Origin: Psychrobacter sp. HD31
Lineage (GTDB): Bacteria > Pseudomonadota > Gammaproteobacteria > Pseudomonadales > Moraxellaceae
Direction: 5' to 3'
Assembly (NCBI RefSeq): GCF_051097895.1
Contig: NZ_CP142525.1
Span: 1,680,001-1,712,000, forward strand
Length of the DNA stretch: 32,000 nucleotides
Part shown: positions 1-32,000 of the stretch, in pieces
Layout: each line of letters begins with the position of its first letter
How positions within the stretch are numbered: position 1 is the stretch's first letter
Program-made: the position numbers and the translations under genes
Notes under the pieces: generated by a model
What the model was told of the DNA's origin: nothing
Databases searched by the model: none
The model's input: only the letters and a program-made list of their open reading frames with translations

Positions 1-2421
1 CAACCAGAAATCGACAGCACCACTCAGGCAAAAATTTATGAAAAAATTGCCCAAAACTTGGGTGTGCAAACCAAGCAAATTACCGCTTTTGTAAAATTGT
101 ATGATGAGGGGGCGACTGTGCCATTTATTGCACGGTATCGTAAAGAGCAAACTGGTGGGCTAGATGATGCTCAACTGCGTGTGCTAGAAAAGTCACTTAA
201 CTATGAGCGTGATATGGCAACTCGCCGCGCTAAGATTTTGGACTTGTTAACAGCGCAGGGCAATTTGGATGAGGCATTACAAGCACGTATTGAAGCCGCT
301 AAGTCAAAACTTGAGCTAGAAGATATCTATTTGCCATATCGTCCTCGTCGCCGTTCGTTATCATCAAAAGCAAAAGCAGCAGGGCTTGAGCCAATCGCTA
401 AAGCAGTGCTAGAGACACAAGTGGCACCGTTAGATGCGTTAGCAAATTATAGCCTACCAGAAAATATTACGGATGATACCGGAGAGGTAGTAGAAGTTGA
501 CTTTGCAGACACACAAAAACAGCTGGCAGGTGTGCAAGCAATTATTATTGACCAATGGACACAAGATTTAGCGCTGCTAGATGATGTGCGTAATGGTTTT
601 GGTAAAACAGCGACCCTAAATTCGGTTGTTGCTAGCGATGAAAAACGCGAAGTTGGCGAAAAGTTTAAAGATTATTTTGAGCATAGTGAAAACCTAGCAC
701 GTTTGCCTAATCACCGTTTGCTTGCCATGTTGCGTGGTCGTCAAGAAAATGTTTTAACATTAAAAGTAGATGGCGAAGATGCCCCCTTTATTGACAAAAT
801 AGTGAACAATTTTGAGTTGGCTGGTTTACAACCTGCCGAAAGAGAAAACTTTTTAGTAGAAGCAGCAACCAGTTTATGGTCAGATAAATGGCGCCCACAT
901 ATCGAGCATCGTTTATTGACTGAAAAACGCTTAACCGCCGAAGCAGATGCGATTGATGTATTTGCCAACAATCTACAACATTTATTAATGGCTGCGCCTG
1001 CGGGTCGTAAAGTGATTTTGGGTGTTGACCCTGGTATCCGCCATGGTGTGAAGATGGCAGTGGTTGGGGCTGAAGGTCACGTATTGCAAAGTGAGGCTGG
1101 TGAGCCAGTTATTTCTACGGTTTATCCGTTTGATGGTGGTCAGGGTAAGGTTGAAGAAGCAAAAGCGACAATTGCTGAGCTGATTACTACTTACAATGTA
1201 GCGTTGGTTGCTATTGGCAATGGCACGGCAAGCCGAGAAACGGATGCTTTAATTAAGCAAATTATTAGTGATGAGAACTTAACAGCAACTGCCGTTGTGG
1301 TTAATGAATCTGGTGCCTCGGTATACTCAGCCAGTGAGCTGGCAAGTGATGAACTTGCAGAGTTAGACGTATCTATCCGTGGTGCGGTGTCTATTGCACG
1401 TCGTTTGCAAGATCCGCTATCAGAACTGGTTAAGGTTGATCCAAAAGCCATTGGTGTGGGGCAATATCAGCATGATGTGAACCAAACACAACTGGCTGAC
1501 AGCCTAGATAAAGTAACGCAAGATTGTGTAAACGCCGTGGGTGTTGATGTTAATACGGCAAGCCCAGCCATTTTGGCGCATATTGCAGGTTTAAACCGCA
1601 ACGTTGCCCAACAAATTGTTAATTACCGTAAAGACAATGGTGCGTTTGCAAACAGAGAAGACTTAAAAGCAGTACCTAGATTAGGGACCAAAACATTTGA
1701 ACAAGCGGCAGGTTTCTTACGTATCCGTGATGGACAAGAGCCACTGGATGCGACAGGTGTTCATCCAGAAAGCTATGAGTTAGTACATGAGATTTTAGCA
1801 AAATCTGACAAATCACTGGCAGATGTATTAGGCAATAATGGTGAACTACAAACGCTTGATACCACAGGCATTGAAACTGATGGCATGGGGGTGGCTTCTA
1901 TTATTGCAGAGCTTGCCAAACCAGCCCATGACCCACGTCCAGAGTTTAAAACGGCGAACTTTAGTGATGCTGTTAATAGCATAAGTGACTTAGAAGTGGG
2001 TATGCAACTAGAAGGTGTGGTAACAAACGTCACTGGATTTGGTTGCTTTGTGGATGTGGGCGTACACCAAGATGGCTTAGTGCATATTTCAGAAATGGCA
2101 GACAACTTTATTCAAGACCCACTTAACTTGGTTAAACCAGGGGATATTGTAAAAGTAACAGTAACCGCGGTAGATGAAGACCGTAAGCGTATTGGGTTTA
2201 GCATGAAAACGCAAGAGGGTGGTAGCAAGTCAAAACCAAATGCAGAAAAACCACGCAGAAATAACGCCGGTGGTAAAAAACAAAATAACCGCTCAGATCG
2301 TACTAACAACCGTTCAAATAATGCTAATAAGCAAAATCGTAACAGTAAAGGTAAAGAAGCGAATGCCAATAAACTTGGCTCGTTTGGTGCTTTGCTTAAA
2401 GAGGCAGGATTAAAGAAATAA
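1..2421 (+). CDS. tex: Tex-like transcription accessory protein (S1 RNA-binding domain); 5' end outside window
   Basis: Frame 1 is open from base 1. The translated N-terminus ...YEKIAQNLGVQTKQITAFVKLYDEGATVPFIARYRKEQTGGLDD is the conserved Tex N-terminal region, so the track start at 58 (a TTG) is internal. It has a YqgF/RuvC-like core (ILGVDPGIRHG) and a C-terminal S1 domain (LEGVVTNVTGFGCFVDVGVHQDGLVHISE), followed by an N/K/R-rich tail. The stop at 2419-2421 is followed by a hairpin terminator. Confidence 0.9.
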   Translation, partial: QPEIDSTTQAKIYEKIAQNLGVQTKQITAFVKLYDEGATVPFIARYRKEQTGGLDDAQLRVLEKSLNYERDMATRRAKILDLLTAQGNLDEALQARIEAAKSKLELEDIYLPYRPRRRSLSSKAKAAGLEPIAKAVLETQVAPLDALANYSLPENITDDTGEVVEVDFADTQKQLAGVQAIIIDQWTQDLALLDDVRNGFGKTATLNSVVASDEKREVGEKFKDYFEHSENLARLPNHRLLAMLRGRQENVLTLKVDGEDAPFIDKIVNNFELAGLQPAERENFLVEAATSLWSDKWRPHIEHRLLTEKRLTAEADAIDVFANNLQHLLMAAPAGRKVILGVDPGIRHGVKMAVVGAEGHVLQSEAGEPVISTVYPFDGGQGKVEEAKATIAELITTYNVALVAIGNGTASRETDALIKQIISDENLTATAVVVNESGASVYSASELASDELAELDVSIRGAVSIARRLQDPLSELVKVDPKAIGVGQYQHDVNQTQLADSLDKVTQDCVNAVGVDVNTASPAILAHIAGLNRNVAQQIVNYRKDNGAFANREDLKAVPRLGTKTFEQAAGFLRIRDGQEPLDATGVHPESYELVHEILAKSDKSLADVLGNNGELQTLDTTGIETDGMGVASIIAELAKPAHDPRPEFKTANFSDAVNSISDLEVGMQLEGVVTNVTGFGCFVDVGVHQDGLVHISEMADNFIQDPLNLVKPGDIVKVTVTAVDEDRKRIGFSMKTQEGGSKSKPNAEKPRRNNAGGKKQNNRSDRTNNRSNNANKQNRNSKGKEANANKLGSFGALLKEAGLKK

Positions 2422-2444
2422 GTTGCTTAAGCGTAACGGTTTGG

Positions 2445-2470
2445 AACGCCCATGATGATGGGCGTTTTTT
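2445..2470 (+). terminator. Rho-independent terminator of tex
   Basis: Stem AACGCCCAT (2445-2453), loop GATG, stem ATGGGCGTT (2458-2466), running into a T tract that ends at 2470. Confidence 0.7.
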
Positions 2471-2561
2471 ATGTTTAGCGTAAGGAAGGCTAAAGATATA
2501 TACAATGTGTGCTGTATGTAATGATTTTTTTTCGGCTATTTTGATGTTTTCAAAGCAAGAT

Positions 2562-2864
2562 TTATGCCAAAAGATTTTGGTATTCTTCATGCTTAGCAAT
2601 ATATTTTTCTACAAACCAGCATTGAGGTATCACTTTTTTATCTTGTTTTTTGGCAAATTCGAGCGCATGTTTTACTAAAGCAGAGCCAACACCACGCCCA
2701 CCAAGCTCTTTTGGTACGATGGTGTGATCATAAACAATATTGTCACCTTGGCGTTTATAGCTGATATAACCTGTGTAGTTTTCGCCGTCTACTTCTAGTG
2801 TGCTTTCAAAACGCTGCGTTTTGCGATTGTGGGTTATTTGCTCCATTTGATTGTTGCTTTCCAT
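2562..2864 (-). CDS. Small GNAT-like N-acetyltransferase (YjdJ / Acetyltransf_CG type, ~100 aa)
   Basis: ...YISYKRQGDNIVYDHTIVPKELGGRGVGSALVKHALEFAKKQDKKVIPQCWFVEKYIAKHEEYQNLL matches the short GNAT family pattern (xGxG acetyl-CoA loop, C-terminal IP.C.F...HPEY). An AAGGA sits 4 nt upstream of the ATG at 2864. Confidence 0.75.
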   Translation of the reverse strand: MESNNQMEQITHNRKTQRFESTLEVDGENYTGYISYKRQGDNIVYDHTIVPKELGGRGVGSALVKHALEFAKKQDKKVIPQCWFVEKYIAKHEEYQNLLA

Positions 2865-2895
2865 TGCTAATCCTTAACTTAAGTGACTGTTCTAC

Positions 2896-2924
2896 TTGCC
2901 CTAAGTGTAGCACAATGAGATAAT
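2896..2924 (+). promoter_or_regulatory. Candidate sigma70 promoter for ettA
   Basis: TTGCCC (2896-2901), 17 nt spacer, GATAAT (2919-2924), about 60 nt upstream of the ettA ATG. Sequence pattern only. Confidence 0.35.
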
Positions 2925-2984
2925 AAACCCCATTTTAGTTTTCGACTTTCTAACCAAAAATCATACATTAAGTGACTAAACAAT

Positions 2985-4643
2985 ATGGCTCAATACATCT
3001 ACACCATGAACAATGTGTCAAAACTTGTTCCACCCAAGCGTGAAATCTTAAAAAACATTAACTTATCATTTTTTCCAGGTGCCAAAATTGGTGTTTTAGG
3101 TCTTAATGGTGCGGGTAAATCTACCTTGCTAAAAATTATGGCAGGCGTTGACAAAGAGTTCAGCGGTGAAGCACGCCCACAAGCAGGCATTAAAGTTGGC
3201 TATCTTGAGCAAGAACCACAATTAGACCCAGAAAAAGACGTGCGTGGCAATGTTGAAGATGGTGTGCGCGAAGCATTAGATGCATTAGACCGTCTGAATG
3301 AAATTTATGCAGAATATGCATTACCTGATGCTGATTTTGATAAGCTCGCTGAAGAGCAGGGCAAAATGGAAGACATCATCCAATCATGGGATGCGCATAA
3401 CCTAAACAATCAGCTAGAAAAAGCGGCTGATGCCTTGCGTTTACCAGCCTGGGATGCCGATGTTAGTAAGCTTTCTGGTGGTGAAAAACGCCGTGTGGCG
3501 CTTTGCCGTCTGCTTTTGTCTAAGCCAGACATGCTACTACTTGACGAGCCAACCAACCACTTGGATGCCGAATCTGTGGCATGGTTAGAGCATTTCTTAC
3601 ACGACTACAGTGGTACTATTGTAGCAATTACCCACGATAGATATTTCCTTGATAATGTTGCTGAGTGGATTTTGGAGCTTGACCGTGGTCATGGGTATCC
3701 ATATGAAGGTAACTATACTGAATGGCTGATACAAAAAGACAGACGTTTAGAAGAGCAGCAAAAGCAGGAAGAGTCATTTGCAAAAGCCTTGAAAAAAGAA
3801 TTGGAATGGGTGCGTAAAAACCAAAAAGGTCAGCAAGCCAAATCTAAATCTCGTATGCAACGCTTTGAAGAATTGAACTCTAAAGAATTCCAAGAGCGTA
3901 ACGAAACCGCTGAAATCTATATTCCACCTGGTCCTCGTTTGGGTAATAAAGTGGTTGAAGTTAATGGCATCTCTAAGTCATTTGGCGACCGTTTGTTATA
4001 TGAAAACCTATCATTTACTGTGCCACCTGCGGCGATTGTGGGTATCATTGGTGCCAACGGTGCTGGTAAAACCACCTTATTTAACATGATTACAGGCAAA
4101 GACAGCCCAGATACAGGGACGGTTGAGCTGGGTGAGAGTGTTAAGGTTGCCTATGTTGGTCAGGTGCGTGATGAGCTAGATGATAAAAAGACAGTGTGGG
4201 AAGAAGTCTCAGATGGTTTGGATATGATTACCATCGGTGATTATGAAACTTCTAGCCGTGCTTATATTGGTCGCTTTAACTTTAAAGGTCAAGATCAGCA
4301 AAAACACGTTGGGCAACTCTCTGGTGGTGAGCGTAACCGCTTGCAACTGGCAAAAACGCTTAAGCAAGGGGCAAATGTTATCTTGCTGGATGAACCGTCT
4401 AACGACTTGGACGTAGAAACGTTGCGTGCTTTGGAGGATGCAATTCAAGTATTCCCAGGTACAGTGATGTGTGTATCGCATGACCGCTGGTTCTTAGACC
4501 GTATTGCCACACATATTTTAGCCTTTGAAGACGAAGGTCCGATTTGGTTTGATGGTAACTACTCTGAGTTTGAGGCGTATCGTAAAAAACAGTTGGGAGC
4601 CGATGCCACTCCAAAACGAGTTAAACATAAAAAGATTTCTTAA
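2985..4643 (+). CDS. ettA: Energy-dependent translational throttle protein EttA (ABC-F ATPase)
   Basis: The N-terminus MAQYIYTMNNVSKLVPPKREILKNINLSFFPGAKIGVLGLNGAGKSTLL is typical of EttA/YjjK. It has two ABC cassettes (Walker A GLNGAGKST and GANGAGKTT; signatures LSGGEKRR and LSGGERNR; Walker B LLLDEPTNHLD and ILLDEPSNDLD) and no TM domain. Confidence 0.95.
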   Translation: MAQYIYTMNNVSKLVPPKREILKNINLSFFPGAKIGVLGLNGAGKSTLLKIMAGVDKEFSGEARPQAGIKVGYLEQEPQLDPEKDVRGNVEDGVREALDALDRLNEIYAEYALPDADFDKLAEEQGKMEDIIQSWDAHNLNNQLEKAADALRLPAWDADVSKLSGGEKRRVALCRLLLSKPDMLLLDEPTNHLDAESVAWLEHFLHDYSGTIVAITHDRYFLDNVAEWILELDRGHGYPYEGNYTEWLIQKDRRLEEQQKQEESFAKALKKELEWVRKNQKGQQAKSKSRMQRFEELNSKEFQERNETAEIYIPPGPRLGNKVVEVNGISKSFGDRLLYENLSFTVPPAAIVGIIGANGAGKTTLFNMITGKDSPDTGTVELGESVKVAYVGQVRDELDDKKTVWEEVSDGLDMITIGDYETSSRAYIGRFNFKGQDQQKHVGQLSGGERNRLQLAKTLKQGANVILLDEPSNDLDVETLRALEDAIQVFPGTVMCVSHDRWFLDRIATHILAFEDEGPIWFDGNYSEFEAYRKKQLGADATPKRVKHKKIS

Positions 4644-4646
4644 TAA

Positions 4647-4682
4647 AAAAAGCCCCTTCATACTGATGGGGCTTTATTTTTT
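4647..4682 (+). terminator. Rho-independent terminator of ettA
   Basis: AGCCCC (4651-4656), 11-nt loop, GGGGCT (4668-4673), followed by TTATTTTTT. Confidence 0.7.
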
Positions 4683-4688
4683 GCTAAC

Positions 4689-4717
4689 TTGCAGTCAAAA
4701 TCCATATATACTAGAAT
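4689..4717 (+). promoter_or_regulatory. Candidate sigma70 promoter for the small-membrane-protein/SSS operon
   Basis: TTGCAG (4689-4694), 17 nt spacer, TAGAAT (4712-4717). This would give a leader of about 65 nt containing a small hairpin CCCTAT/ATAGGG (4726-4748). Confidence 0.4.
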
Positions 4718-4790
4718 GTGAAACGCCCTATACGATAGACGGATAGGGGTTCACTGACAACATATCACCGCAAAACAGAGGAGTTCTGTC

Positions 4791-5117
4791 ATGCAATCCA
4801 CTAAAAAAGGCACATCAGGTGTCTTATTCGCTTGTGTCTTTTTACCACTTGCAACGTCACTTTTTGCCATATTTTCCACTCAAGTCGCATCAGAAACCCA
4901 AAGCCAAGTTATTGCGGGTATGCCTCAATTTTTGTGGTTATGGATAGCTTTGGCATTTTTGATGATGCTGGTTATTATTTTTAGTGCAATCAAACTATCA
5001 TTTAATGATTATGGTAATTTAGATTCAAATCAAACAAAATCAAAGCAGCAATCGGCAACGCCTTCATCGACTGCCTCCATAAATAGTAATACACAAAAGG
5101 AGGTTAACAATGGATAA
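4791..5117 (+). CDS. Small two-TM membrane protein with a Q/S/T/N-rich tail, translationally coupled to the downstream symporter (possible accessory subunit)
   Basis: GAGGAG RBS 7 nt before the ATG. Two hydrophobic segments (VLFACVFLPLATSLFAIF and FLWLWIALAFLMMLVIIFSAI). Its stop overlaps the next start (ATGGATAA, 5110-5117). I recognise no family motif. Confidence 0.6.
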   Translation: MQSTKKGTSGVLFACVFLPLATSLFAIFSTQVASETQSQVIAGMPQFLWLWIALAFLMMLVIIFSAIKLSFNDYGNLDSNQTKSKQQSATPSSTASINSNTQKEVNNG

Positions 5118-6561
5118 CCAAACGCTTGTTATACTCTTTTTAGTGATATATTTACTGTTTTTGGCAGGTATTGGCATTTACACGGCACGTCGCCCAGTCA
5201 GCAATAATGAATATTTATTTGGCAATGGCTTTGGCTTTTTGTTTTCTATGTTTGGTATCGCAGCCAGTTTGTTTAGCTCGTTTACTTTGCAGGGGATGCC
5301 AGACTTTTTTAAGAATCATGGGATTGGCTCATGGGTGTTTTTAGGTATTACAGATGTTTGCTTAGCAGGCTTGCTGTTGTATTTTGGCTTAAAAATGCGT
5401 GGGTTTGCCCGCCATTTGGCTGCTAAAAACAATGGGTATGCTCCTAAAAATTTAACAGAGTGGCTAAAACAAAGCAAAATGCCACGTTGGTCGATTATCT
5501 TTTTTATCATTGCAACCACCATTTTCATGGTGCCTTATGTAACCATTGGCATTAAAGGACCTGCGATATTATTGCAAAGTGTCATTCCTTTGGGTGATAC
5601 GCACCTAATGTGGTCGTGTGCAATCGTCTTATTAATGCTTGCTTATTCTTGGTTTGGTGGTATTAGAGCCATTTTTGTAACGGATATGATTCAGGGTATG
5701 CTGCTATTGATGATTGTTTGGGCAATTGCGTTTTTTGCAATCAAGGGTGCTGGTGGTGTGGCAGAGTTATTTGAACAAGCAAAAGATATTAATCCGCAAC
5801 TCATGTCAGCGCCTGGACCTGCTGGGCTTTTTAATTGGCAATTTTTGCTGATTAGTTTTATTTCTATTATTACCATCCCTTATGTACAACCGCAAATGGC
5901 AACCCGTATGCTGGTAGCAAAAACGGATAAAGTTTTTGCACGCTCAAGCGCTGGCTTGGCATTTTTTGCTTTTATCGTTATTTTACCAACCTTATTTATT
6001 GGTCTTAGAGCGGTTGGGCTGAGTGTAGACGAAGGGGCAGTATCAACTGGCAACTTTTTGTTAGATTTAATTAATCATGATGCCACACCGTTTTTATTTG
6101 GTATGTTTATTGTGGGTGCGCTTGCGGCAGATATGTCTACGGTTGATAGCCAATTATTATCAATTGGCACGGAGTGGCGTTCTGCTTTTTTAAAAGAGGA
6201 CATTCAAAGCCATCCAAATGCCAAAAATGGGGTAAAAATTGTTGGTTTGATAGTTGCCTTGCTATCCCTGGTATTGGCGCAATCTAATTTTGAGTCTTTG
6301 ATTTTATTTGCGATTAACTCATTTGTAGGGACATCATTGCTATTACCATTGATTGTGGCAGCGGTGCTTAACTCTTCAGTAAAACGCCAATTATTGAGTA
6401 TTGCGTCTATGGTGAGTGTGACTCTATTTTTACTGAGCTTGTTTAACATCATACCAAACATGTTGGCTGGCTATCGTATTGAGCTATATATGTATGCGGT
6501 TTTAGGTGCGATGTTGCTACTAAGTTTACTGACAGAAAAAAGACAGTATCGTGTGAGTTAA
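5110..6561 (+). CDS. Sodium:solute symporter (SSS) family transporter, substrate unknown
   Basis: 483 aa and polytopic (about 12-13 hydrophobic segments). The SSS-like N-terminus is LVILFLVIYLLFLAGIGIYTARR. Strong AAGGAGG RBS before the ATG at 5110. Confidence 0.8.
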   Translation: MDNQTLVILFLVIYLLFLAGIGIYTARRPVSNNEYLFGNGFGFLFSMFGIAASLFSSFTLQGMPDFFKNHGIGSWVFLGITDVCLAGLLLYFGLKMRGFARHLAAKNNGYAPKNLTEWLKQSKMPRWSIIFFIIATTIFMVPYVTIGIKGPAILLQSVIPLGDTHLMWSCAIVLLMLAYSWFGGIRAIFVTDMIQGMLLLMIVWAIAFFAIKGAGGVAELFEQAKDINPQLMSAPGPAGLFNWQFLLISFISIITIPYVQPQMATRMLVAKTDKVFARSSAGLAFFAFIVILPTLFIGLRAVGLSVDEGAVSTGNFLLDLINHDATPFLFGMFIVGALAADMSTVDSQLLSIGTEWRSAFLKEDIQSHPNAKNGVKIVGLIVALLSLVLAQSNFESLILFAINSFVGTSLLLPLIVAAVLNSSVKRQLLSIASMVSVTLFLLSLFNIIPNMLAGYRIELYMYAVLGAMLLLSLLTEKRQYRVS

Positions 6562-6604
6562 AACCGTTTGTGATACCAAATTTTTAATAGGTTGTAATTA
6601 AAAA

Positions 6605-6646
6605 TTAACCCCCAGTTTAAAGATTAAGCTGGGGGTTAATGGTTTT
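6605..6646. terminator. Bidirectional terminator between the symporter (+) and plsB (-)
   Basis: Perfect 11-bp stem TTAACCCCCAG (6605-6615) / CTGGGGGTTAA (6629-6639), with T-rich sequence on both strands beyond the stem. Confidence 0.7.
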
Positions 6647-6649
6647 TAG

Positions 6650-9310
6650 CTACTTTTTCTTTCTACTAAATCTTCTGGCTTTTTTAGCATTAAGCTCATT
6701 AATTGCTTTTTCAATATCTTCATCGCCAAGGTCTGCAATGTTTTGTAGTAATTGCATCATTTTTGGTCGTAAAATATAGCGTGCATGGTGAGCAATATCA
6801 TTAATGCGATGGTCAAAACTTAGCAAACCGGTTTCTTCATCTTTTTGTAGATAGTCTAAACGTATTAATGCATCAATAAAGCCAGTAAATAATGCACGGT
6901 CAAATGAGTCTGGAATATCATCTGCATAAAGTACTGACAAACGCTGACCTAACAAGTGGCACAAGTCGACAACCTGTTCTGATGTTAAGTTACCAGAGCC
7001 TTGTTGTGCAAGCAATGCCAAACTCATAAAGTAGCGTTCTAGGCTTTGCTCAACAGGGGTTGCCAACACTTTTAATTGTTGGTATTCACGACTAGAAGCA
7101 TCTGGCGCACCAACACTGTTATCTTCTCTGCTAATAATGATACCTTGATCAATCAGGTTTTCTAGCTTTTGGTTAACAGTTTGGCGGATGTCGCGTTGGG
7201 TATATTTTAAAAACAATTCTGTTTGTAAAAATGGATATAGCAGCTCAAAAATCGTATCAATACGCTCACGGCTAATGCGTCCGTTGCGCTCTACTAAAGC
7301 TGCTAAAAATGACGACAAAATATACACATGCAAAATATTATTACGGAAGTAACTTAATAATGGTGCTTGGTTATTAGCTACCTGAATCATATCGCCTAAA
7401 ATATGCTGACGACGCTCTACCAGTTTTAGCTTAATACCGTAGTCAATAATATCGTGCGGAGACATGTCAGTGACTGTGGTGTCGGCATCATAGGGTAATT
7501 TTTTGGCAAGACGCTGGTATAAAGCAATTTGGTTTTGGCAGCTTTCTTCATCTAAAGCTGCTTTTGGTGTTGCCAGCAACACAAGTGATAATAGGGAGAT
7601 TGGGTTAATTACGGCTGCTTTGTTGATATGCTGTAGGATTTTAACACCCAAGTTGGAAATCATATCGCTTGTGTTTTGGCTTAGCTCAAACTCTGTTGTA
7701 TTACGTGGTAAGCTGTTTGGCTCAACATCAAACTTTTGCATAAAGTCAGATAAATAAAGCGGTGTACCAAAACTAAGATGTACTGTACCAAAAATGCGTT
7801 CTATCTTCCTTGCTGTTTTTAGCAACCCAACTAAAGATTCGGACTCTTTTGGTTGACCTTTAAGCTCACCAATGTAAGAACCCCCTTCCATAATGCGCTC
7901 ATACCCGATGTAGGTTGGGATAAACACAACCGGTTTACCAGCACGGCGCAAGTGGCTTTGTACAGTCATAGAAATCATGCCAAGTTTTGCTGGCAATAGG
8001 CGACCCGAGCGAGAACGGCCACCTTCAATAAAATATTCAATTGGGTTGTTGCGCTCTACTATGCTGTGTACATATTCTTTAAATACGGTGCTGTAAAGTG
8101 CATTGCCTTTAAAGCTACGACGCATAAAAAAGGCACCGCCACTGCGTAAAATTTTACCTAAAACAGGGATGTTAAGGTTATCTCCAGCAGCAACATAAGG
8201 GATGCGTAATCCACGTTTGTAAATGATAAAAGATAAGAGTAAGTAATCGATATGGCTGCGATGGCAAGGCACATAAATAATCTCGTGATCTGCTGCTAAT
8301 TCACGTACACGCTCAAAGTGCTGTACTTCAACACCGTCATAAAGCTGCGTCCATAACCAGGTTAAAAAGGTATCAAAAAACCGAACTACTGGGTATGAGT
8401 AGTCTGTTGCTATCTCATTTAAATAGCCACGGGCAACTTGTTTAACTTGCGCTTTATTTTTGCCTGAGGACTCACTTTCTTGTTCTATCGCTGTTTTAAT
8501 GGCGGGAGAGTATAATAGCTTATCAACGACGTTACGTCTGTCGGATAAATCAGGACCAAGCACACTGGCACGTTGTTTGTCTAAAAACCCATTTAAATAT
8601 TGTTGTACACTGCGTGTGATGTTTTTATTTGCTTCTTGGGCAGTGATTAATGCATGGTTAGGGCTTGCTTGATTTGTGTTTTTTTTAGGCTGTAAGTCAC
8701 CCAATAGTGTGCCTAAATCAATGGGTTTGTGAAACTCAACAAATGTATCACGACCCATCACTCCAATATTAAACAGTTGCTTACTAAAACTTGGCTCTTG
8801 CCAGTTATCAGCAACTAACAATTTAAATAAAGAGTCTTCTTTCTCGGGTGATCTACCCCAAATAATCGTAACTGGTACAAGTTGTATTTTTAAGGCTGGG
8901 TGTTGCTGGCAAGCCGATACTAAACGCTGTAAACGAGGAGAAACAGCCCCTGTTTGTTTTGATGAAGGGTGTTTTAAAAAAATAATGGCAGCATTTTCAT
9001 AAATGCCATGAGCCTTGTCACTTACTTTTACCAAAGAAGGTGGTAATTTATGTTCTTTTGTTTGTACATCAATCAACACACTGTTTGAGCGAGAATACTC
9101 TTTGAGCACATAAAAAGTTAGTGTGTTTTCAGTGGTATCTAGTTTGGGTACTTCTCCAACCAGTTGAGGTTTGACAGCAACGTCTAACGCGCTACCAGAA
9201 AGTTTGCGATACAAGTGTGTTGCTATGTTATCGTTATTTTCTGTTGCTTTGTTATGTTTAGGCGTTTTTGCTTTGGATGAACCTTTGGCAGAGAATATTT
9301 TTTTTAGCAT
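6650..9310 (-). CDS. plsB: Glycerol-3-phosphate 1-O-acyltransferase PlsB
   Basis: 886 aa. It carries the acyltransferase HX4D motif (VPCHRSHIDYLLLS), the downstream FFMRRSF and IEGGRSRSGRLL blocks, and the long PlsB-type C-terminal region. The N- and C-termini are basic and Lys-rich. Confidence 0.92.
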   Translation of the reverse strand: MLKKIFSAKGSSKAKTPKHNKATENNDNIATHLYRKLSGSALDVAVKPQLVGEVPKLDTTENTLTFYVLKEYSRSNSVLIDVQTKEHKLPPSLVKVSDKAHGIYENAAIIFLKHPSSKQTGAVSPRLQRLVSACQQHPALKIQLVPVTIIWGRSPEKEDSLFKLLVADNWQEPSFSKQLFNIGVMGRDTFVEFHKPIDLGTLLGDLQPKKNTNQASPNHALITAQEANKNITRSVQQYLNGFLDKQRASVLGPDLSDRRNVVDKLLYSPAIKTAIEQESESSGKNKAQVKQVARGYLNEIATDYSYPVVRFFDTFLTWLWTQLYDGVEVQHFERVRELAADHEIIYVPCHRSHIDYLLLSFIIYKRGLRIPYVAAGDNLNIPVLGKILRSGGAFFMRRSFKGNALYSTVFKEYVHSIVERNNPIEYFIEGGRSRSGRLLPAKLGMISMTVQSHLRRAGKPVVFIPTYIGYERIMEGGSYIGELKGQPKESESLVGLLKTARKIERIFGTVHLSFGTPLYLSDFMQKFDVEPNSLPRNTTEFELSQNTSDMISNLGVKILQHINKAAVINPISLLSLVLLATPKAALDEESCQNQIALYQRLAKKLPYDADTTVTDMSPHDIIDYGIKLKLVERRQHILGDMIQVANNQAPLLSYFRNNILHVYILSSFLAALVERNGRISRERIDTIFELLYPFLQTELFLKYTQRDIRQTVNQKLENLIDQGIIISREDNSVGAPDASSREYQQLKVLATPVEQSLERYFMSLALLAQQGSGNLTSEQVVDLCHLLGQRLSVLYADDIPDSFDRALFTGFIDALIRLDYLQKDEETGLLSFDHRINDIAHHARYILRPKMMQLLQNIADLGDEDIEKAINELNAKKARRFSRKKK

Positions 9311-9459
9311 ACCATAAATATTTGTTGATAATTATAAGCGGTATAATGCCACAAAATCGCAAAAAGTGATACACTTGTTCTCTTTAAATATGATAATTGA
9401 GTAGTATTGTATAATTTGTTATTGTAAAGATAGTACTATGGTAATTAAGGGGTTTATTT

Positions 9460-10458
9460 ATGTCAGGTTTTCCAAAAAATGACAATATGGAAACACAAGC
9501 CAATGAACTGGCTAAACAACTCATTGATACAATTACTCTAACAGAAGTCACTGAGCAGGTATCGGATAAACTAGCGCAACCAACACATCCTTTTCATACC
9601 CAATTTAGGGTGTTTGAAGGGCAAAGTCATGACTATGTTGGACAACGAATTTTTGGTGGGCAAGTGCTTGCCCAAGCTTTAATGGCAGCCGCCCAAACAG
9701 TAGAAGATGGAGAAGGGGTGCAAAAACCTTGTCACTCTTTCCATGGTTATTTTTTGCGTGGGGGGGATATAAACCAACCTGTGTTATATCAAGTACAAAG
9801 CTTGCGTGATGGACGTAGCCTTTCTGCCAGAAGAGTGACTGCAATACAATATCAAGAAGATGAAACGGATGAGCTAACCGAACAGGTTATCTTCTCGATG
9901 ATTGGCTCATTTGCTCCGTACGAAGATGGACTAGACTATCAACCACAAATGCCAGTTTACCCACCTCCTGAAGATTTGTTGACCGAGCAAGAGCTAAAAG
10001 ATCAGGTAGTTGGTAAAATACCTGAAGCATTAAAAGCCAGATTTATGCGTCAGCGCCATGTAGAAATTAAACCAGTAAAGCCACGCGATCCCATACACCC
10101 AGAGTCAATGACCCCAAAACAAGCCAACTGGTTGCGTATTAAGGATTTAAAAGAACTTGGTCAGCAATCGGTAGCTGCTCAGCAAGCCTTGTTGGCGTTT
10201 TCTTCTGATTTTTATTTAGTGGGTACAGGGCTTATGTCGCACGGTATCAGTTTTATGACGAAAGGTTTGCAGGCGGCAAGTATTGACCACAGTATGCATT
10301 TTCATCGCAGTTTTGATTTAGATGATTGGCTGCTTTATGACATGTGGAGCGATAACACCGCTCAGGCAAAAGGCTTAAACCACGGGCAATTTTGGCAAGA
10401 CGGTAATTTAGTTGCGACTGTACAACAAGAAGGGTTAATGCGTTTGCGGATGAAATAA
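9460..10458 (+). CDS. tesB: Acyl-CoA thioesterase II (TesB)
   Basis: Double hot-dog TesB pattern: RIFGGQVLAQALMAA, SFHGYFLRGGD, LRDGRSLSARRV and the C-terminal DHSMHFHR...WLLY...QEGLMR. AAGGGG RBS 8 nt upstream. The N-terminus is longer than in E. coli TesB as I recall it, so the start is less certain. Confidence 0.88.
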   Translation: MSGFPKNDNMETQANELAKQLIDTITLTEVTEQVSDKLAQPTHPFHTQFRVFEGQSHDYVGQRIFGGQVLAQALMAAAQTVEDGEGVQKPCHSFHGYFLRGGDINQPVLYQVQSLRDGRSLSARRVTAIQYQEDETDELTEQVIFSMIGSFAPYEDGLDYQPQMPVYPPPEDLLTEQELKDQVVGKIPEALKARFMRQRHVEIKPVKPRDPIHPESMTPKQANWLRIKDLKELGQQSVAAQQALLAFSSDFYLVGTGLMSHGISFMTKGLQAASIDHSMHFHRSFDLDDWLLYDMWSDNTAQAKGLNHGQFWQDGNLVATVQQEGLMRLRMK

Positions 10459-10470
10459 CGCGCATACAAT

Positions 10471-10509
10471 CCAATGTTGGCTATCTCAAACGATAGCCTC
10501 AAACATTGG
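10471..10509. terminator. Hairpin between convergent tesB and cydC (terminator-like, no clear U tract)
   Basis: CCAATGTT-GGCTATC-tcaaac-GATAGCC-tca-AACATTGG forms a two-part stem. A weak T tract follows. Confidence 0.4.
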
Positions 10510-10654
10510 GTAATTTTAAACATTGCTACCTTACTTAGGTGAGTAAATATGAATGTATCGAAGTATCTTTTTTAGCTTTGTTTTGCTCTATCGGCTTTTT
10601 AAGTATGGTTTTTTGGTTTTGCTTGCCTAACTTAACTCGCTGACTTTCATTAGT

Positions 10655-12421
10655 TTAGTCCAAGCTCCCAGACCCTAAATCCAATCTATCAACGTTACCT
10701 ATACCTGCCCATTCATGATGATGGCTAACCACTACCAGTAAGCCATCTTTTTGATGTTCACGCACCGCCTGCCAAACGTGTGTGCGAGTAGTAGCATCTA
10801 ACCCAGCAAAGGGTTCATCAAGCAGTAATACTTTACGTGGTTTTAATAACAACCTTGCCAATGCAATACGGCGAGCTTGCCCACCAGAAACAGCGGTTCC
10901 GTATTCACCCAAACGAGTTTGCAAACCTTGTGGCTGAGATTTAACCCAGCTGGCAAGTCCTACTTTTTCTAGCACATCCATTAGCGCATCATCGCTGGCC
11001 TTAGGGTTACCGAGTCTTAAATTATTTGCTAAAGTTTGATCAAAAATATCTAGTTGTTGCCCCAAATAGCCAAGTTGGTCTGCCCAGTTGTAACTTTGCC
11101 ATGGATGACCGTTTAGTAAAATCTCACCAGATTGAGGGTCAAGTTCATTAGACAGAGTTTGCAATAACGTAGATTTACCACAGCCAGAAGCGCCCGTTAC
11201 AATTAAAGGTGTACCTGAATGGATGCTTGCATTGACATTGGTTGCGCCTACGATGGCGGTTGGCATTTTTGCATTAACTTGTTTTAACGTTGCAATTAAA
11301 TTTTGCTCTGGCAACGCAATGGCGTTTTTAACCGAGTCGTGGGTTGTGCTGGTGGCAAGATGCTGCTCATCCAGCAGTTCGTTTAGGCGTTGTTTTGATG
11401 CAATAGAATCACCCAATGCCAAGTAGTTTTGCCCTAACGGGATAACAATCTCTTGAATACCAAACAACCCTAAAATCACTGCCAATAACATAGGTACGCT
11501 AATAGGCAGCAGGCTATTTTGTGCAATATAATCTGTAAAACTTGGTGCAATTTGCTTATAAAATAAGGCAACACTCAATAAAATGACAACCATTAACAGA
11601 TAATATGACCATTGCATCAGCAGCATAGTGCGGCTACGACTCTTTTGTGCTTGCCAATCTAGGGCATGTATGTGGTCATCATGTTTGATAAAGTCTTGTG
11701 TTTGATTGCGCCACTGTTTCCAAAGAAGCAATTGAGTAATAATTGTAAGCGGGGCTAGCAAACTTTGACGACGTTGCTCGGTTGTGTGTGCAACTTGTTT
11801 AGCATGGCTAATACCACGTTTTGCCATGATGGCAGGTATGGCAAGTGCAATAATCATGAGTGCAACAATAATCAACTTCCATACAACTGATAACGTGGGT
11901 AATGCAAATAGCATAAATCCGGTGAGTGTTAAGGTTAAGACGATAGCCATAAACCAGGGCGAAACCACCCAAAGAGGGAACCCATCAAGCGTGCTAATAT
12001 CACTCACTAATCGGTGCATTTGTTGCGAGGATTGCAGTGTTTGGTGCTGGCTATTTAGCGGTTTACCAGCAAGTGTGCGGAAAAACTTTAAGCGTAACTC
12101 TTTTAATAGGCTAAAAATAGCATTGTGTGAGACCATGAGCTCGCCATAACGCCCAGCAGTTCGTGCCATTGCCAACATACGGATAATGGCAGCTGGCATC
12201 ATATAGTTAAAGGTATGTGAGCCAAGTGCAACCAGCCCTGCTAAAGCGGTTGCGGTTAAAAACCAACCAGAAACCATTAGCAAGCCAACAACAGAAAACA
12301 CAGTAACTAACCCTAATAGCCATGCAATAACCCATAAATCAAAAGACGGTTTAATGAGGTCTCTTAATCTAAACGTTTCGTATTGCTTACTTTCTAGTCG
12401 ATTTTTGTTTTGGTTGGTCAT
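10655..12421 (-). CDS. cydC: ABC transporter CydC (cytochrome bd biogenesis / thiol reductant exporter subunit)
   Basis: N-terminal TMD with SGWFLTATALAGL...FNYMMPAAIIRMLAMARTAGRYGELMVSHNA, collinear with E. coli CydC as I recall it. The NBD has GASGCGKSTL, VSGGQARRIALA and VLLLDEPF. Confidence 0.85.
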   Translation of the reverse strand: MTNQNKNRLESKQYETFRLRDLIKPSFDLWVIAWLLGLVTVFSVVGLLMVSGWFLTATALAGLVALGSHTFNYMMPAAIIRMLAMARTAGRYGELMVSHNAIFSLLKELRLKFFRTLAGKPLNSQHQTLQSSQQMHRLVSDISTLDGFPLWVVSPWFMAIVLTLTLTGFMLFALPTLSVVWKLIIVALMIIALAIPAIMAKRGISHAKQVAHTTEQRRQSLLAPLTIITQLLLWKQWRNQTQDFIKHDDHIHALDWQAQKSRSRTMLLMQWSYYLLMVVILLSVALFYKQIAPSFTDYIAQNSLLPISVPMLLAVILGLFGIQEIVIPLGQNYLALGDSIASKQRLNELLDEQHLATSTTHDSVKNAIALPEQNLIATLKQVNAKMPTAIVGATNVNASIHSGTPLIVTGASGCGKSTLLQTLSNELDPQSGEILLNGHPWQSYNWADQLGYLGQQLDIFDQTLANNLRLGNPKASDDALMDVLEKVGLASWVKSQPQGLQTRLGEYGTAVSGGQARRIALARLLLKPRKVLLLDEPFAGLDATTRTHVWQAVREHQKDGLLVVVSHHHEWAGIGNVDRLDLGSGSLD

Positions 12422-12431
12422 TGCGTTGTTT

Positions 12432-13004
12432 TTACCTTGCTAGTTTTTGTACTAATTTGGTTTTGGCATTTACCCATTCTTCTTTTGTCATGCTATACAT
12501 AACCGTATCTCGTATCGTGCCATCACGCCTTAGGGTATGACCACGGATTGTACCGTCTTTTGTTGCCCCAAGTCTTTCTATTGCTTTTTGCGAGCGTATA
12601 TTTAAGTTATCGGTTCGCCACCCAACCGTTTGCCAGCCTAAAGTTTCAAATGCATGAGTCAAAAGCAGTAATTTGCAGGTGGTGTTGACATGGCTACGCC
12701 AATAAGACTGACCATAAAATGTATAACCAATTTCTAACCTTTTTGGTTTTGGCAAAATATCATGATAACTGGTAGAGCCAATCAGCTTATTTGTGGTTTT
12801 ATCAATAACTGCAAAAGCCAATCTGTCGTTGGTATTTAGTGCAGTGTTGATATAGCTTAGGCTATCCTCTGGTTTTGGAGCAGAGGTTACAATAAGCTCC
12901 CAGAGGCTACCATCAGTAACCAGCTCAGCTAAAGCATCGGCATGGGCTGTGGTTAATGGTTCTAATCTAATATGAGTATTTTGTAAGACGACGGGCGCGA
13001 TCAT
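12432..13004 (-). CDS. GNAT N-acetyltransferase (RimJ/RimL-like, Acetyltransf_3 type) embedded between cydD and cydC
   Basis: 190 aa. IRLEPLTTAHADAL...LEIGYTFYGQSYWRSHVNTTCKLLLLTHAFETLGWQTVGWRTDNLNIRSQKAIERLGATKDGTIRGH...RDTVMYSMTKEEW is the classic COG1670-type GNAT pattern. Its ATG overlaps the cydD stop (ATGA, 13001-13004). Its stop lies 10 nt before the cydC ATG. Confidence 0.8.
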   Translation of the reverse strand: MIAPVVLQNTHIRLEPLTTAHADALAELVTDGSLWELIVTSAPKPEDSLSYINTALNTNDRLAFAVIDKTTNKLIGSTSYHDILPKPKRLEIGYTFYGQSYWRSHVNTTCKLLLLTHAFETLGWQTVGWRTDNLNIRSQKAIERLGATKDGTIRGHTLRRDGTIRDTVMYSMTKEEWVNAKTKLVQKLAR

Positions 13005-14869
13005 GATAATGTCTCCTTTTTGACATTATCGTGCGTCTTTTGGTTATCTTCTATTTGGATAACTCTGTCTAACCAATTAAGTTGTTCGACTGCATGGGTA
13101 ATCCAAATAACGGTTTTGCCTTCACTAACTTTGTTAAGCAAGGCATGGATACGTTCGGCAGTATCTGGGTCTAGGTGTTCGGTTGGTTCATCTAATAGCC
13201 ATAACTGACTATCTCTTAATAGCAACTGCGCTAGCCCCAAACGCTGTTGCTGACCACCAGATAATCCACGCCCACGCTCGCCAAGTTGGGTGTTAATGCC
13301 ATTGGGTAGGCGTTCAATTAACTCATATAAATCAACGGCTTTAAGTACTTCAATCAGCTCATCATCGCTTGCAGCAGGGTTAGCAAGGCGAAGGTTGTCA
13401 GCAATGCTCATGGGTAATAGGGCAACTTGTTGCGCCAAGTAACCAATATGCTGCCTAAAGTTTTGTATGTCTATTTGTTGATGGTCAACATCGTTAATAG
13501 TAATGAGACCTTCGTAATTTGCAAAACCCATTAAGGCTTGAATAAGGCTAGATTTTCCGCTGCCACTTTCACCAACCAAGGCAATGCGTTCACCTGATTT
13601 GATAGCAAAACTAATGGGTGCTAAACGTGTGCGGATAATGGGTTTAGGGTTTGTTTTTACGTTAGTTTTTTTGTTTTTTCGTTTGATTTTTTTGTTTGAT
13701 TTTTTTGCGTCTTCATTTGCTAAGTTTTCAGGCTCAGGTAAATTTGTCTCTGGCAAAACAGTGCTGTAAATAGCTAAGTCAGTTAGCGCAATAGTTGGTG
13801 CTAGTTGGTAGTCGATAGATTGGTTTTGTGTTTGGTTATGTTGCTGTGTTTGTGCCAGCTCATCTGCTTTTTTTAGCAAGGGCAATAAACTTTGTACAGC
13901 GCCTTCAGCCTGCGATTGGGCATGGTAATCGGCACCAAGTTGTCGTAATGGCAAATAAAACTCGGGGGTTAATAGTAATATAAATAATGCCCCAAAATAT
14001 TGTACAGGCACATGGCCTTTATCCCAAGGTAAAATGCCCATTAAACCAAAGCCTAAATAAACAGCGACTAAAGCAATGCAGAGTGCTGCTAAAAATTCAA
14101 GGACAGCACCATTTAAAAAGGCAATTTTTAGTACATCCATTGTACGGCGGCGGTACTGCTCACTTGCATGGTCTAGGTCGTCTTCGGCAATGTGAGTGGC
14201 TTGCATCCTTTTTAGTGTTGTCATGCCACGCACCCAATCTAAAAAACGACCACTTAGCTGTGAAAGTGCTAAAAATTGTTCGGCGCTTTTTCTAGCAGTC
14301 ATGTTGCCGATTAAAATCATAAAGATAGGAACAAAAGGTGCGGTGACCAACAAAATGCCCGCGGCAAGTAAGCTTTGTGAGGCAACCGCTAACAACAATA
14401 TAATCGGGGTACTGGCTGCGACTTTTTTTTGTACGCTAAAGCGGCTAATAAAGCCATCAAGTGCATCAGTTTGTTCAATCACTTGGCTAGAAATACTACC
14501 ATCACTACCAAATTGGCTACGTGCTGCGCCTAAGGTTGCTAACGCTGTCATTAAACGTTTGCGCAGATCGGCTCGTACTGACAAACTTGCTTTACTACTA
14601 ATCAGCTCTCGCACATATTGCAATAATGGGCGGAGGATAAAACAGGCAAGTAGCCAGCCAATCCATTGCCACAGTACATTAATATCTAATGGTTGCCCTG
14701 TAAACTGTTGGTTTAACCATTGACTAAAGATGTGCGCCAAGATCCAAGCCTGAAAAACAAAGACAAGCGTAGAAATCACCATTAATATCCACGCAATGCG
14801 TAGTTTAGGCTGTACTGGCCTGATTAGGCTATTTAAAAATTGTTTTTCGTTGTTAGAAAGCTTTGCCAT
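13001..14869 (-). CDS. cydD: ABC transporter CydD (cytochrome bd biogenesis / thiol reductant exporter subunit), with a Lys-rich NBD insertion
   Basis: The TMD blocks FLALSQLSGRFLDWVRGMTTLK, RRRTMDVLKIAFLNGAVLEFLAALCIALVAVYLGF and PEFYLPLRQLGADYHAQSQAEGA are collinear with E. coli CydD as I recall it. The NBD has GESGSGKSSL, LSGGQQQRLGLA and LWLLDEPT. Confidence 0.85.
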   Translation of the reverse strand: MAKLSNNEKQFLNSLIRPVQPKLRIAWILMVISTLVFVFQAWILAHIFSQWLNQQFTGQPLDINVLWQWIGWLLACFILRPLLQYVRELISSKASLSVRADLRKRLMTALATLGAARSQFGSDGSISSQVIEQTDALDGFISRFSVQKKVAASTPIILLLAVASQSLLAAGILLVTAPFVPIFMILIGNMTARKSAEQFLALSQLSGRFLDWVRGMTTLKRMQATHIAEDDLDHASEQYRRRTMDVLKIAFLNGAVLEFLAALCIALVAVYLGFGLMGILPWDKGHVPVQYFGALFILLLTPEFYLPLRQLGADYHAQSQAEGAVQSLLPLLKKADELAQTQQHNQTQNQSIDYQLAPTIALTDLAIYSTVLPETNLPEPENLANEDAKKSNKKIKRKNKKTNVKTNPKPIIRTRLAPISFAIKSGERIALVGESGSGKSSLIQALMGFANYEGLITINDVDHQQIDIQNFRQHIGYLAQQVALLPMSIADNLRLANPAASDDELIEVLKAVDLYELIERLPNGINTQLGERGRGLSGGQQQRLGLAQLLLRDSQLWLLDEPTEHLDPDTAERIHALLNKVSEGKTVIWITHAVEQLNWLDRVIQIEDNQKTHDNVKKETLS

Positions 14870-14940
14870 AAAGTGGTGATGATTACAAGACTGAAATTAA
14901 AATGAACTTAATAAATAAATTTATTACTAAAGTCTGTCAA

Positions 14941-14960
14941 TTTTAGCATGATTGCTAAAA
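14941..14960. promoter_or_regulatory. Inverted repeat TTTTAGCA-tgat-TGCTAAAA in the cydD / permease divergent region
   Basis: Perfect 8-bp arms with a 4-bp spacer. It lies 72-91 bp upstream of the cydD ATG at 14869. Confidence 0.3.
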
Positions 14961-15019
14961 ACGCGTCATACTAAATCATTGATAAAGTGATTTTAGTTAA
15001 ACAACCACATAAATTTTAC

Positions 15020-15050
15020 AACATTATAGTTAATTTTTTTATATAATGTT
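15020..15050. promoter_or_regulatory. Inverted repeat AACATTATA-N13-TATAATGTT overlapping a TATAAT upstream of the permease operon
   Basis: Perfect 9-bp arms (15020-15028 and 15042-15050). The right arm contains TATAAT (15042-15047), about 30 nt before the ATG at 15078. Confidence 0.3.
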
Positions 15051-15077
15051 AAAAAATATAATTTGAAGGTGTTTATC

Positions 15078-16049
15078 ATGTGGGGTTTATTAGCAAAAAT
15101 TCAAAAAAACTTAACAACAGCAATCCCTATACTTATGATTTTGGGGGTTATTACAGGGGCAATGGTAGATGCTTCGGTTTTAAAAAACTTAATTGTTCCG
15201 TTAACTTTGTTGATGGTATACCCCATGATGGTAAACCTAAAGTTTCAGGAGCTATATAAAATAAACGGCTTTAAACTACAGTTAAGTGCGCTCGGCATTA
15301 ACTTTGTTTTAATACCAATGATAGCGGTTGTGTTAAATTGGCTATTTTTAAAGGATATGCCTTATGCTGCGCTTGGTTTGTTACTTGCGTCATTAGTCCC
15401 GACAAGTGGCATGACCATTTCTTGGACGGGTTTTGCAAAAGGTAATTTATCGGCAGCAATTAAAATGACAGTGATTGGGCTGATTGTTGGTTCATTATTA
15501 ACACCAATTTATGCCAATGTGATTTTGGGGCAAAGTATCAGTATCCCGATGGGTAAAGTTTTTAAATCGATTGTTTTTGTGGTGTTTGTGCCAATGTTGC
15601 TTGGTTTTATAACCAAAAAATGGCTTGTAAGCCGCCATGGACTTGAATACTATCAAAAAAATCTGGCAAAAAAGTTTCCGCCAATCTCAACTTTAGGGGT
15701 ATTGGGTATTGTTTTTGTCGCAATGGCACTAAATGCAAAATCTATTTTGGCAGATCCCACGTCATTGATTCAATATTTGATACCTTTAATCTTGTTGTAT
15801 TTAATCAACTTTGCTATTAGTACGTTGCTTGGTAAGTTGTTTTTTGACCGTGGTGATGCGATTGCCTTGGTTTATGGCACAGTGATGAGAAATTTGTCTA
15901 TTGCACTTGCAATTGCAATGACAGCATTTGGAGAAGAAGGTGCCCAAATAGCGATTATCATTGCTTTGGCGTATATCATCCAAGTACAGGCAGCCGCTTG
16001 GTATGTGAAATATACCGATAACGTGTTTGGGGTATATAAACCGCATTAA
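15078..16049 (+). CDS. ACR3/BASS-superfamily (bile acid:Na+ symporter / arsenical-resistance-3-like) permease, cysteine-free; substrate unknown
   Basis: Polytopic, about 10 TM. The blocks PLTLLMVYPMMVNLKFQEL and LASLVPTSGMTISWTGFAKGNLSAA align by eye with the ACR3 blocks (...MYPP..KV... / ...LARCIAMV..WN.LAKGD). I prefer the ATG at 15078 (GAAGG 8 nt upstream) over the track's TTG at 15063. Confidence 0.72.
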   Translation: MWGLLAKIQKNLTTAIPILMILGVITGAMVDASVLKNLIVPLTLLMVYPMMVNLKFQELYKINGFKLQLSALGINFVLIPMIAVVLNWLFLKDMPYAALGLLLASLVPTSGMTISWTGFAKGNLSAAIKMTVIGLIVGSLLTPIYANVILGQSISIPMGKVFKSIVFVVFVPMLLGFITKKWLVSRHGLEYYQKNLAKKFPPISTLGVLGIVFVAMALNAKSILADPTSLIQYLIPLILLYLINFAISTLLGKLFFDRGDAIALVYGTVMRNLSIALAIAMTAFGEEGAQIAIIIALAYIIQVQAAAWYVKYTDNVFGVYKPH

Positions 16050-16069
16050 TGACAAAAAAAGGATGGTAT

Positions 16070-16378
16070 ATGATTATTGTACTGACATCACAAAATAAAA
16101 AGCACATTACCGCCCATGCGGGTAAATGCCGAAAGTTTTGGCGATATGAGATAACAAACAATCAGGTTGTTACTCAGCAGTTGATTGAAGTTGCAAAAGA
16201 AGACAGCTTTAGTCAATCTGGTGCGGTATTAGAACAGCTCATGCCAATGGATTTATTTGTATCATCTGGTATGGGTGATGGGTTAAAAAATAGAATGCAG
16301 GCGTTTGACGTAGCGGTACAGCTGACTGAAATGGTAGAAGTTGATGTGTTTATACAAAACTTTTGTCAGCAAGAATAA
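16070..16378 (+). CDS. NifX/NifB-like (dinitrogenase Fe-Mo cofactor biosynthesis domain, PF02579-type) small protein
   Basis: MIIVLTSQNKKHITAHAGKCRKFWRYEI...DLFVSSGMGDGLKNRMQAFDVAV follows the family pattern (MKIAV.S.....v..HFG.a..F.iyev ... vi.g.iG.ga...L...gI.V). I prefer the ATG at 16070 (AAGGA 8 nt upstream) over the track start at 16049. Confidence 0.62.
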   Translation: MIIVLTSQNKKHITAHAGKCRKFWRYEITNNQVVTQQLIEVAKEDSFSQSGAVLEQLMPMDLFVSSGMGDGLKNRMQAFDVAVQLTEMVEVDVFIQNFCQQE

Positions 16379-16409
16379 TACAGTTTTTAAACGATTAAGG
16401 AAATAAAAA

Positions 16410-16751
16410 ATGGGGTTGGTATCTGTCATAAAAAATGGTATTTCAGCAATGCTAGCACGTGAACCCTTGCCAGAAAATGCGGTTTTGCTAGATGTACGCA
16501 ATCATAAAGAGTTTGCAAAAGGTATTGTTGAAAATTCTATATGTATCCCTGTTGGTGAATTACAGGCTAAGCAAACGGAGCTGGTGCAGCAATGTAAGTT
16601 AGATACGCCGATTGTTGTTTATTGTGCTTCGGGTGGGCGTGCAGTTAGAGCAAAAAAGTTATTAATTAAGATGGGATACAAACAGGTGGTCAATGGTGGG
16701 GGTATTTATCATGTTGCAAAAAAGCTGAGCAAACCAATTGTGAGTTGCTAA
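16410..16751 (+). CDS. Single-domain rhodanese (sulfurtransferase, GlpE/PspE-like)
   Basis: LLDVRNHKEFAKGIVENSICIP and the active-site loop VVYCASGGRAVRA (a 6-residue C-X4-R loop, the sulfurtransferase type). AAGGAA RBS 8 nt upstream. Confidence 0.85.
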   Translation: MGLVSVIKNGISAMLAREPLPENAVLLDVRNHKEFAKGIVENSICIPVGELQAKQTELVQQCKLDTPIVVYCASGGRAVRAKKLLIKMGYKQVVNGGGIYHVAKKLSKPIVSC

Positions 16752-16801
16752 GCAAACATGACGCGGGTTAAACAATTAATGTTGTAAAAATAATGATATA
16801 A

Positions 16802-16827
16802 AAACGCCAAACGATGGTTTGGCGTTT
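16802..16827. terminator. Bidirectional terminator between the rhodanese gene (+) and the FKBP gene (-)
   Basis: AAACGCCAAAC (16802-16812), loop GATG, GTTTGGCGTTT (16817-16827). This is a perfect 11-bp stem whose A/T-rich arm ends can act as U tracts on either strand. Confidence 0.7.
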
Positions 16828-16839
16828 AGATTTGTGTGC

Positions 16840-17553
16840 TTACTGTGCTTTAAAGTCAATTAATTCTACAGTAAAAATAAGGGTGCTATTTGGCTGGATA
16901 CCTGGTGCACCGTTTTCGCCATATGCTAAGTCAGATGGAATATAAAACTCATACTTTGAGCCTTTTGTCATTAACTGAACCCCTTCTGTCCAACCTGGGA
17001 TAACTTGATTAAGCGGGAACTCAACCGGCTTGCCACGTTTGTATGAGCTATCAAACACAGTGCCATCTAGCAATTTGCCTTCATAATCTACCTTCACAAT
17101 ATCTGTTTTGCTAGGTTTACCACCTGAGCCTTCAGTCACCACTTTATATTGTAAACCAGAAGCCGTTGTTTTTATGCCGTCTTTACTTTTGTTTTCTGCT
17201 AAAAATTTTGCACCCGCTTCTTTATTGTCGCTTGCCATGGTTTGCAGTTCTTCAACCATTTGTTTTTGCTTGTCGGCTTCCCATTTGGTTAATACTTCTT
17301 GCATTTGCTCTTTGGTTAAAGCAGATTCTGTGCCTTCATAGCCATCTTTAAAGCCAACTTCAAAGGTTTTTAAATCTAAATCCGTAATGGTTTCTTTATT
17401 GCCTTCAGCCATCATATAGCCAATGCTGTAGCTAACCTTTTCATTGTCTGCGCTGCTTTCTGTAATCTTTTTGCCTGTTATTGCTTCACAACCTGATACA
17501 GCAAAAACGCTTGTAGCCAATGTCATTGCTAAAATTGATTTTTTTAAAATCAT
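16840..17553 (-). CDS. FKBP-type peptidyl-prolyl cis-trans isomerase lipoprotein (FkpA/Mip-like)
   Basis: Lipoprotein signal MILKKSILAMTLATSVFAVSG|C. It has an N-terminal dimerisation-helix region and a C-terminal FKBP domain (VKVDYEGKLLDGTVFDSSYKRGKPVEFPLNQVIPGWTEGVQLM..GSKYEFYIPSDLAYG...IQPNSTLIFTVELIDF). Confidence 0.88.
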   Translation of the reverse strand: MILKKSILAMTLATSVFAVSGCEAITGKKITESSADNEKVSYSIGYMMAEGNKETITDLDLKTFEVGFKDGYEGTESALTKEQMQEVLTKWEADKQKQMVEELQTMASDNKEAGAKFLAENKSKDGIKTTASGLQYKVVTEGSGGKPSKTDIVKVDYEGKLLDGTVFDSSYKRGKPVEFPLNQVIPGWTEGVQLMTKGSKYEFYIPSDLAYGENGAPGIQPNSTLIFTVELIDFKAQ

Positions 17554-17627
17554 AGTCTTCTCTCTTTATAAAAAATAGGTGGTTAATATAAGTTATAGTC
17601 AATATGTCATATTAATATTTTAAAATT

Positions 17628-17657
17628 TGATTATCATCTTTAAGTGGTGATTAATCA
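17628..17657. promoter_or_regulatory. Pair of short palindromes TGATTATCA (17628-17636) and TGATTAATCA (17648-17657) upstream of the FKBP gene
   Basis: The two palindromes start 20 bp apart and lie 75-105 bp upstream of the ATG at 17553 (minus strand). Function unknown. Confidence 0.25.
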
Positions 17658-18017
17658 TTTTGCTTCAAGGGTCTATATTAAAAAAGGATACTTTTAACTG
17701 TTTAATATTTAAATATCGCCTTTAAGATAAGTAAGATGACATAGCAAAACATAGCCATCTTTTGGTATTTTTAACGTCTTAGCATACAATGTAGTAAATG
17801 TGTAAATTTATGTTAATATAATTACATATTTATACATTTATATTGCTTTAAGTTAAGGTTTCTAACTTTATTAACTGGATGTTTTGGGTTACAGTTAAAG
17901 TAATAGTTTTAATAAAACTAATCATTATTAAATGATGGAATAAAAATAGGGCAGTCATACTGGTAAGTATAGGTTAGCTGCTATTTAATTTAAATGTGAA
18001 TTTAATTGGAGGATTCC

Positions 18018-19478
18018 ATGAATATGAATAATATATTTGCATGGTTCAATCAGAATTTAAATGGCCCAGCAGGCTCGGTCATTGGTGCAATTTTGTTTTT
18101 TGTCATTGGTTGGATTATTGCCTTAATTTTGGCAGCAGTTGTACGTAAAATGCTTGGTAGTGTTAATGTTAACCAGCGTATGAACTCTGCGACAAATCAG
18201 CAATACGATATTGAAGGCATTGTTGCCAAGATTGTATTTTGGTTTGCCTTTATGCTTGCCATTGCAACGGCTCTAGAGCAACTAAACTTACAATCAATCT
18301 CTGCGCCATTTGCAAACATGATTAACCAAGTGTTGTCATTTGTACCAAGCATTATTGGTGCAGCGGCAATTGGCTTAATTGGTTGGGTTATTGCAACGGT
18401 TATCCGTAACCTAATTACGGTGGCGTTATCAAAAACAACAATGGATGAGAAGCTTACAGCACAAGCGGGCGTACAGCCAATGAGCAACACCATTGCTGAT
18501 GTTATCTATTGGTTTATCCTTTTATTGGTACTTACTTTGGTACTAAACCAACTTGGTATGACCAGCCTACTTGAGCCGTTAAATGGCATGATTGCTAAGA
18601 TTACTGGTTTCTTACCAAATGCTTTATTAGCTGCGTTCACCTTCTTTGTTGGTTATATTGCTGCTAAAATTTTACGTGGCATCACTACTAACTTAGTAGC
18701 GGCAACAAACGTACAGTCGCTTGTTTCTAAAGCGGGTGTGAGTGAAAAAACAAGCCTACCAAACTTAGCGGGTTCTGCTGTATTCTTAGTGGTTGTACTA
18801 ACTGCGTTGGTCATGGCACTAAACACGCTTAAAGTTGACGTTATTGCGCGCCCAGCTACCAACATGATTGATAAAATGATGGGTGCAATCCCTAATATCT
18901 TGATGGCAGTTGTTGTGTTAACAGCGTTCTACTTCATTAGTAAACTAATTGCAGACCTAGTGAAAGGTTTATTGGTAAATACAGAAGTTAATAGCTTGCC
19001 TTCTAAACTTGGTATCATTTCTGACGATGAATGTAGCTGCCAGTTAACTGATTTGATTGGTAATGCGATTGTATTCTTTGCTATGCTGTTTGGTGTGATT
19101 TTGGCTGCTGATTTGCTAGGCTTTGATCAGATTAGTGAAATGGTTACTATGTTCATTAACTTTGGTGCAGATGTTATCCTTGGTGCAATCATCATGGTTA
19201 TCGGCTTTTGGTTGGCTAACTTGGTTGCTGGTTTTGTTAGTAACTCTGAACAAGGCTCAACCTTCTTAGCAAACACAGTTCGTGTCCTTATCATGGGCTT
19301 GGTAATTGCGATGGGTCTTAAAGCAATGGGTATTGCAGACTCAATTGTAAACTTAGCATTTGGTTTAACACTTGGTGCGGTTGCAGTGGCATTTGCTTTA
19401 TCGTTTGGTCTTGGTGGTCAAGAGGCAGCAGCTCGCTATCTTCGTAACCTACAAGATAAAATGGATAACGATAAGTAA
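18018..19478 (+). CDS. Polytopic membrane protein made of five tandem conserved-TM-helix (PF05552-like) modules; no MscS channel domain
   Basis: A GGAGGA RBS at 18008-18013 supports the ATG at 18018 (or 18024) rather than the track's TTG at 18006. Five two-helix modules of about 91 aa recur, anchored on VIGWIIA, LIGWVIA, FVGYIAA, TAFYFIS and VIGFWLA. Confidence 0.7.
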   Translation: MNMNNIFAWFNQNLNGPAGSVIGAILFFVIGWIIALILAAVVRKMLGSVNVNQRMNSATNQQYDIEGIVAKIVFWFAFMLAIATALEQLNLQSISAPFANMINQVLSFVPSIIGAAAIGLIGWVIATVIRNLITVALSKTTMDEKLTAQAGVQPMSNTIADVIYWFILLLVLTLVLNQLGMTSLLEPLNGMIAKITGFLPNALLAAFTFFVGYIAAKILRGITTNLVAATNVQSLVSKAGVSEKTSLPNLAGSAVFLVVVLTALVMALNTLKVDVIARPATNMIDKMMGAIPNILMAVVVLTAFYFISKLIADLVKGLLVNTEVNSLPSKLGIISDDECSCQLTDLIGNAIVFFAMLFGVILAADLLGFDQISEMVTMFINFGADVILGAIIMVIGFWLANLVAGFVSNSEQGSTFLANTVRVLIMGLVIAMGLKAMGIADSIVNLAFGLTLGAVAVAFALSFGLGGQEAAARYLRNLQDKMDNDK

Positions 19479-19505
19479 TTTGTATTGAGTTATTCAACGT
19501 AATCT

Positions 19506-19535
19506 AAAAGGGTAGTCGTAAGGCTACCCTTTTTA
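19506..19535 (+). terminator. Rho-independent terminator of the TM-helix-repeat gene
   Basis: AAAAGGGTAGTC - GTAA loop - GGCTACCCTTTT, followed by TTTTTAT. Confidence 0.7.
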
Positions 19536-19547
19536 TATGGTGCTAAT

Positions 19548-19575
19548 AAAAAAGCTGAGCAAATGCTCAGCTTTT
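19548..19575 (-). terminator. Rho-independent terminator of hisA (also hairpin-competent on the + strand)
   Basis: AGCTGAGC (19553-19560), loop AAAT, GCTCAGCT (19565-19572). An A6 tract lies on the + strand side (a T tract for the minus-strand transcript) and TTTT on the other side. Confidence 0.65.
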
Positions 19576-19590
19576 GGTGTTGTTTTAAGC

Positions 19591-20328
19591 TTATTTGTCA
19601 AGTAATGCCTGTGCAGAGCCTAAATCTAGTGTGCCTTCATAGATGGCTCGACCGGTAATAATACCTTCTAAATATTCTCCATAAGGTTTTAATAGTTTGA
19701 TATCTTTCATATCAGTGACACCGCCAGAAGCAATCACGGGTATGCCACCTTCTTTAGCAAGGTTGATGGTTTGTTCAACATTCACGCCCTGCATCATCCC
19801 GTCTCTTGCTATGTCGGTATAAACAATAGATGACACACCAGCGTCAGCAAAACGTTTTGCAAGCTCAGTGGCTTTAGTATCGGTTACATTTGCCCAGCCA
19901 TGAGTTGCTACCATGCCATCTTTGGCATCAATTCCTACAATGATATTGCCTTCAAACTCTTTACAGGCTTGTTCAACAAACTCGGGTTCTTCAACAGCTT
20001 TTGTACCAATAATAATATAAGTTAGCCCAGCTTCTAAATAGTGTTCTATCGTTTTAAGGTTGCGGATACCGCCACCTAACTGGATTGGCAATGTCGGGTG
20101 TTCTTTAGCAATATCAGTAACAACAGACTTATGTACAGGGATACCGTCAAAAGCACCATTTAGATCAACAAGGTGTAATCTGCGTGCACCTTCTTTAACC
20201 CAGCGGCTCGCCATGGCGACAGGATCATTTGAAAAAACGGTATCGTCTTCCATACGGCCCTGCTTGAGACGAACGCATTTGCCATCTTTTAAATCGATAG
20301 CTGGGATAATAACCGGACTAGATTGCAT
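19591..20328 (-). CDS. hisA: HisA, 1-(5-phosphoribosyl)-5-[(5-phosphoribosylamino)methylideneamino]imidazole-4-carboxamide isomerase
   Basis: [37 protein letters not shown]...[10 protein letters not shown]...IQLGGGIR...IASGGV...[11 protein letters not shown] is the canonical HisA pattern. GAGGAA RBS. No other his genes are adjacent in this window. Confidence 0.93.
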
Positions 20329-20647
20329 AATATTTCCTCAATATATGGACTATTGTTTATCATAACTTACATAAATGGTAGAAACGCGCAACAAACCCTA
20401 CAAATTTTAGGAGTTTTGCCGTATAATGTTGGGCTAAATTGTATTTACGATTCTGGTAGCCAGTCGCCACTGTTTCATACATTCTTAATTGAGGGTTTAG
20501 TTTACCATTGCAAGAGCCGGTTAATAAACTTTTAGTTAATTGTTCTTTTTTATCATGTTTTGCTTGCCAAAATTTGGTAAAACGTAGCAATTGCGATAGT
20601 GCGTTTGGCGTATCTTTTCATTTGTTTGATAAAGTAAGTATGTGCTT

Positions 20648-22000
20648 ATGATTAACATCAAGAAAGGGTTGGATCTGCCTATCGCTGGTGAGCCAAGTAA
20701 CGAAGTTACTGAGCAAACACCAAGCCGTGTTGCATTAGTCGGTTACGATTATGTGGGCATGAAGCCAACCATGAAAGTTCAAGTCGGCGACGTCGTCGCA
20801 AAGGGACAACCTGTCTATGAAGACAAAAAGCGTGCAGGTGTTGTTTATACTGCCCCTGCTGCTGGTAAAGTTGTTGCTATTAACCGTGGTGAGCGTCGAG
20901 TATTCGAAAGCCTTGTCATCGAAGTTGATAACAACGGTCAAGAGGTTGTATTCAATCAATATGATAGCAGTCAGCTAGCAAACTTAGATGCGCAAACGGT
21001 TGAAGATCAGCTTAATAAAGCTGGTGAATGGACCGCCTTCCGTACTCGCCCATTTAGCCGCACACCTGAGCTTGGTTCTCGTCCTGCGGCAATATTTGTT
21101 ACCGCAACAGATACCAATCCGCTAGCAGTTGATCCCATGTCTATGATTGCGCCAGAGCAACAGGCGTTTAATGATGGTTTGGCTGTTATCTCTACACTAA
21201 CACCAAAAACGTATGTTTGCCATGAAGGCAATGCAAACCTGACAAAGGTTGAAAGTACGGCAGCAGATAATTCAACGGAATATCATGCGTTTTCTGGTAA
21301 GCACCCAGCAGGCAATGCTGGTACCCATATCCACTTTTTACACCCAGTTAGCCGCCATGTAACCGTTTGGACAATCGGTTATCAAGATGTTGTGGCGATT
21401 GGTAAGTTGTTTACAACGGGTCGCTTATATACCACACGTTTAATTAGCTTAGCAGGTCCAGCCGTTAATAACCCACAACTGGTTATCACAGAGCGTGGCG
21501 CAGATTTAACTGAAGCGACTAATGGACAGCTAAAAGCTGGCGAAAACCGTGTGATTTCTGGTTCTATTCTATCGGGTCGACAAGCAGCAGACAATGTTGC
21601 TTATTTGGGTCGTTTCCATAATCAAATCAGTGTGTTGTCAGAAGGTTATGAACGCCCAATGTTCCACTTCTTTAGATTAGGTTTAAACCGTTTTTCTAGC
21701 ATGCCGGTCTATATTTCGCGCTTATTTGGTGGTAAGAAGTTTAACTTTACAACCTCTAGTAATGGTTCTCCTCGTGCGATGGTACCTATTGGCGCTTATG
21801 AAAACGTGATGCCACAAGATTACTTGCCAACACAATTATTAAAAGCGCTGATTGTAGAAGATATTGTAGAGGCGGTTGAATTAGGGGCTATGGAGCTAGA
21901 TGAAGAAGATTTAGCATTATGCACCTTTGTATCACCAGGTAAATATGAGTTTGGCGACATTTTGCGTGATAACCTAACTCGTATTGAGATGGAGGGGTAA
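20648..22000 (+). CDS. nqrA: Na+-translocating NADH:quinone oxidoreductase subunit A
   Basis: [16 protein letters not shown]... is the typical NqrA N-terminus. I prefer the ATG at 20648 over the track's GTG at 20642. First gene of a contiguous nqrA-F cluster. Confidence 0.93.
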
Positions 22001-22005
22001 AGACG

Positions 22006-23223
22006 ATGAAATTTTTAAATAATATATTTGATCGTATGGAACCTGCCTTCTCAAAAGGCGGTAAATACGAGAAGTACTTCGCACTATTCGAAATGTTTGA
22101 CACTTTCGTACGTCAGCCAGGTACAACAACGCACAGTGCGGCACACGTCCGTGATGGTATTGATTTAAAACGTATTATGATTCTTGTGTGGATGTGTACG
22201 TTCCCAGCCATGTTTTTTGGCATGTGGAATGTGGGTCACCAAGCATTAACAGCAATGGCTCAGTTAGGTACTGAGGCAACAGGCTGGCGTACAATTGTTA
22301 CCAACCTAGTTGGATATGATGCCAATAGTTTGTTGGCTTGTTTTGTTTATGGTGCCATGCAGTTTTTACCTATTTATGCTGTGACCTTTGCGGTCGGTAT
22401 TTTGTGGGAAATCATTTTTGCGGTGGTACGTGGACATGAAGTGAACGAAGGTTTCTTTGTTACTTCGGTACTATTCGCATTAAGTTTACCGCCTGATATT
22501 CCATTATGGCAAGTTGCCTTAGGTGTCACCTTTGGTGTTGTGGTTGCTAAAGAAGTATTTGGTGGTACAGGTAAAAACTTCCTTAACCCTGCATTGGCTG
22601 GTCGTGCATTTTTGTACTTTTCATACCCAGCACAAATGTCTGGCGATAGCATTTGGACAGCAGCAGATGGTTTTTCTGGTGCAACGCCACTTGGTGAAGC
22701 CGCTGTTGGTGCCATACCGAGCGAGTTTTCGGTAACTTGGATGCAAGCATTTTTAGGCACTATGCAAGGTAGTATTGGCGAAGTATCTACTCTAGCCATT
22801 TTAATTGGTGCCGTTGGACTATTGATTACTCGCATTGCGTCATGGCGCATTATTGCTGGTAGTGTCGTAGGCTTAGTTGCAACCTCGTTAATCTTTAACA
22901 TGATTGGTTCAGAAACCAACCAGTTAATGAACATGCCATTTTACTGGCATATGGTTTTAGGTGGCTTTGCATTTGGTGTTGTATTTATGGCAACGGATCC
23001 AGTATCAGCCGCTCAGACCAATAAAGGTCGTTGGTTTTATGGTATTTTAATTGGCTTTATGACAGTGTTGATTCGTGTAATTAACCCTGCATTCCCTGAA
23101 GGTATCATGCTGGCTATTCTATTCGCTAACCTTTTTGCCCCATTGTTTGATTACTTTGTTACCCAGGCAAATATTAAGCGTCAAAACGCAAGGAGAATGA
23201 GTCATGTCCAAGTCCAAAAGTAA
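22006..23223 (+). CDS. nqrB: Na+-NQR subunit B
   Basis: Polytopic. The FMN-attachment motif context [14 protein letters not shown] is present. It overlaps nqrC by 20 nt. Confidence 0.93.
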
Positions 23224-24007
23224 CAATATGAACACAGTTATTGTTGCATTAGCACTTTGCTTGGTTTGCTCAGTGTTAGTGTCGGCAGTAGCGGTTGGCT
23301 TAAAGCCACAACAGCTTGCTAATGCAGAATTAGATATTAATAAGAATATCATGGTTGCAGCGGGCGAGTTTGATCCAGCAACCGAAACAAATGAAGATGT
23401 TGCTAAAAAGTTTGAAGACTTTACCGTAAAACTAGTTGACCTAAAAGAAGGTACGTTTGCAGAGGAAGCTAAACTTAGTGAACTTGGCATTAATGCAGCT
23501 AGTTATAAAATGTCTGCTGCTGGTAAAGATGCTAATTTGAGTGATGACCTTGGTGATGCCGATAAAGCAGGCATTGGTCGTTTACCAAAATACGCTAAAG
23601 TTTATGTTAAAAAAGATGCCGAAGGTAAAACAGAATCAATTGTACTACCAATTTATGGTGCAGGACTTTGGGGTAAAATTTATGGTTTCTTAACACTTGA
23701 AGGTGACATTAATACGGTTAAAGGTATTAGTTTCTACGAGCATAAAGAAACCCCGGGCTTAGGTGCTTTGATTGAAAGTGATAAGTTCCGTGACCAGTTC
23801 CCTGGTATTCAGGCTTATGATGAGTCTGGCAATGTTGCAACGGCAGTTACTAAAGCTGGCTTGGCTAAAGAAAACCAAGTAGACGGTATTAGTGGTGCAA
23901 CCTTAACCAGTAAAGGCGTTAATAATTTTGTTCAGTTTTGGTTATCTGATGCAGGCTATAAAAAGTTCTTAGATAACTTACGTGCTGGCGAAGCAGGGGA
24001 GGTGTAA
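23204..24007 (+). CDS. nqrC: Na+-NQR subunit C
   Basis: Single N-terminal TM helix ([20 protein letters not shown]) and the FMN-attachment motif [23 protein letters not shown] 8 nt upstream. Confidence 0.92.
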
Positions 24008-24008
24008 G

Positions 24009-24680
24009 ATGGCAGATTCTAAAAAAATCTTAACCACGCCAATTTTTGACAACAACCCAATTGCGTTGCAAATTTTGGGTATCTGTTCTGCCTTGGCGGT
24101 AACCACCAGCGTTAAAAATGCGTTGGTAATGTGTATTGCTTTAACGCTAGTAACTGCGTTTTCAAGCTTTTTTATCTCAATTATCCGTAACAAAATCCCA
24201 TCAAGCATTCGTATTATTGTGCAAATGGTGATTATTGCTTCTTTGGTAATTATTGTTGACCAAATATTAAAAGCGGTTGCTTATGATGTAAGTAAGTCTT
24301 TATCGGTTTTTGTTGGTCTAATTATTACTAACTGTATCGTTATGGGTCGTGCTGAAGCCTTTGCAATGAGCAACCCACCTGTACCAAGCTTTTTAGATGG
24401 TATTGGTAACGGTTTAGGTTATTCGGCTGTATTATTATTTGTTGCGAGTATTCGTGAACTATTTGGTGCTGGCTCATGGTTTGGATTGCCATTACTGCAA
24501 TCAGTAAATGATGGTGGTTGGTATGTGCCTAATGGTTTGCTATTGTTGCCACCATCTGCATTCTTTATTATTGCGCTGTTTATTGCGATTGTCCGCACAG
24601 TGAAGAAAGACCAAGTTGAAGATGCAGAATTTGTCATGAAACCTCAATCTAAAGGCATGACACATGGAGGAGGTCACTAA
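24009..24680 (+). CDS. nqrD: Na+-NQR subunit D
   Basis: [32 protein letters not shown]... is the typical NqrD N-terminus. I prefer the ATG at 24009 (GGAGG upstream) over the track start at 23982. The conserved Cys pair is present ([14 protein letters not shown]). Confidence 0.92.
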
Positions 24681-25288
24681 TGGGACACTATATCAGTTTA
24701 TTTATTACCTCAGTCTTCATTGAAAACATGGCACTTGCCTACTTCTTAGGTATGTGTACATTCCTTGCGGTATCTAAAAAAGTATCTACCGCAATTGGCT
24801 TGGGCATTGCAGTAATTGTTGTTATGGCAATTACGGTACCATTAAACAATTTACTGTATCAGTATCTATTAAAAGATGGTGCGTTGGCTTGGGCAGGTTT
24901 TTCTGATGTTGACTTGAGCTTTTTAGGCTTTTTAAGTTACATTGCTTTAATTGCGGCTACCGTACAAATCCTAGAAATGTTTTTGGATAAGTTTGTACCA
25001 GCTTTGTATAACGCTTTGGGCGTATTCTTACCACTTATTACAGTAAACTGTGCCATCATGGGTGGTGTATTGTTTATGGTAGAGCGTGACTACAACTTTA
25101 CTGAGTCATTAACCTATGGTATTGGTTCTGGTTTTGGTTGGGCAATGGCAATTGCATTGCTAGCAGCTATCCGTGAAAAACTAAAGTATTCAGATATCCC
25201 TGGTCCATTGCGTGGCTTGGGTATCACATTTATTACTGTTGGCTTGATGTCACTGGGCTTTATGTCCTTTGGTGGCATGTCGATTTAA
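24680..25288 (+). CDS. nqrE: Na+-NQR subunit E
   Basis: [34 protein letters not shown]... and the conserved Cys pair ([14 protein letters not shown]). TAATG start/stop overlap with nqrD. Confidence 0.93.
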
Positions 25289-25348
25289 CCATTTGGGGCT
25301 TAACGTTAAATTTACTTAAGCCTCTAACCAAATATAAGGAAAAAAATC

Positions 25349-26614
25349 ATGTTTGGTACTGCAATAGGTGGTGTCGCCATGTTTACCCTGATTATCATGG
25401 GTTTGGTTGCCATTATTTTGGTAGCACGCTCAAGACTAGTCAGTACAGGTGATGTCACAATTAATATCAATGATAATCCTGAAAACAATGTTACTACCCC
25501 AGCTGGTGGTAAATTGCTTCAAACACTTGCTGGTGAAGGTATCTTCTTATCGTCTGCTTGTGGCGGTGGTGGTACTTGTGCTCAGTGTAAGTGTAAGGTC
25601 ATCGAAGGTGGTGGCTCTATTTTACCAACTGAAGAAGGTCACTTCACTCAAGGTGAAATCCGTGATCACATGCGTTTGGCATGTCAGGTTGCTGTTAAGC
25701 AAGACATGAAAATCGAAATTGATCCAGAATTCTTTGATGTGAAAAAATGGGAATGTACCGTTGAATCTAATGACAACGTTGCAACCTTTATTAAAGAATT
25801 GGTACTACGTATCCCTGAAGGCGAATCAGTTGATTTCCGTGCTGGTGGTTATGTACAGTTAGAAGCCCCTGCTTACGAAGTTAACTATAAAGACTTCGAT
25901 ATTGGTGAAGAGTACCGTGGTGACTGGGAACAGTTTAATATGTTCCGTTACGTATCTAAAGTTGATGAGCCAGTTATCCGTGCTTATTCTATGGCTAACT
26001 ATCCAGAAGAAAAAGGCATCATCAAATTTAATATTCGTATCGCTAGTCCCCCACCTCGTGGTCCTGAAGGTATTCCACCAGGTAAAATGTCTTCTTATGT
26101 CTTTAACCTTAAACCAGGTGACAAGATTACCGTATCTGGTCCTTATGGTGAGTTCTTTGCTAAAGAGACTAAAGCTGAGATGGTATTTATTGGTGGTGGT
26201 GCAGGTATGGCACCAATGCGCTCTCATATCTTTGACCAATTGAAACGTCTTAATTCTGATCGTAAAATTAGTTTCTGGTATGGTGCTCGTTCAGTTCGTG
26301 AAATGTTCTATGTTGAAGACTATGATGGCTTGGCTGAAGAGTTTGATAACTTTGAATGGCACGTTGCGCTGTCTGATCCACAAGAAGAAGACAACTGGAA
26401 AGTCAAAAAAGACATTAATGATGAAGAAGGCGACGGATTTGTTGGCTTTATTCACAATGTCTTATTAGAAGAGTACTTAGCAAACCATCCAGCACCAGAA
26501 GACTGTGAGTTTTACATGTGTGGACCTCCGATGATGAACGCTGCGGTTATCGATATGCTACATTCATTGGGTGTAGAAGATGAAAACATCTTACTTGATG
26601 ACTTTGGTGGTTAA
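25349..26614 (+). CDS. nqrF: Na+-NQR subunit F (2Fe-2S ferredoxin / FAD / NADH-binding)
   Basis: N-terminal TM helix, the 2Fe-2S motif [15 protein letters not shown]...RLACQV, the FAD motif RAYSMAN and the NAD motif [11 protein letters not shown]. Confidence 0.94.
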
Positions 26615-26631
26615 AATACATTATTAGTTTT

Positions 26632-26665
26632 AAAAAAAAGAGCCTTTGTTAAGGCTCTTTTTTTA
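26632..26665 (+). terminator. Rho-independent terminator of the nqr operon
   Basis: A-run, GAGCCTT (26640-26646), loop TGTT, AAGGCTC (26651-26657), then T7. Confidence 0.8.
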
Positions 26666-26735
26666 TGAGATACAGTGTTGTATTGGCAATATGCATCTTA
26701 TGTTAATTAGCCAACTTTCTGATAACACCAGATGT

Positions 26736-26752
26736 TTTGTATTTAATACAAA
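26736..26752. promoter_or_regulatory. Orphan 17-bp palindrome TTTGTATT-T-AATACAAA
   Basis: Perfect 8-bp arms around one central base, in non-coding DNA downstream of nqrF. No adjacent gene start. Confidence 0.2.
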
Positions 26753-27007
26753 CCTAACTAAGAAAAACAGCTTGAAGATATAGCAAATAAAACAATTCTT
26801 GAGTTTTAAGTATTTATATAACCGTCTATTTTTAGCTGAATCATCTAAGTAAGTGTTTTTTTAGTATTTGAAAAGTATATATACTAGCTACAACCTACAA
26901 TAAAAAAAGTAATGTCAGTACCAGAAGAAAGCAAAAGAAGAAAAGTGAATAAAAATTATTTTATGAGTTAATGGTGCTTTATGGCTAATAGGTTTTTTAG
27001 GGAGCAT

Positions 27008-27044
27008 AAAAAAGATAAATACATCAATGGGATGTATTTATCTT
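27008..27044 (-). terminator. Rho-independent terminator of the secreted Cys-rich protein gene
   Basis: Perfect 14-bp stem AAGATAAATACATC (27012-27025) / GATGTATTTATCTT (27031-27044). On the minus strand it is followed by TTTTTTAT. Confidence 0.8.
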
Positions 27045-27068
27045 AGTATTTGTGTGCATTAGTGGATC

Positions 27069-28064
27069 TTATTGCTGTGACCAACAGTTACCATTTGGTT
27101 GGTCATTGATATTGACCCAAAAGCGTTTGTTATTGACTTGTGAGCCGATATTACCAAATGATTTAAAGTTCCAGTGTCGACCATTATGAAACTCTGCAAC
27201 TTCCCAGCCTTTACCAAATTCTTTTTCACAAACTTGGTTAGCCTTATAAAGTTTATCTAAACCGGCAGTTGCTGGTGCAATTGGTCGAGTGGTTGCAACC
27301 ACTTGTTTTGCCCATTGGTTATACTGATTAGGTGTAGACACTGAGGCAGGTTTATCTAAAGCGAGTTTTTTTCTGCACAAGATTGGTAATTTGGTTTTAC
27401 ACATGGTATCGCCTTTGTATGGGTTACATTCATTTGCGCCATTACTGTAACCACAGCCGACATGTACCACGCCAGTAATACCATCTACACCATGCTTACG
27501 CCATGTCATGCCTTTTTTATCCGATTCACAAGTTATTTGTAACTTGAGCAAGGCTGATTGAACTTTAGTATCATCCTGAACATAAAAACTAAAGCGTTGA
27601 TTGCTTGTTAAACTATTAAGCAGGTTCCTGCCATTAGGTAAGCTGGCTAAATTGTAGCTAAGGTTTTTGCTTTGGTTCATTGAATTGCTAGATGACCAAG
27701 GTCTCACAGAGTATATGCTTTGACCATTTTGTGCGATACCAAAACTATCGTTTGTTGGTATATTTCTTCCATTAGGTTTTATTCTGACATTAAATTTAGC
27801 ACCAGTGACAGAACAACCCTTTTTTACTTTAAAACGCATGGTTTCTAAAAACATACGGTCCATTTGAGAGTTGTTATATCCAGCAATCCATCGACCGTTA
27901 ACTTGCGAAGGGTAGTTCCATGTTTGCTGTGGAAAATCAGCTTGTAATGGTTGGGTAGTGCTACTGGCATTTTTCGATATGGTCTGTGTGGTTGTTTGAG
28001 CAAACACAGCAGCTGAAGAAAATGCAGAAACTAAAATGACTGTTTTTATTGCTAGTTTTTTCAT
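27069..28064 (-). CDS. Secreted hypothetical protein, 8 Cys in the mature part, family not recognised
   Basis: Sec signal MKKLAIKTVILVSAFSSAAVFA|QTT. It has a beta-rich N-terminal half bracketed by two Cys (KKGC...ITCE), a Cys-dense linker (GCGYSNGANECNPYKGDTMCKTKLPILC), and a C-terminal region ending ...CEKEFGKGWEVAEFHNGRHWNFKSFGN...RFWVNINDQPNGNCW. A strong terminator lies downstream. Confidence 0.7.
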   Translation of the reverse strand: MKKLAIKTVILVSAFSSAAVFAQTTTQTISKNASSTTQPLQADFPQQTWNYPSQVNGRWIAGYNNSQMDRMFLETMRFKVKKGCSVTGAKFNVRIKPNGRNIPTNDSFGIAQNGQSIYSVRPWSSSNSMNQSKNLSYNLASLPNGRNLLNSLTSNQRFSFYVQDDTKVQSALLKLQITCESDKKGMTWRKHGVDGITGVVHVGCGYSNGANECNPYKGDTMCKTKLPILCRKKLALDKPASVSTPNQYNQWAKQVVATTRPIAPATAGLDKLYKANQVCEKEFGKGWEVAEFHNGRHWNFKSFGNIGSQVNNKRFWVNINDQPNGNCWSQQ

Positions 28065-28165
28065 GGCAGTATTCCTTGTAAAGTGTTGTTTAATTGTTCG
28101 TTAAGTTAAGTCCTTCATTTCGATACCACTAGAATTTAATAATAATTTCAATCACATTTTCAGGT

Positions 28166-28185
28166 AACTGTAGATATCTACAGGT
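28166..28185. promoter_or_regulatory. Lux-box-like palindrome AACTGTAGATATCTACAGGT (perfect 16-bp core, 28168-28183); candidate LuxR-family operator for divergent promoters
   Basis: CTGTAGATATCTACAG is perfectly self-complementary. Its centre at 28175.5 is 111.5 bp from the ATG at 28064 (-) and 110.5 bp from the ATG at 28286 (+). GATAAT (28206-28211, + strand) and TATTAT (28144-28139, - strand) sit about 30-31 bp on either side. Confidence 0.5.
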
Positions 28186-28285
28186 AGGTCTGCTCATTCA
28201 AACATGATAATACTAGTTAGATTTAAATCTAAAAAATAATGTACACTAAAATCTATATCTGACAAAAATTAGGTAGCATGAAGGG

Positions 28286-30133
28286 ATGAAAAGACTACTT
28301 GTTTATATATGCTTAATGTTTATGGTATTAATTACTTGCTCATTTAGTTGGGCAGGTGGTACAAGTAAGGTATTGCCAAAATATTGGCAGTTTTATCAAA
28401 CCAATGACGCTAACTTGCATTACTCTGATGTTAAAGAAAGCAAATGGCAGCCTGTTGATGCGAGTAAGGTGTTAAGAACGAATCCCAAAAATGGAATTTA
28501 TGGCTGGTATCTCATTAATTTTGATATCGATGATGTTCATAATACAGATGATGAAATAAATGATCAGGTGTCACTATTTATTAGTAGAATCCGCCATGCT
28601 GATGAAACTTGGATAAATGGTAAAAAAATAGGCGGGGTTGGAAAAATTGAGAAACCTTGGGAGTTAATTGGTAATAATCCCAAAAACATGCCCAGAAAAT
28701 ACCCTGTCCCACGCAATCTACTAAAAAATGAAAATAACCTATTAGCGATAAAAGTGAGTCTCGGCTTTGCGAACTCTTGGGGAGCGATGCAGCCAGGCAG
28801 TGTGGGGCTTAATGCCAAAAGCATATTTTTTGCTAACAAAGCAGATGTCGATGCGTATTACCAAAAAACAGTGCTGCAAGATGTAATTTTTGATACATGT
28901 TTGATTCTGTTGAGTTTGGTTAACATGTTTATCATTATATTTTTATTTAGACGTTCTATTCATAATTTTAGAGAGTTTGGGTGGTTGTTTGTTGATAGCG
29001 TGGTGTTGTTGGGTAGTATTTTTTTGTTGGATATTACCAATGTATTAAAAATTTCGATTCCTTATAGTGGTTATCTGTTGATGTTGTCGATATTTCTGAC
29101 ACCACTCGTGGTTGCCATGTATTTTTGGTCAATGTATCAAAACATTCCCAAAAAACAGGTTACCGTCATTTTTTGCTTAGTGCTTTTTTGCTCTCTTTCT
29201 ATGTTTTTGCCTATTTTTTCTGAGGGGCAAAAACATGTCTTATGGATTAGTTGGTGTATATTCCATGCTTTTTTATTACTCTACAGTTTGTTATCGGCCG
29301 TCATTGGTGTAAAAAATAAAATGATAGGCGCAAGGGCACAGCTTTTTGGTATGGTTATTTTTATTTTTTCAATTCGTACACAATGGTTACCAACTGACCT
29401 TTTTACGCATAGAAATGTTGTGATTGGTTCACTGATTATGCGCTATGCTTTTTTGTTTTCTTATTTTCAGCGCATCAATCAAATGAGCTATGATTATAAG
29501 CGTTTATCACAACATTTACTTTCGACCATTGAGCAACATAAACAAAACATTGCCAGAGACTTGCATGATGACTTAGGGCAACGTTTATCAGCGATAAAGT
29601 TACGAATGCTGTTGCTGTCTGGTGACAATAAGCAAGCGTCTATAAACTACATTAAAGATGAAGTAGATGCTACCATGGGTGCTGTACGTGAATTAATGCA
29701 AGGGTTACATCCGTTTGTACTTGAAGAACATGGCTTTGCAACCGCATTAAAAGTCGAGTCGCAGCGGATTGCTAAGCTTTATAATGTCGATATCTCATTG
29801 CAGGCAGAAGATATTGAATTAGATTTTGAGAATAAAAAACATCTTTTTAGAATTTTTCAAGAAACCGTTAATAATGCAATAAAGCATGGGCAGGCCAAGC
29901 ATATACAAGTTAAATTGTATATGAAAAAGCAGAGACTATTTTTTACGGTAGTAGATGATGGCGTTGGTTTTAGTGTTAATGTTAATGATTCGCACATTGC
30001 TGGCAGAGGATTTGGATTGATTAGCTTAAAAGAAAGAGTCGCGATTTTGGATGGGCATCTTTTTATTACGTCGCAGTTAAATCAAGGTTGTAAAGTTAAA
30101 ATATGGTTACCGATATCCTCAACGAGTCACTAA
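28286..30133 (+). CDS. Sensor histidine kinase, 7TMR-DISM-type (galactose-binding-like periplasmic domain + 7 TM + HisKA_3 + HATPase_c)
   Basis: Signal/TM1 LLVYICLMFMVLITCSFSWA. The periplasmic domain has a GH2-N/7TMR-DISMED2-like pattern (GWYLINFDI...LFISRIRHADETWINGKKIGG...NNLLAIKV). About seven hydrophobic segments follow. H-box IARDLHDDLGQRLSAIK, N-box ETVNNAIKHGQA, G-boxes VVDDGVGF and GRGFGLISLKERV. Confidence 0.85.
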   Translation: MKRLLVYICLMFMVLITCSFSWAGGTSKVLPKYWQFYQTNDANLHYSDVKESKWQPVDASKVLRTNPKNGIYGWYLINFDIDDVHNTDDEINDQVSLFISRIRHADETWINGKKIGGVGKIEKPWELIGNNPKNMPRKYPVPRNLLKNENNLLAIKVSLGFANSWGAMQPGSVGLNAKSIFFANKADVDAYYQKTVLQDVIFDTCLILLSLVNMFIIIFLFRRSIHNFREFGWLFVDSVVLLGSIFLLDITNVLKISIPYSGYLLMLSIFLTPLVVAMYFWSMYQNIPKKQVTVIFCLVLFCSLSMFLPIFSEGQKHVLWISWCIFHAFLLLYSLLSAVIGVKNKMIGARAQLFGMVIFIFSIRTQWLPTDLFTHRNVVIGSLIMRYAFLFSYFQRINQMSYDYKRLSQHLLSTIEQHKQNIARDLHDDLGQRLSAIKLRMLLLSGDNKQASINYIKDEVDATMGAVRELMQGLHPFVLEEHGFATALKVESQRIAKLYNVDISLQAEDIELDFENKKHLFRIFQETVNNAIKHGQAKHIQVKLYMKKQRLFFTVVDDGVGFSVNVNDSHIAGRGFGLISLKERVAILDGHLFITSQLNQGCKVKIWLPISSTSH

Positions 30134-30152
30134 GGACAACTGACTCGTTGAG
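30118..30152. terminator. Perfect 12-bp hairpin spanning the kinase stop codon, between the convergent kinase and regulator genes
   Basis: CTCAACGAGTCA (30118-30129), an 11-nt loop containing the TAA at 30131-30133, and TGACTCGTTGAG (30141-30152). No clear U tract on either side. Confidence 0.45.
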
Positions 30153-30163
30153 ACATTGTATAA

Positions 30164-30793
30164 TTATATGATCTGATTTTTTATGGCAAAGGTTACGGCT
30201 TGCGTACGGTTTGATACACCAAGCTTTACAAAACAGTTGGCTAGATGAAAACATACCGTTCTTTCAGTGATGCCCAGTTGATGGGCAATTTGCTTATTTA
30301 AGTCGCCATTAATAATACATTTAAGGATTTCCCGTTCACGGTTAGTAAGCTTAATATCTGTGGAATGATTTTGTAACTCGCTAACGGTTTCTATTAAGAA
30401 CGGAGAAATAAACTGACCGCCAGAGTTTACCTCTTGAATGGCTTCTAGCAAATCTTCAAAGGCATTGTCTTTTACAACATAACCATTTAATCCCAGTTGT
30501 AATAGTTGGTTTGCTCGATAGGCATCATTGAGCATGGTTAAAGCAATGACCTTGGTATCCATCTGATTATCTTCAATAAATAGAATGAGCTCATCAATAG
30601 ACGTGCCTGGCATTGATAAATCTACTAATGCAACATCAGGTTGGAAGGTTTTTATTAATGACAAAGTATCTGAACCATTATTGGCACTGCCTTGCAGCTC
30701 TGTCCATGGTAGTTTATCAAACAACACGCTTAGCCCATCTAAAAATATTTGATGGTCGTCTGCAACAATAAGCGTGATAAGAGAGTGACACAT
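30164..30793 (-). CDS. NarL/FixJ-family response regulator (REC + LuxR/GerE HTH)
   Basis: REC residues are intact (IVADDH, VALVDLSMPG, VIALT, YVVKD). The C-terminal LuxR HTH is LTNREREILKCIINGDLNKQIAHQLGITERTVCFHLANCFVKLGVSNRTQAV. Confidence 0.88.
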   Translation of the reverse strand: MCHSLITLIVADDHQIFLDGLSVLFDKLPWTELQGSANNGSDTLSLIKTFQPDVALVDLSMPGTSIDELILFIEDNQMDTKVIALTMLNDAYRANQLLQLGLNGYVVKDNAFEDLLEAIQEVNSGGQFISPFLIETVSELQNHSTDIKLTNREREILKCIINGDLNKQIAHQLGITERTVCFHLANCFVKLGVSNRTQAVTFAIKNQII

Positions 30794-31062
30794 TGCAAAG
30801 ATACTTTTGGTTGTTATGGTTAATGTAACGCTAAAATCAATTTGCAGCGTTTAAGTGTTAGTTAAAGAAATTTAAAGTGGTATAGCAAGTTATTAATAAT
30901 ACTGGAGATAATTAATTAATCTTAATCTCTTTTATCCTATCACATGCGTGAATAGCTTGTATAATTATCCCTTAAAATAATACGGCCGTTATTTAATAGT
31001 GGTTATTTAAGCAAAAGATACTCAAGAATTTTTTGATAAGATAGGCTTAGTGGTTCAAACTT

Positions 31063-31974
31063 TTAAGCCAATATGACCAAAACTGCCCCAATTACAATCA
31101 GCATTAGCCCTAGATAATCATTTCTACCAAGGTTTTCTTTAAACCACCATACCGAGATGGCAAGTGTAAAGAGTACCTCAATTTGCCCTAATGTTTTCAC
31201 CAAAGCCACACTTTGCAGGCTCATAGCGGTAAACCAACCAACAGAACCCAAGAAACTAAATAGGCTAACTAAAGCGGTTAGTTTTTTTCTTTTATATAAC
31301 ATTTTAAGTGTATGAGCATCAGTAATGGCTAAATAAGTTGTTAATAACAGGGTTTGTATAAATAAAACAAAAAATAACGTCCAACTGGCACTGATGACAA
31401 AGTTTTGTCCAAAGTCATGACGCAAGATGAGGGATGACTCACGAATAAATAAAGAACACAGGGCAAAAAACAGACCACTGGCTAATCCAATAGCAATTGT
31501 TTTTATAGAGAGTTGGCTGTCATTTTTGGATTGGGGATTATGGCTAAGGCTCATTAACCAAACAGCAATACCACCAATGATAACCCCCAGTAATGCGGTT
31601 GAAGATAAAGGTGCAGCAAAAAATATTGCCCCTAATGTTGCTGCAATTACGGCTTCACTTTTTGCAAGCCCAACGCCAATGGCATAGTTACGGGTTTTAA
31701 ATAGCATAACCATAAAGATAGTTGCCATAATTTGGGTAATGGCAGCAATAAAGATATAACTAAAAAATTTTGTTGAGAACTTGGGTATACTAGCAGAGGG
31801 ATAATACTGATATAGGCACCACAAGTAAATGACCGCGAGCGGCAAAGCAACAATAAAGCGGGCCAGAGTGACACCCGTGGTATTAACAGAGTGGCGTAGC
31901 TCTTTTTGCAGTGCATTCCTCCATGACTGCATAAAAGCTGCCATAATAGTAAATGGTATCCATAAAAGGCTCAT
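31063..31974 (-). CDS. EamA/DMT-superfamily transporter (10 TM)
   Basis: 303 aa in two halves, each with about five hydrophobic segments. The EamA-like N-terminus is IPFTIMAAFMQSWRNALQKEL. Substrate unknown. No obvious SD before the ATG. Confidence 0.7.
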   Translation of the reverse strand: MSLLWIPFTIMAAFMQSWRNALQKELRHSVNTTGVTLARFIVALPLAVIYLWCLYQYYPSASIPKFSTKFFSYIFIAAITQIMATIFMVMLFKTRNYAIGVGLAKSEAVIAATLGAIFFAAPLSSTALLGVIIGGIAVWLMSLSHNPQSKNDSQLSIKTIAIGLASGLFFALCSLFIRESSLILRHDFGQNFVISASWTLFFVLFIQTLLLTTYLAITDAHTLKMLYKRKKLTALVSLFSFLGSVGWFTAMSLQSVALVKTLGQIEVLFTLAISVWWFKENLGRNDYLGLMLIVIGAVLVILA

Positions 31975-32000
31975 TGTGTTAATCCAGCGTTGTGATTGGT

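Follow-up and report, generated by a model that had tools for sequence, protein, structure and literature searches.

The locus considered here brings together, in Psychrobacter sp. HD31, a membrane permease, a small NifX-like protein and a rhodanese, and raises the question of what such a set of genes does. Homologues of the permease are named 'arsenic resistance protein', 'arsenite transporter' or 'bile acid:sodium symporter' in the databases. A sequence-only reading of the DNA had doubted plain arsenite efflux and had proposed an undescribed unit for anion uptake and processing, linked to sulfur handling. In this study, the window (the whole stretch of DNA that was analysed, 32,000 nucleotides) was examined together with the loci of related proteins. 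By NqrA, the source organism falls in Moraxellaceae, close to Psychrobacter. The features of interest are as follows.

15010-15060, strand not applicable: A+T-rich inverted repeat in the cydD-permease spacer, with a perfect 9-bp core at 15020-15028 / 15042-15050
15078-16049, + strand: permease gene, 323 aa, ATG at 15078 and stop at 16049
16070-16378, + strand: gene for the NifX-like protein, 102 aa, ATG at 16070
16410-16751, + strand: gene for a single-domain rhodanese, 113 aa
16802-16827, strand not applicable: stem-loop terminator with an 11-bp stem, from the terminator scan, its flanking T/A runs seen by reading

The ORF listing and direct reading agreed with the earlier description of three same-strand (+) genes, each with its own purine-rich Shine-Dalgarno sequence (GAAGG, AAAGGA and AAGGAAA), separated by gaps of 20 nt (permease to NifX-like) and 31 nt (NifX-like to rhodanese). 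The start of the permease was placed at ATG 15078 and not at TTG 15063 because homologues open with MW(K/G/Q)xL, and that of the NifX-like protein at 16070 and not at ATG 16049 because homologues open with M(K/N/I)I(A/V)(I/L)TSQNK. No terminator-like site was found by the scan between the three genes. The same trio, also adjoining cydD, is present in the nearest relative, with products 84, 71 and 58% identical to those of the window (L081-L083). On the basis of the short gaps, the lack of an internal terminator and the order kept in the 84% ortholog, the three genes are predicted to be co-transcribed as one operon.

As for the flanks, the single + strand terminator at 16802-16827 was upheld; it is common to the convergent rhodanese (+) and FKBP (-) genes, and its T-run is better for the minus-strand FKBP gene. 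The inverted repeat also exists, its core (AACATTATA/TATAATGTT, perfect over 9 bp) overlapping TATAAT-like hexamers, but it does not exceed chance expectation and lacks conservation. Perfect inverted repeats of at least 9 bp arose in 164 of 1000 dinucleotide shuffles of the 78% A+T cydD-permease spacer, and the repeat is absent upstream of the 84%-identical permease ortholog, where the spacer is unrelated. With 16% of shuffles matching and the ortholog spacer lacking the repeat, its candidacy as an operator was dropped; it is probably just promoter-region sequence and not a demonstrated operator.

In Pfam profile searches the permease scored 106.5 bits against SBF (PF01758; gathering threshold 24.3), over model positions 4-189 of 191, and 75.8 bits against SBF_like. 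More than 4500 homologues were found, and the subfamily is large and strongly conserved (about 60% identity across phyla), its thousands of members ranging from cyanobacteria to sulfur reducers, Neisseria and Pasteurellaceae; the species itself is not among the GTDB representatives matched, the best of which has 63% identity. A profile search gave ASBT_Yf (4N7W) and ASBT_NM (3ZUX) as the nearest solved structures (E about 1e-10), the alignment being of low identity and confined to residues 38-231 or 62-285, and the C-terminal half alone had no PDB match. From the match to the ASBTs, the permease is expected to work by an elevator mechanism with two crossover helices. The permease is classified from these matches as a BART-superfamily, SBF-fold member of an uncharacterised subfamily.

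Relationship to the ACR3 arsenite carriers (TIGR00832; TCDB 2.A.59) is evident in superfamily, in length, in the roughly 10 TM helices, in an alignment over residues 5-285 with 23-29% identity, and in the P-x-x-x-G and N-x-x-x-A-x-A framework of the two crossover segments. However, the match to TIGR00832 (102.5 bits, E 2.8e-29) reaches only about one third of the equivalog cutoff of 282.8. Direct reading confirmed that the permease is free of cysteine, as are 100 of 201 family sequences, and none of its family's cysteines is conserved. The cysteine of the first crossover in ACR3 (R-C-I-A-M-V) corresponds to Ser110 in LPTSGMTI, and the glutamate of the C-terminal VEVPV to Gln302 in IQVQA; Ser and Gln were each found in 201/201 family sequences. 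That cysteine and glutamate are reportedly essential in the Acr3 of C. glutamicum. Where ACR3 has NNFE, the subfamily has RNLS, with an arginine (Arg271) at the second crossover helix that is likewise invariant in the 201 sequences. Invariant Arg271, Ser110 and Gln302 together with the absence of a conserved cysteine would fit an anion site that operates without covalent thiol chemistry. The permease is predicted to be ACR3-like in fold, but not an ACR3 arsenite carrier.

Gene neighbourhoods were compared across about 170 loci of permease and NifX-like relatives taken together, and they bore out the suggested link with sulfur handling. The permease sample consisted of the best-scoring 80 of 583 loci, covering many phyla and rich in cyanobacteria and Desulfobacterota. 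Among these best 80 of 583, rhodanese domains occurred in 19 loci, mostly at 500 nt or less and on the same strand; a rhodanese-domain ORF lay within 500 nt of the permease in 17/80 (18/81 with the window included; 16 on the same strand), and only 3 such ORFs were seen beyond that distance over about 700 kb of flanking sequence, making rhodanese about 50-fold denser by the permease than in these loci's outer flanks. Rhodanese also headed the Pfam tally of immediate neighbours in this sample (13 upstream, 5 downstream). Within 3 kb of the permease, again in the best 80 of 583, DUF302 was found in 26 loci, CoADR-like proteins in 14 (several of them CoADR-rhodanese fusions of 556-566 aa) and SQR-like proteins in 12, the CoADR-like and SQR-like counts coming from phmmer seeds and possibly including other flavoprotein disulfide reductases; DsrE, TauE and ETHE1/Blh-like dioxygenases were rarer. 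The SQR-like neighbours scored 109-111 bits against the type III SQR model (cutoff 525). At least one sulfur-type neighbour was present in 47 of these 80 loci and none in 33, and two permease relatives, L084 (75% identity) and L185 (63%), have unrelated neighbours. ArsR/SmtB-family regulators, a family that also holds sulfide and persulfide sensors, were near the permease in 8-10 of the same 80, and TehB/TPMT-like or other SAM methyltransferases recur in related loci.

The permease-rhodanese association was seen in cyanobacteria, Desulfuromonadota, Gammaproteobacteria, Bacteroidota, Lentisphaerae and Leptospirales, with varying gene orders and rhodanese types. In Rivularia (L043), one 11-kb island holds SQR-like, NifX-like, rhodanese, permease, DsrE, ArsR, TauE, rhodanese-YgaP and MBL dioxygenase genes. 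S. carbinolica (L183) has a sigma54-PAS regulator followed by a CoADR-rhodanese fusion and then the permease; a NifX-like operon lies across from these, beyond the regulator. Pasteurellaceae combine YgaP-like TM, DsrE-like and permease genes, and Neisseria combines DUF302 with the permease; the operon of Psychrobacter sp. HD31 has no adjoining SQR, PDO or regulator.

The idea of the trio as a conserved unit did not survive this comparison. Only the nearest relative (84%) retains it; the three families recur in the cyanobacterial L043 and L172 and, in a related version, in L183, and elsewhere what is conserved is the permease paired with a rhodanese or with DUF302. A fixed trio across taxa was dropped, with PF02579 genes near 4 of the best 80 of 583 permease loci and the permease near 1/80 NifX-subfamily loci. 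A co-evolving rhodanese subfamily was also dropped, the rhodaneses beside different permeases being only distantly related; the window rhodanese does not detect that of L043 at E<0.01. Because the adjoining rhodaneses are not orthologous to each other, the partnership appears to be generic and not co-evolved.

The rhodanese itself matches PF00581 with 56.1 bits (gathering threshold 22.2), and direct reading of its active site, VVYCASGGRAV, gives the six-residue loop CASGGR, in keeping with the single-domain sulfurtransferase type described in the sequence-only reading. YCASGGRAV is kept in the orthologues of L081 and L088. Scores of 48.7 bits against PspE (NF007627) and 32.1 bits against GlpE (NF001195), with a cutoff of 102 each, indicate that it is an equivalog of neither. 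It is presumably cytoplasmic, because a signal peptide is absent.

Assignment of the second protein to PF02579 was upheld in part. Formally it falls below the Pfam cutoff (21.3 bits; gathering threshold 26.3), and it scores 20.2 bits against TIGR02663 (NifX proper; cutoff 112); as stated earlier, no nif genes occur in the 32-kb window. The fold, however, was confirmed by modelling. The AF2 model has a pLDDT of 91.3, and with it Foldseek matched PH0822 (E=4e-6, TMq 0.84), the top 14 matches all being PF02579-family proteins, including TM1816, MJ0327, NifX (9ian_F), NafY (1p90) and ORP (2wfb). A profile search also matched PH0822 and NafY, and a single-sequence PDB search gave only noise. The 71%-identical ortholog, which takes the same position in L081-L083, and other relatives bear a precomputed PF02579 label, and the L043 homologue reaches 46.2 bits against PF02579. 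Despite the Pfam miss, the protein is modelled with the NifX/NafY/ORP/MTH1175 three-layer alpha/beta fold. Its subfamily carries the motif SQNKxxxTxHxGKCxKFW, in which His16 and Cys20 fall on the strand that usually binds ligands. His-rich C-tails are present in 45/80 relatives and absent from the window protein. A rhodanese was found in 10/80 NifX-subfamily loci, and in locus L100 two rhodaneses lie together with TauE and a dioxygenase of the Blh type (375 bits). Homologues that are about 51% identical are solitary. The subfamily thus appears, from its neighbourhoods, to occur independently in persulfide dioxygenase/rhodanese/TauE islands and to be only a sporadic partner of the permease.

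Taken together, guilt by association gives a reading that we consider somewhat better than even: the operon would be a sulfane-sulfur handling module composed of an anion carrier and a cytoplasmic sulfurtransferase. The permease would act as a secondary carrier of the ASBT/ACR3 (BART) fold, from a subfamily in which the thiol and carboxylate chemistry seen in ACR3 is gone, and its proposed substrate for passage through the inner membrane is a small inorganic anion of sulfur, most likely thiosulfate or polysulfide/hydropolysulfide. In an import mode, the cytoplasmic rhodanese would take sulfane sulfur off the anion as a Cys persulfide; in an export mode, it would put sulfane sulfur on sulfite, giving thiosulfate for export. 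The 'uptake' of the sequence-only reading was not borne out, export being equally compatible with the data. The NifX-like protein may be an optional accessory, with a Cys/His pair in the pocket where its relatives hold metal-sulfur clusters, and probably binds sulfur species or metal-sulfide species in the cytoplasm.

A bolder version is offered tentatively, as a possibility with less than even prospects. The Cys-free, Arg-bearing SBF/ACR3-like subfamily may be the missing inner-membrane transporter of sulfane-sulfur anions (polysulfide/thiosulfate), and NifX-fold proteins of the HxGKCxKFW branch may be a new type of carrier in the cytoplasm, for sulfane sulfur or for a metal-sulfide species. 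Export would then serve SQR-based sulfide oxidation, and import would serve cytoplasmic CoADR-rhodanese persulfide reductases and rhodaneses.

Other explanations were weighed against the sulfane-sulfur module. Methyltransferase neighbours and His-rich NifX-like tails fit Se/Te or metal handling as well as they fit sulfur. We regard a chalcogen (Se/Te) oxyanion module, in which the permease would move selenite, tellurite or reduced forms, the rhodanese would carry perselenide and methyltransferases would volatilise the product, as unlikely. The closest permease relatives (P0003, P0005) have TehB/TPMT-like or Methyltransf_11 genes as neighbours, such genes also occur around NifX-like genes (in 12 and 10 of 80 loci), thioredoxin and TrxR-like neighbours are present, rhodaneses bind selenium as perselenide, and the rhodaneses are weakly similar to NCBIfam selenoprotein-type rhodaneses. 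The window operon, however, has no methyltransferase; selD, selA and ybbB were not noticed in any locus on informal inspection; and the SQR-like, Blh-type persulfide dioxygenase, TauE, DsrE and DUF302 (SuoC) neighbours are sulfur-pathway markers.

It is a little less probable still that there is no functional unit, and that a BASS-type organic-anion carrier merely sits beside two unrelated small genes, with the statistics produced by shared sulfidic habitat or sampling bias. The 33 of the best 80 permease loci without sulfur-type neighbours, the unrelated surroundings of L084 and L185, the solitary NifX-like homologues and the non-orthology of the adjoining rhodaneses speak for it; against it stand the close spacing and conserved order of the operon, the local enrichment of rhodanese, and the recurrence of the association in six groups, from cyanobacteria to Leptospirales, with varied orders and rhodanese types.

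A thiometallate or metal-sulfur module of the 'orange protein' (ORP) type, in which the NifX-like protein holds Mo/W/Cu-sulfide, the rhodanese gives sulfur and the permease moves molybdate, tungstate or thiometallate, appears improbable. The fold shared with NifX, NafY and the D. gigas orange protein, the His-rich tails of the relatives and a weak NCBIfam match to MrpORP would suit it, as would certain loci: a Fusobacteriales permease (L024) within a cluster of Mrp-NifX fusion, NifX-like and CooC-like ATPase genes, the S. carbinolica sigma54 regulator between a NifX-like/DUF5320/CGGC operon and the permease operon, and DUF134 neighbours in 3 permease loci (best 80 of 583). Yet the permease and PF02579 genes rarely meet, the His-rich tail is missing from the window protein, neither mod nor moa nor moe genes were seen in the vicinity, and sulfide-oxidation and sulfurtransferase genes dominate among the neighbours.

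Classic arsenite/antimonite efflux with the other two genes incidental is very unlikely: the identity to ACR3, the database names, the ArsR/SmtB-family regulators and the response of the Synechocystis suo operon (SQR, DUF302) not only to sulfide but also to arsenite, according to the summary in PMC5061849, are outweighed by the sub-cutoff ACR3 score, by the replaced Cys and Glu in a family half of which has no cysteine at all, and by neighbourhoods in which seeds for ArsC (both types), ArsH, ArsD and ArsA found ArsC in 1/80 (weak) and ArsH and ArsD in 0/80 of the best 80 of 583 loci, whereas 3/3 bona fide ACR3 genes fetched were flanked by arsR plus arsC or arsH. An arsenic context was consequently dropped, and the doubt that the sequence-only reading had cast on a plain arsenite-efflux label proved justified.

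If the sulfane-sulfur module is the right reading, a pervasive annotation error affecting thousands of 'arsenite transporter' calls would be corrected, and a first functional handle would be gained on DUF302 and on the non-nitrogenase NifX-fold proteins of aerobes. To our knowledge, YeeE/YedE-type carriers and CysPUWA are the only known routes by which thiosulfate or polysulfide passes the cytoplasmic membrane. The permease family is a concrete candidate route for these anions in SQR/PDO sulfide oxidation by heterotrophs and cyanobacteria, and a candidate carrier for cytoplasmic persulfide/polysulfide reductases too, a candidacy that draws on its widespread pairing with rhodanese, DUF302, DsrE and CoADR-rhodanese genes. 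In agreement with the sequence-only reading, a full-text literature search found no paper on this carrier family and no characterised example of such a unit.

Among known systems, the BASS carriers (PF01758; ASBT_NM, ASBT_Yf) are related to the permease through the SBF model and as its closest structures. The relation is distant, however: identity within the permease subfamily is far above that to any BASS, and the genes around the permease concern inorganic sulfur and not bile acids or organic acids. The NifX/NafY/ORP/MTH1175 proteins (PF02579) share the fold of the NifX-like protein (TMq 0.72-0.84) and its form as a small stand-alone protein of about 100 aa. They differ in motif, PH0822 having HFGRSRYF where the subfamily has HxGKCxKFW, and in setting, the window subfamily occurring not with nif genes but in aerobes, adjoining sulfur-detoxification genes. 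PspE, GlpE and the CoADR-rhodanese persulfide reductases (Npsr, CoAPR) have the rhodanese domain and the six-residue Cys loop in common with the window rhodanese, and it is with CoADR-rhodanese fusions that the permease pairs in relatives. PspE has a signal peptide, unlike the window rhodanese, and in the literature searched no transporter partner was described for these enzymes.

The YeeE/YeeD (TsuA/TsuB) thiosulfate and YedE1E2/PmpAB zero-valent-sulfur uptake systems follow the same logic, a sulfane-sulfur carrier beside a small cytoplasmic sulfur-transfer protein, and YeeE/YedE-type genes lie in rhodanese/PDO/SQR/TauE neighbourhoods (PMC10812762). Their fold is unrelated to that of the SBF-fold permease and their transport needs conserved cysteines, which the permease family lacks; their partner is TusA-like, whereas that of the permease is a rhodanese, DUF302 or DsrE, and the window operon has no TusA-like gene. 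The likeness would be a functional analogy only. The suoRSCT operon of Synechocystis (pSYSM) comprises SQR, the ArsR-type SuoR, the DUF302 protein SuoC and the ChrA-like SuoT. SuoT is homologous to chromate transporters, does not have the SBF fold and is reported to be an arsenite importer, and the window operon has none of SQR, DUF302 and ArsR. In cyanobacteria, relatives of the permease sit with SQR-like, DUF302, ArsR and PetC-like Rieske genes, and there the permease holds the place of the transporter in a suo-like cluster (PMC5061849).

Three adjoining genes on the plus strand of the window encode a permease, a NifX-like protein and a rhodanese. They were identified from the ORF listing and by direct reading, and start codons were set by match to the N-termini of homologues. 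The operon and its surroundings are as follows:

10655-12421, minus strand, cydC-like gene (303.6 bits, slightly below the 329 cutoff)
12432-13004, minus strand, GNAT acetyltransferase gene, between cydD and the cydC-like gene
13001-14869, minus strand, cydD (product matches TIGR02857 at 528 bits, above the cutoff)
15078-16049, plus strand, permease, 323 aa
16070-16378, plus strand, NifX-like protein, 102 aa
16410-16751, plus strand, rhodanese, 113 aa
16802-16827, stem-loop terminator with an 11-bp stem (terminator scan), between the convergent genes for the rhodanese (plus) and an FKBP-type isomerase (minus)
18006-19478, plus strand, 490-aa membrane protein with five PF05552 'mechanosensitive channel conserved TM helix' repeats

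The intergenic gaps within the operon are 20 and 31 nt, each of the three starts is preceded by a purine-rich SD sequence, and the terminator scan found no terminator between the three genes. The T-run of the 16802-16827 terminator is better for the minus-strand FKBP gene than for the plus-strand rhodanese gene. A spacer of 208 nt (78% A+T; host G+C, 39%) separates the permease gene from the divergent cydD. The sequence-only reading had placed an inverted-repeat promoter element here; the repeat is present, yet it was equalled or exceeded in 164 of 1000 dinucleotide shuffles and has no counterpart in the corresponding spacer of the closest relative, and it was therefore dropped as a regulatory element. 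The remainder of the window is made up of housekeeping genes (EttA, PlsB, TesB, CydDC, HisA and NqrA-F). NqrA, with 77-78% identity to Psychrobacter proteins and 71% to Moraxella, puts the host in Moraxellaceae close to Psychrobacter. There is a 4-nt overlap between the GNAT acetyltransferase gene and the stop of cydD, and CydD has a Lys-rich insert of ~60 aa (…KKSNKKIKRKNKKTNVKTNPK…) N-terminal to its ATP-binding domain. The 490-aa membrane protein scores 297 bits on the NCBIfam 'msc' model, and Pfam reported no canonical MscS channel domain in it.

The permease passes the Pfam SBF model (106.5 bits) and is not an ACR3: on the equivalog model of that family it scores 102.5 bits, against a cutoff of 282.8. 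Its family is very large and tightly conserved; of 8000 candidates scored, 4525 matched at E≤1e-10. Identity among the 120 best matches runs from 99% to ~47% (59-64% in most), and these proteins span cyanobacteria, Desulfobacterota, Desulfuromonadota, Pasteurellaceae, Neisseria, Bacteroidota, Cloacimonadota and others, to which the genome-scan loci added archaea. Some homologues carry C-terminal CBS-pair or USP (universal-stress-protein) domains (proteins P0040, P0048, P0073, P0088 and P0104, and locus L026, 6001-7554), implying that the carrier may be regulated in a nucleotide-dependent manner. The nearest solved structures are ASBT bile-acid symporter homologues (E ~1e-10), so that the fold and an elevator-type mechanism would be expected to be shared, the substrate not. 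Alignment with three bona fide ACR3 proteins from plasmid ars operons placed ACR3 RCIAMV against PTSGMTI (Cys to Ser110), VEVPV against IQVQA (Glu to Gln302) and NNFE against RNLS, which introduces Arg271. Ser110, Gln302 and Arg271 are invariant in 201 family sequences, half of which have no cysteine at all. Ser110 falls within one search pattern used to collect the 80 permease loci described below; it is also invariant in 120 proteins found independently of that pattern.

The small protein falls under the PF02579 cutoff (21.3 versus 26.3 bits) and far beneath the NifX equivalog cutoff, and a profile built from it and six relatives matched PH0822 and NafY weakly. Its AlphaFold model (pLDDT 91) matched PH0822 (TMq 0.84), TM1816, MJ0327, NifX in the NifEN complex, NafY, MTH1175 and the Desulfovibrio orange protein (ORP), the first unrelated fold appearing only at rank 15. 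The earlier assignment thus failed as a profile match and held as a fold: judged by the model, the protein has the NifX fold. The subfamily motif is SQNKxxxTxHxGKCxKFW, and its Cys aligns to a Ser of PH0822; the pattern used to collect the metagenome relatives already contained this Cys, so that its conservation in them is no independent evidence. A His-rich C-terminal tail (for example HEHRHNHQHRHRHVH), suggestive of metal binding, is present in 45 of 80 metagenome relatives and missing from the window protein. The third product was confirmed by direct reading and Pfam search as a single-domain rhodanese with the six-residue loop CASGGR, as first described. No signal peptide was found on it, and equivalog scores ruled out PspE and GlpE.

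Neighbourhoods were read at 80 permease loci from GTDB species representatives (the best-scoring of 583; 55-63% identical to the query). In the genes directly beside the permease, Rhodanese was the most frequent Pfam domain (13 upstream, 5 downstream), followed by Pyr_redox_2, DUF302, thioredoxin, DUF6858 and ArsR-type HTH. With a rhodanese HMM, a rhodanese-domain ORF was found within 500 nt of the permease in 17/80 loci (18/81 with the window), 16 of them on the same strand, and only three lay in the remaining flanks more than 1.5 kb out, a local enrichment of ~50-fold. Several of the adjacent ORFs are CoA-disulfide-reductase (CoADR)–rhodanese fusions of 556-566 aa. Seed searches within 3 kb of the permease identified DUF302 in 26 loci, CoADR-like proteins in 14, SQR-like in 12, PetC-like Rieske in 11, ArsR in 8, DUF6858 in 5, methyltransferase in 4, and DsrE and TauE in 2 each. 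Arsenic genes were essentially absent around these loci. At least one sulfur-type neighbour was present in 47/80, in keeping with the original intuition of a sulfur relay. In an annotation check on representatives, TauE, DsrE and rhodanese-YgaP_TM passed Pfam; since the SQR-like proteins scored 109-111 bits on the type III SQR model against a cutoff of 525, that label is one we infer. Isolates fit this picture: in Pasteurellaceae a YgaP-like TM gene, a DsrE-like gene and the permease are kept together, as are DUF302 and the permease in Neisseria.

Across the permease loci L001-L080, L085-L087 and L181, DUF302 is the most frequent single neighbour of the permease family, often directly upstream on the same strand; it is the sole partner in Neisseria and in a 67% relative, where it precedes the permease. 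SuoC, encoded in the Synechocystis suoRSCT operon that sulfide and arsenite induce, is a DUF302 protein according to the summary in PMC5061849, and DUF302 genes also occur in the sox clusters found in Acidithiobacillia (PMC5037610).

On three contigs with an 84%-identical permease the trio is complete and its order unchanged, adjoining a CydD ortholog; the products are 84, 71 and 58% identical to those of the window. On one of these contigs (L081, 3665-4819) a 384-aa polytopic membrane protein, without a Pfam match and not in the window, lies between cydD and the permease. Among permease relatives at 74-76% identity, one is followed by a rhodanese and then a SAM methyltransferase, another has a divergently oriented TehB/TPMT-like methyltransferase, and a third has neither rhodanese nor NifX-like partner. 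NifX-like homologues at ~51% identity stand alone. Of the 80 permease loci, 4 have a PF02579 gene no more than 3 kb away, and the permease is present in one of 80 metagenome NifX-like loci (L172). In this locus and in that of Rivularia (L043) the NifX-like gene is followed by the rhodanese and then by the permease, directly in L172 and with a DUF4079 gene intervening in L043. Taken with the window-type operon, all three families therefore come together in Pseudomonadota and again in an unrelated phylum, Cyanobacteriota. A related arrangement occurs in Syntrophotalea carbinolica (L183, 165-5972), where a sigma54-PAS regulator is flanked on one side by a NifX-like/DUF5320/CGGC operon and on the other by a CoADR-rhodanese fusion with the permease after it; its PF02579 protein was unmatched by our NifX-like profiles. 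This layout recalls the Desulfovibrio orp operons, which are divergent and under sigma54 control. The three-gene unit is thus kept in the closest ortholog, and beyond it the three families form a loose guild and no fixed cassette.

At the 80 NifX-like loci, DUF6858 was directly downstream on the same strand in 17; it also adjoins the permease in 5/80 permease loci, and this uncharacterised family is apparently another member of the guild. Also recorded were sigma54 activators with a PAS domain (13/80), methyltransferases (12, plus 10 TehB-like), MBL protein (12), and CMD/AhpD-like proteins, cytochrome bd subunit II and rhodanese (10 each). Both sigma54/PAS activators that were read, in L110 and in S. 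carbinolica, have a Cys-rich sensor segment. L100 typifies the nearest NifX-like group (56% identity): here the gene shares an island with TauE, two rhodaneses and a pair of Blh-type dioxygenases, one of them truncated where the contig ends. The MBL protein of L100 scores 375 bits against the dioxygenase half of Blh. In L139 (222-4381) and nine more loci the NifX-like gene is downstream of cydA, cydB, then a Rieske-like gene, and the window operon itself adjoins cydDC. Cytochrome bd is a sulfide-tolerant oxidase, so the link of the operon and of NifX-like genes to cytochrome bd genes may be meaningful.

On the best-supported reading, the permease would be the carrier of a small inorganic sulfur anion, substrate or product of the rhodanese, most likely thiosulfate or polysulfide. 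SQR-like enzymes would make polysulfide inside the cell and cytoplasmic CoADR-rhodanese persulfide reductases would consume it; the permease pairs with both, and carriage of a sulfur anion would also fit the third kind of pairing, with stand-alone rhodaneses, DsrE and DUF302. The uptake first proposed is one of two directions, and export would fit equally well. The NifX-like protein is probably an accessory; its candidate ligands are a persulfide or polysulfide carried by Cys20 and a metal-sulfide species like that of ORP. Selenium or tellurium handling is a less likely rival to which the methyltransferase neighbours point, and thiometallate or ORP-type chemistry is another, consistent with a Fusobacteriales locus (L024), with S. 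carbinolica and with the His tails. Mere adjacency of the three genes, likewise improbable, accords with the solitary NifX-like homologues at ~51% identity and sits poorly with the conserved ortholog operon and with the recurrence of the permease-rhodanese association in Cyanobacteriota and other groups. True arsenite efflux is judged very unlikely on the sub-cutoff ACR3 score, the replaced Cys and Glu and the near absence of arsenic genes around relatives, which upholds the initial doubt about that annotation.

The components belong to known superfamilies; among the papers covered by full-text literature searches, none treated this carrier family or linked it to sulfur, an absence that is not proof. 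An invariant crossover Arg and no conserved Cys would fit a non-covalent anion site in the permease, in contrast to ACR3. The YeeE/YedE sulfur carriers, unlike this family, are Cys-dependent (PMC10812762). In gene logic the operon resembles YeeE/YeeD and the suo/cst/BigR-type clusters.

Follow-up and report, generated by a model that had tools for sequence, protein, structure and literature searches.

A putative two-component circuit with a lux-box-like operator shared by an exported-protein gene and a sensor kinase gene in Psychrobacter sp. HD31

Three neighbouring genes of Psychrobacter sp. HD31, lying in a stretch of 32,000 nucleotides that we analysed as a whole (the window), probably constitute a self-contained two-component circuit, in which the gene for an exported 331-aa protein (here sec331) and the gene for a sensor kinase would both be activated through one operator. 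The new evidence is the operator palindrome itself, a conserved element of the divergent promoter region (Table 1). The three-gene circuit, probably one unit, would be an uncharacterised variant of ordinary bacterial signalling.

In the circuit that we propose, the periplasmic, galactose-binding-like domain of the kinase, linked to a membrane block of several passes, would sense a signal, presumably an extracytoplasmic cue, and the kinase would autophosphorylate on H427 of its HisKA_3 domain. D58 of the NarL/LuxR-type regulator, whose gene is convergent with that of the kinase, would then receive the phosphate from H427. As a phosphorylated dimer the regulator, which we infer to be the operator-binding protein, would bind the 20-bp palindrome; if the presumed transcription start sites are correctly placed, this site has its centre near -42.5/-43.5 at both of the back-to-back promoters. 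There it would presumably activate, rather than repress, the sec331 gene and the kinase gene; since the operator also faces the latter, positive autoregulation is implied. The regulator gene, on the opposite strand, would be transcribed from a separate promoter of its own.

The gene block and its surroundings

The three reading frames are present at exact coordinates, and the ORF list gives the same coordinates and strands as the earlier note. Profile searches also bore out its placement of the block, between nqrF (TIGR01941, 703 bits), with its terminator hairpin, and an EamA gene. The terminator-like hairpin behind the sec331 gene has an RNA fold of -14.9 kcal/mol (z = -8.2). At the kinase/regulator junction, the inverted repeat folds into a strong hairpin on either strand, without a U tract (-18.4 and -22.4 kcal/mol, z = -4.3 and -4.8), and no counterpart was found at this junction in the other loci compared.

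Table 1 Features of the three-gene block (window coordinates)
Feature	Position	Strand	Remarks
nqrF terminator hairpin	26633-26664		5' of the block
Terminator-like hairpin	27012-27044	-	directly 3' of sec331 gene; 14-bp stem, then T run
sec331 gene, exported two-domain protein	27069-28064	-	331 aa; signal peptide residues 1-22
sec331 C-terminal Cys-rich domain	27072-27524	-	residues 181-331
sec331 N-terminal beta-sandwich domain	27525-27998	-	~residues 23-180; Cys84, Cys179; motif YVQDDTKV
Putative -10 hexamer, sec331 promoter	28139-28144	-	TATTAT; starts 21 nt past operator
Lux-box-like operator	28166-28185	.	AACTGTAGATATCTACAGGT; 20 bp
Putative -10 hexamer, kinase promoter	28206-28211	+	GATAAT; 20 nt past operator
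Sensor histidine kinase	28286-30133	+	615 aa; N-terminal signal/anchor
Galactose-binding-like periplasmic domain	28358-28870	+	~residues 25-195
Multi-TM block	28874-29473	+	~residues 197-396
HisKA_3	29543-29713	+	H427
HATPase_c	29834-30115	+	Pfam match
12-bp perfect inverted repeat	30118-30152	.	over kinase stop codon and 30-bp gap to regulator gene
NarL/LuxR-type response regulator	30164-30793	-	209 aa; REC + GerE HTH
GerE HTH	30185-30349	-	Pfam match
REC	30434-30769	-	D12, D13, D58, T86, K108

The earlier note had taken the AT-rich spacers as a mark of insertion into a housekeeping neighbourhood. The long spacers around and within the block are indeed AT-rich (GC 0.27-0.29), but not unusually so for the window, whose remaining intergenic regions range from 0.19 to 0.40 and include one of 452 bp at 0.235. 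Nor does GC3 set the three genes (0.31-0.33) apart from the neighbouring housekeeping genes (0.28-0.37). An origin of the block by horizontal transfer, as an accessory island inserted between nqrF and the EamA gene (a question independent of function), would agree with the synteny with Psychrobacter and Moraxella (hisA-nqrABCDEF) stopping exactly at nqrF, with the finding that neither the module nor the EamA gene lies within 10 kb at any of 80 nqrF loci, with the rare and patchy kinase and sec331 families, and with an imperfect 37-nt inverted repeat (26787-26823 and 31001-31037) that brackets the block. This repeat is, however, marginal, its score being reached by 2% of shuffles (p ~0.02), and the nearest reference genomes (Psychrobacter) are only 85% identical in NqrF, so that loss of synteny is expected anyway. 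Furthermore, no integrase, transposase or tRNA was found, in line with the earlier remark that the block lacks a mobility gene, and PLSDB contains no plasmid-borne relative of the kinase sensor region. With no compositional signal of insertion, we regard such an origin as quite unlikely.

Domain architecture of the three products

The kinase matched the Pfam models HisKA_3 (3e-9, residues 420-476) and HATPase_c (2.4e-13) and, weakly, BetaGal_gal-bd (1.3e-3, residues 72-151). Hydropathy gave an N-terminal signal/anchor and five clear hydrophobic segments within residues 200-342, and two more, weaker ones up to about residue 396 were read by eye. The window kinase scores below every Pfam 7TM or DISMED model; within its family, 16 of 22 members have weak 7TMR-DISM_7TM matches, none of the 22 has a sequence match to 7TMR-DISMED2, and the periplasmic domain scores as BetaGal_gal-bd, GH2_N or a sialate O-acetylesterase CBM-like domain. 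The architecture proposed earlier was thus recovered from the signal/anchor through to HATPase_c, but not its assignment to 7TMR-DISMED2. A glycan as the sensed cue would be a guess from the fold class. Among solved structures, residues 388-603 matched DesK (1e-21) and VraS (6e-20), and NCBIfam returned UhpB, MctS and LiaS at 1e-26 to 1e-32, with scores all far under the equivalog cut-offs (e.g. 111 bits versus 408 for UhpB).

The regulator matched Response_reg (3.4e-17) and GerE (3.4e-20), and its best solved relatives are NarL (6e-26), DesR (2e-25) and VraR. All five phospho-acceptor-site residues listed in Table 1 are in place, as had been claimed; the alignment shows no variation at D58, T86 and K108 and next to none at D12/D13. 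HisKA_3 kinases partner NarL-type regulators (NarX/NarL, DesK/DesR, UhpB/UhpA), systems that also supply the top matches in NCBIfam and PDB, and this, together with the intact catalytic and phospho-acceptor residues, supports a cognate pair, as far as sequence can tell.

For sec331, described earlier as an exported eight-cysteine protein without a family, no Pfam, NCBIfam or PDB relative was found: Pfam returned nothing at E ≤ 1 and NCBIfam a single noise match at 0.33. Its N-terminus is of Sec type (MKKLAIKTVILVSAFSSAAVFA, followed by Q), and the cysteines are at residues 84, 179, 204, 213, 222, 230, 279 and 327. In an AF2 model (pLDDT 84.7) the N-domain is all-beta, and Foldseek gave weak jelly-roll/CBM-like matches to it (BcsB, PorU, CBM11; E ≥ 1.2e-3, TM ≤ 0.28). 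The C-domain, in which alignments show the last six cysteines (204, 213, 222, 230, 279 and 327) to be conserved, was modelled with pLDDT 89.3 and pTM 0.87 and has no fold neighbour in PDB (best E 1.3) or in BFVD. It belongs to a family without annotation (1027 cluster representatives at E ≤ 1e-3), members of which usually sit C-terminally in secreted proteases and in lectin-like proteins, with S8, sedolisin and M10 proteases, Laminin_G_3, fasciclin, NHL and ricin domains as fusion partners. This position suggests an extracellular binding role, and we infer that sec331, with its CBM-like beta-sandwich and Cys-rich C-terminal module, may be an extracellular or periplasmic binding protein.

The operator and its two promoters

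The core of the operator is a perfect 16-bp palindrome, CTGTAGATATCTACAG (28168-28183), and its centre lies midway between the two start codons, at a distance of 111.5 bp to the ATG of sec331 and 110.5 bp to that of the kinase gene. It is the sole match in the window, where 0.09 would be expected at ≤3 mismatches. Ten distinct loci with a homologous kinase/regulator pair were compared (window/L004, L007, L009, L010, L011/L099, L012, L093, L094, L095/L097 and L098); L009, L094, L095, L011 and L098 are related, which leaves about six independent lineages. The operator is present at nine of the ten (metagenomic) loci, with the consensus ACCTGTAGATATCTACAGGT, in each case upstream of the kinase gene, of genes whose products have a signal peptide, or of both, and every operator-adjacent product carries a signal peptide. 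Not all sites are independent, as paralogous target genes were probably duplicated along with their promoters. A search with ACCTGTAG-N4-CTACAGGT, allowing ≤2 mismatches among the 16 specified bases, matched the window, L004, L009 (twice), L011, L093, L094 (three times) and L095 (twice), and gave no match in ~1.6 Mb from 80 unrelated nqrF loci; L007 and L010 have palindromic variants. In the JGI metagenome collection the exact 20-mer has four matches, three of them beside this kinase/regulator pair.

Of the 18 orientations that face a gene, 17 have a -10-like TANNNT beginning exactly 21 nt past the 20-mer; the eighteenth is the window toward the kinase, with GATAAT at 20 nt instead. The hexamer stands at 21 nt in 0 of 10 orientations that do not face a gene, and at any other offset it was never seen more than once. 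This fixed spacing places the operator centre near -42.5, where lux boxes have been reported (PMC4471428).

The Vibrio fischeri lux box, ACCTGTAGGATCGTACAGGT (PMC4444344), is likewise a 20-bp palindrome. It agrees with the operator at 15 of 20 bases and in both outer arms (ACCTGTA...TACAGGT); the four central bases are ATAT in the operator and GATC in the lux box. This likeness fits a reader with a GerE/LuxR-type HTH. LuxR is such a reader, and the lux box is centred near -42.5, overlapping the -35 region, as would be the case here (PMC4471428). In contrast to LuxR, the regulator would be switched by a phospho-receiver domain and not by one that binds acyl-homoserine lactone, and a single site in the window would serve two divergent promoters.

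The resemblance also suggests that the adjacency might be incidental, the palindrome being the site of a LuxR-family protein from elsewhere (a quorum-sensing LuxR or a LuxR solo), with the local regulator controlling other genes. At the L096 locus an exact, correctly spaced copy precedes a stand-alone REC gene, and the retrieved 4.9 kb contain no pair of this type, so another LuxR-type protein could use the box; conversely, L012 has the pair (kinase 50% identical) and no recognisable operator within the 8.8 kb available. Against this reading, operator and pair coincide in nine of ten distinct loci despite differing flanking genes, no other regulator gene is common to those loci, and no luxI or luxR-type gene was found among the window ORFs scanned. 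Operator variants moreover follow the local regulator as it diverges: the two loci with CTGTCG or CTGGCG operators encode Arg instead of Cys within the recognition helix (TV-C/R-FH), a weak indication that operator and helix co-vary. We therefore consider a foreign reader very unlikely.

The pair, its neighbours and related systems

The kinase and REC+GerE regulator genes are adjacent and convergent in all ten distinct loci, and their identities drop together (kinase/regulator 51/62, 50/58, 45/58, 45/53, 43/53, 35/43 and 31/36%). Convergence, which the earlier note had found atypical of a cognate pair, is therefore not a sign of non-cognate genes.

The target genes beside the pair differ from locus to locus: homologous kinases adjoin non-homologous secreted families of 424-432, 253, 322-337 and ~100-120 aa, and three kinase loci (L009, L011, L012) have no sec331-family neighbour. 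Elsewhere the two sec331 domains recur separately beside the pair, the N-domain in L093 (46% identity, fused to DUF7450) and in L010 (29.5%, in a 188-aa protein), and the C-domain in L007 (64%, with another N-terminus). The suggestion that sec331 is the dedicated output of the pair consequently stands in part. The conserved operator with its fixed -10 spacing favours an output, but not a dedicated one, because the operator faces the kinase gene too and other loci have unrelated secreted proteins beside the pair.

Alternatively, sec331 might act mainly as input or feedback, as a periplasmic accessory that hands a ligand to the periplasmic domain of the kinase or itself binds that domain, made from the same operator in a closed loop, much as CpxP acts on CpxA and LuxP on LuxQ. 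The divergent genes with one symmetric operator common to both would suit such a role, as would the occurrence of the family beside three types of envelope signalling system, namely the NarL-type pair (window, L007, L010, L093) and, for full-length relatives, an OmpR-type system (L005/L006) or an ECF sigma factor (L001-L003); a further full-length relative (L008) has no regulator alongside. In E. coli cpxP-cpxRA, too, the sensor operon and the gene of an exported protein are transcribed divergently, and the regulator-bound intergenic region common to both gives output and autoregulation. The likeness is one of architecture only: there is no homology, the kinase and regulator are of other classes, and CpxP is a small helical periplasmic protein, unlike sec331, for which feedback is hypothetical. 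Since the non-homologous secreted neighbours of homologous kinases argue against a conserved co-sensor, and the C-domain is mostly an appendage of secreted proteases and lectin-like proteins, we judge this role unlikely and favour sec331 as an output.

The kinase layout is like that of the 7TMR-DISM receptors (RetS and LadS of P. aeruginosa, RgsP of S. meliloti), in which a jelly-roll periplasmic domain (a predicted carbohydrate binder) leads into seven TM helices and then a signalling module in the cytoplasm (PMC6107284). Unlike these, the family here lacks the DISMED2 match, and as output it has a plain HisKA_3 kinase, paired with a NarL-type partner of its own, instead of a hybrid kinase or c-di-GMP enzyme; our literature search found no paper joining 7TMR-DISM and HisKA_3. 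In transmitter core and regulator architecture the pair is like the HisKA_3/NarL-family systems NarX-NarL, DesK-DesR, LiaS-LiaR, VraS-VraR and UhpB-UhpA. It differs from them in its sensor, a galactose-binding-like domain with a multi-TM block, in its putative operator, a lux-type 20-bp palindrome where NarL-type sites are heptamers, and in its gene order, which is not co-operonic but convergent, with 3' ends abutting or overlapping.

The three genes and their chromosomal setting

Judging from ORF calling, the exported-protein, kinase and regulator genes are all present where the earlier note had placed them. They lie between NqrF upstream (TIGR01941, 703 bits) and an EamA transporter downstream, and the remainder of the window carries ordinary chromosomal genes (tex, an ABC-F protein, plsB, tesB, ABC exporters, fkpA, hisA and nqrABCDEF). 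Beyond the nqrF terminator, the spacer 26615-27068 holds ~340 bp of AT-rich DNA with no ORF of at least 50 aa and no Rfam match. None of the window ORFs scanned matched ApbE, and the arrangement differs from that of Vibrio, where apbE/nqrM genes follow nqrF. A generic scan for promoters and terminators was uninformative, returning 15 promoter-like sites against 19 expected.

Features of the three-gene block, in window positions
Feature	Position	Strand	Sequence	Remark
nqrF terminator hairpin	26633-26664			strong, bidirectional; end of nqr operon
Second terminator hairpin	27012-27044			terminates the sec331 gene
sec331 gene	27069-28064	-		331-aa exported protein
Putative -10 of sec331	28144-28139	-	TATTAT	
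Operator	28166-28185		AACTGTAGATATCTACAGGT	20-bp lux-box-like palindrome
Operator core	28168-28183		CTGTAGATATCTACAG	perfect palindrome, within 221-bp divergent region
Putative -10 of kinase	28206-28211	+	GATAAT	
Kinase gene	28286-30133	+		615 aa
Inverted repeat	30118-30152			12 bp, perfect; spans kinase stop codon and 30-bp gap to convergent regulator gene
Regulator gene	30164-30793	-		209 aa

The same note had taken the block for an insertion into a housekeeping neighbourhood, and composition does not bear this out. The three genes have a GC3 of 0.31-0.33, compared with 0.28-0.37 for the other genes, and the AT-rich spacers, with a GC of 0.27-0.29, fall inside the 0.19-0.40 spanned by the window's other intergenic regions, one of which is 452 bp long at GC 0.235. 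We found no integrase or transposase domain and, in an Rfam search of the whole window, no tRNA or other RNA family. An imperfect 37-nt inverted repeat (core AATTCTTGAGT; 73% complementary) does bracket the block, with one copy in each AT-rich spacer (26787-26823 and 31001-31037); it is marginal, as 2% of shuffles score as well. Given this composition and a marginal repeat, an island origin of the block, a question separate from its function, remains unsupported.

Comparison with relatives gave little more on this point. Among 185,579 species genomes, the best relatives of NqrF are those of Psychrobacter (85%) and of Moraxella/Faucicola (80-81%), which share the hisA-nqrA-F order with the window; past nqrF the gene order is no longer shared. 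In none of 80 loci does the module or the EamA gene lie within 10 kb of nqrF, a result that is uninformative at such a distance (85% NqrF). One sequence alone comes closer, the 3.7-kb metagenome contig L004 (Logan SRR29889418_50911), which carries the same genes at 97-99% identity to those of the window. It indicates that the sample of run SRR29889418 contained the window organism, of a Moraxellaceae-like lineage, or a closely related one. The same run also yielded L007 (SRR29889418_2155), a divergent second locus with kinase, regulator and C-domain. Elsewhere in the window (17554-19478), a very AT-rich 452-bp spacer (GC 0.235) lies ahead of the gene for a 490-aa protein in which the PF05552 mechanosensitive-channel TM-helix repeat occurs three times.

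A sensor kinase with a convergent partner

The kinase carries a HisKA_3 domain (PF07730, E = 3e-9, residues 420-476) and an HATPase_c domain (PF02518, E = 2.4e-13, residues 517-610), and across 22 homologues the H-box L426-H427-D428 and residues N530, G559, G575 and G577 of the N and G boxes are invariant. Its hydropathy profile shows an N-terminal signal or anchor and five hydrophobic stretches that stand out clearly between residues 200 and 342; we read these as probably followed by two weaker ones up to ~residue 396. With Pfam, 7TMR-DISM_7TM (PF07695) has no match in the window kinase at E ≤ 1 and weak matches in 16 of the 22 homologues (best 3.6e-5). The periplasmic part weakly matches BetaGal_gal-bd (residues 72-151); 21 of the 22 family members match this model, and 8 of the 22 match BetaGal_ABD2. 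A 7TMR-DISMED2 domain, proposed in the earlier note, is not borne out by sequence: neither DISMED1 nor DISMED2 is among the families listed for these 22 proteins. The kinase departs from 7TMR-DISM receptors in having a galactose-binding-type domain in place of DISMED, although the fold class may be the same.

Searched against the PDB, the family profile matched a CBM-like domain of sialate O-acetylesterase (2.4e-8) and GH2 sugar-binding domains, and its C-terminal half matched DesK and VraS. Full-length homologues are few (about 21 among 5.8 billion protein clusters) and come entirely from metagenome/MAG-type assemblies; a plasmid search (PLSDB) with the sensor region returned no match, and in the literature we found no paper combining 7TMR-DISM with HisKA_3. 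The kinase probably belongs with the sensors that combine a jelly-roll domain and a 7TM block, few of whose ligands are known.

The regulator consists of a REC domain (PF00072, E = 3.4e-17), in which D12, D13, D58, T86 and K108 are all present, and a GerE/LuxR HTH (PF00196, E = 3.4e-20); LuxR quorum-sensing regulators differ in having an autoinducer-binding domain at the N-terminus, where this protein has REC. In every distinct locus retrieved, ten in all (window/L004, L007, L009, L010, L011/L099, L012, L093, L094, L095/L097 and L098), the kinase gene is followed by a REC+GerE regulator gene on the opposite strand, their 3' ends lying 7-54 nt apart or overlapping by 8-44 nt. Identities to the window proteins fall in parallel, from 51/62% (kinase/regulator) down to 31/36%. 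The convergent order had been regarded as atypical for cognate partners; because it is kept in 10/10 loci while identities fall together, we consider it a family trait of a cognate pair and not a juxtaposition of unrelated genes. Adjacency in ten loci and parallel divergence are indirect evidence, from which we predict specific phosphotransfer from the kinase to this regulator. The inverted repeat at the gene junction gives a strong hairpin in either strand (z about -4.3 and -4.8) and has no U tract. It is not kept at the junctions of the other loci, where the genes overlap by up to 44 nt, and is therefore not a family trait.

A lux-box-like operator and its predicted promoters

The operator is the single such site in the whole window, and its centre is 111.5 bp away from the start codon of sec331 and 110.5 bp from that of the kinase; the region upstream of the regulator gene (30794-31062) has no such site. 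Homologous loci carry copies with 0-2 mismatches to the consensus ACCTGTAGATATCTACAGGT / TGTACCTGTAGATATCTACAGGTACA, situated upstream of the genes adjoining the pair and often of the kinase gene too (two in L009, one in a divergent region of L011, one in L093, three in L094 and two in L095), and the most divergent loci have palindromic variants (AACTGTCGGATACGACAGTT in L007 and AACTGGCGAAAACGACAGGT in L010). By comparison, about 1.6 Mb of unrelated loci contained no match at ≤ 2 mismatches. The exact 20-mer occurs at four loci in the JGI metagenome collection, three of them with the kinase/regulator pair, including the newly found L098. Set against the V. fischeri lux box, ACCTGTAGGATCGTACAGGT, the consensus agrees at 15 of 20 positions, the outer arms being the same (PMC4444344), and the operator sequence itself appeared in no paper that we found.

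We oriented each operator site towards its adjacent gene and counted the offset of the -10-like hexamer. TANNNT begins exactly 21 nt past the 20-mer in 17 of 18 gene-facing orientations, the sole exception being the window site facing the kinase, with GATAAT at 20 nt; it is found at 21 nt in none of the ten orientations facing away from a gene, and any other offset is used at most once. With such spacing the palindrome would be centred about -42.5 to -43.5 relative to the inferred starts, overlapping the -35 region. This would match the arrangement of lux boxes, which are centred near -42.5 and overlap the -35 region (PMC4471428). The window operator appears to serve two back-to-back predicted promoters.

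A hint that a different LuxR-type protein might use the box comes from L012, a locus with the pair and no recognisable operator in its available 8.8 kb, and from L096 (JGI contig Ga0255338_1003386), whose 4.9 kb retrieved hold the exact 20-mer and no homologue of the window kinase or regulator. We disfavour this alternative, because box and pair otherwise co-occur locus by locus, and retain the adjoining regulator as the predicted reader. Its recognition helix (TV-x-FH) has a cysteine, C181 (alignment A4), where L007 and L010 have Arg, and the operator arm of these two loci reads CTGTCG or CTGGCG where the others read CTGTAG. The two changes may represent protein-DNA co-variation, a weak but suggestive sign from two lineages. 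On sequence comparison, the system is a two-component one of a type already known, in which the sensor/transmitter combination is unusual, the convergent order conserved and the operator lux-box-like.

Three further observations concern individual sites. At L096 the operator (3405-3424), with TAGTAT at the canonical 21-nt offset, stands upstream of a stand-alone 130-aa REC-domain gene, immediately beyond a class A beta-lactamase gene and its terminator. Where a locus has two or three copies (L094 219-238, 1970-1989 and 3147-3166; L095 233-252 and 1989-2008; L009 4423-4442 and 5867-5886), each stands ahead of a gene whose product has a signal peptide, a paralogous pair among them, and these promoters seem to have been duplicated along with their genes. 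The window also holds a second perfect 16-bp palindrome, TTAGATTTAAATCTAA (28217-28232), close to where transcription of the kinase gene is predicted to begin; the palindrome is broken in the 97-99% identical L004 (ttagatttacacctaa), and so is probably not functional.

Secreted products and the C-domain of sec331

The products of operator-adjacent genes all have signal peptides, belong to no characterised family and are not homologous between loci. In L009, L094 and L095 they are the two paralogues, one of 424-432 aa and one of 253 aa, whose first 200 residues are about 70-75% identical, and in L011 and L098 proteins of 322-337 aa and about 100-120 aa. The sec331 family itself recurs beside the kinase/regulator pair in the window, L093, L010 and L007. 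L093, which has the closest kinase homologue (51%), encodes a protein 46% identical to the sec331 N-domain (~residues 23-180) and fused to DUF7450, whereas the 188-aa protein of L010 is the N-domain alone, and in L007 the C-domain (64% identity) is joined to another N-terminus. Elsewhere, full-length relatives adjoin an OmpR-type system (L005/L006) or an ECF sigma factor and an S8 peptidase (L001-L003, Cocleimonas), or have no regulator beside them (L008). The closest named full-length relative is in L001 (10001-13609, a Cocleimonas sp. MAG), followed by the ECF sigma factor and, beyond it, a 227-aa protein without Pfam match and the S8 peptidase. It is to S8 peptidases, too, that the sec331 C-domain is most often fused.

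According to the model that we prefer, the kinase would sense a cue, possibly a glycan, and phosphorylate the regulator, which would then bind the lux-type box as a dimer and activate the sec331 and kinase promoters. We regard this sequence of events, taken whole, as moderately probable. The proposal that the secreted protein is the output of the two-component system is strengthened by the operator and its promoter geometry. The insertion argument falls away. An alternative is that sec331 additionally, or instead, acts on the periplasmic domain of the kinase in the manner of CpxP, whose gene adjoins cpxRA in a comparable layout. The gene order here is compatible with such feedback, but the diversity of target proteins across loci speaks against it, and we disfavour it relative to the output model. 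In that model, the two-component system is predicted to control uncharacterised secreted proteins, one of which has an unannotated, structurally unmatched domain. If true, the circuit would be compact, with one defined operator and two defined promoters, and its small regulon would consist of secreted proteins. The likeness of operator and lux box would offer a natural experiment, in which the same HTH/DNA geometry is driven by phosphorylation and not by an autoinducer, and regulator and operator could serve synthetic biology as an orthogonal pair.

The sec331 protein has a Sec-type signal peptide and eight cysteines, and, as first suspected, cannot be assigned to a family: no Pfam or NCBIfam model matches, and a profile of 23 homologues found nothing among PDB sequences (best E = 5.4). 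Its AlphaFold2 model is confident (pLDDT 84.7) and has two domains. The N-domain is modelled as a beta-sandwich, weakly like the CBM-like jelly rolls of BcsB, PorU and CBM11, and a fold search with the whole model, a check suggested at the outset, gave weak beta-sandwich matches (TM ≤ 0.28). A CpxP/Spy homologue was considered and rejected, there being no Pfam match and the model being all-beta with a Cys-rich domain.

The C-domain (residues 181-331) has six conserved cysteines and, modelled alone, reaches a pLDDT of 89.3 and a pTM of 0.87. Fold searches found no neighbour for it in the PDB (best E 1.3, TM 0.16) or BFVD, for which reason an endostatin, C-type-lectin or DUF1554-like fold was dropped. 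Its profile matched 1027 representatives at E ≤ 1e-3 (140 at ≤ 1e-30) among 1.84 billion 50%-identity clusters, and in 110 of the best 150 the domain ends ≤ 5 residues from the protein C-terminus. In 20 long members scanned with Pfam, no model covered the C-domain itself, and its fusion partners were S8 subtilases (4), a sedolisin pro-domain, an M10 matrixin, Laminin_G_3 (2), fasciclin, NHL propellers and Ig-like repeats. The most economical reading of this domain context is that it is an extracellular binding or targeting module. C-domain proteins named in public sources are called "hypothetical"; with about 1000 clusters, no Pfam/NCBIfam model, no solved structural neighbour and many secreted proteases as partners, naming the family and solving its structure would annotate many such exported proteins.

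A broader joint reading strikes us as rather unlikely. It holds that the pair, together with its lux-type box, is a portable "sensor plus promoter" cassette by which different secreted-protein genes have repeatedly been captured; that the regulator is driven by phosphorylation and reads a quorum-sensing-type lux box from a class II position, which would directly link NarL-type two-component regulators with LuxR quorum-sensing activators in evolution and in mechanism; and that the 150-residue Cys-rich C-domain would be a previously undescribed fold, widespread in Proteobacteria, Actinomycetota and Deinococcota as an extracellular targeting module of proteases and lectins.

In plasmids, the C-domain has distant matches only, in Deinococcus and Streptomyces megaplasmids, the Streptomyces protein being fused to a ricin lectin. 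The latter, annotated "RICIN domain-containing protein" (L100 676-2860, Streptomyces sp. NBC_01237 plasmid NZ_CP108510.1), ends in the C-domain at 37.6% identity, and its gene lies directly downstream of one annotated "LuxR C-terminal-related transcriptional regulator".

Follow-up and report, generated by a model that had tools for sequence, protein, structure and literature searches.

A lux-box-like palindrome conserved beside a two-component system in Psychrobacter sp. HD31 is a candidate operator for two divergent promoters

We describe here a 20-bp inverted repeat that lies between two divergent genes of Psychrobacter sp. HD31 and that the comparison of orthologous loci confirms as a genuine conserved regulatory site. 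A regulatory role had been made to depend beforehand on conservation in orthologous loci, and the box does recur beside kinase/regulator pairs that are 33-51% identical to those of Psychrobacter. The support for the site thus comes from phylogenetic footprinting and not from a single palindrome. The best explanation is that the box is the operator of the adjacent response regulator of the NarL/LuxR family, which probably activates both of the divergent promoters that flank it. We refer throughout to the whole stretch of DNA analysed, 32,000 nucleotides in length, as the window.

The box and its neighboring genes

The features of the window that matter for the argument are the following.

28166..28185, no strand assigned: the 20-bp operator box AACTGTAGATATCTACAGGT, a candidate site for a regulator dimer, with a motif that is kept in orthologous clusters
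28286..30133, plus strand: sensor histidine kinase of 615 aa (Pfam HisKA_3 and HATPase_c, signal/TM segment), the proposed target of positive autoregulation
30164..30793, minus strand: NarL/FixJ/LuxR-family response regulator of 209 aa (WP_434353054.1; Pfam Response_reg and GerE HTH), convergent with the kinase gene and the candidate box-binding protein
27069..28064, minus strand: secreted protein of 331 aa with a Sec signal peptide and two domains, a beta-sandwich at the N-terminus and a Cys-rich domain at the C-terminus, the proposed co-regulated target

The core of the box is a perfect 16-bp palindrome (28168-28183) and the full 20 bp are symmetric at 18 positions, just as the preliminary description of this DNA had reported; in the related clusters L092, L094, L095 and L098 the dyad reaches 24 bp. 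The box thus has the dyad symmetry and the length (approximately 16-20 bp) of a site whose two halves are suited to an HTH dimer and, as a 20-bp inverted repeat with a CTG-N10-CAG core like that of ACCTGTAGGATCGTACAGGT, it also has the sequence features of a lux box. The lux box of Vibrio fischeri is matched at 14 of 20 positions by the window copy and at 15 of 20 by the family consensus; both the lux box sequence given in the preliminary description, ACCTGTAGGATCGTACAGGT (PMC4444344), and its count of 14 prove to be right. Within the window the box is the only site that fits CTGT-N8-ACAG, and a search with the 16-mer that tolerated up to three mismatches returned the box itself and nothing else, bearing out an earlier inspection by eye. 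No match to the 16-mer was found in the searchable literature. A terminator, the end of a mobile element and an RNA structure were each considered and ruled out: the box is upstream of both predicted transcription starts, has no T-run and occurs once. A search of Rfam and RNA folding of the spacer that holds the box found nothing.

The palindrome by itself is statistically unremarkable. There are three perfect 16-bp palindromes in the window, while dinucleotide shuffles contain 0.9 ± 0.97 and at least one is present in 58% of them, and the bare CTGT-N8-ACAG core is expected 0.49 times per window by chance. The sequence of the window alone cannot separate a lux-type box, an SOS box and a chance occurrence. 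The case for more than chance is therefore made by the retention of the box in orthologous loci and not by the palindrome.

The box sits in a 221-bp spacer between the divergent ORFs. The kinase ATG at 28286 (plus strand) and the secreted-protein ATG at 28064 (minus strand) are where they had been placed, and the center of the box is 110.5 bp from the first and 111.5 bp from the second. The earlier characterization of this position as exactly midway is correct for the window but does not extend to a conserved property of the site: in the close relative L001 one side is shortened by a deletion of 11 bp, and in L092 the two distances are 140.5 and 121.5 bp. We regard the central position of the box between the two ATGs as incidental.

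The kinase appears to combine a periplasmic galactose-binding-domain-like module with a 7TMR-DISM-like membrane block. The Pfam matches behind this assignment are weak but consistent across the family, with BetaGal_gal-bd matched weakly in 16 of 21 members and 7TMR-DISM_7TM, also weakly, in 13 of 21. The catalytic His427, the N box and the G box are invariant in the kinase alignment. In the regulator, D12, D13, D58 (the phospho-acceptor Asp58), T86 and K108 are invariant, implying an intact receiver domain, and the closest relative in the PDB is NarL (1a04, E 6e-26). A gene for a cognate regulator of the GerE-HTH type, its receiver intact, thus lies close to the box, and by Pfam its product is the only GerE/LuxR-type HTH protein in the window, in agreement with what had been noted before. 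The region upstream of the regulator gene itself (30794-31062) contains neither the box nor a half-site, and autoregulation of the classical operon kind is therefore not applicable here. Neither the kinase nor the regulator attains the cut-off of any NCBIfam equivalog.

The 331-aa secreted protein belongs to no family in Pfam or NCBIfam. Its AlphaFold model, a confident one (pLDDT 84.7), has a beta-sandwich followed by a Cys-rich domain, and the fold matches of this model are to jelly-roll or BcsB-like structures (E about 1e-3, TM about 0.27). Since these matches are only weak, we assign no function to the protein. Over the N-terminal domain the protein shares 46-52% identity with the product of a 304-aa gene that is itself preceded by a box in the L091 cluster.

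Conservation of the box in orthologous clusters

Only 23 homologs of the secreted protein were found, the nearest outside the species being P0002 and P0004 (43-45% identity). The contexts of P0002 and P0004 contain neither the kinase/regulator system nor the box. Because, outside a 99%-identical relative, the homologs of the secreted protein sit in other contexts that lack the box, footprinting was moved to the orthologs of the kinase. Over the shortest evolutionary distance, the close relative L001 (99% identical) keeps all 20 positions of the box while the rest of the 221-bp spacer has accumulated 8 substitutions and the 11-bp deletion. This comparison is weakly consistent with constraint on the box.

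About 20 orthologs of the kinase are available in total, with identities of 32-52%. A contig search with the kinase alignment returned mostly generic HisKA_3 kinases, and full-length orthologs were present at three of 80 loci (L010-L012). In all eleven orthologous lineages, whose kinases are 33-51% identical, a convergent GerE-type regulator follows the kinase. A first look at the regions upstream of the kinases revealed related dyads in L094, L012, L011 (Enterovibrio norvegicus) and L010, and a symmetrized weight matrix was built from five first-look sites and then used to scan for more. The same box is present in ten of the eleven lineages; a cluster has as many as three copies, with each transcription unit preceded by its own. 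CTG-N10-CAG does not vary among the 15 sites compared, which give the consensus ACCTGTAGATATCTACAGGT.

The sequence ACCTGTAGATATCTACAGGT, with a core identical to that of the window box, is found in L092/L093, L094, L095, L098 and L101. In L092/L093 the box lies between a divergent 322-aa gene and an operon of a small ORF and the kinase; L094 has one box ahead of a 424-aa gene and a second ahead of the kinase; L095 has three boxes before three transcription units (a 432-aa gene, a 253-aa gene, and a 98-aa ORF with the kinase); and L098 has two boxes. In L091 the box is ACCTGAAGATATCTACAGTT and precedes the 304-aa gene, the product of which has an N-terminal domain homologous to that of the secreted protein of the window. 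The clusters L010, L011 and L012 carry a variant box, A/C-ACTG(T/G)CG-N4-CGACAG-GT, of which L011 has a second copy ahead of a 758-aa gene. The exception is L090, with a kinase ortholog of 50% identity, where neither the box nor any CTG-N10-CAG site occurs within 7.8 kb.

The association between the box and the two-component system is specific. At a threshold of at least 20 bits the matrix has no match in 874 kb of unrelated loci, compared to 10 matches outside the training set in 129 kb of orthologous loci (p about 1e-9); the site is thus kept with the regulator across orthologous loci and is absent from control DNA. A blind scan of JGI metagenomes for the exact 20-mer found four contigs, three of which have it beside an orthologous kinase/regulator pair. 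Two of the four were already known and a third, L101, is a new cluster with the regulator, the kinase, small ORFs, the box and a homolog of the 322-aa protein. In the fourth, L099, an exact copy of the box occurs in an unrelated context, with the kinase/regulator pair absent within 4.9 kb. When the spacers of L092 and L101 are aligned, the only stretches of identity are the box, the bases directly beside it and the two -10 elements, and the remainder has diverged.

Promoter architecture

The box is flanked in the window by -10-like elements on both sides.

28206..28211, plus strand: GATAAT, -10-like hexamer of the kinase promoter, 20 nt from the box edge and 30.5 bp from the box center
28205-28213, plus strand: TGaTAATAC, an alternative register of the kinase -10 element, 22 nt from the box edge
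28139..28144, minus strand: TATTAT, -10-like hexamer of the secreted-protein promoter, at exactly 21 nt from the edge of the box and 31.5 bp from its center

Both hexamers are located where the preliminary description had put them, at 30.5 and 31.5 bp from the center, and from them we predict transcription starts near 28218 for the kinase and near 28132 for the secreted protein. The spacing of TATTAT recurs at 15 other gene-facing promoters in the orthologous clusters. In all, 16 of 21 gene-facing sides have an element of the form TAnnnT, the background frequency of which is 1.8%, at exactly 21 nt from the edge of the box, and none of the nine other sides has it there (Fisher p 1.4e-4). The elements aligned in this way read tTGnTATGCT in L092, L094, L095, L098 and L101, TATACT in L010 and L011, and TACCAT in L091, with TAGACT or TAAACT on the opposite sides in L092, L101 and L010. 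The -10 element on the kinase side of the window is one base off this conserved spacing. The bidirectional design is conserved, since the box has a -10 element on either side not only in the window but also in L092, L101 and L010.

Inspection of the box-aligned sites reveals no -35-like hexamer at the promoters of the window or of the orthologous boxes, and a generic sigma-70 promoter scan finds no canonical promoter around the window box. This second result is expected because the promoters would be activator-dependent and have no -35 element. When the hexamer is taken as -12 to -7, the center of the box falls at approximately -42.5 to -43.5. An activator site near -41.5 to -43.5, a -10 element and a -35 element that is poor or absent together characterize a class II promoter, and all three are found here, with positions reckoned from the -10 elements. 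The class II geometry proposed earlier, with a box near -42.5 and -43.5 that overlaps the -35 region, is accordingly borne out by the fixed 21-nt spacing, the start sites being those predicted from the -10 elements. The lux box is centered at -42.5 of luxI, and the luxI promoter likewise has 21 nt between the box and its TGT-TATAGT -10 element.

The same arrangement could in principle serve the opposite sign of control, with the regulator occupying -53 to -34 and blocking RNA polymerase at two extended -10 promoters, resulting in negative autoregulation. Many of the promoters have a TGn-extended -10 element, which is able to work without a -35, and a dimer could occlude polymerase; the possibility of repression by a protein that covers -53 to -34 of such a promoter is a point against activation. 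LuxR itself can become a repressor when the lux box is moved (PMC4444344, PMC5001607). We nevertheless consider repression unlikely. The weak -10 hexamers (TATGCT, TACCAT, TAGACT) combined with the lack of a -35 element are the signature of activator-dependent promoters, and the spacing between box and -10 element is fixed to the base pair, as class II activators require, and equals that of the luxI promoter. Repressor sites, in contrast, usually tolerate variable positions over the core promoter. Activation from a class II position thus remains our preferred interpretation of the architecture.

Candidate binding protein

The kinase and the regulator are the only genes common to all clusters that bear the box, and of these common genes only that of the regulator encodes an HTH protein. 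The targets next to the boxes, by comparison, vary from cluster to cluster and include beta-sandwich proteins of 331 or 304 aa, proteins of 322, 424-432 and 253 aa, small ORFs, and larger proteins (758 to at least 1961 aa) that contain NHL or TSP3 repeats. The putative recognition helix of the regulator can be set against the arms of the box as follows.

Window and L091, helix RTV-C-FHL-A-N: arms CTGTAG (in L091, CTGAAG on one side)
L092, L094, L095 and L098, helix RTV-C-FHM-R-N: arms CTGTAG (one arm varies in three sites, CTGTAT or CTGTAA)
L010, L011 and L012, helix RTV-R-FH..: arms CTG(T/G)CG / CG(A/C)CAG
L090, helix RTV-S-FHL-S-N: no box found

At the helix position that aligns with Lys188 of NarL, CTGTAG arms go with Cys and CTGKCG arms with Arg, a pattern that amounts to a single clade split of seven versus three sequences. 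This variable position also aligns with Arg206 of TraR, both being residues that contact bases in the respective structures. The pairing of Arg with G/C-containing arms is chemically sensible and the co-variation of helix and arms is suggestive, with shared ancestry as another possible source. The restriction of the common genes to the kinase/regulator pair and, more tentatively, this co-variation support the adjacent regulator as the candidate binding protein, as had been proposed.

Another LuxR-family protein, encoded elsewhere as an AHL-responsive LuxR or a LuxR solo, might bind the box instead, in which case it would be a true quorum-sensing lux box. The match of the window box and of the family consensus to the V. 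fischeri lux box, the identical outer arms and a class II arrangement the same as at luxI would all fit with such a protein, and our inspection of the genome covered 32 kb. This possibility is very unlikely, however, given that the box follows this particular kinase/regulator pair across at least ten lineages from different orders and changes together with the recognition helix of the regulator. No AHL-type LuxR is encoded within the 32 kb of the window, and genes for autoinducer-binding proteins or LuxI are likewise absent from the window and from every orthologous cluster. The protein that defines a quorum-sensing lux box, an autoinducer-binding LuxR that is usually accompanied by a luxI-type synthase, is therefore not found with it in these loci. 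Since an AHL-binding LuxR is not associated with it there, the window box is very probably not a quorum-sensing lux box, and a LuxR encoded outside the window would leave the constant company of box and kinase/regulator pair unaccounted for. The HTH domain of the regulator scores 48 bits as LiaR-like, 44 as VraR, 38 as RhlR and 37 as NarL, and is thus as distant from quorum-sensing regulators as from other response regulators.

The box could alternatively be a LexA SOS box (CTGT-N8-ACAG), through which one of the genes or both would be kept repressed in the absence of DNA damage. It fits the gammaproteobacterial LexA core exactly and has a heterology index of 8.9, within the range of 0.3-9.8 of 19 E. 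coli operators, so that on core and index the window box qualifies. This fit had been overlooked in the preliminary description. It does not carry over to the orthologous positions, where the arms read CTGGCG, CTGTCG or CTGAAG and the indices are 12-22. In particular, the boxes of L010, L011 and L012 (CTGGCG/CTGTCG) have indices of 17-22 and yet keep their position and -10 spacing; LexA cannot explain the conserved site because the CTGKCG-armed boxes are so far from its range. The presence of up to three boxes per cluster, always adjoining this two-component system, is also difficult to reconcile with LexA, as is the nature of the downstream genes (the kinase and secreted proteins), which have no link to DNA repair. 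The chance expectation of 0.49 copies of the core in the window also counts against this reading. We consider control by LexA highly improbable, and the adjacent regulator is still the protein to which the evidence points.

A chance palindrome with no function, to which the expectation of approximately 0.9 perfect 16-bp palindromes where three are present and the loss of a neighboring palindrome (28217-28232) already in the 99%-identical relative L001 would lend some credit, is effectively refuted by the comparative data and merits almost no weight, given that the motif is kept where the proteins share only 33-51% identity, is strongly enriched, has a fixed spacing to the -10 element and led to an extra cluster in a blind scan.

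Proposed mechanism

On our preferred reading, in which the regulator activates from the box, the kinase (28286-30133) would sense a signal, possibly a carbohydrate, and presumably phosphorylate the regulator (30164-30793). A dimer of the regulator would then bind the 20-bp dyad ACCTGTAG-N4-CTACAGGT about 42.5-43.5 bp upstream of two back-to-back promoters, each predicted to have a -10 element, often TGn-extended, and no -35 element. From there the bound dimer would act as a class II activator that brings in RNA polymerase, in the manner of LuxR at luxI and of TraR at the divergent traA/traC promoters. Switching on both divergent promoters would supply more kinase, and thus positive feedback, together with the secreted protein, and the regulator gene, which has no box, would be expressed independently. 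In this scheme physical binding, its dependence on phosphorylation, the start sites and the sign of regulation are all predictions from sequence. Several observations count against it: the L090 cluster has no box, L099 has a copy of the box without the pair, the kinase-side -10 element of the window is offset by one base, and the regulator gene itself has no box.

Implications

The analysis provides a regulon prediction, comprising the operator, the promoter architecture, the likely sign of control and the local targets, for a two-component family that has no characterized member. The likeness to the lux box in arms and geometry suggests that a phosphorylation-controlled regulator may be able to act on lux-type promoters, a matter that bears on cross-talk in the Vibrionaceae, in which Enterovibrio norvegicus has the system, and on parts for synthetic biology. 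In a more far-reaching and, in our estimation, unlikely reading, these uncharacterized two-component systems of marine gammaproteobacteria form a family that shares its operator arms and promoter architecture with AHL-dependent LuxR at luxI, and the regulator and LuxR proteins could recognize each other's boxes. Should this occur, it would link phosphorelay and quorum-sensing regulons or else reflect a shared ancestry of the DNA-binding modules. In the same reading, a regulon of secreted beta-sandwich proteins would represent a new envelope or surface response. The resemblance to the lux box is a curious convergence and involves no new principle. More generally, one copy of a lux-box-like or SOS-box-like sequence is insufficient to assign a regulator.

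Comparison with known systems

The site shares a CTGT-N8-ACAG core with the LexA SOS box, and the heterology index of the window box is in the functional range. LexA boxes are not kept at the orthologous sites, however, and neither the surrounding genes nor an activator-like promoter geometry would be expected of one.

The site would belong to the broad class of operators of the NarL/FixJ family, with which the similarity lies in the proteins and their arrangement. The regulator has the architecture of this family, with NarL as its nearest solved structure, and such regulators bind as dimers to inverted repeats and have targets that commonly adjoin the two-component genes. The kinase differs from those of the known systems in its 7TMR-DISM-like sensor and galactose-binding-like domain. 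To our knowledge, the half-site and spacing ACCTGTAG-N4-CTACAGGT match none of the NarL 7-2-7, GacA/UvrY TGTAAG-N6-CTTACA, DosR 20-bp palindrome, EvgA or RcsB boxes.

Tra box I of the Agrobacterium Ti plasmid (traAFB/traCDG) is a parallel for the bidirectional layout, as a single palindromic operator of the LuxR family between divergent promoters. The tra box (ATGTGCAGATCTGCACAT) is 18 bp long and has arms unlike those of the window box. This one box serves two divergent class II-type promoters under TraR, lying approximately 45 nt upstream of each start and overlapping the -35 region (PMC3907764). The tra system differs in being AHL-dependent and plasmid-borne and in controlling conjugation genes.

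The site also resembles the lux box and LuxR at luxI. Both sites are 20-bp dyads with a CTG-N10-CAG core, and the outer arms of the family consensus (ACCTGTAG...TACAGGT) are identical to those of the lux box. In both cases an HTH of the GerE/LuxR type recognizes the box, a relationship that is predicted for the window, and in both the promoter has no good -35 element and its -35 region is overlapped by the box; at luxI this is where LuxR contacts RNA polymerase (PMC5001607). The central six bases differ, there is no luxI or autoinducer-binding gene near the window box, and its likely binding protein is a receiver-domain regulator dependent on phosphorylation in place of an AHL receptor. From this standpoint, the Psychrobacter site would pair the operator arms and promoter geometry of the lux box with a two-component regulator.

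Symmetric elements in the window

The window holds three perfect 16-bp palindromes against about 0.9 expected. Besides that of the box, the 20-bp lux-box-like palindrome proposed as an operator, these are:

Window 28217-28232: second perfect 16-bp palindrome, TTAGATTTAAATCTAA, in the same kinase/secreted-protein spacer as the box
Window 27288-27303: third perfect 16-bp palindrome, AGTGGTTGCAACCACT, within the secreted-protein ORF

The second palindrome would fall at the start of the predicted kinase transcript, at about +1 to +15. In L001, a relative with 99% identity, two substitutions disrupt its symmetry; it is absent from the orthologues other than L001, and its predicted RNA fold is no improvement over shuffled sequences (z -0.32). 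This element is probably non-functional.

The window has a G+C content of 39% and also carries nqrA-F, plsB, ettA and cydDC. Several sub-threshold Rfam matches (E 0.25-0.8) cluster just after nqrF at 26573-26777, and most likely represent a terminator-like hairpin and no known RNA. The PlsB of the window shares a 90% cluster with a MAG labelled only Gammaproteobacteria.

The box at other loci

Four further loci, each identified by its handle, contain the following elements:

L099 3405-3424: exact copy of ACCTGTAGATATCTACAGGT, in a metagenome contig of unrelated context
L012 5870-5902: everted repeat CCGACAGCAACAACTGTCGG, overlapping and adjoining the box
L095 219-238 and 1970-1989: boxes of paralogous target genes
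L098 233-252 and 1989-2008: boxes of paralogous target genes

The L099 copy is upstream of a gene for a 130-aa CheY-like receiver (2948-3340, - strand), with TGaTAGTAT 21 nt from the box edge, again the spacing seen elsewhere. The contig encodes integrase, GNAT and beta-lactamase-like genes, and no kinase/regulator orthologue is present in the 4.9 kb examined of its 19 kb. It may mark an outlying member of the regulon, or the match may be fortuitous.

Only one locus with an orthologous kinase/regulator pair, L090, has no box, and no CTG-N10-CAG site of any kind occurs in the 7822 bp covered. At the recognition-helix position that co-varies with the box arms, its regulator carries Ser where Cys or Arg is otherwise seen, which may point to altered specificity. 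In L012, the everted repeat beside the box results in three consecutive CGACAG/CTGTCG half-sites, a run that could provide a second binding register.

In L095 and L098, the 432-aa and 253-aa target genes are paralogous: the N-terminal 200 aa of their products share about 72% identity. A separate box precedes each gene at exactly 182.5 bp from the start codon, and this identical placement indicates that the promoter was duplicated along with the gene.
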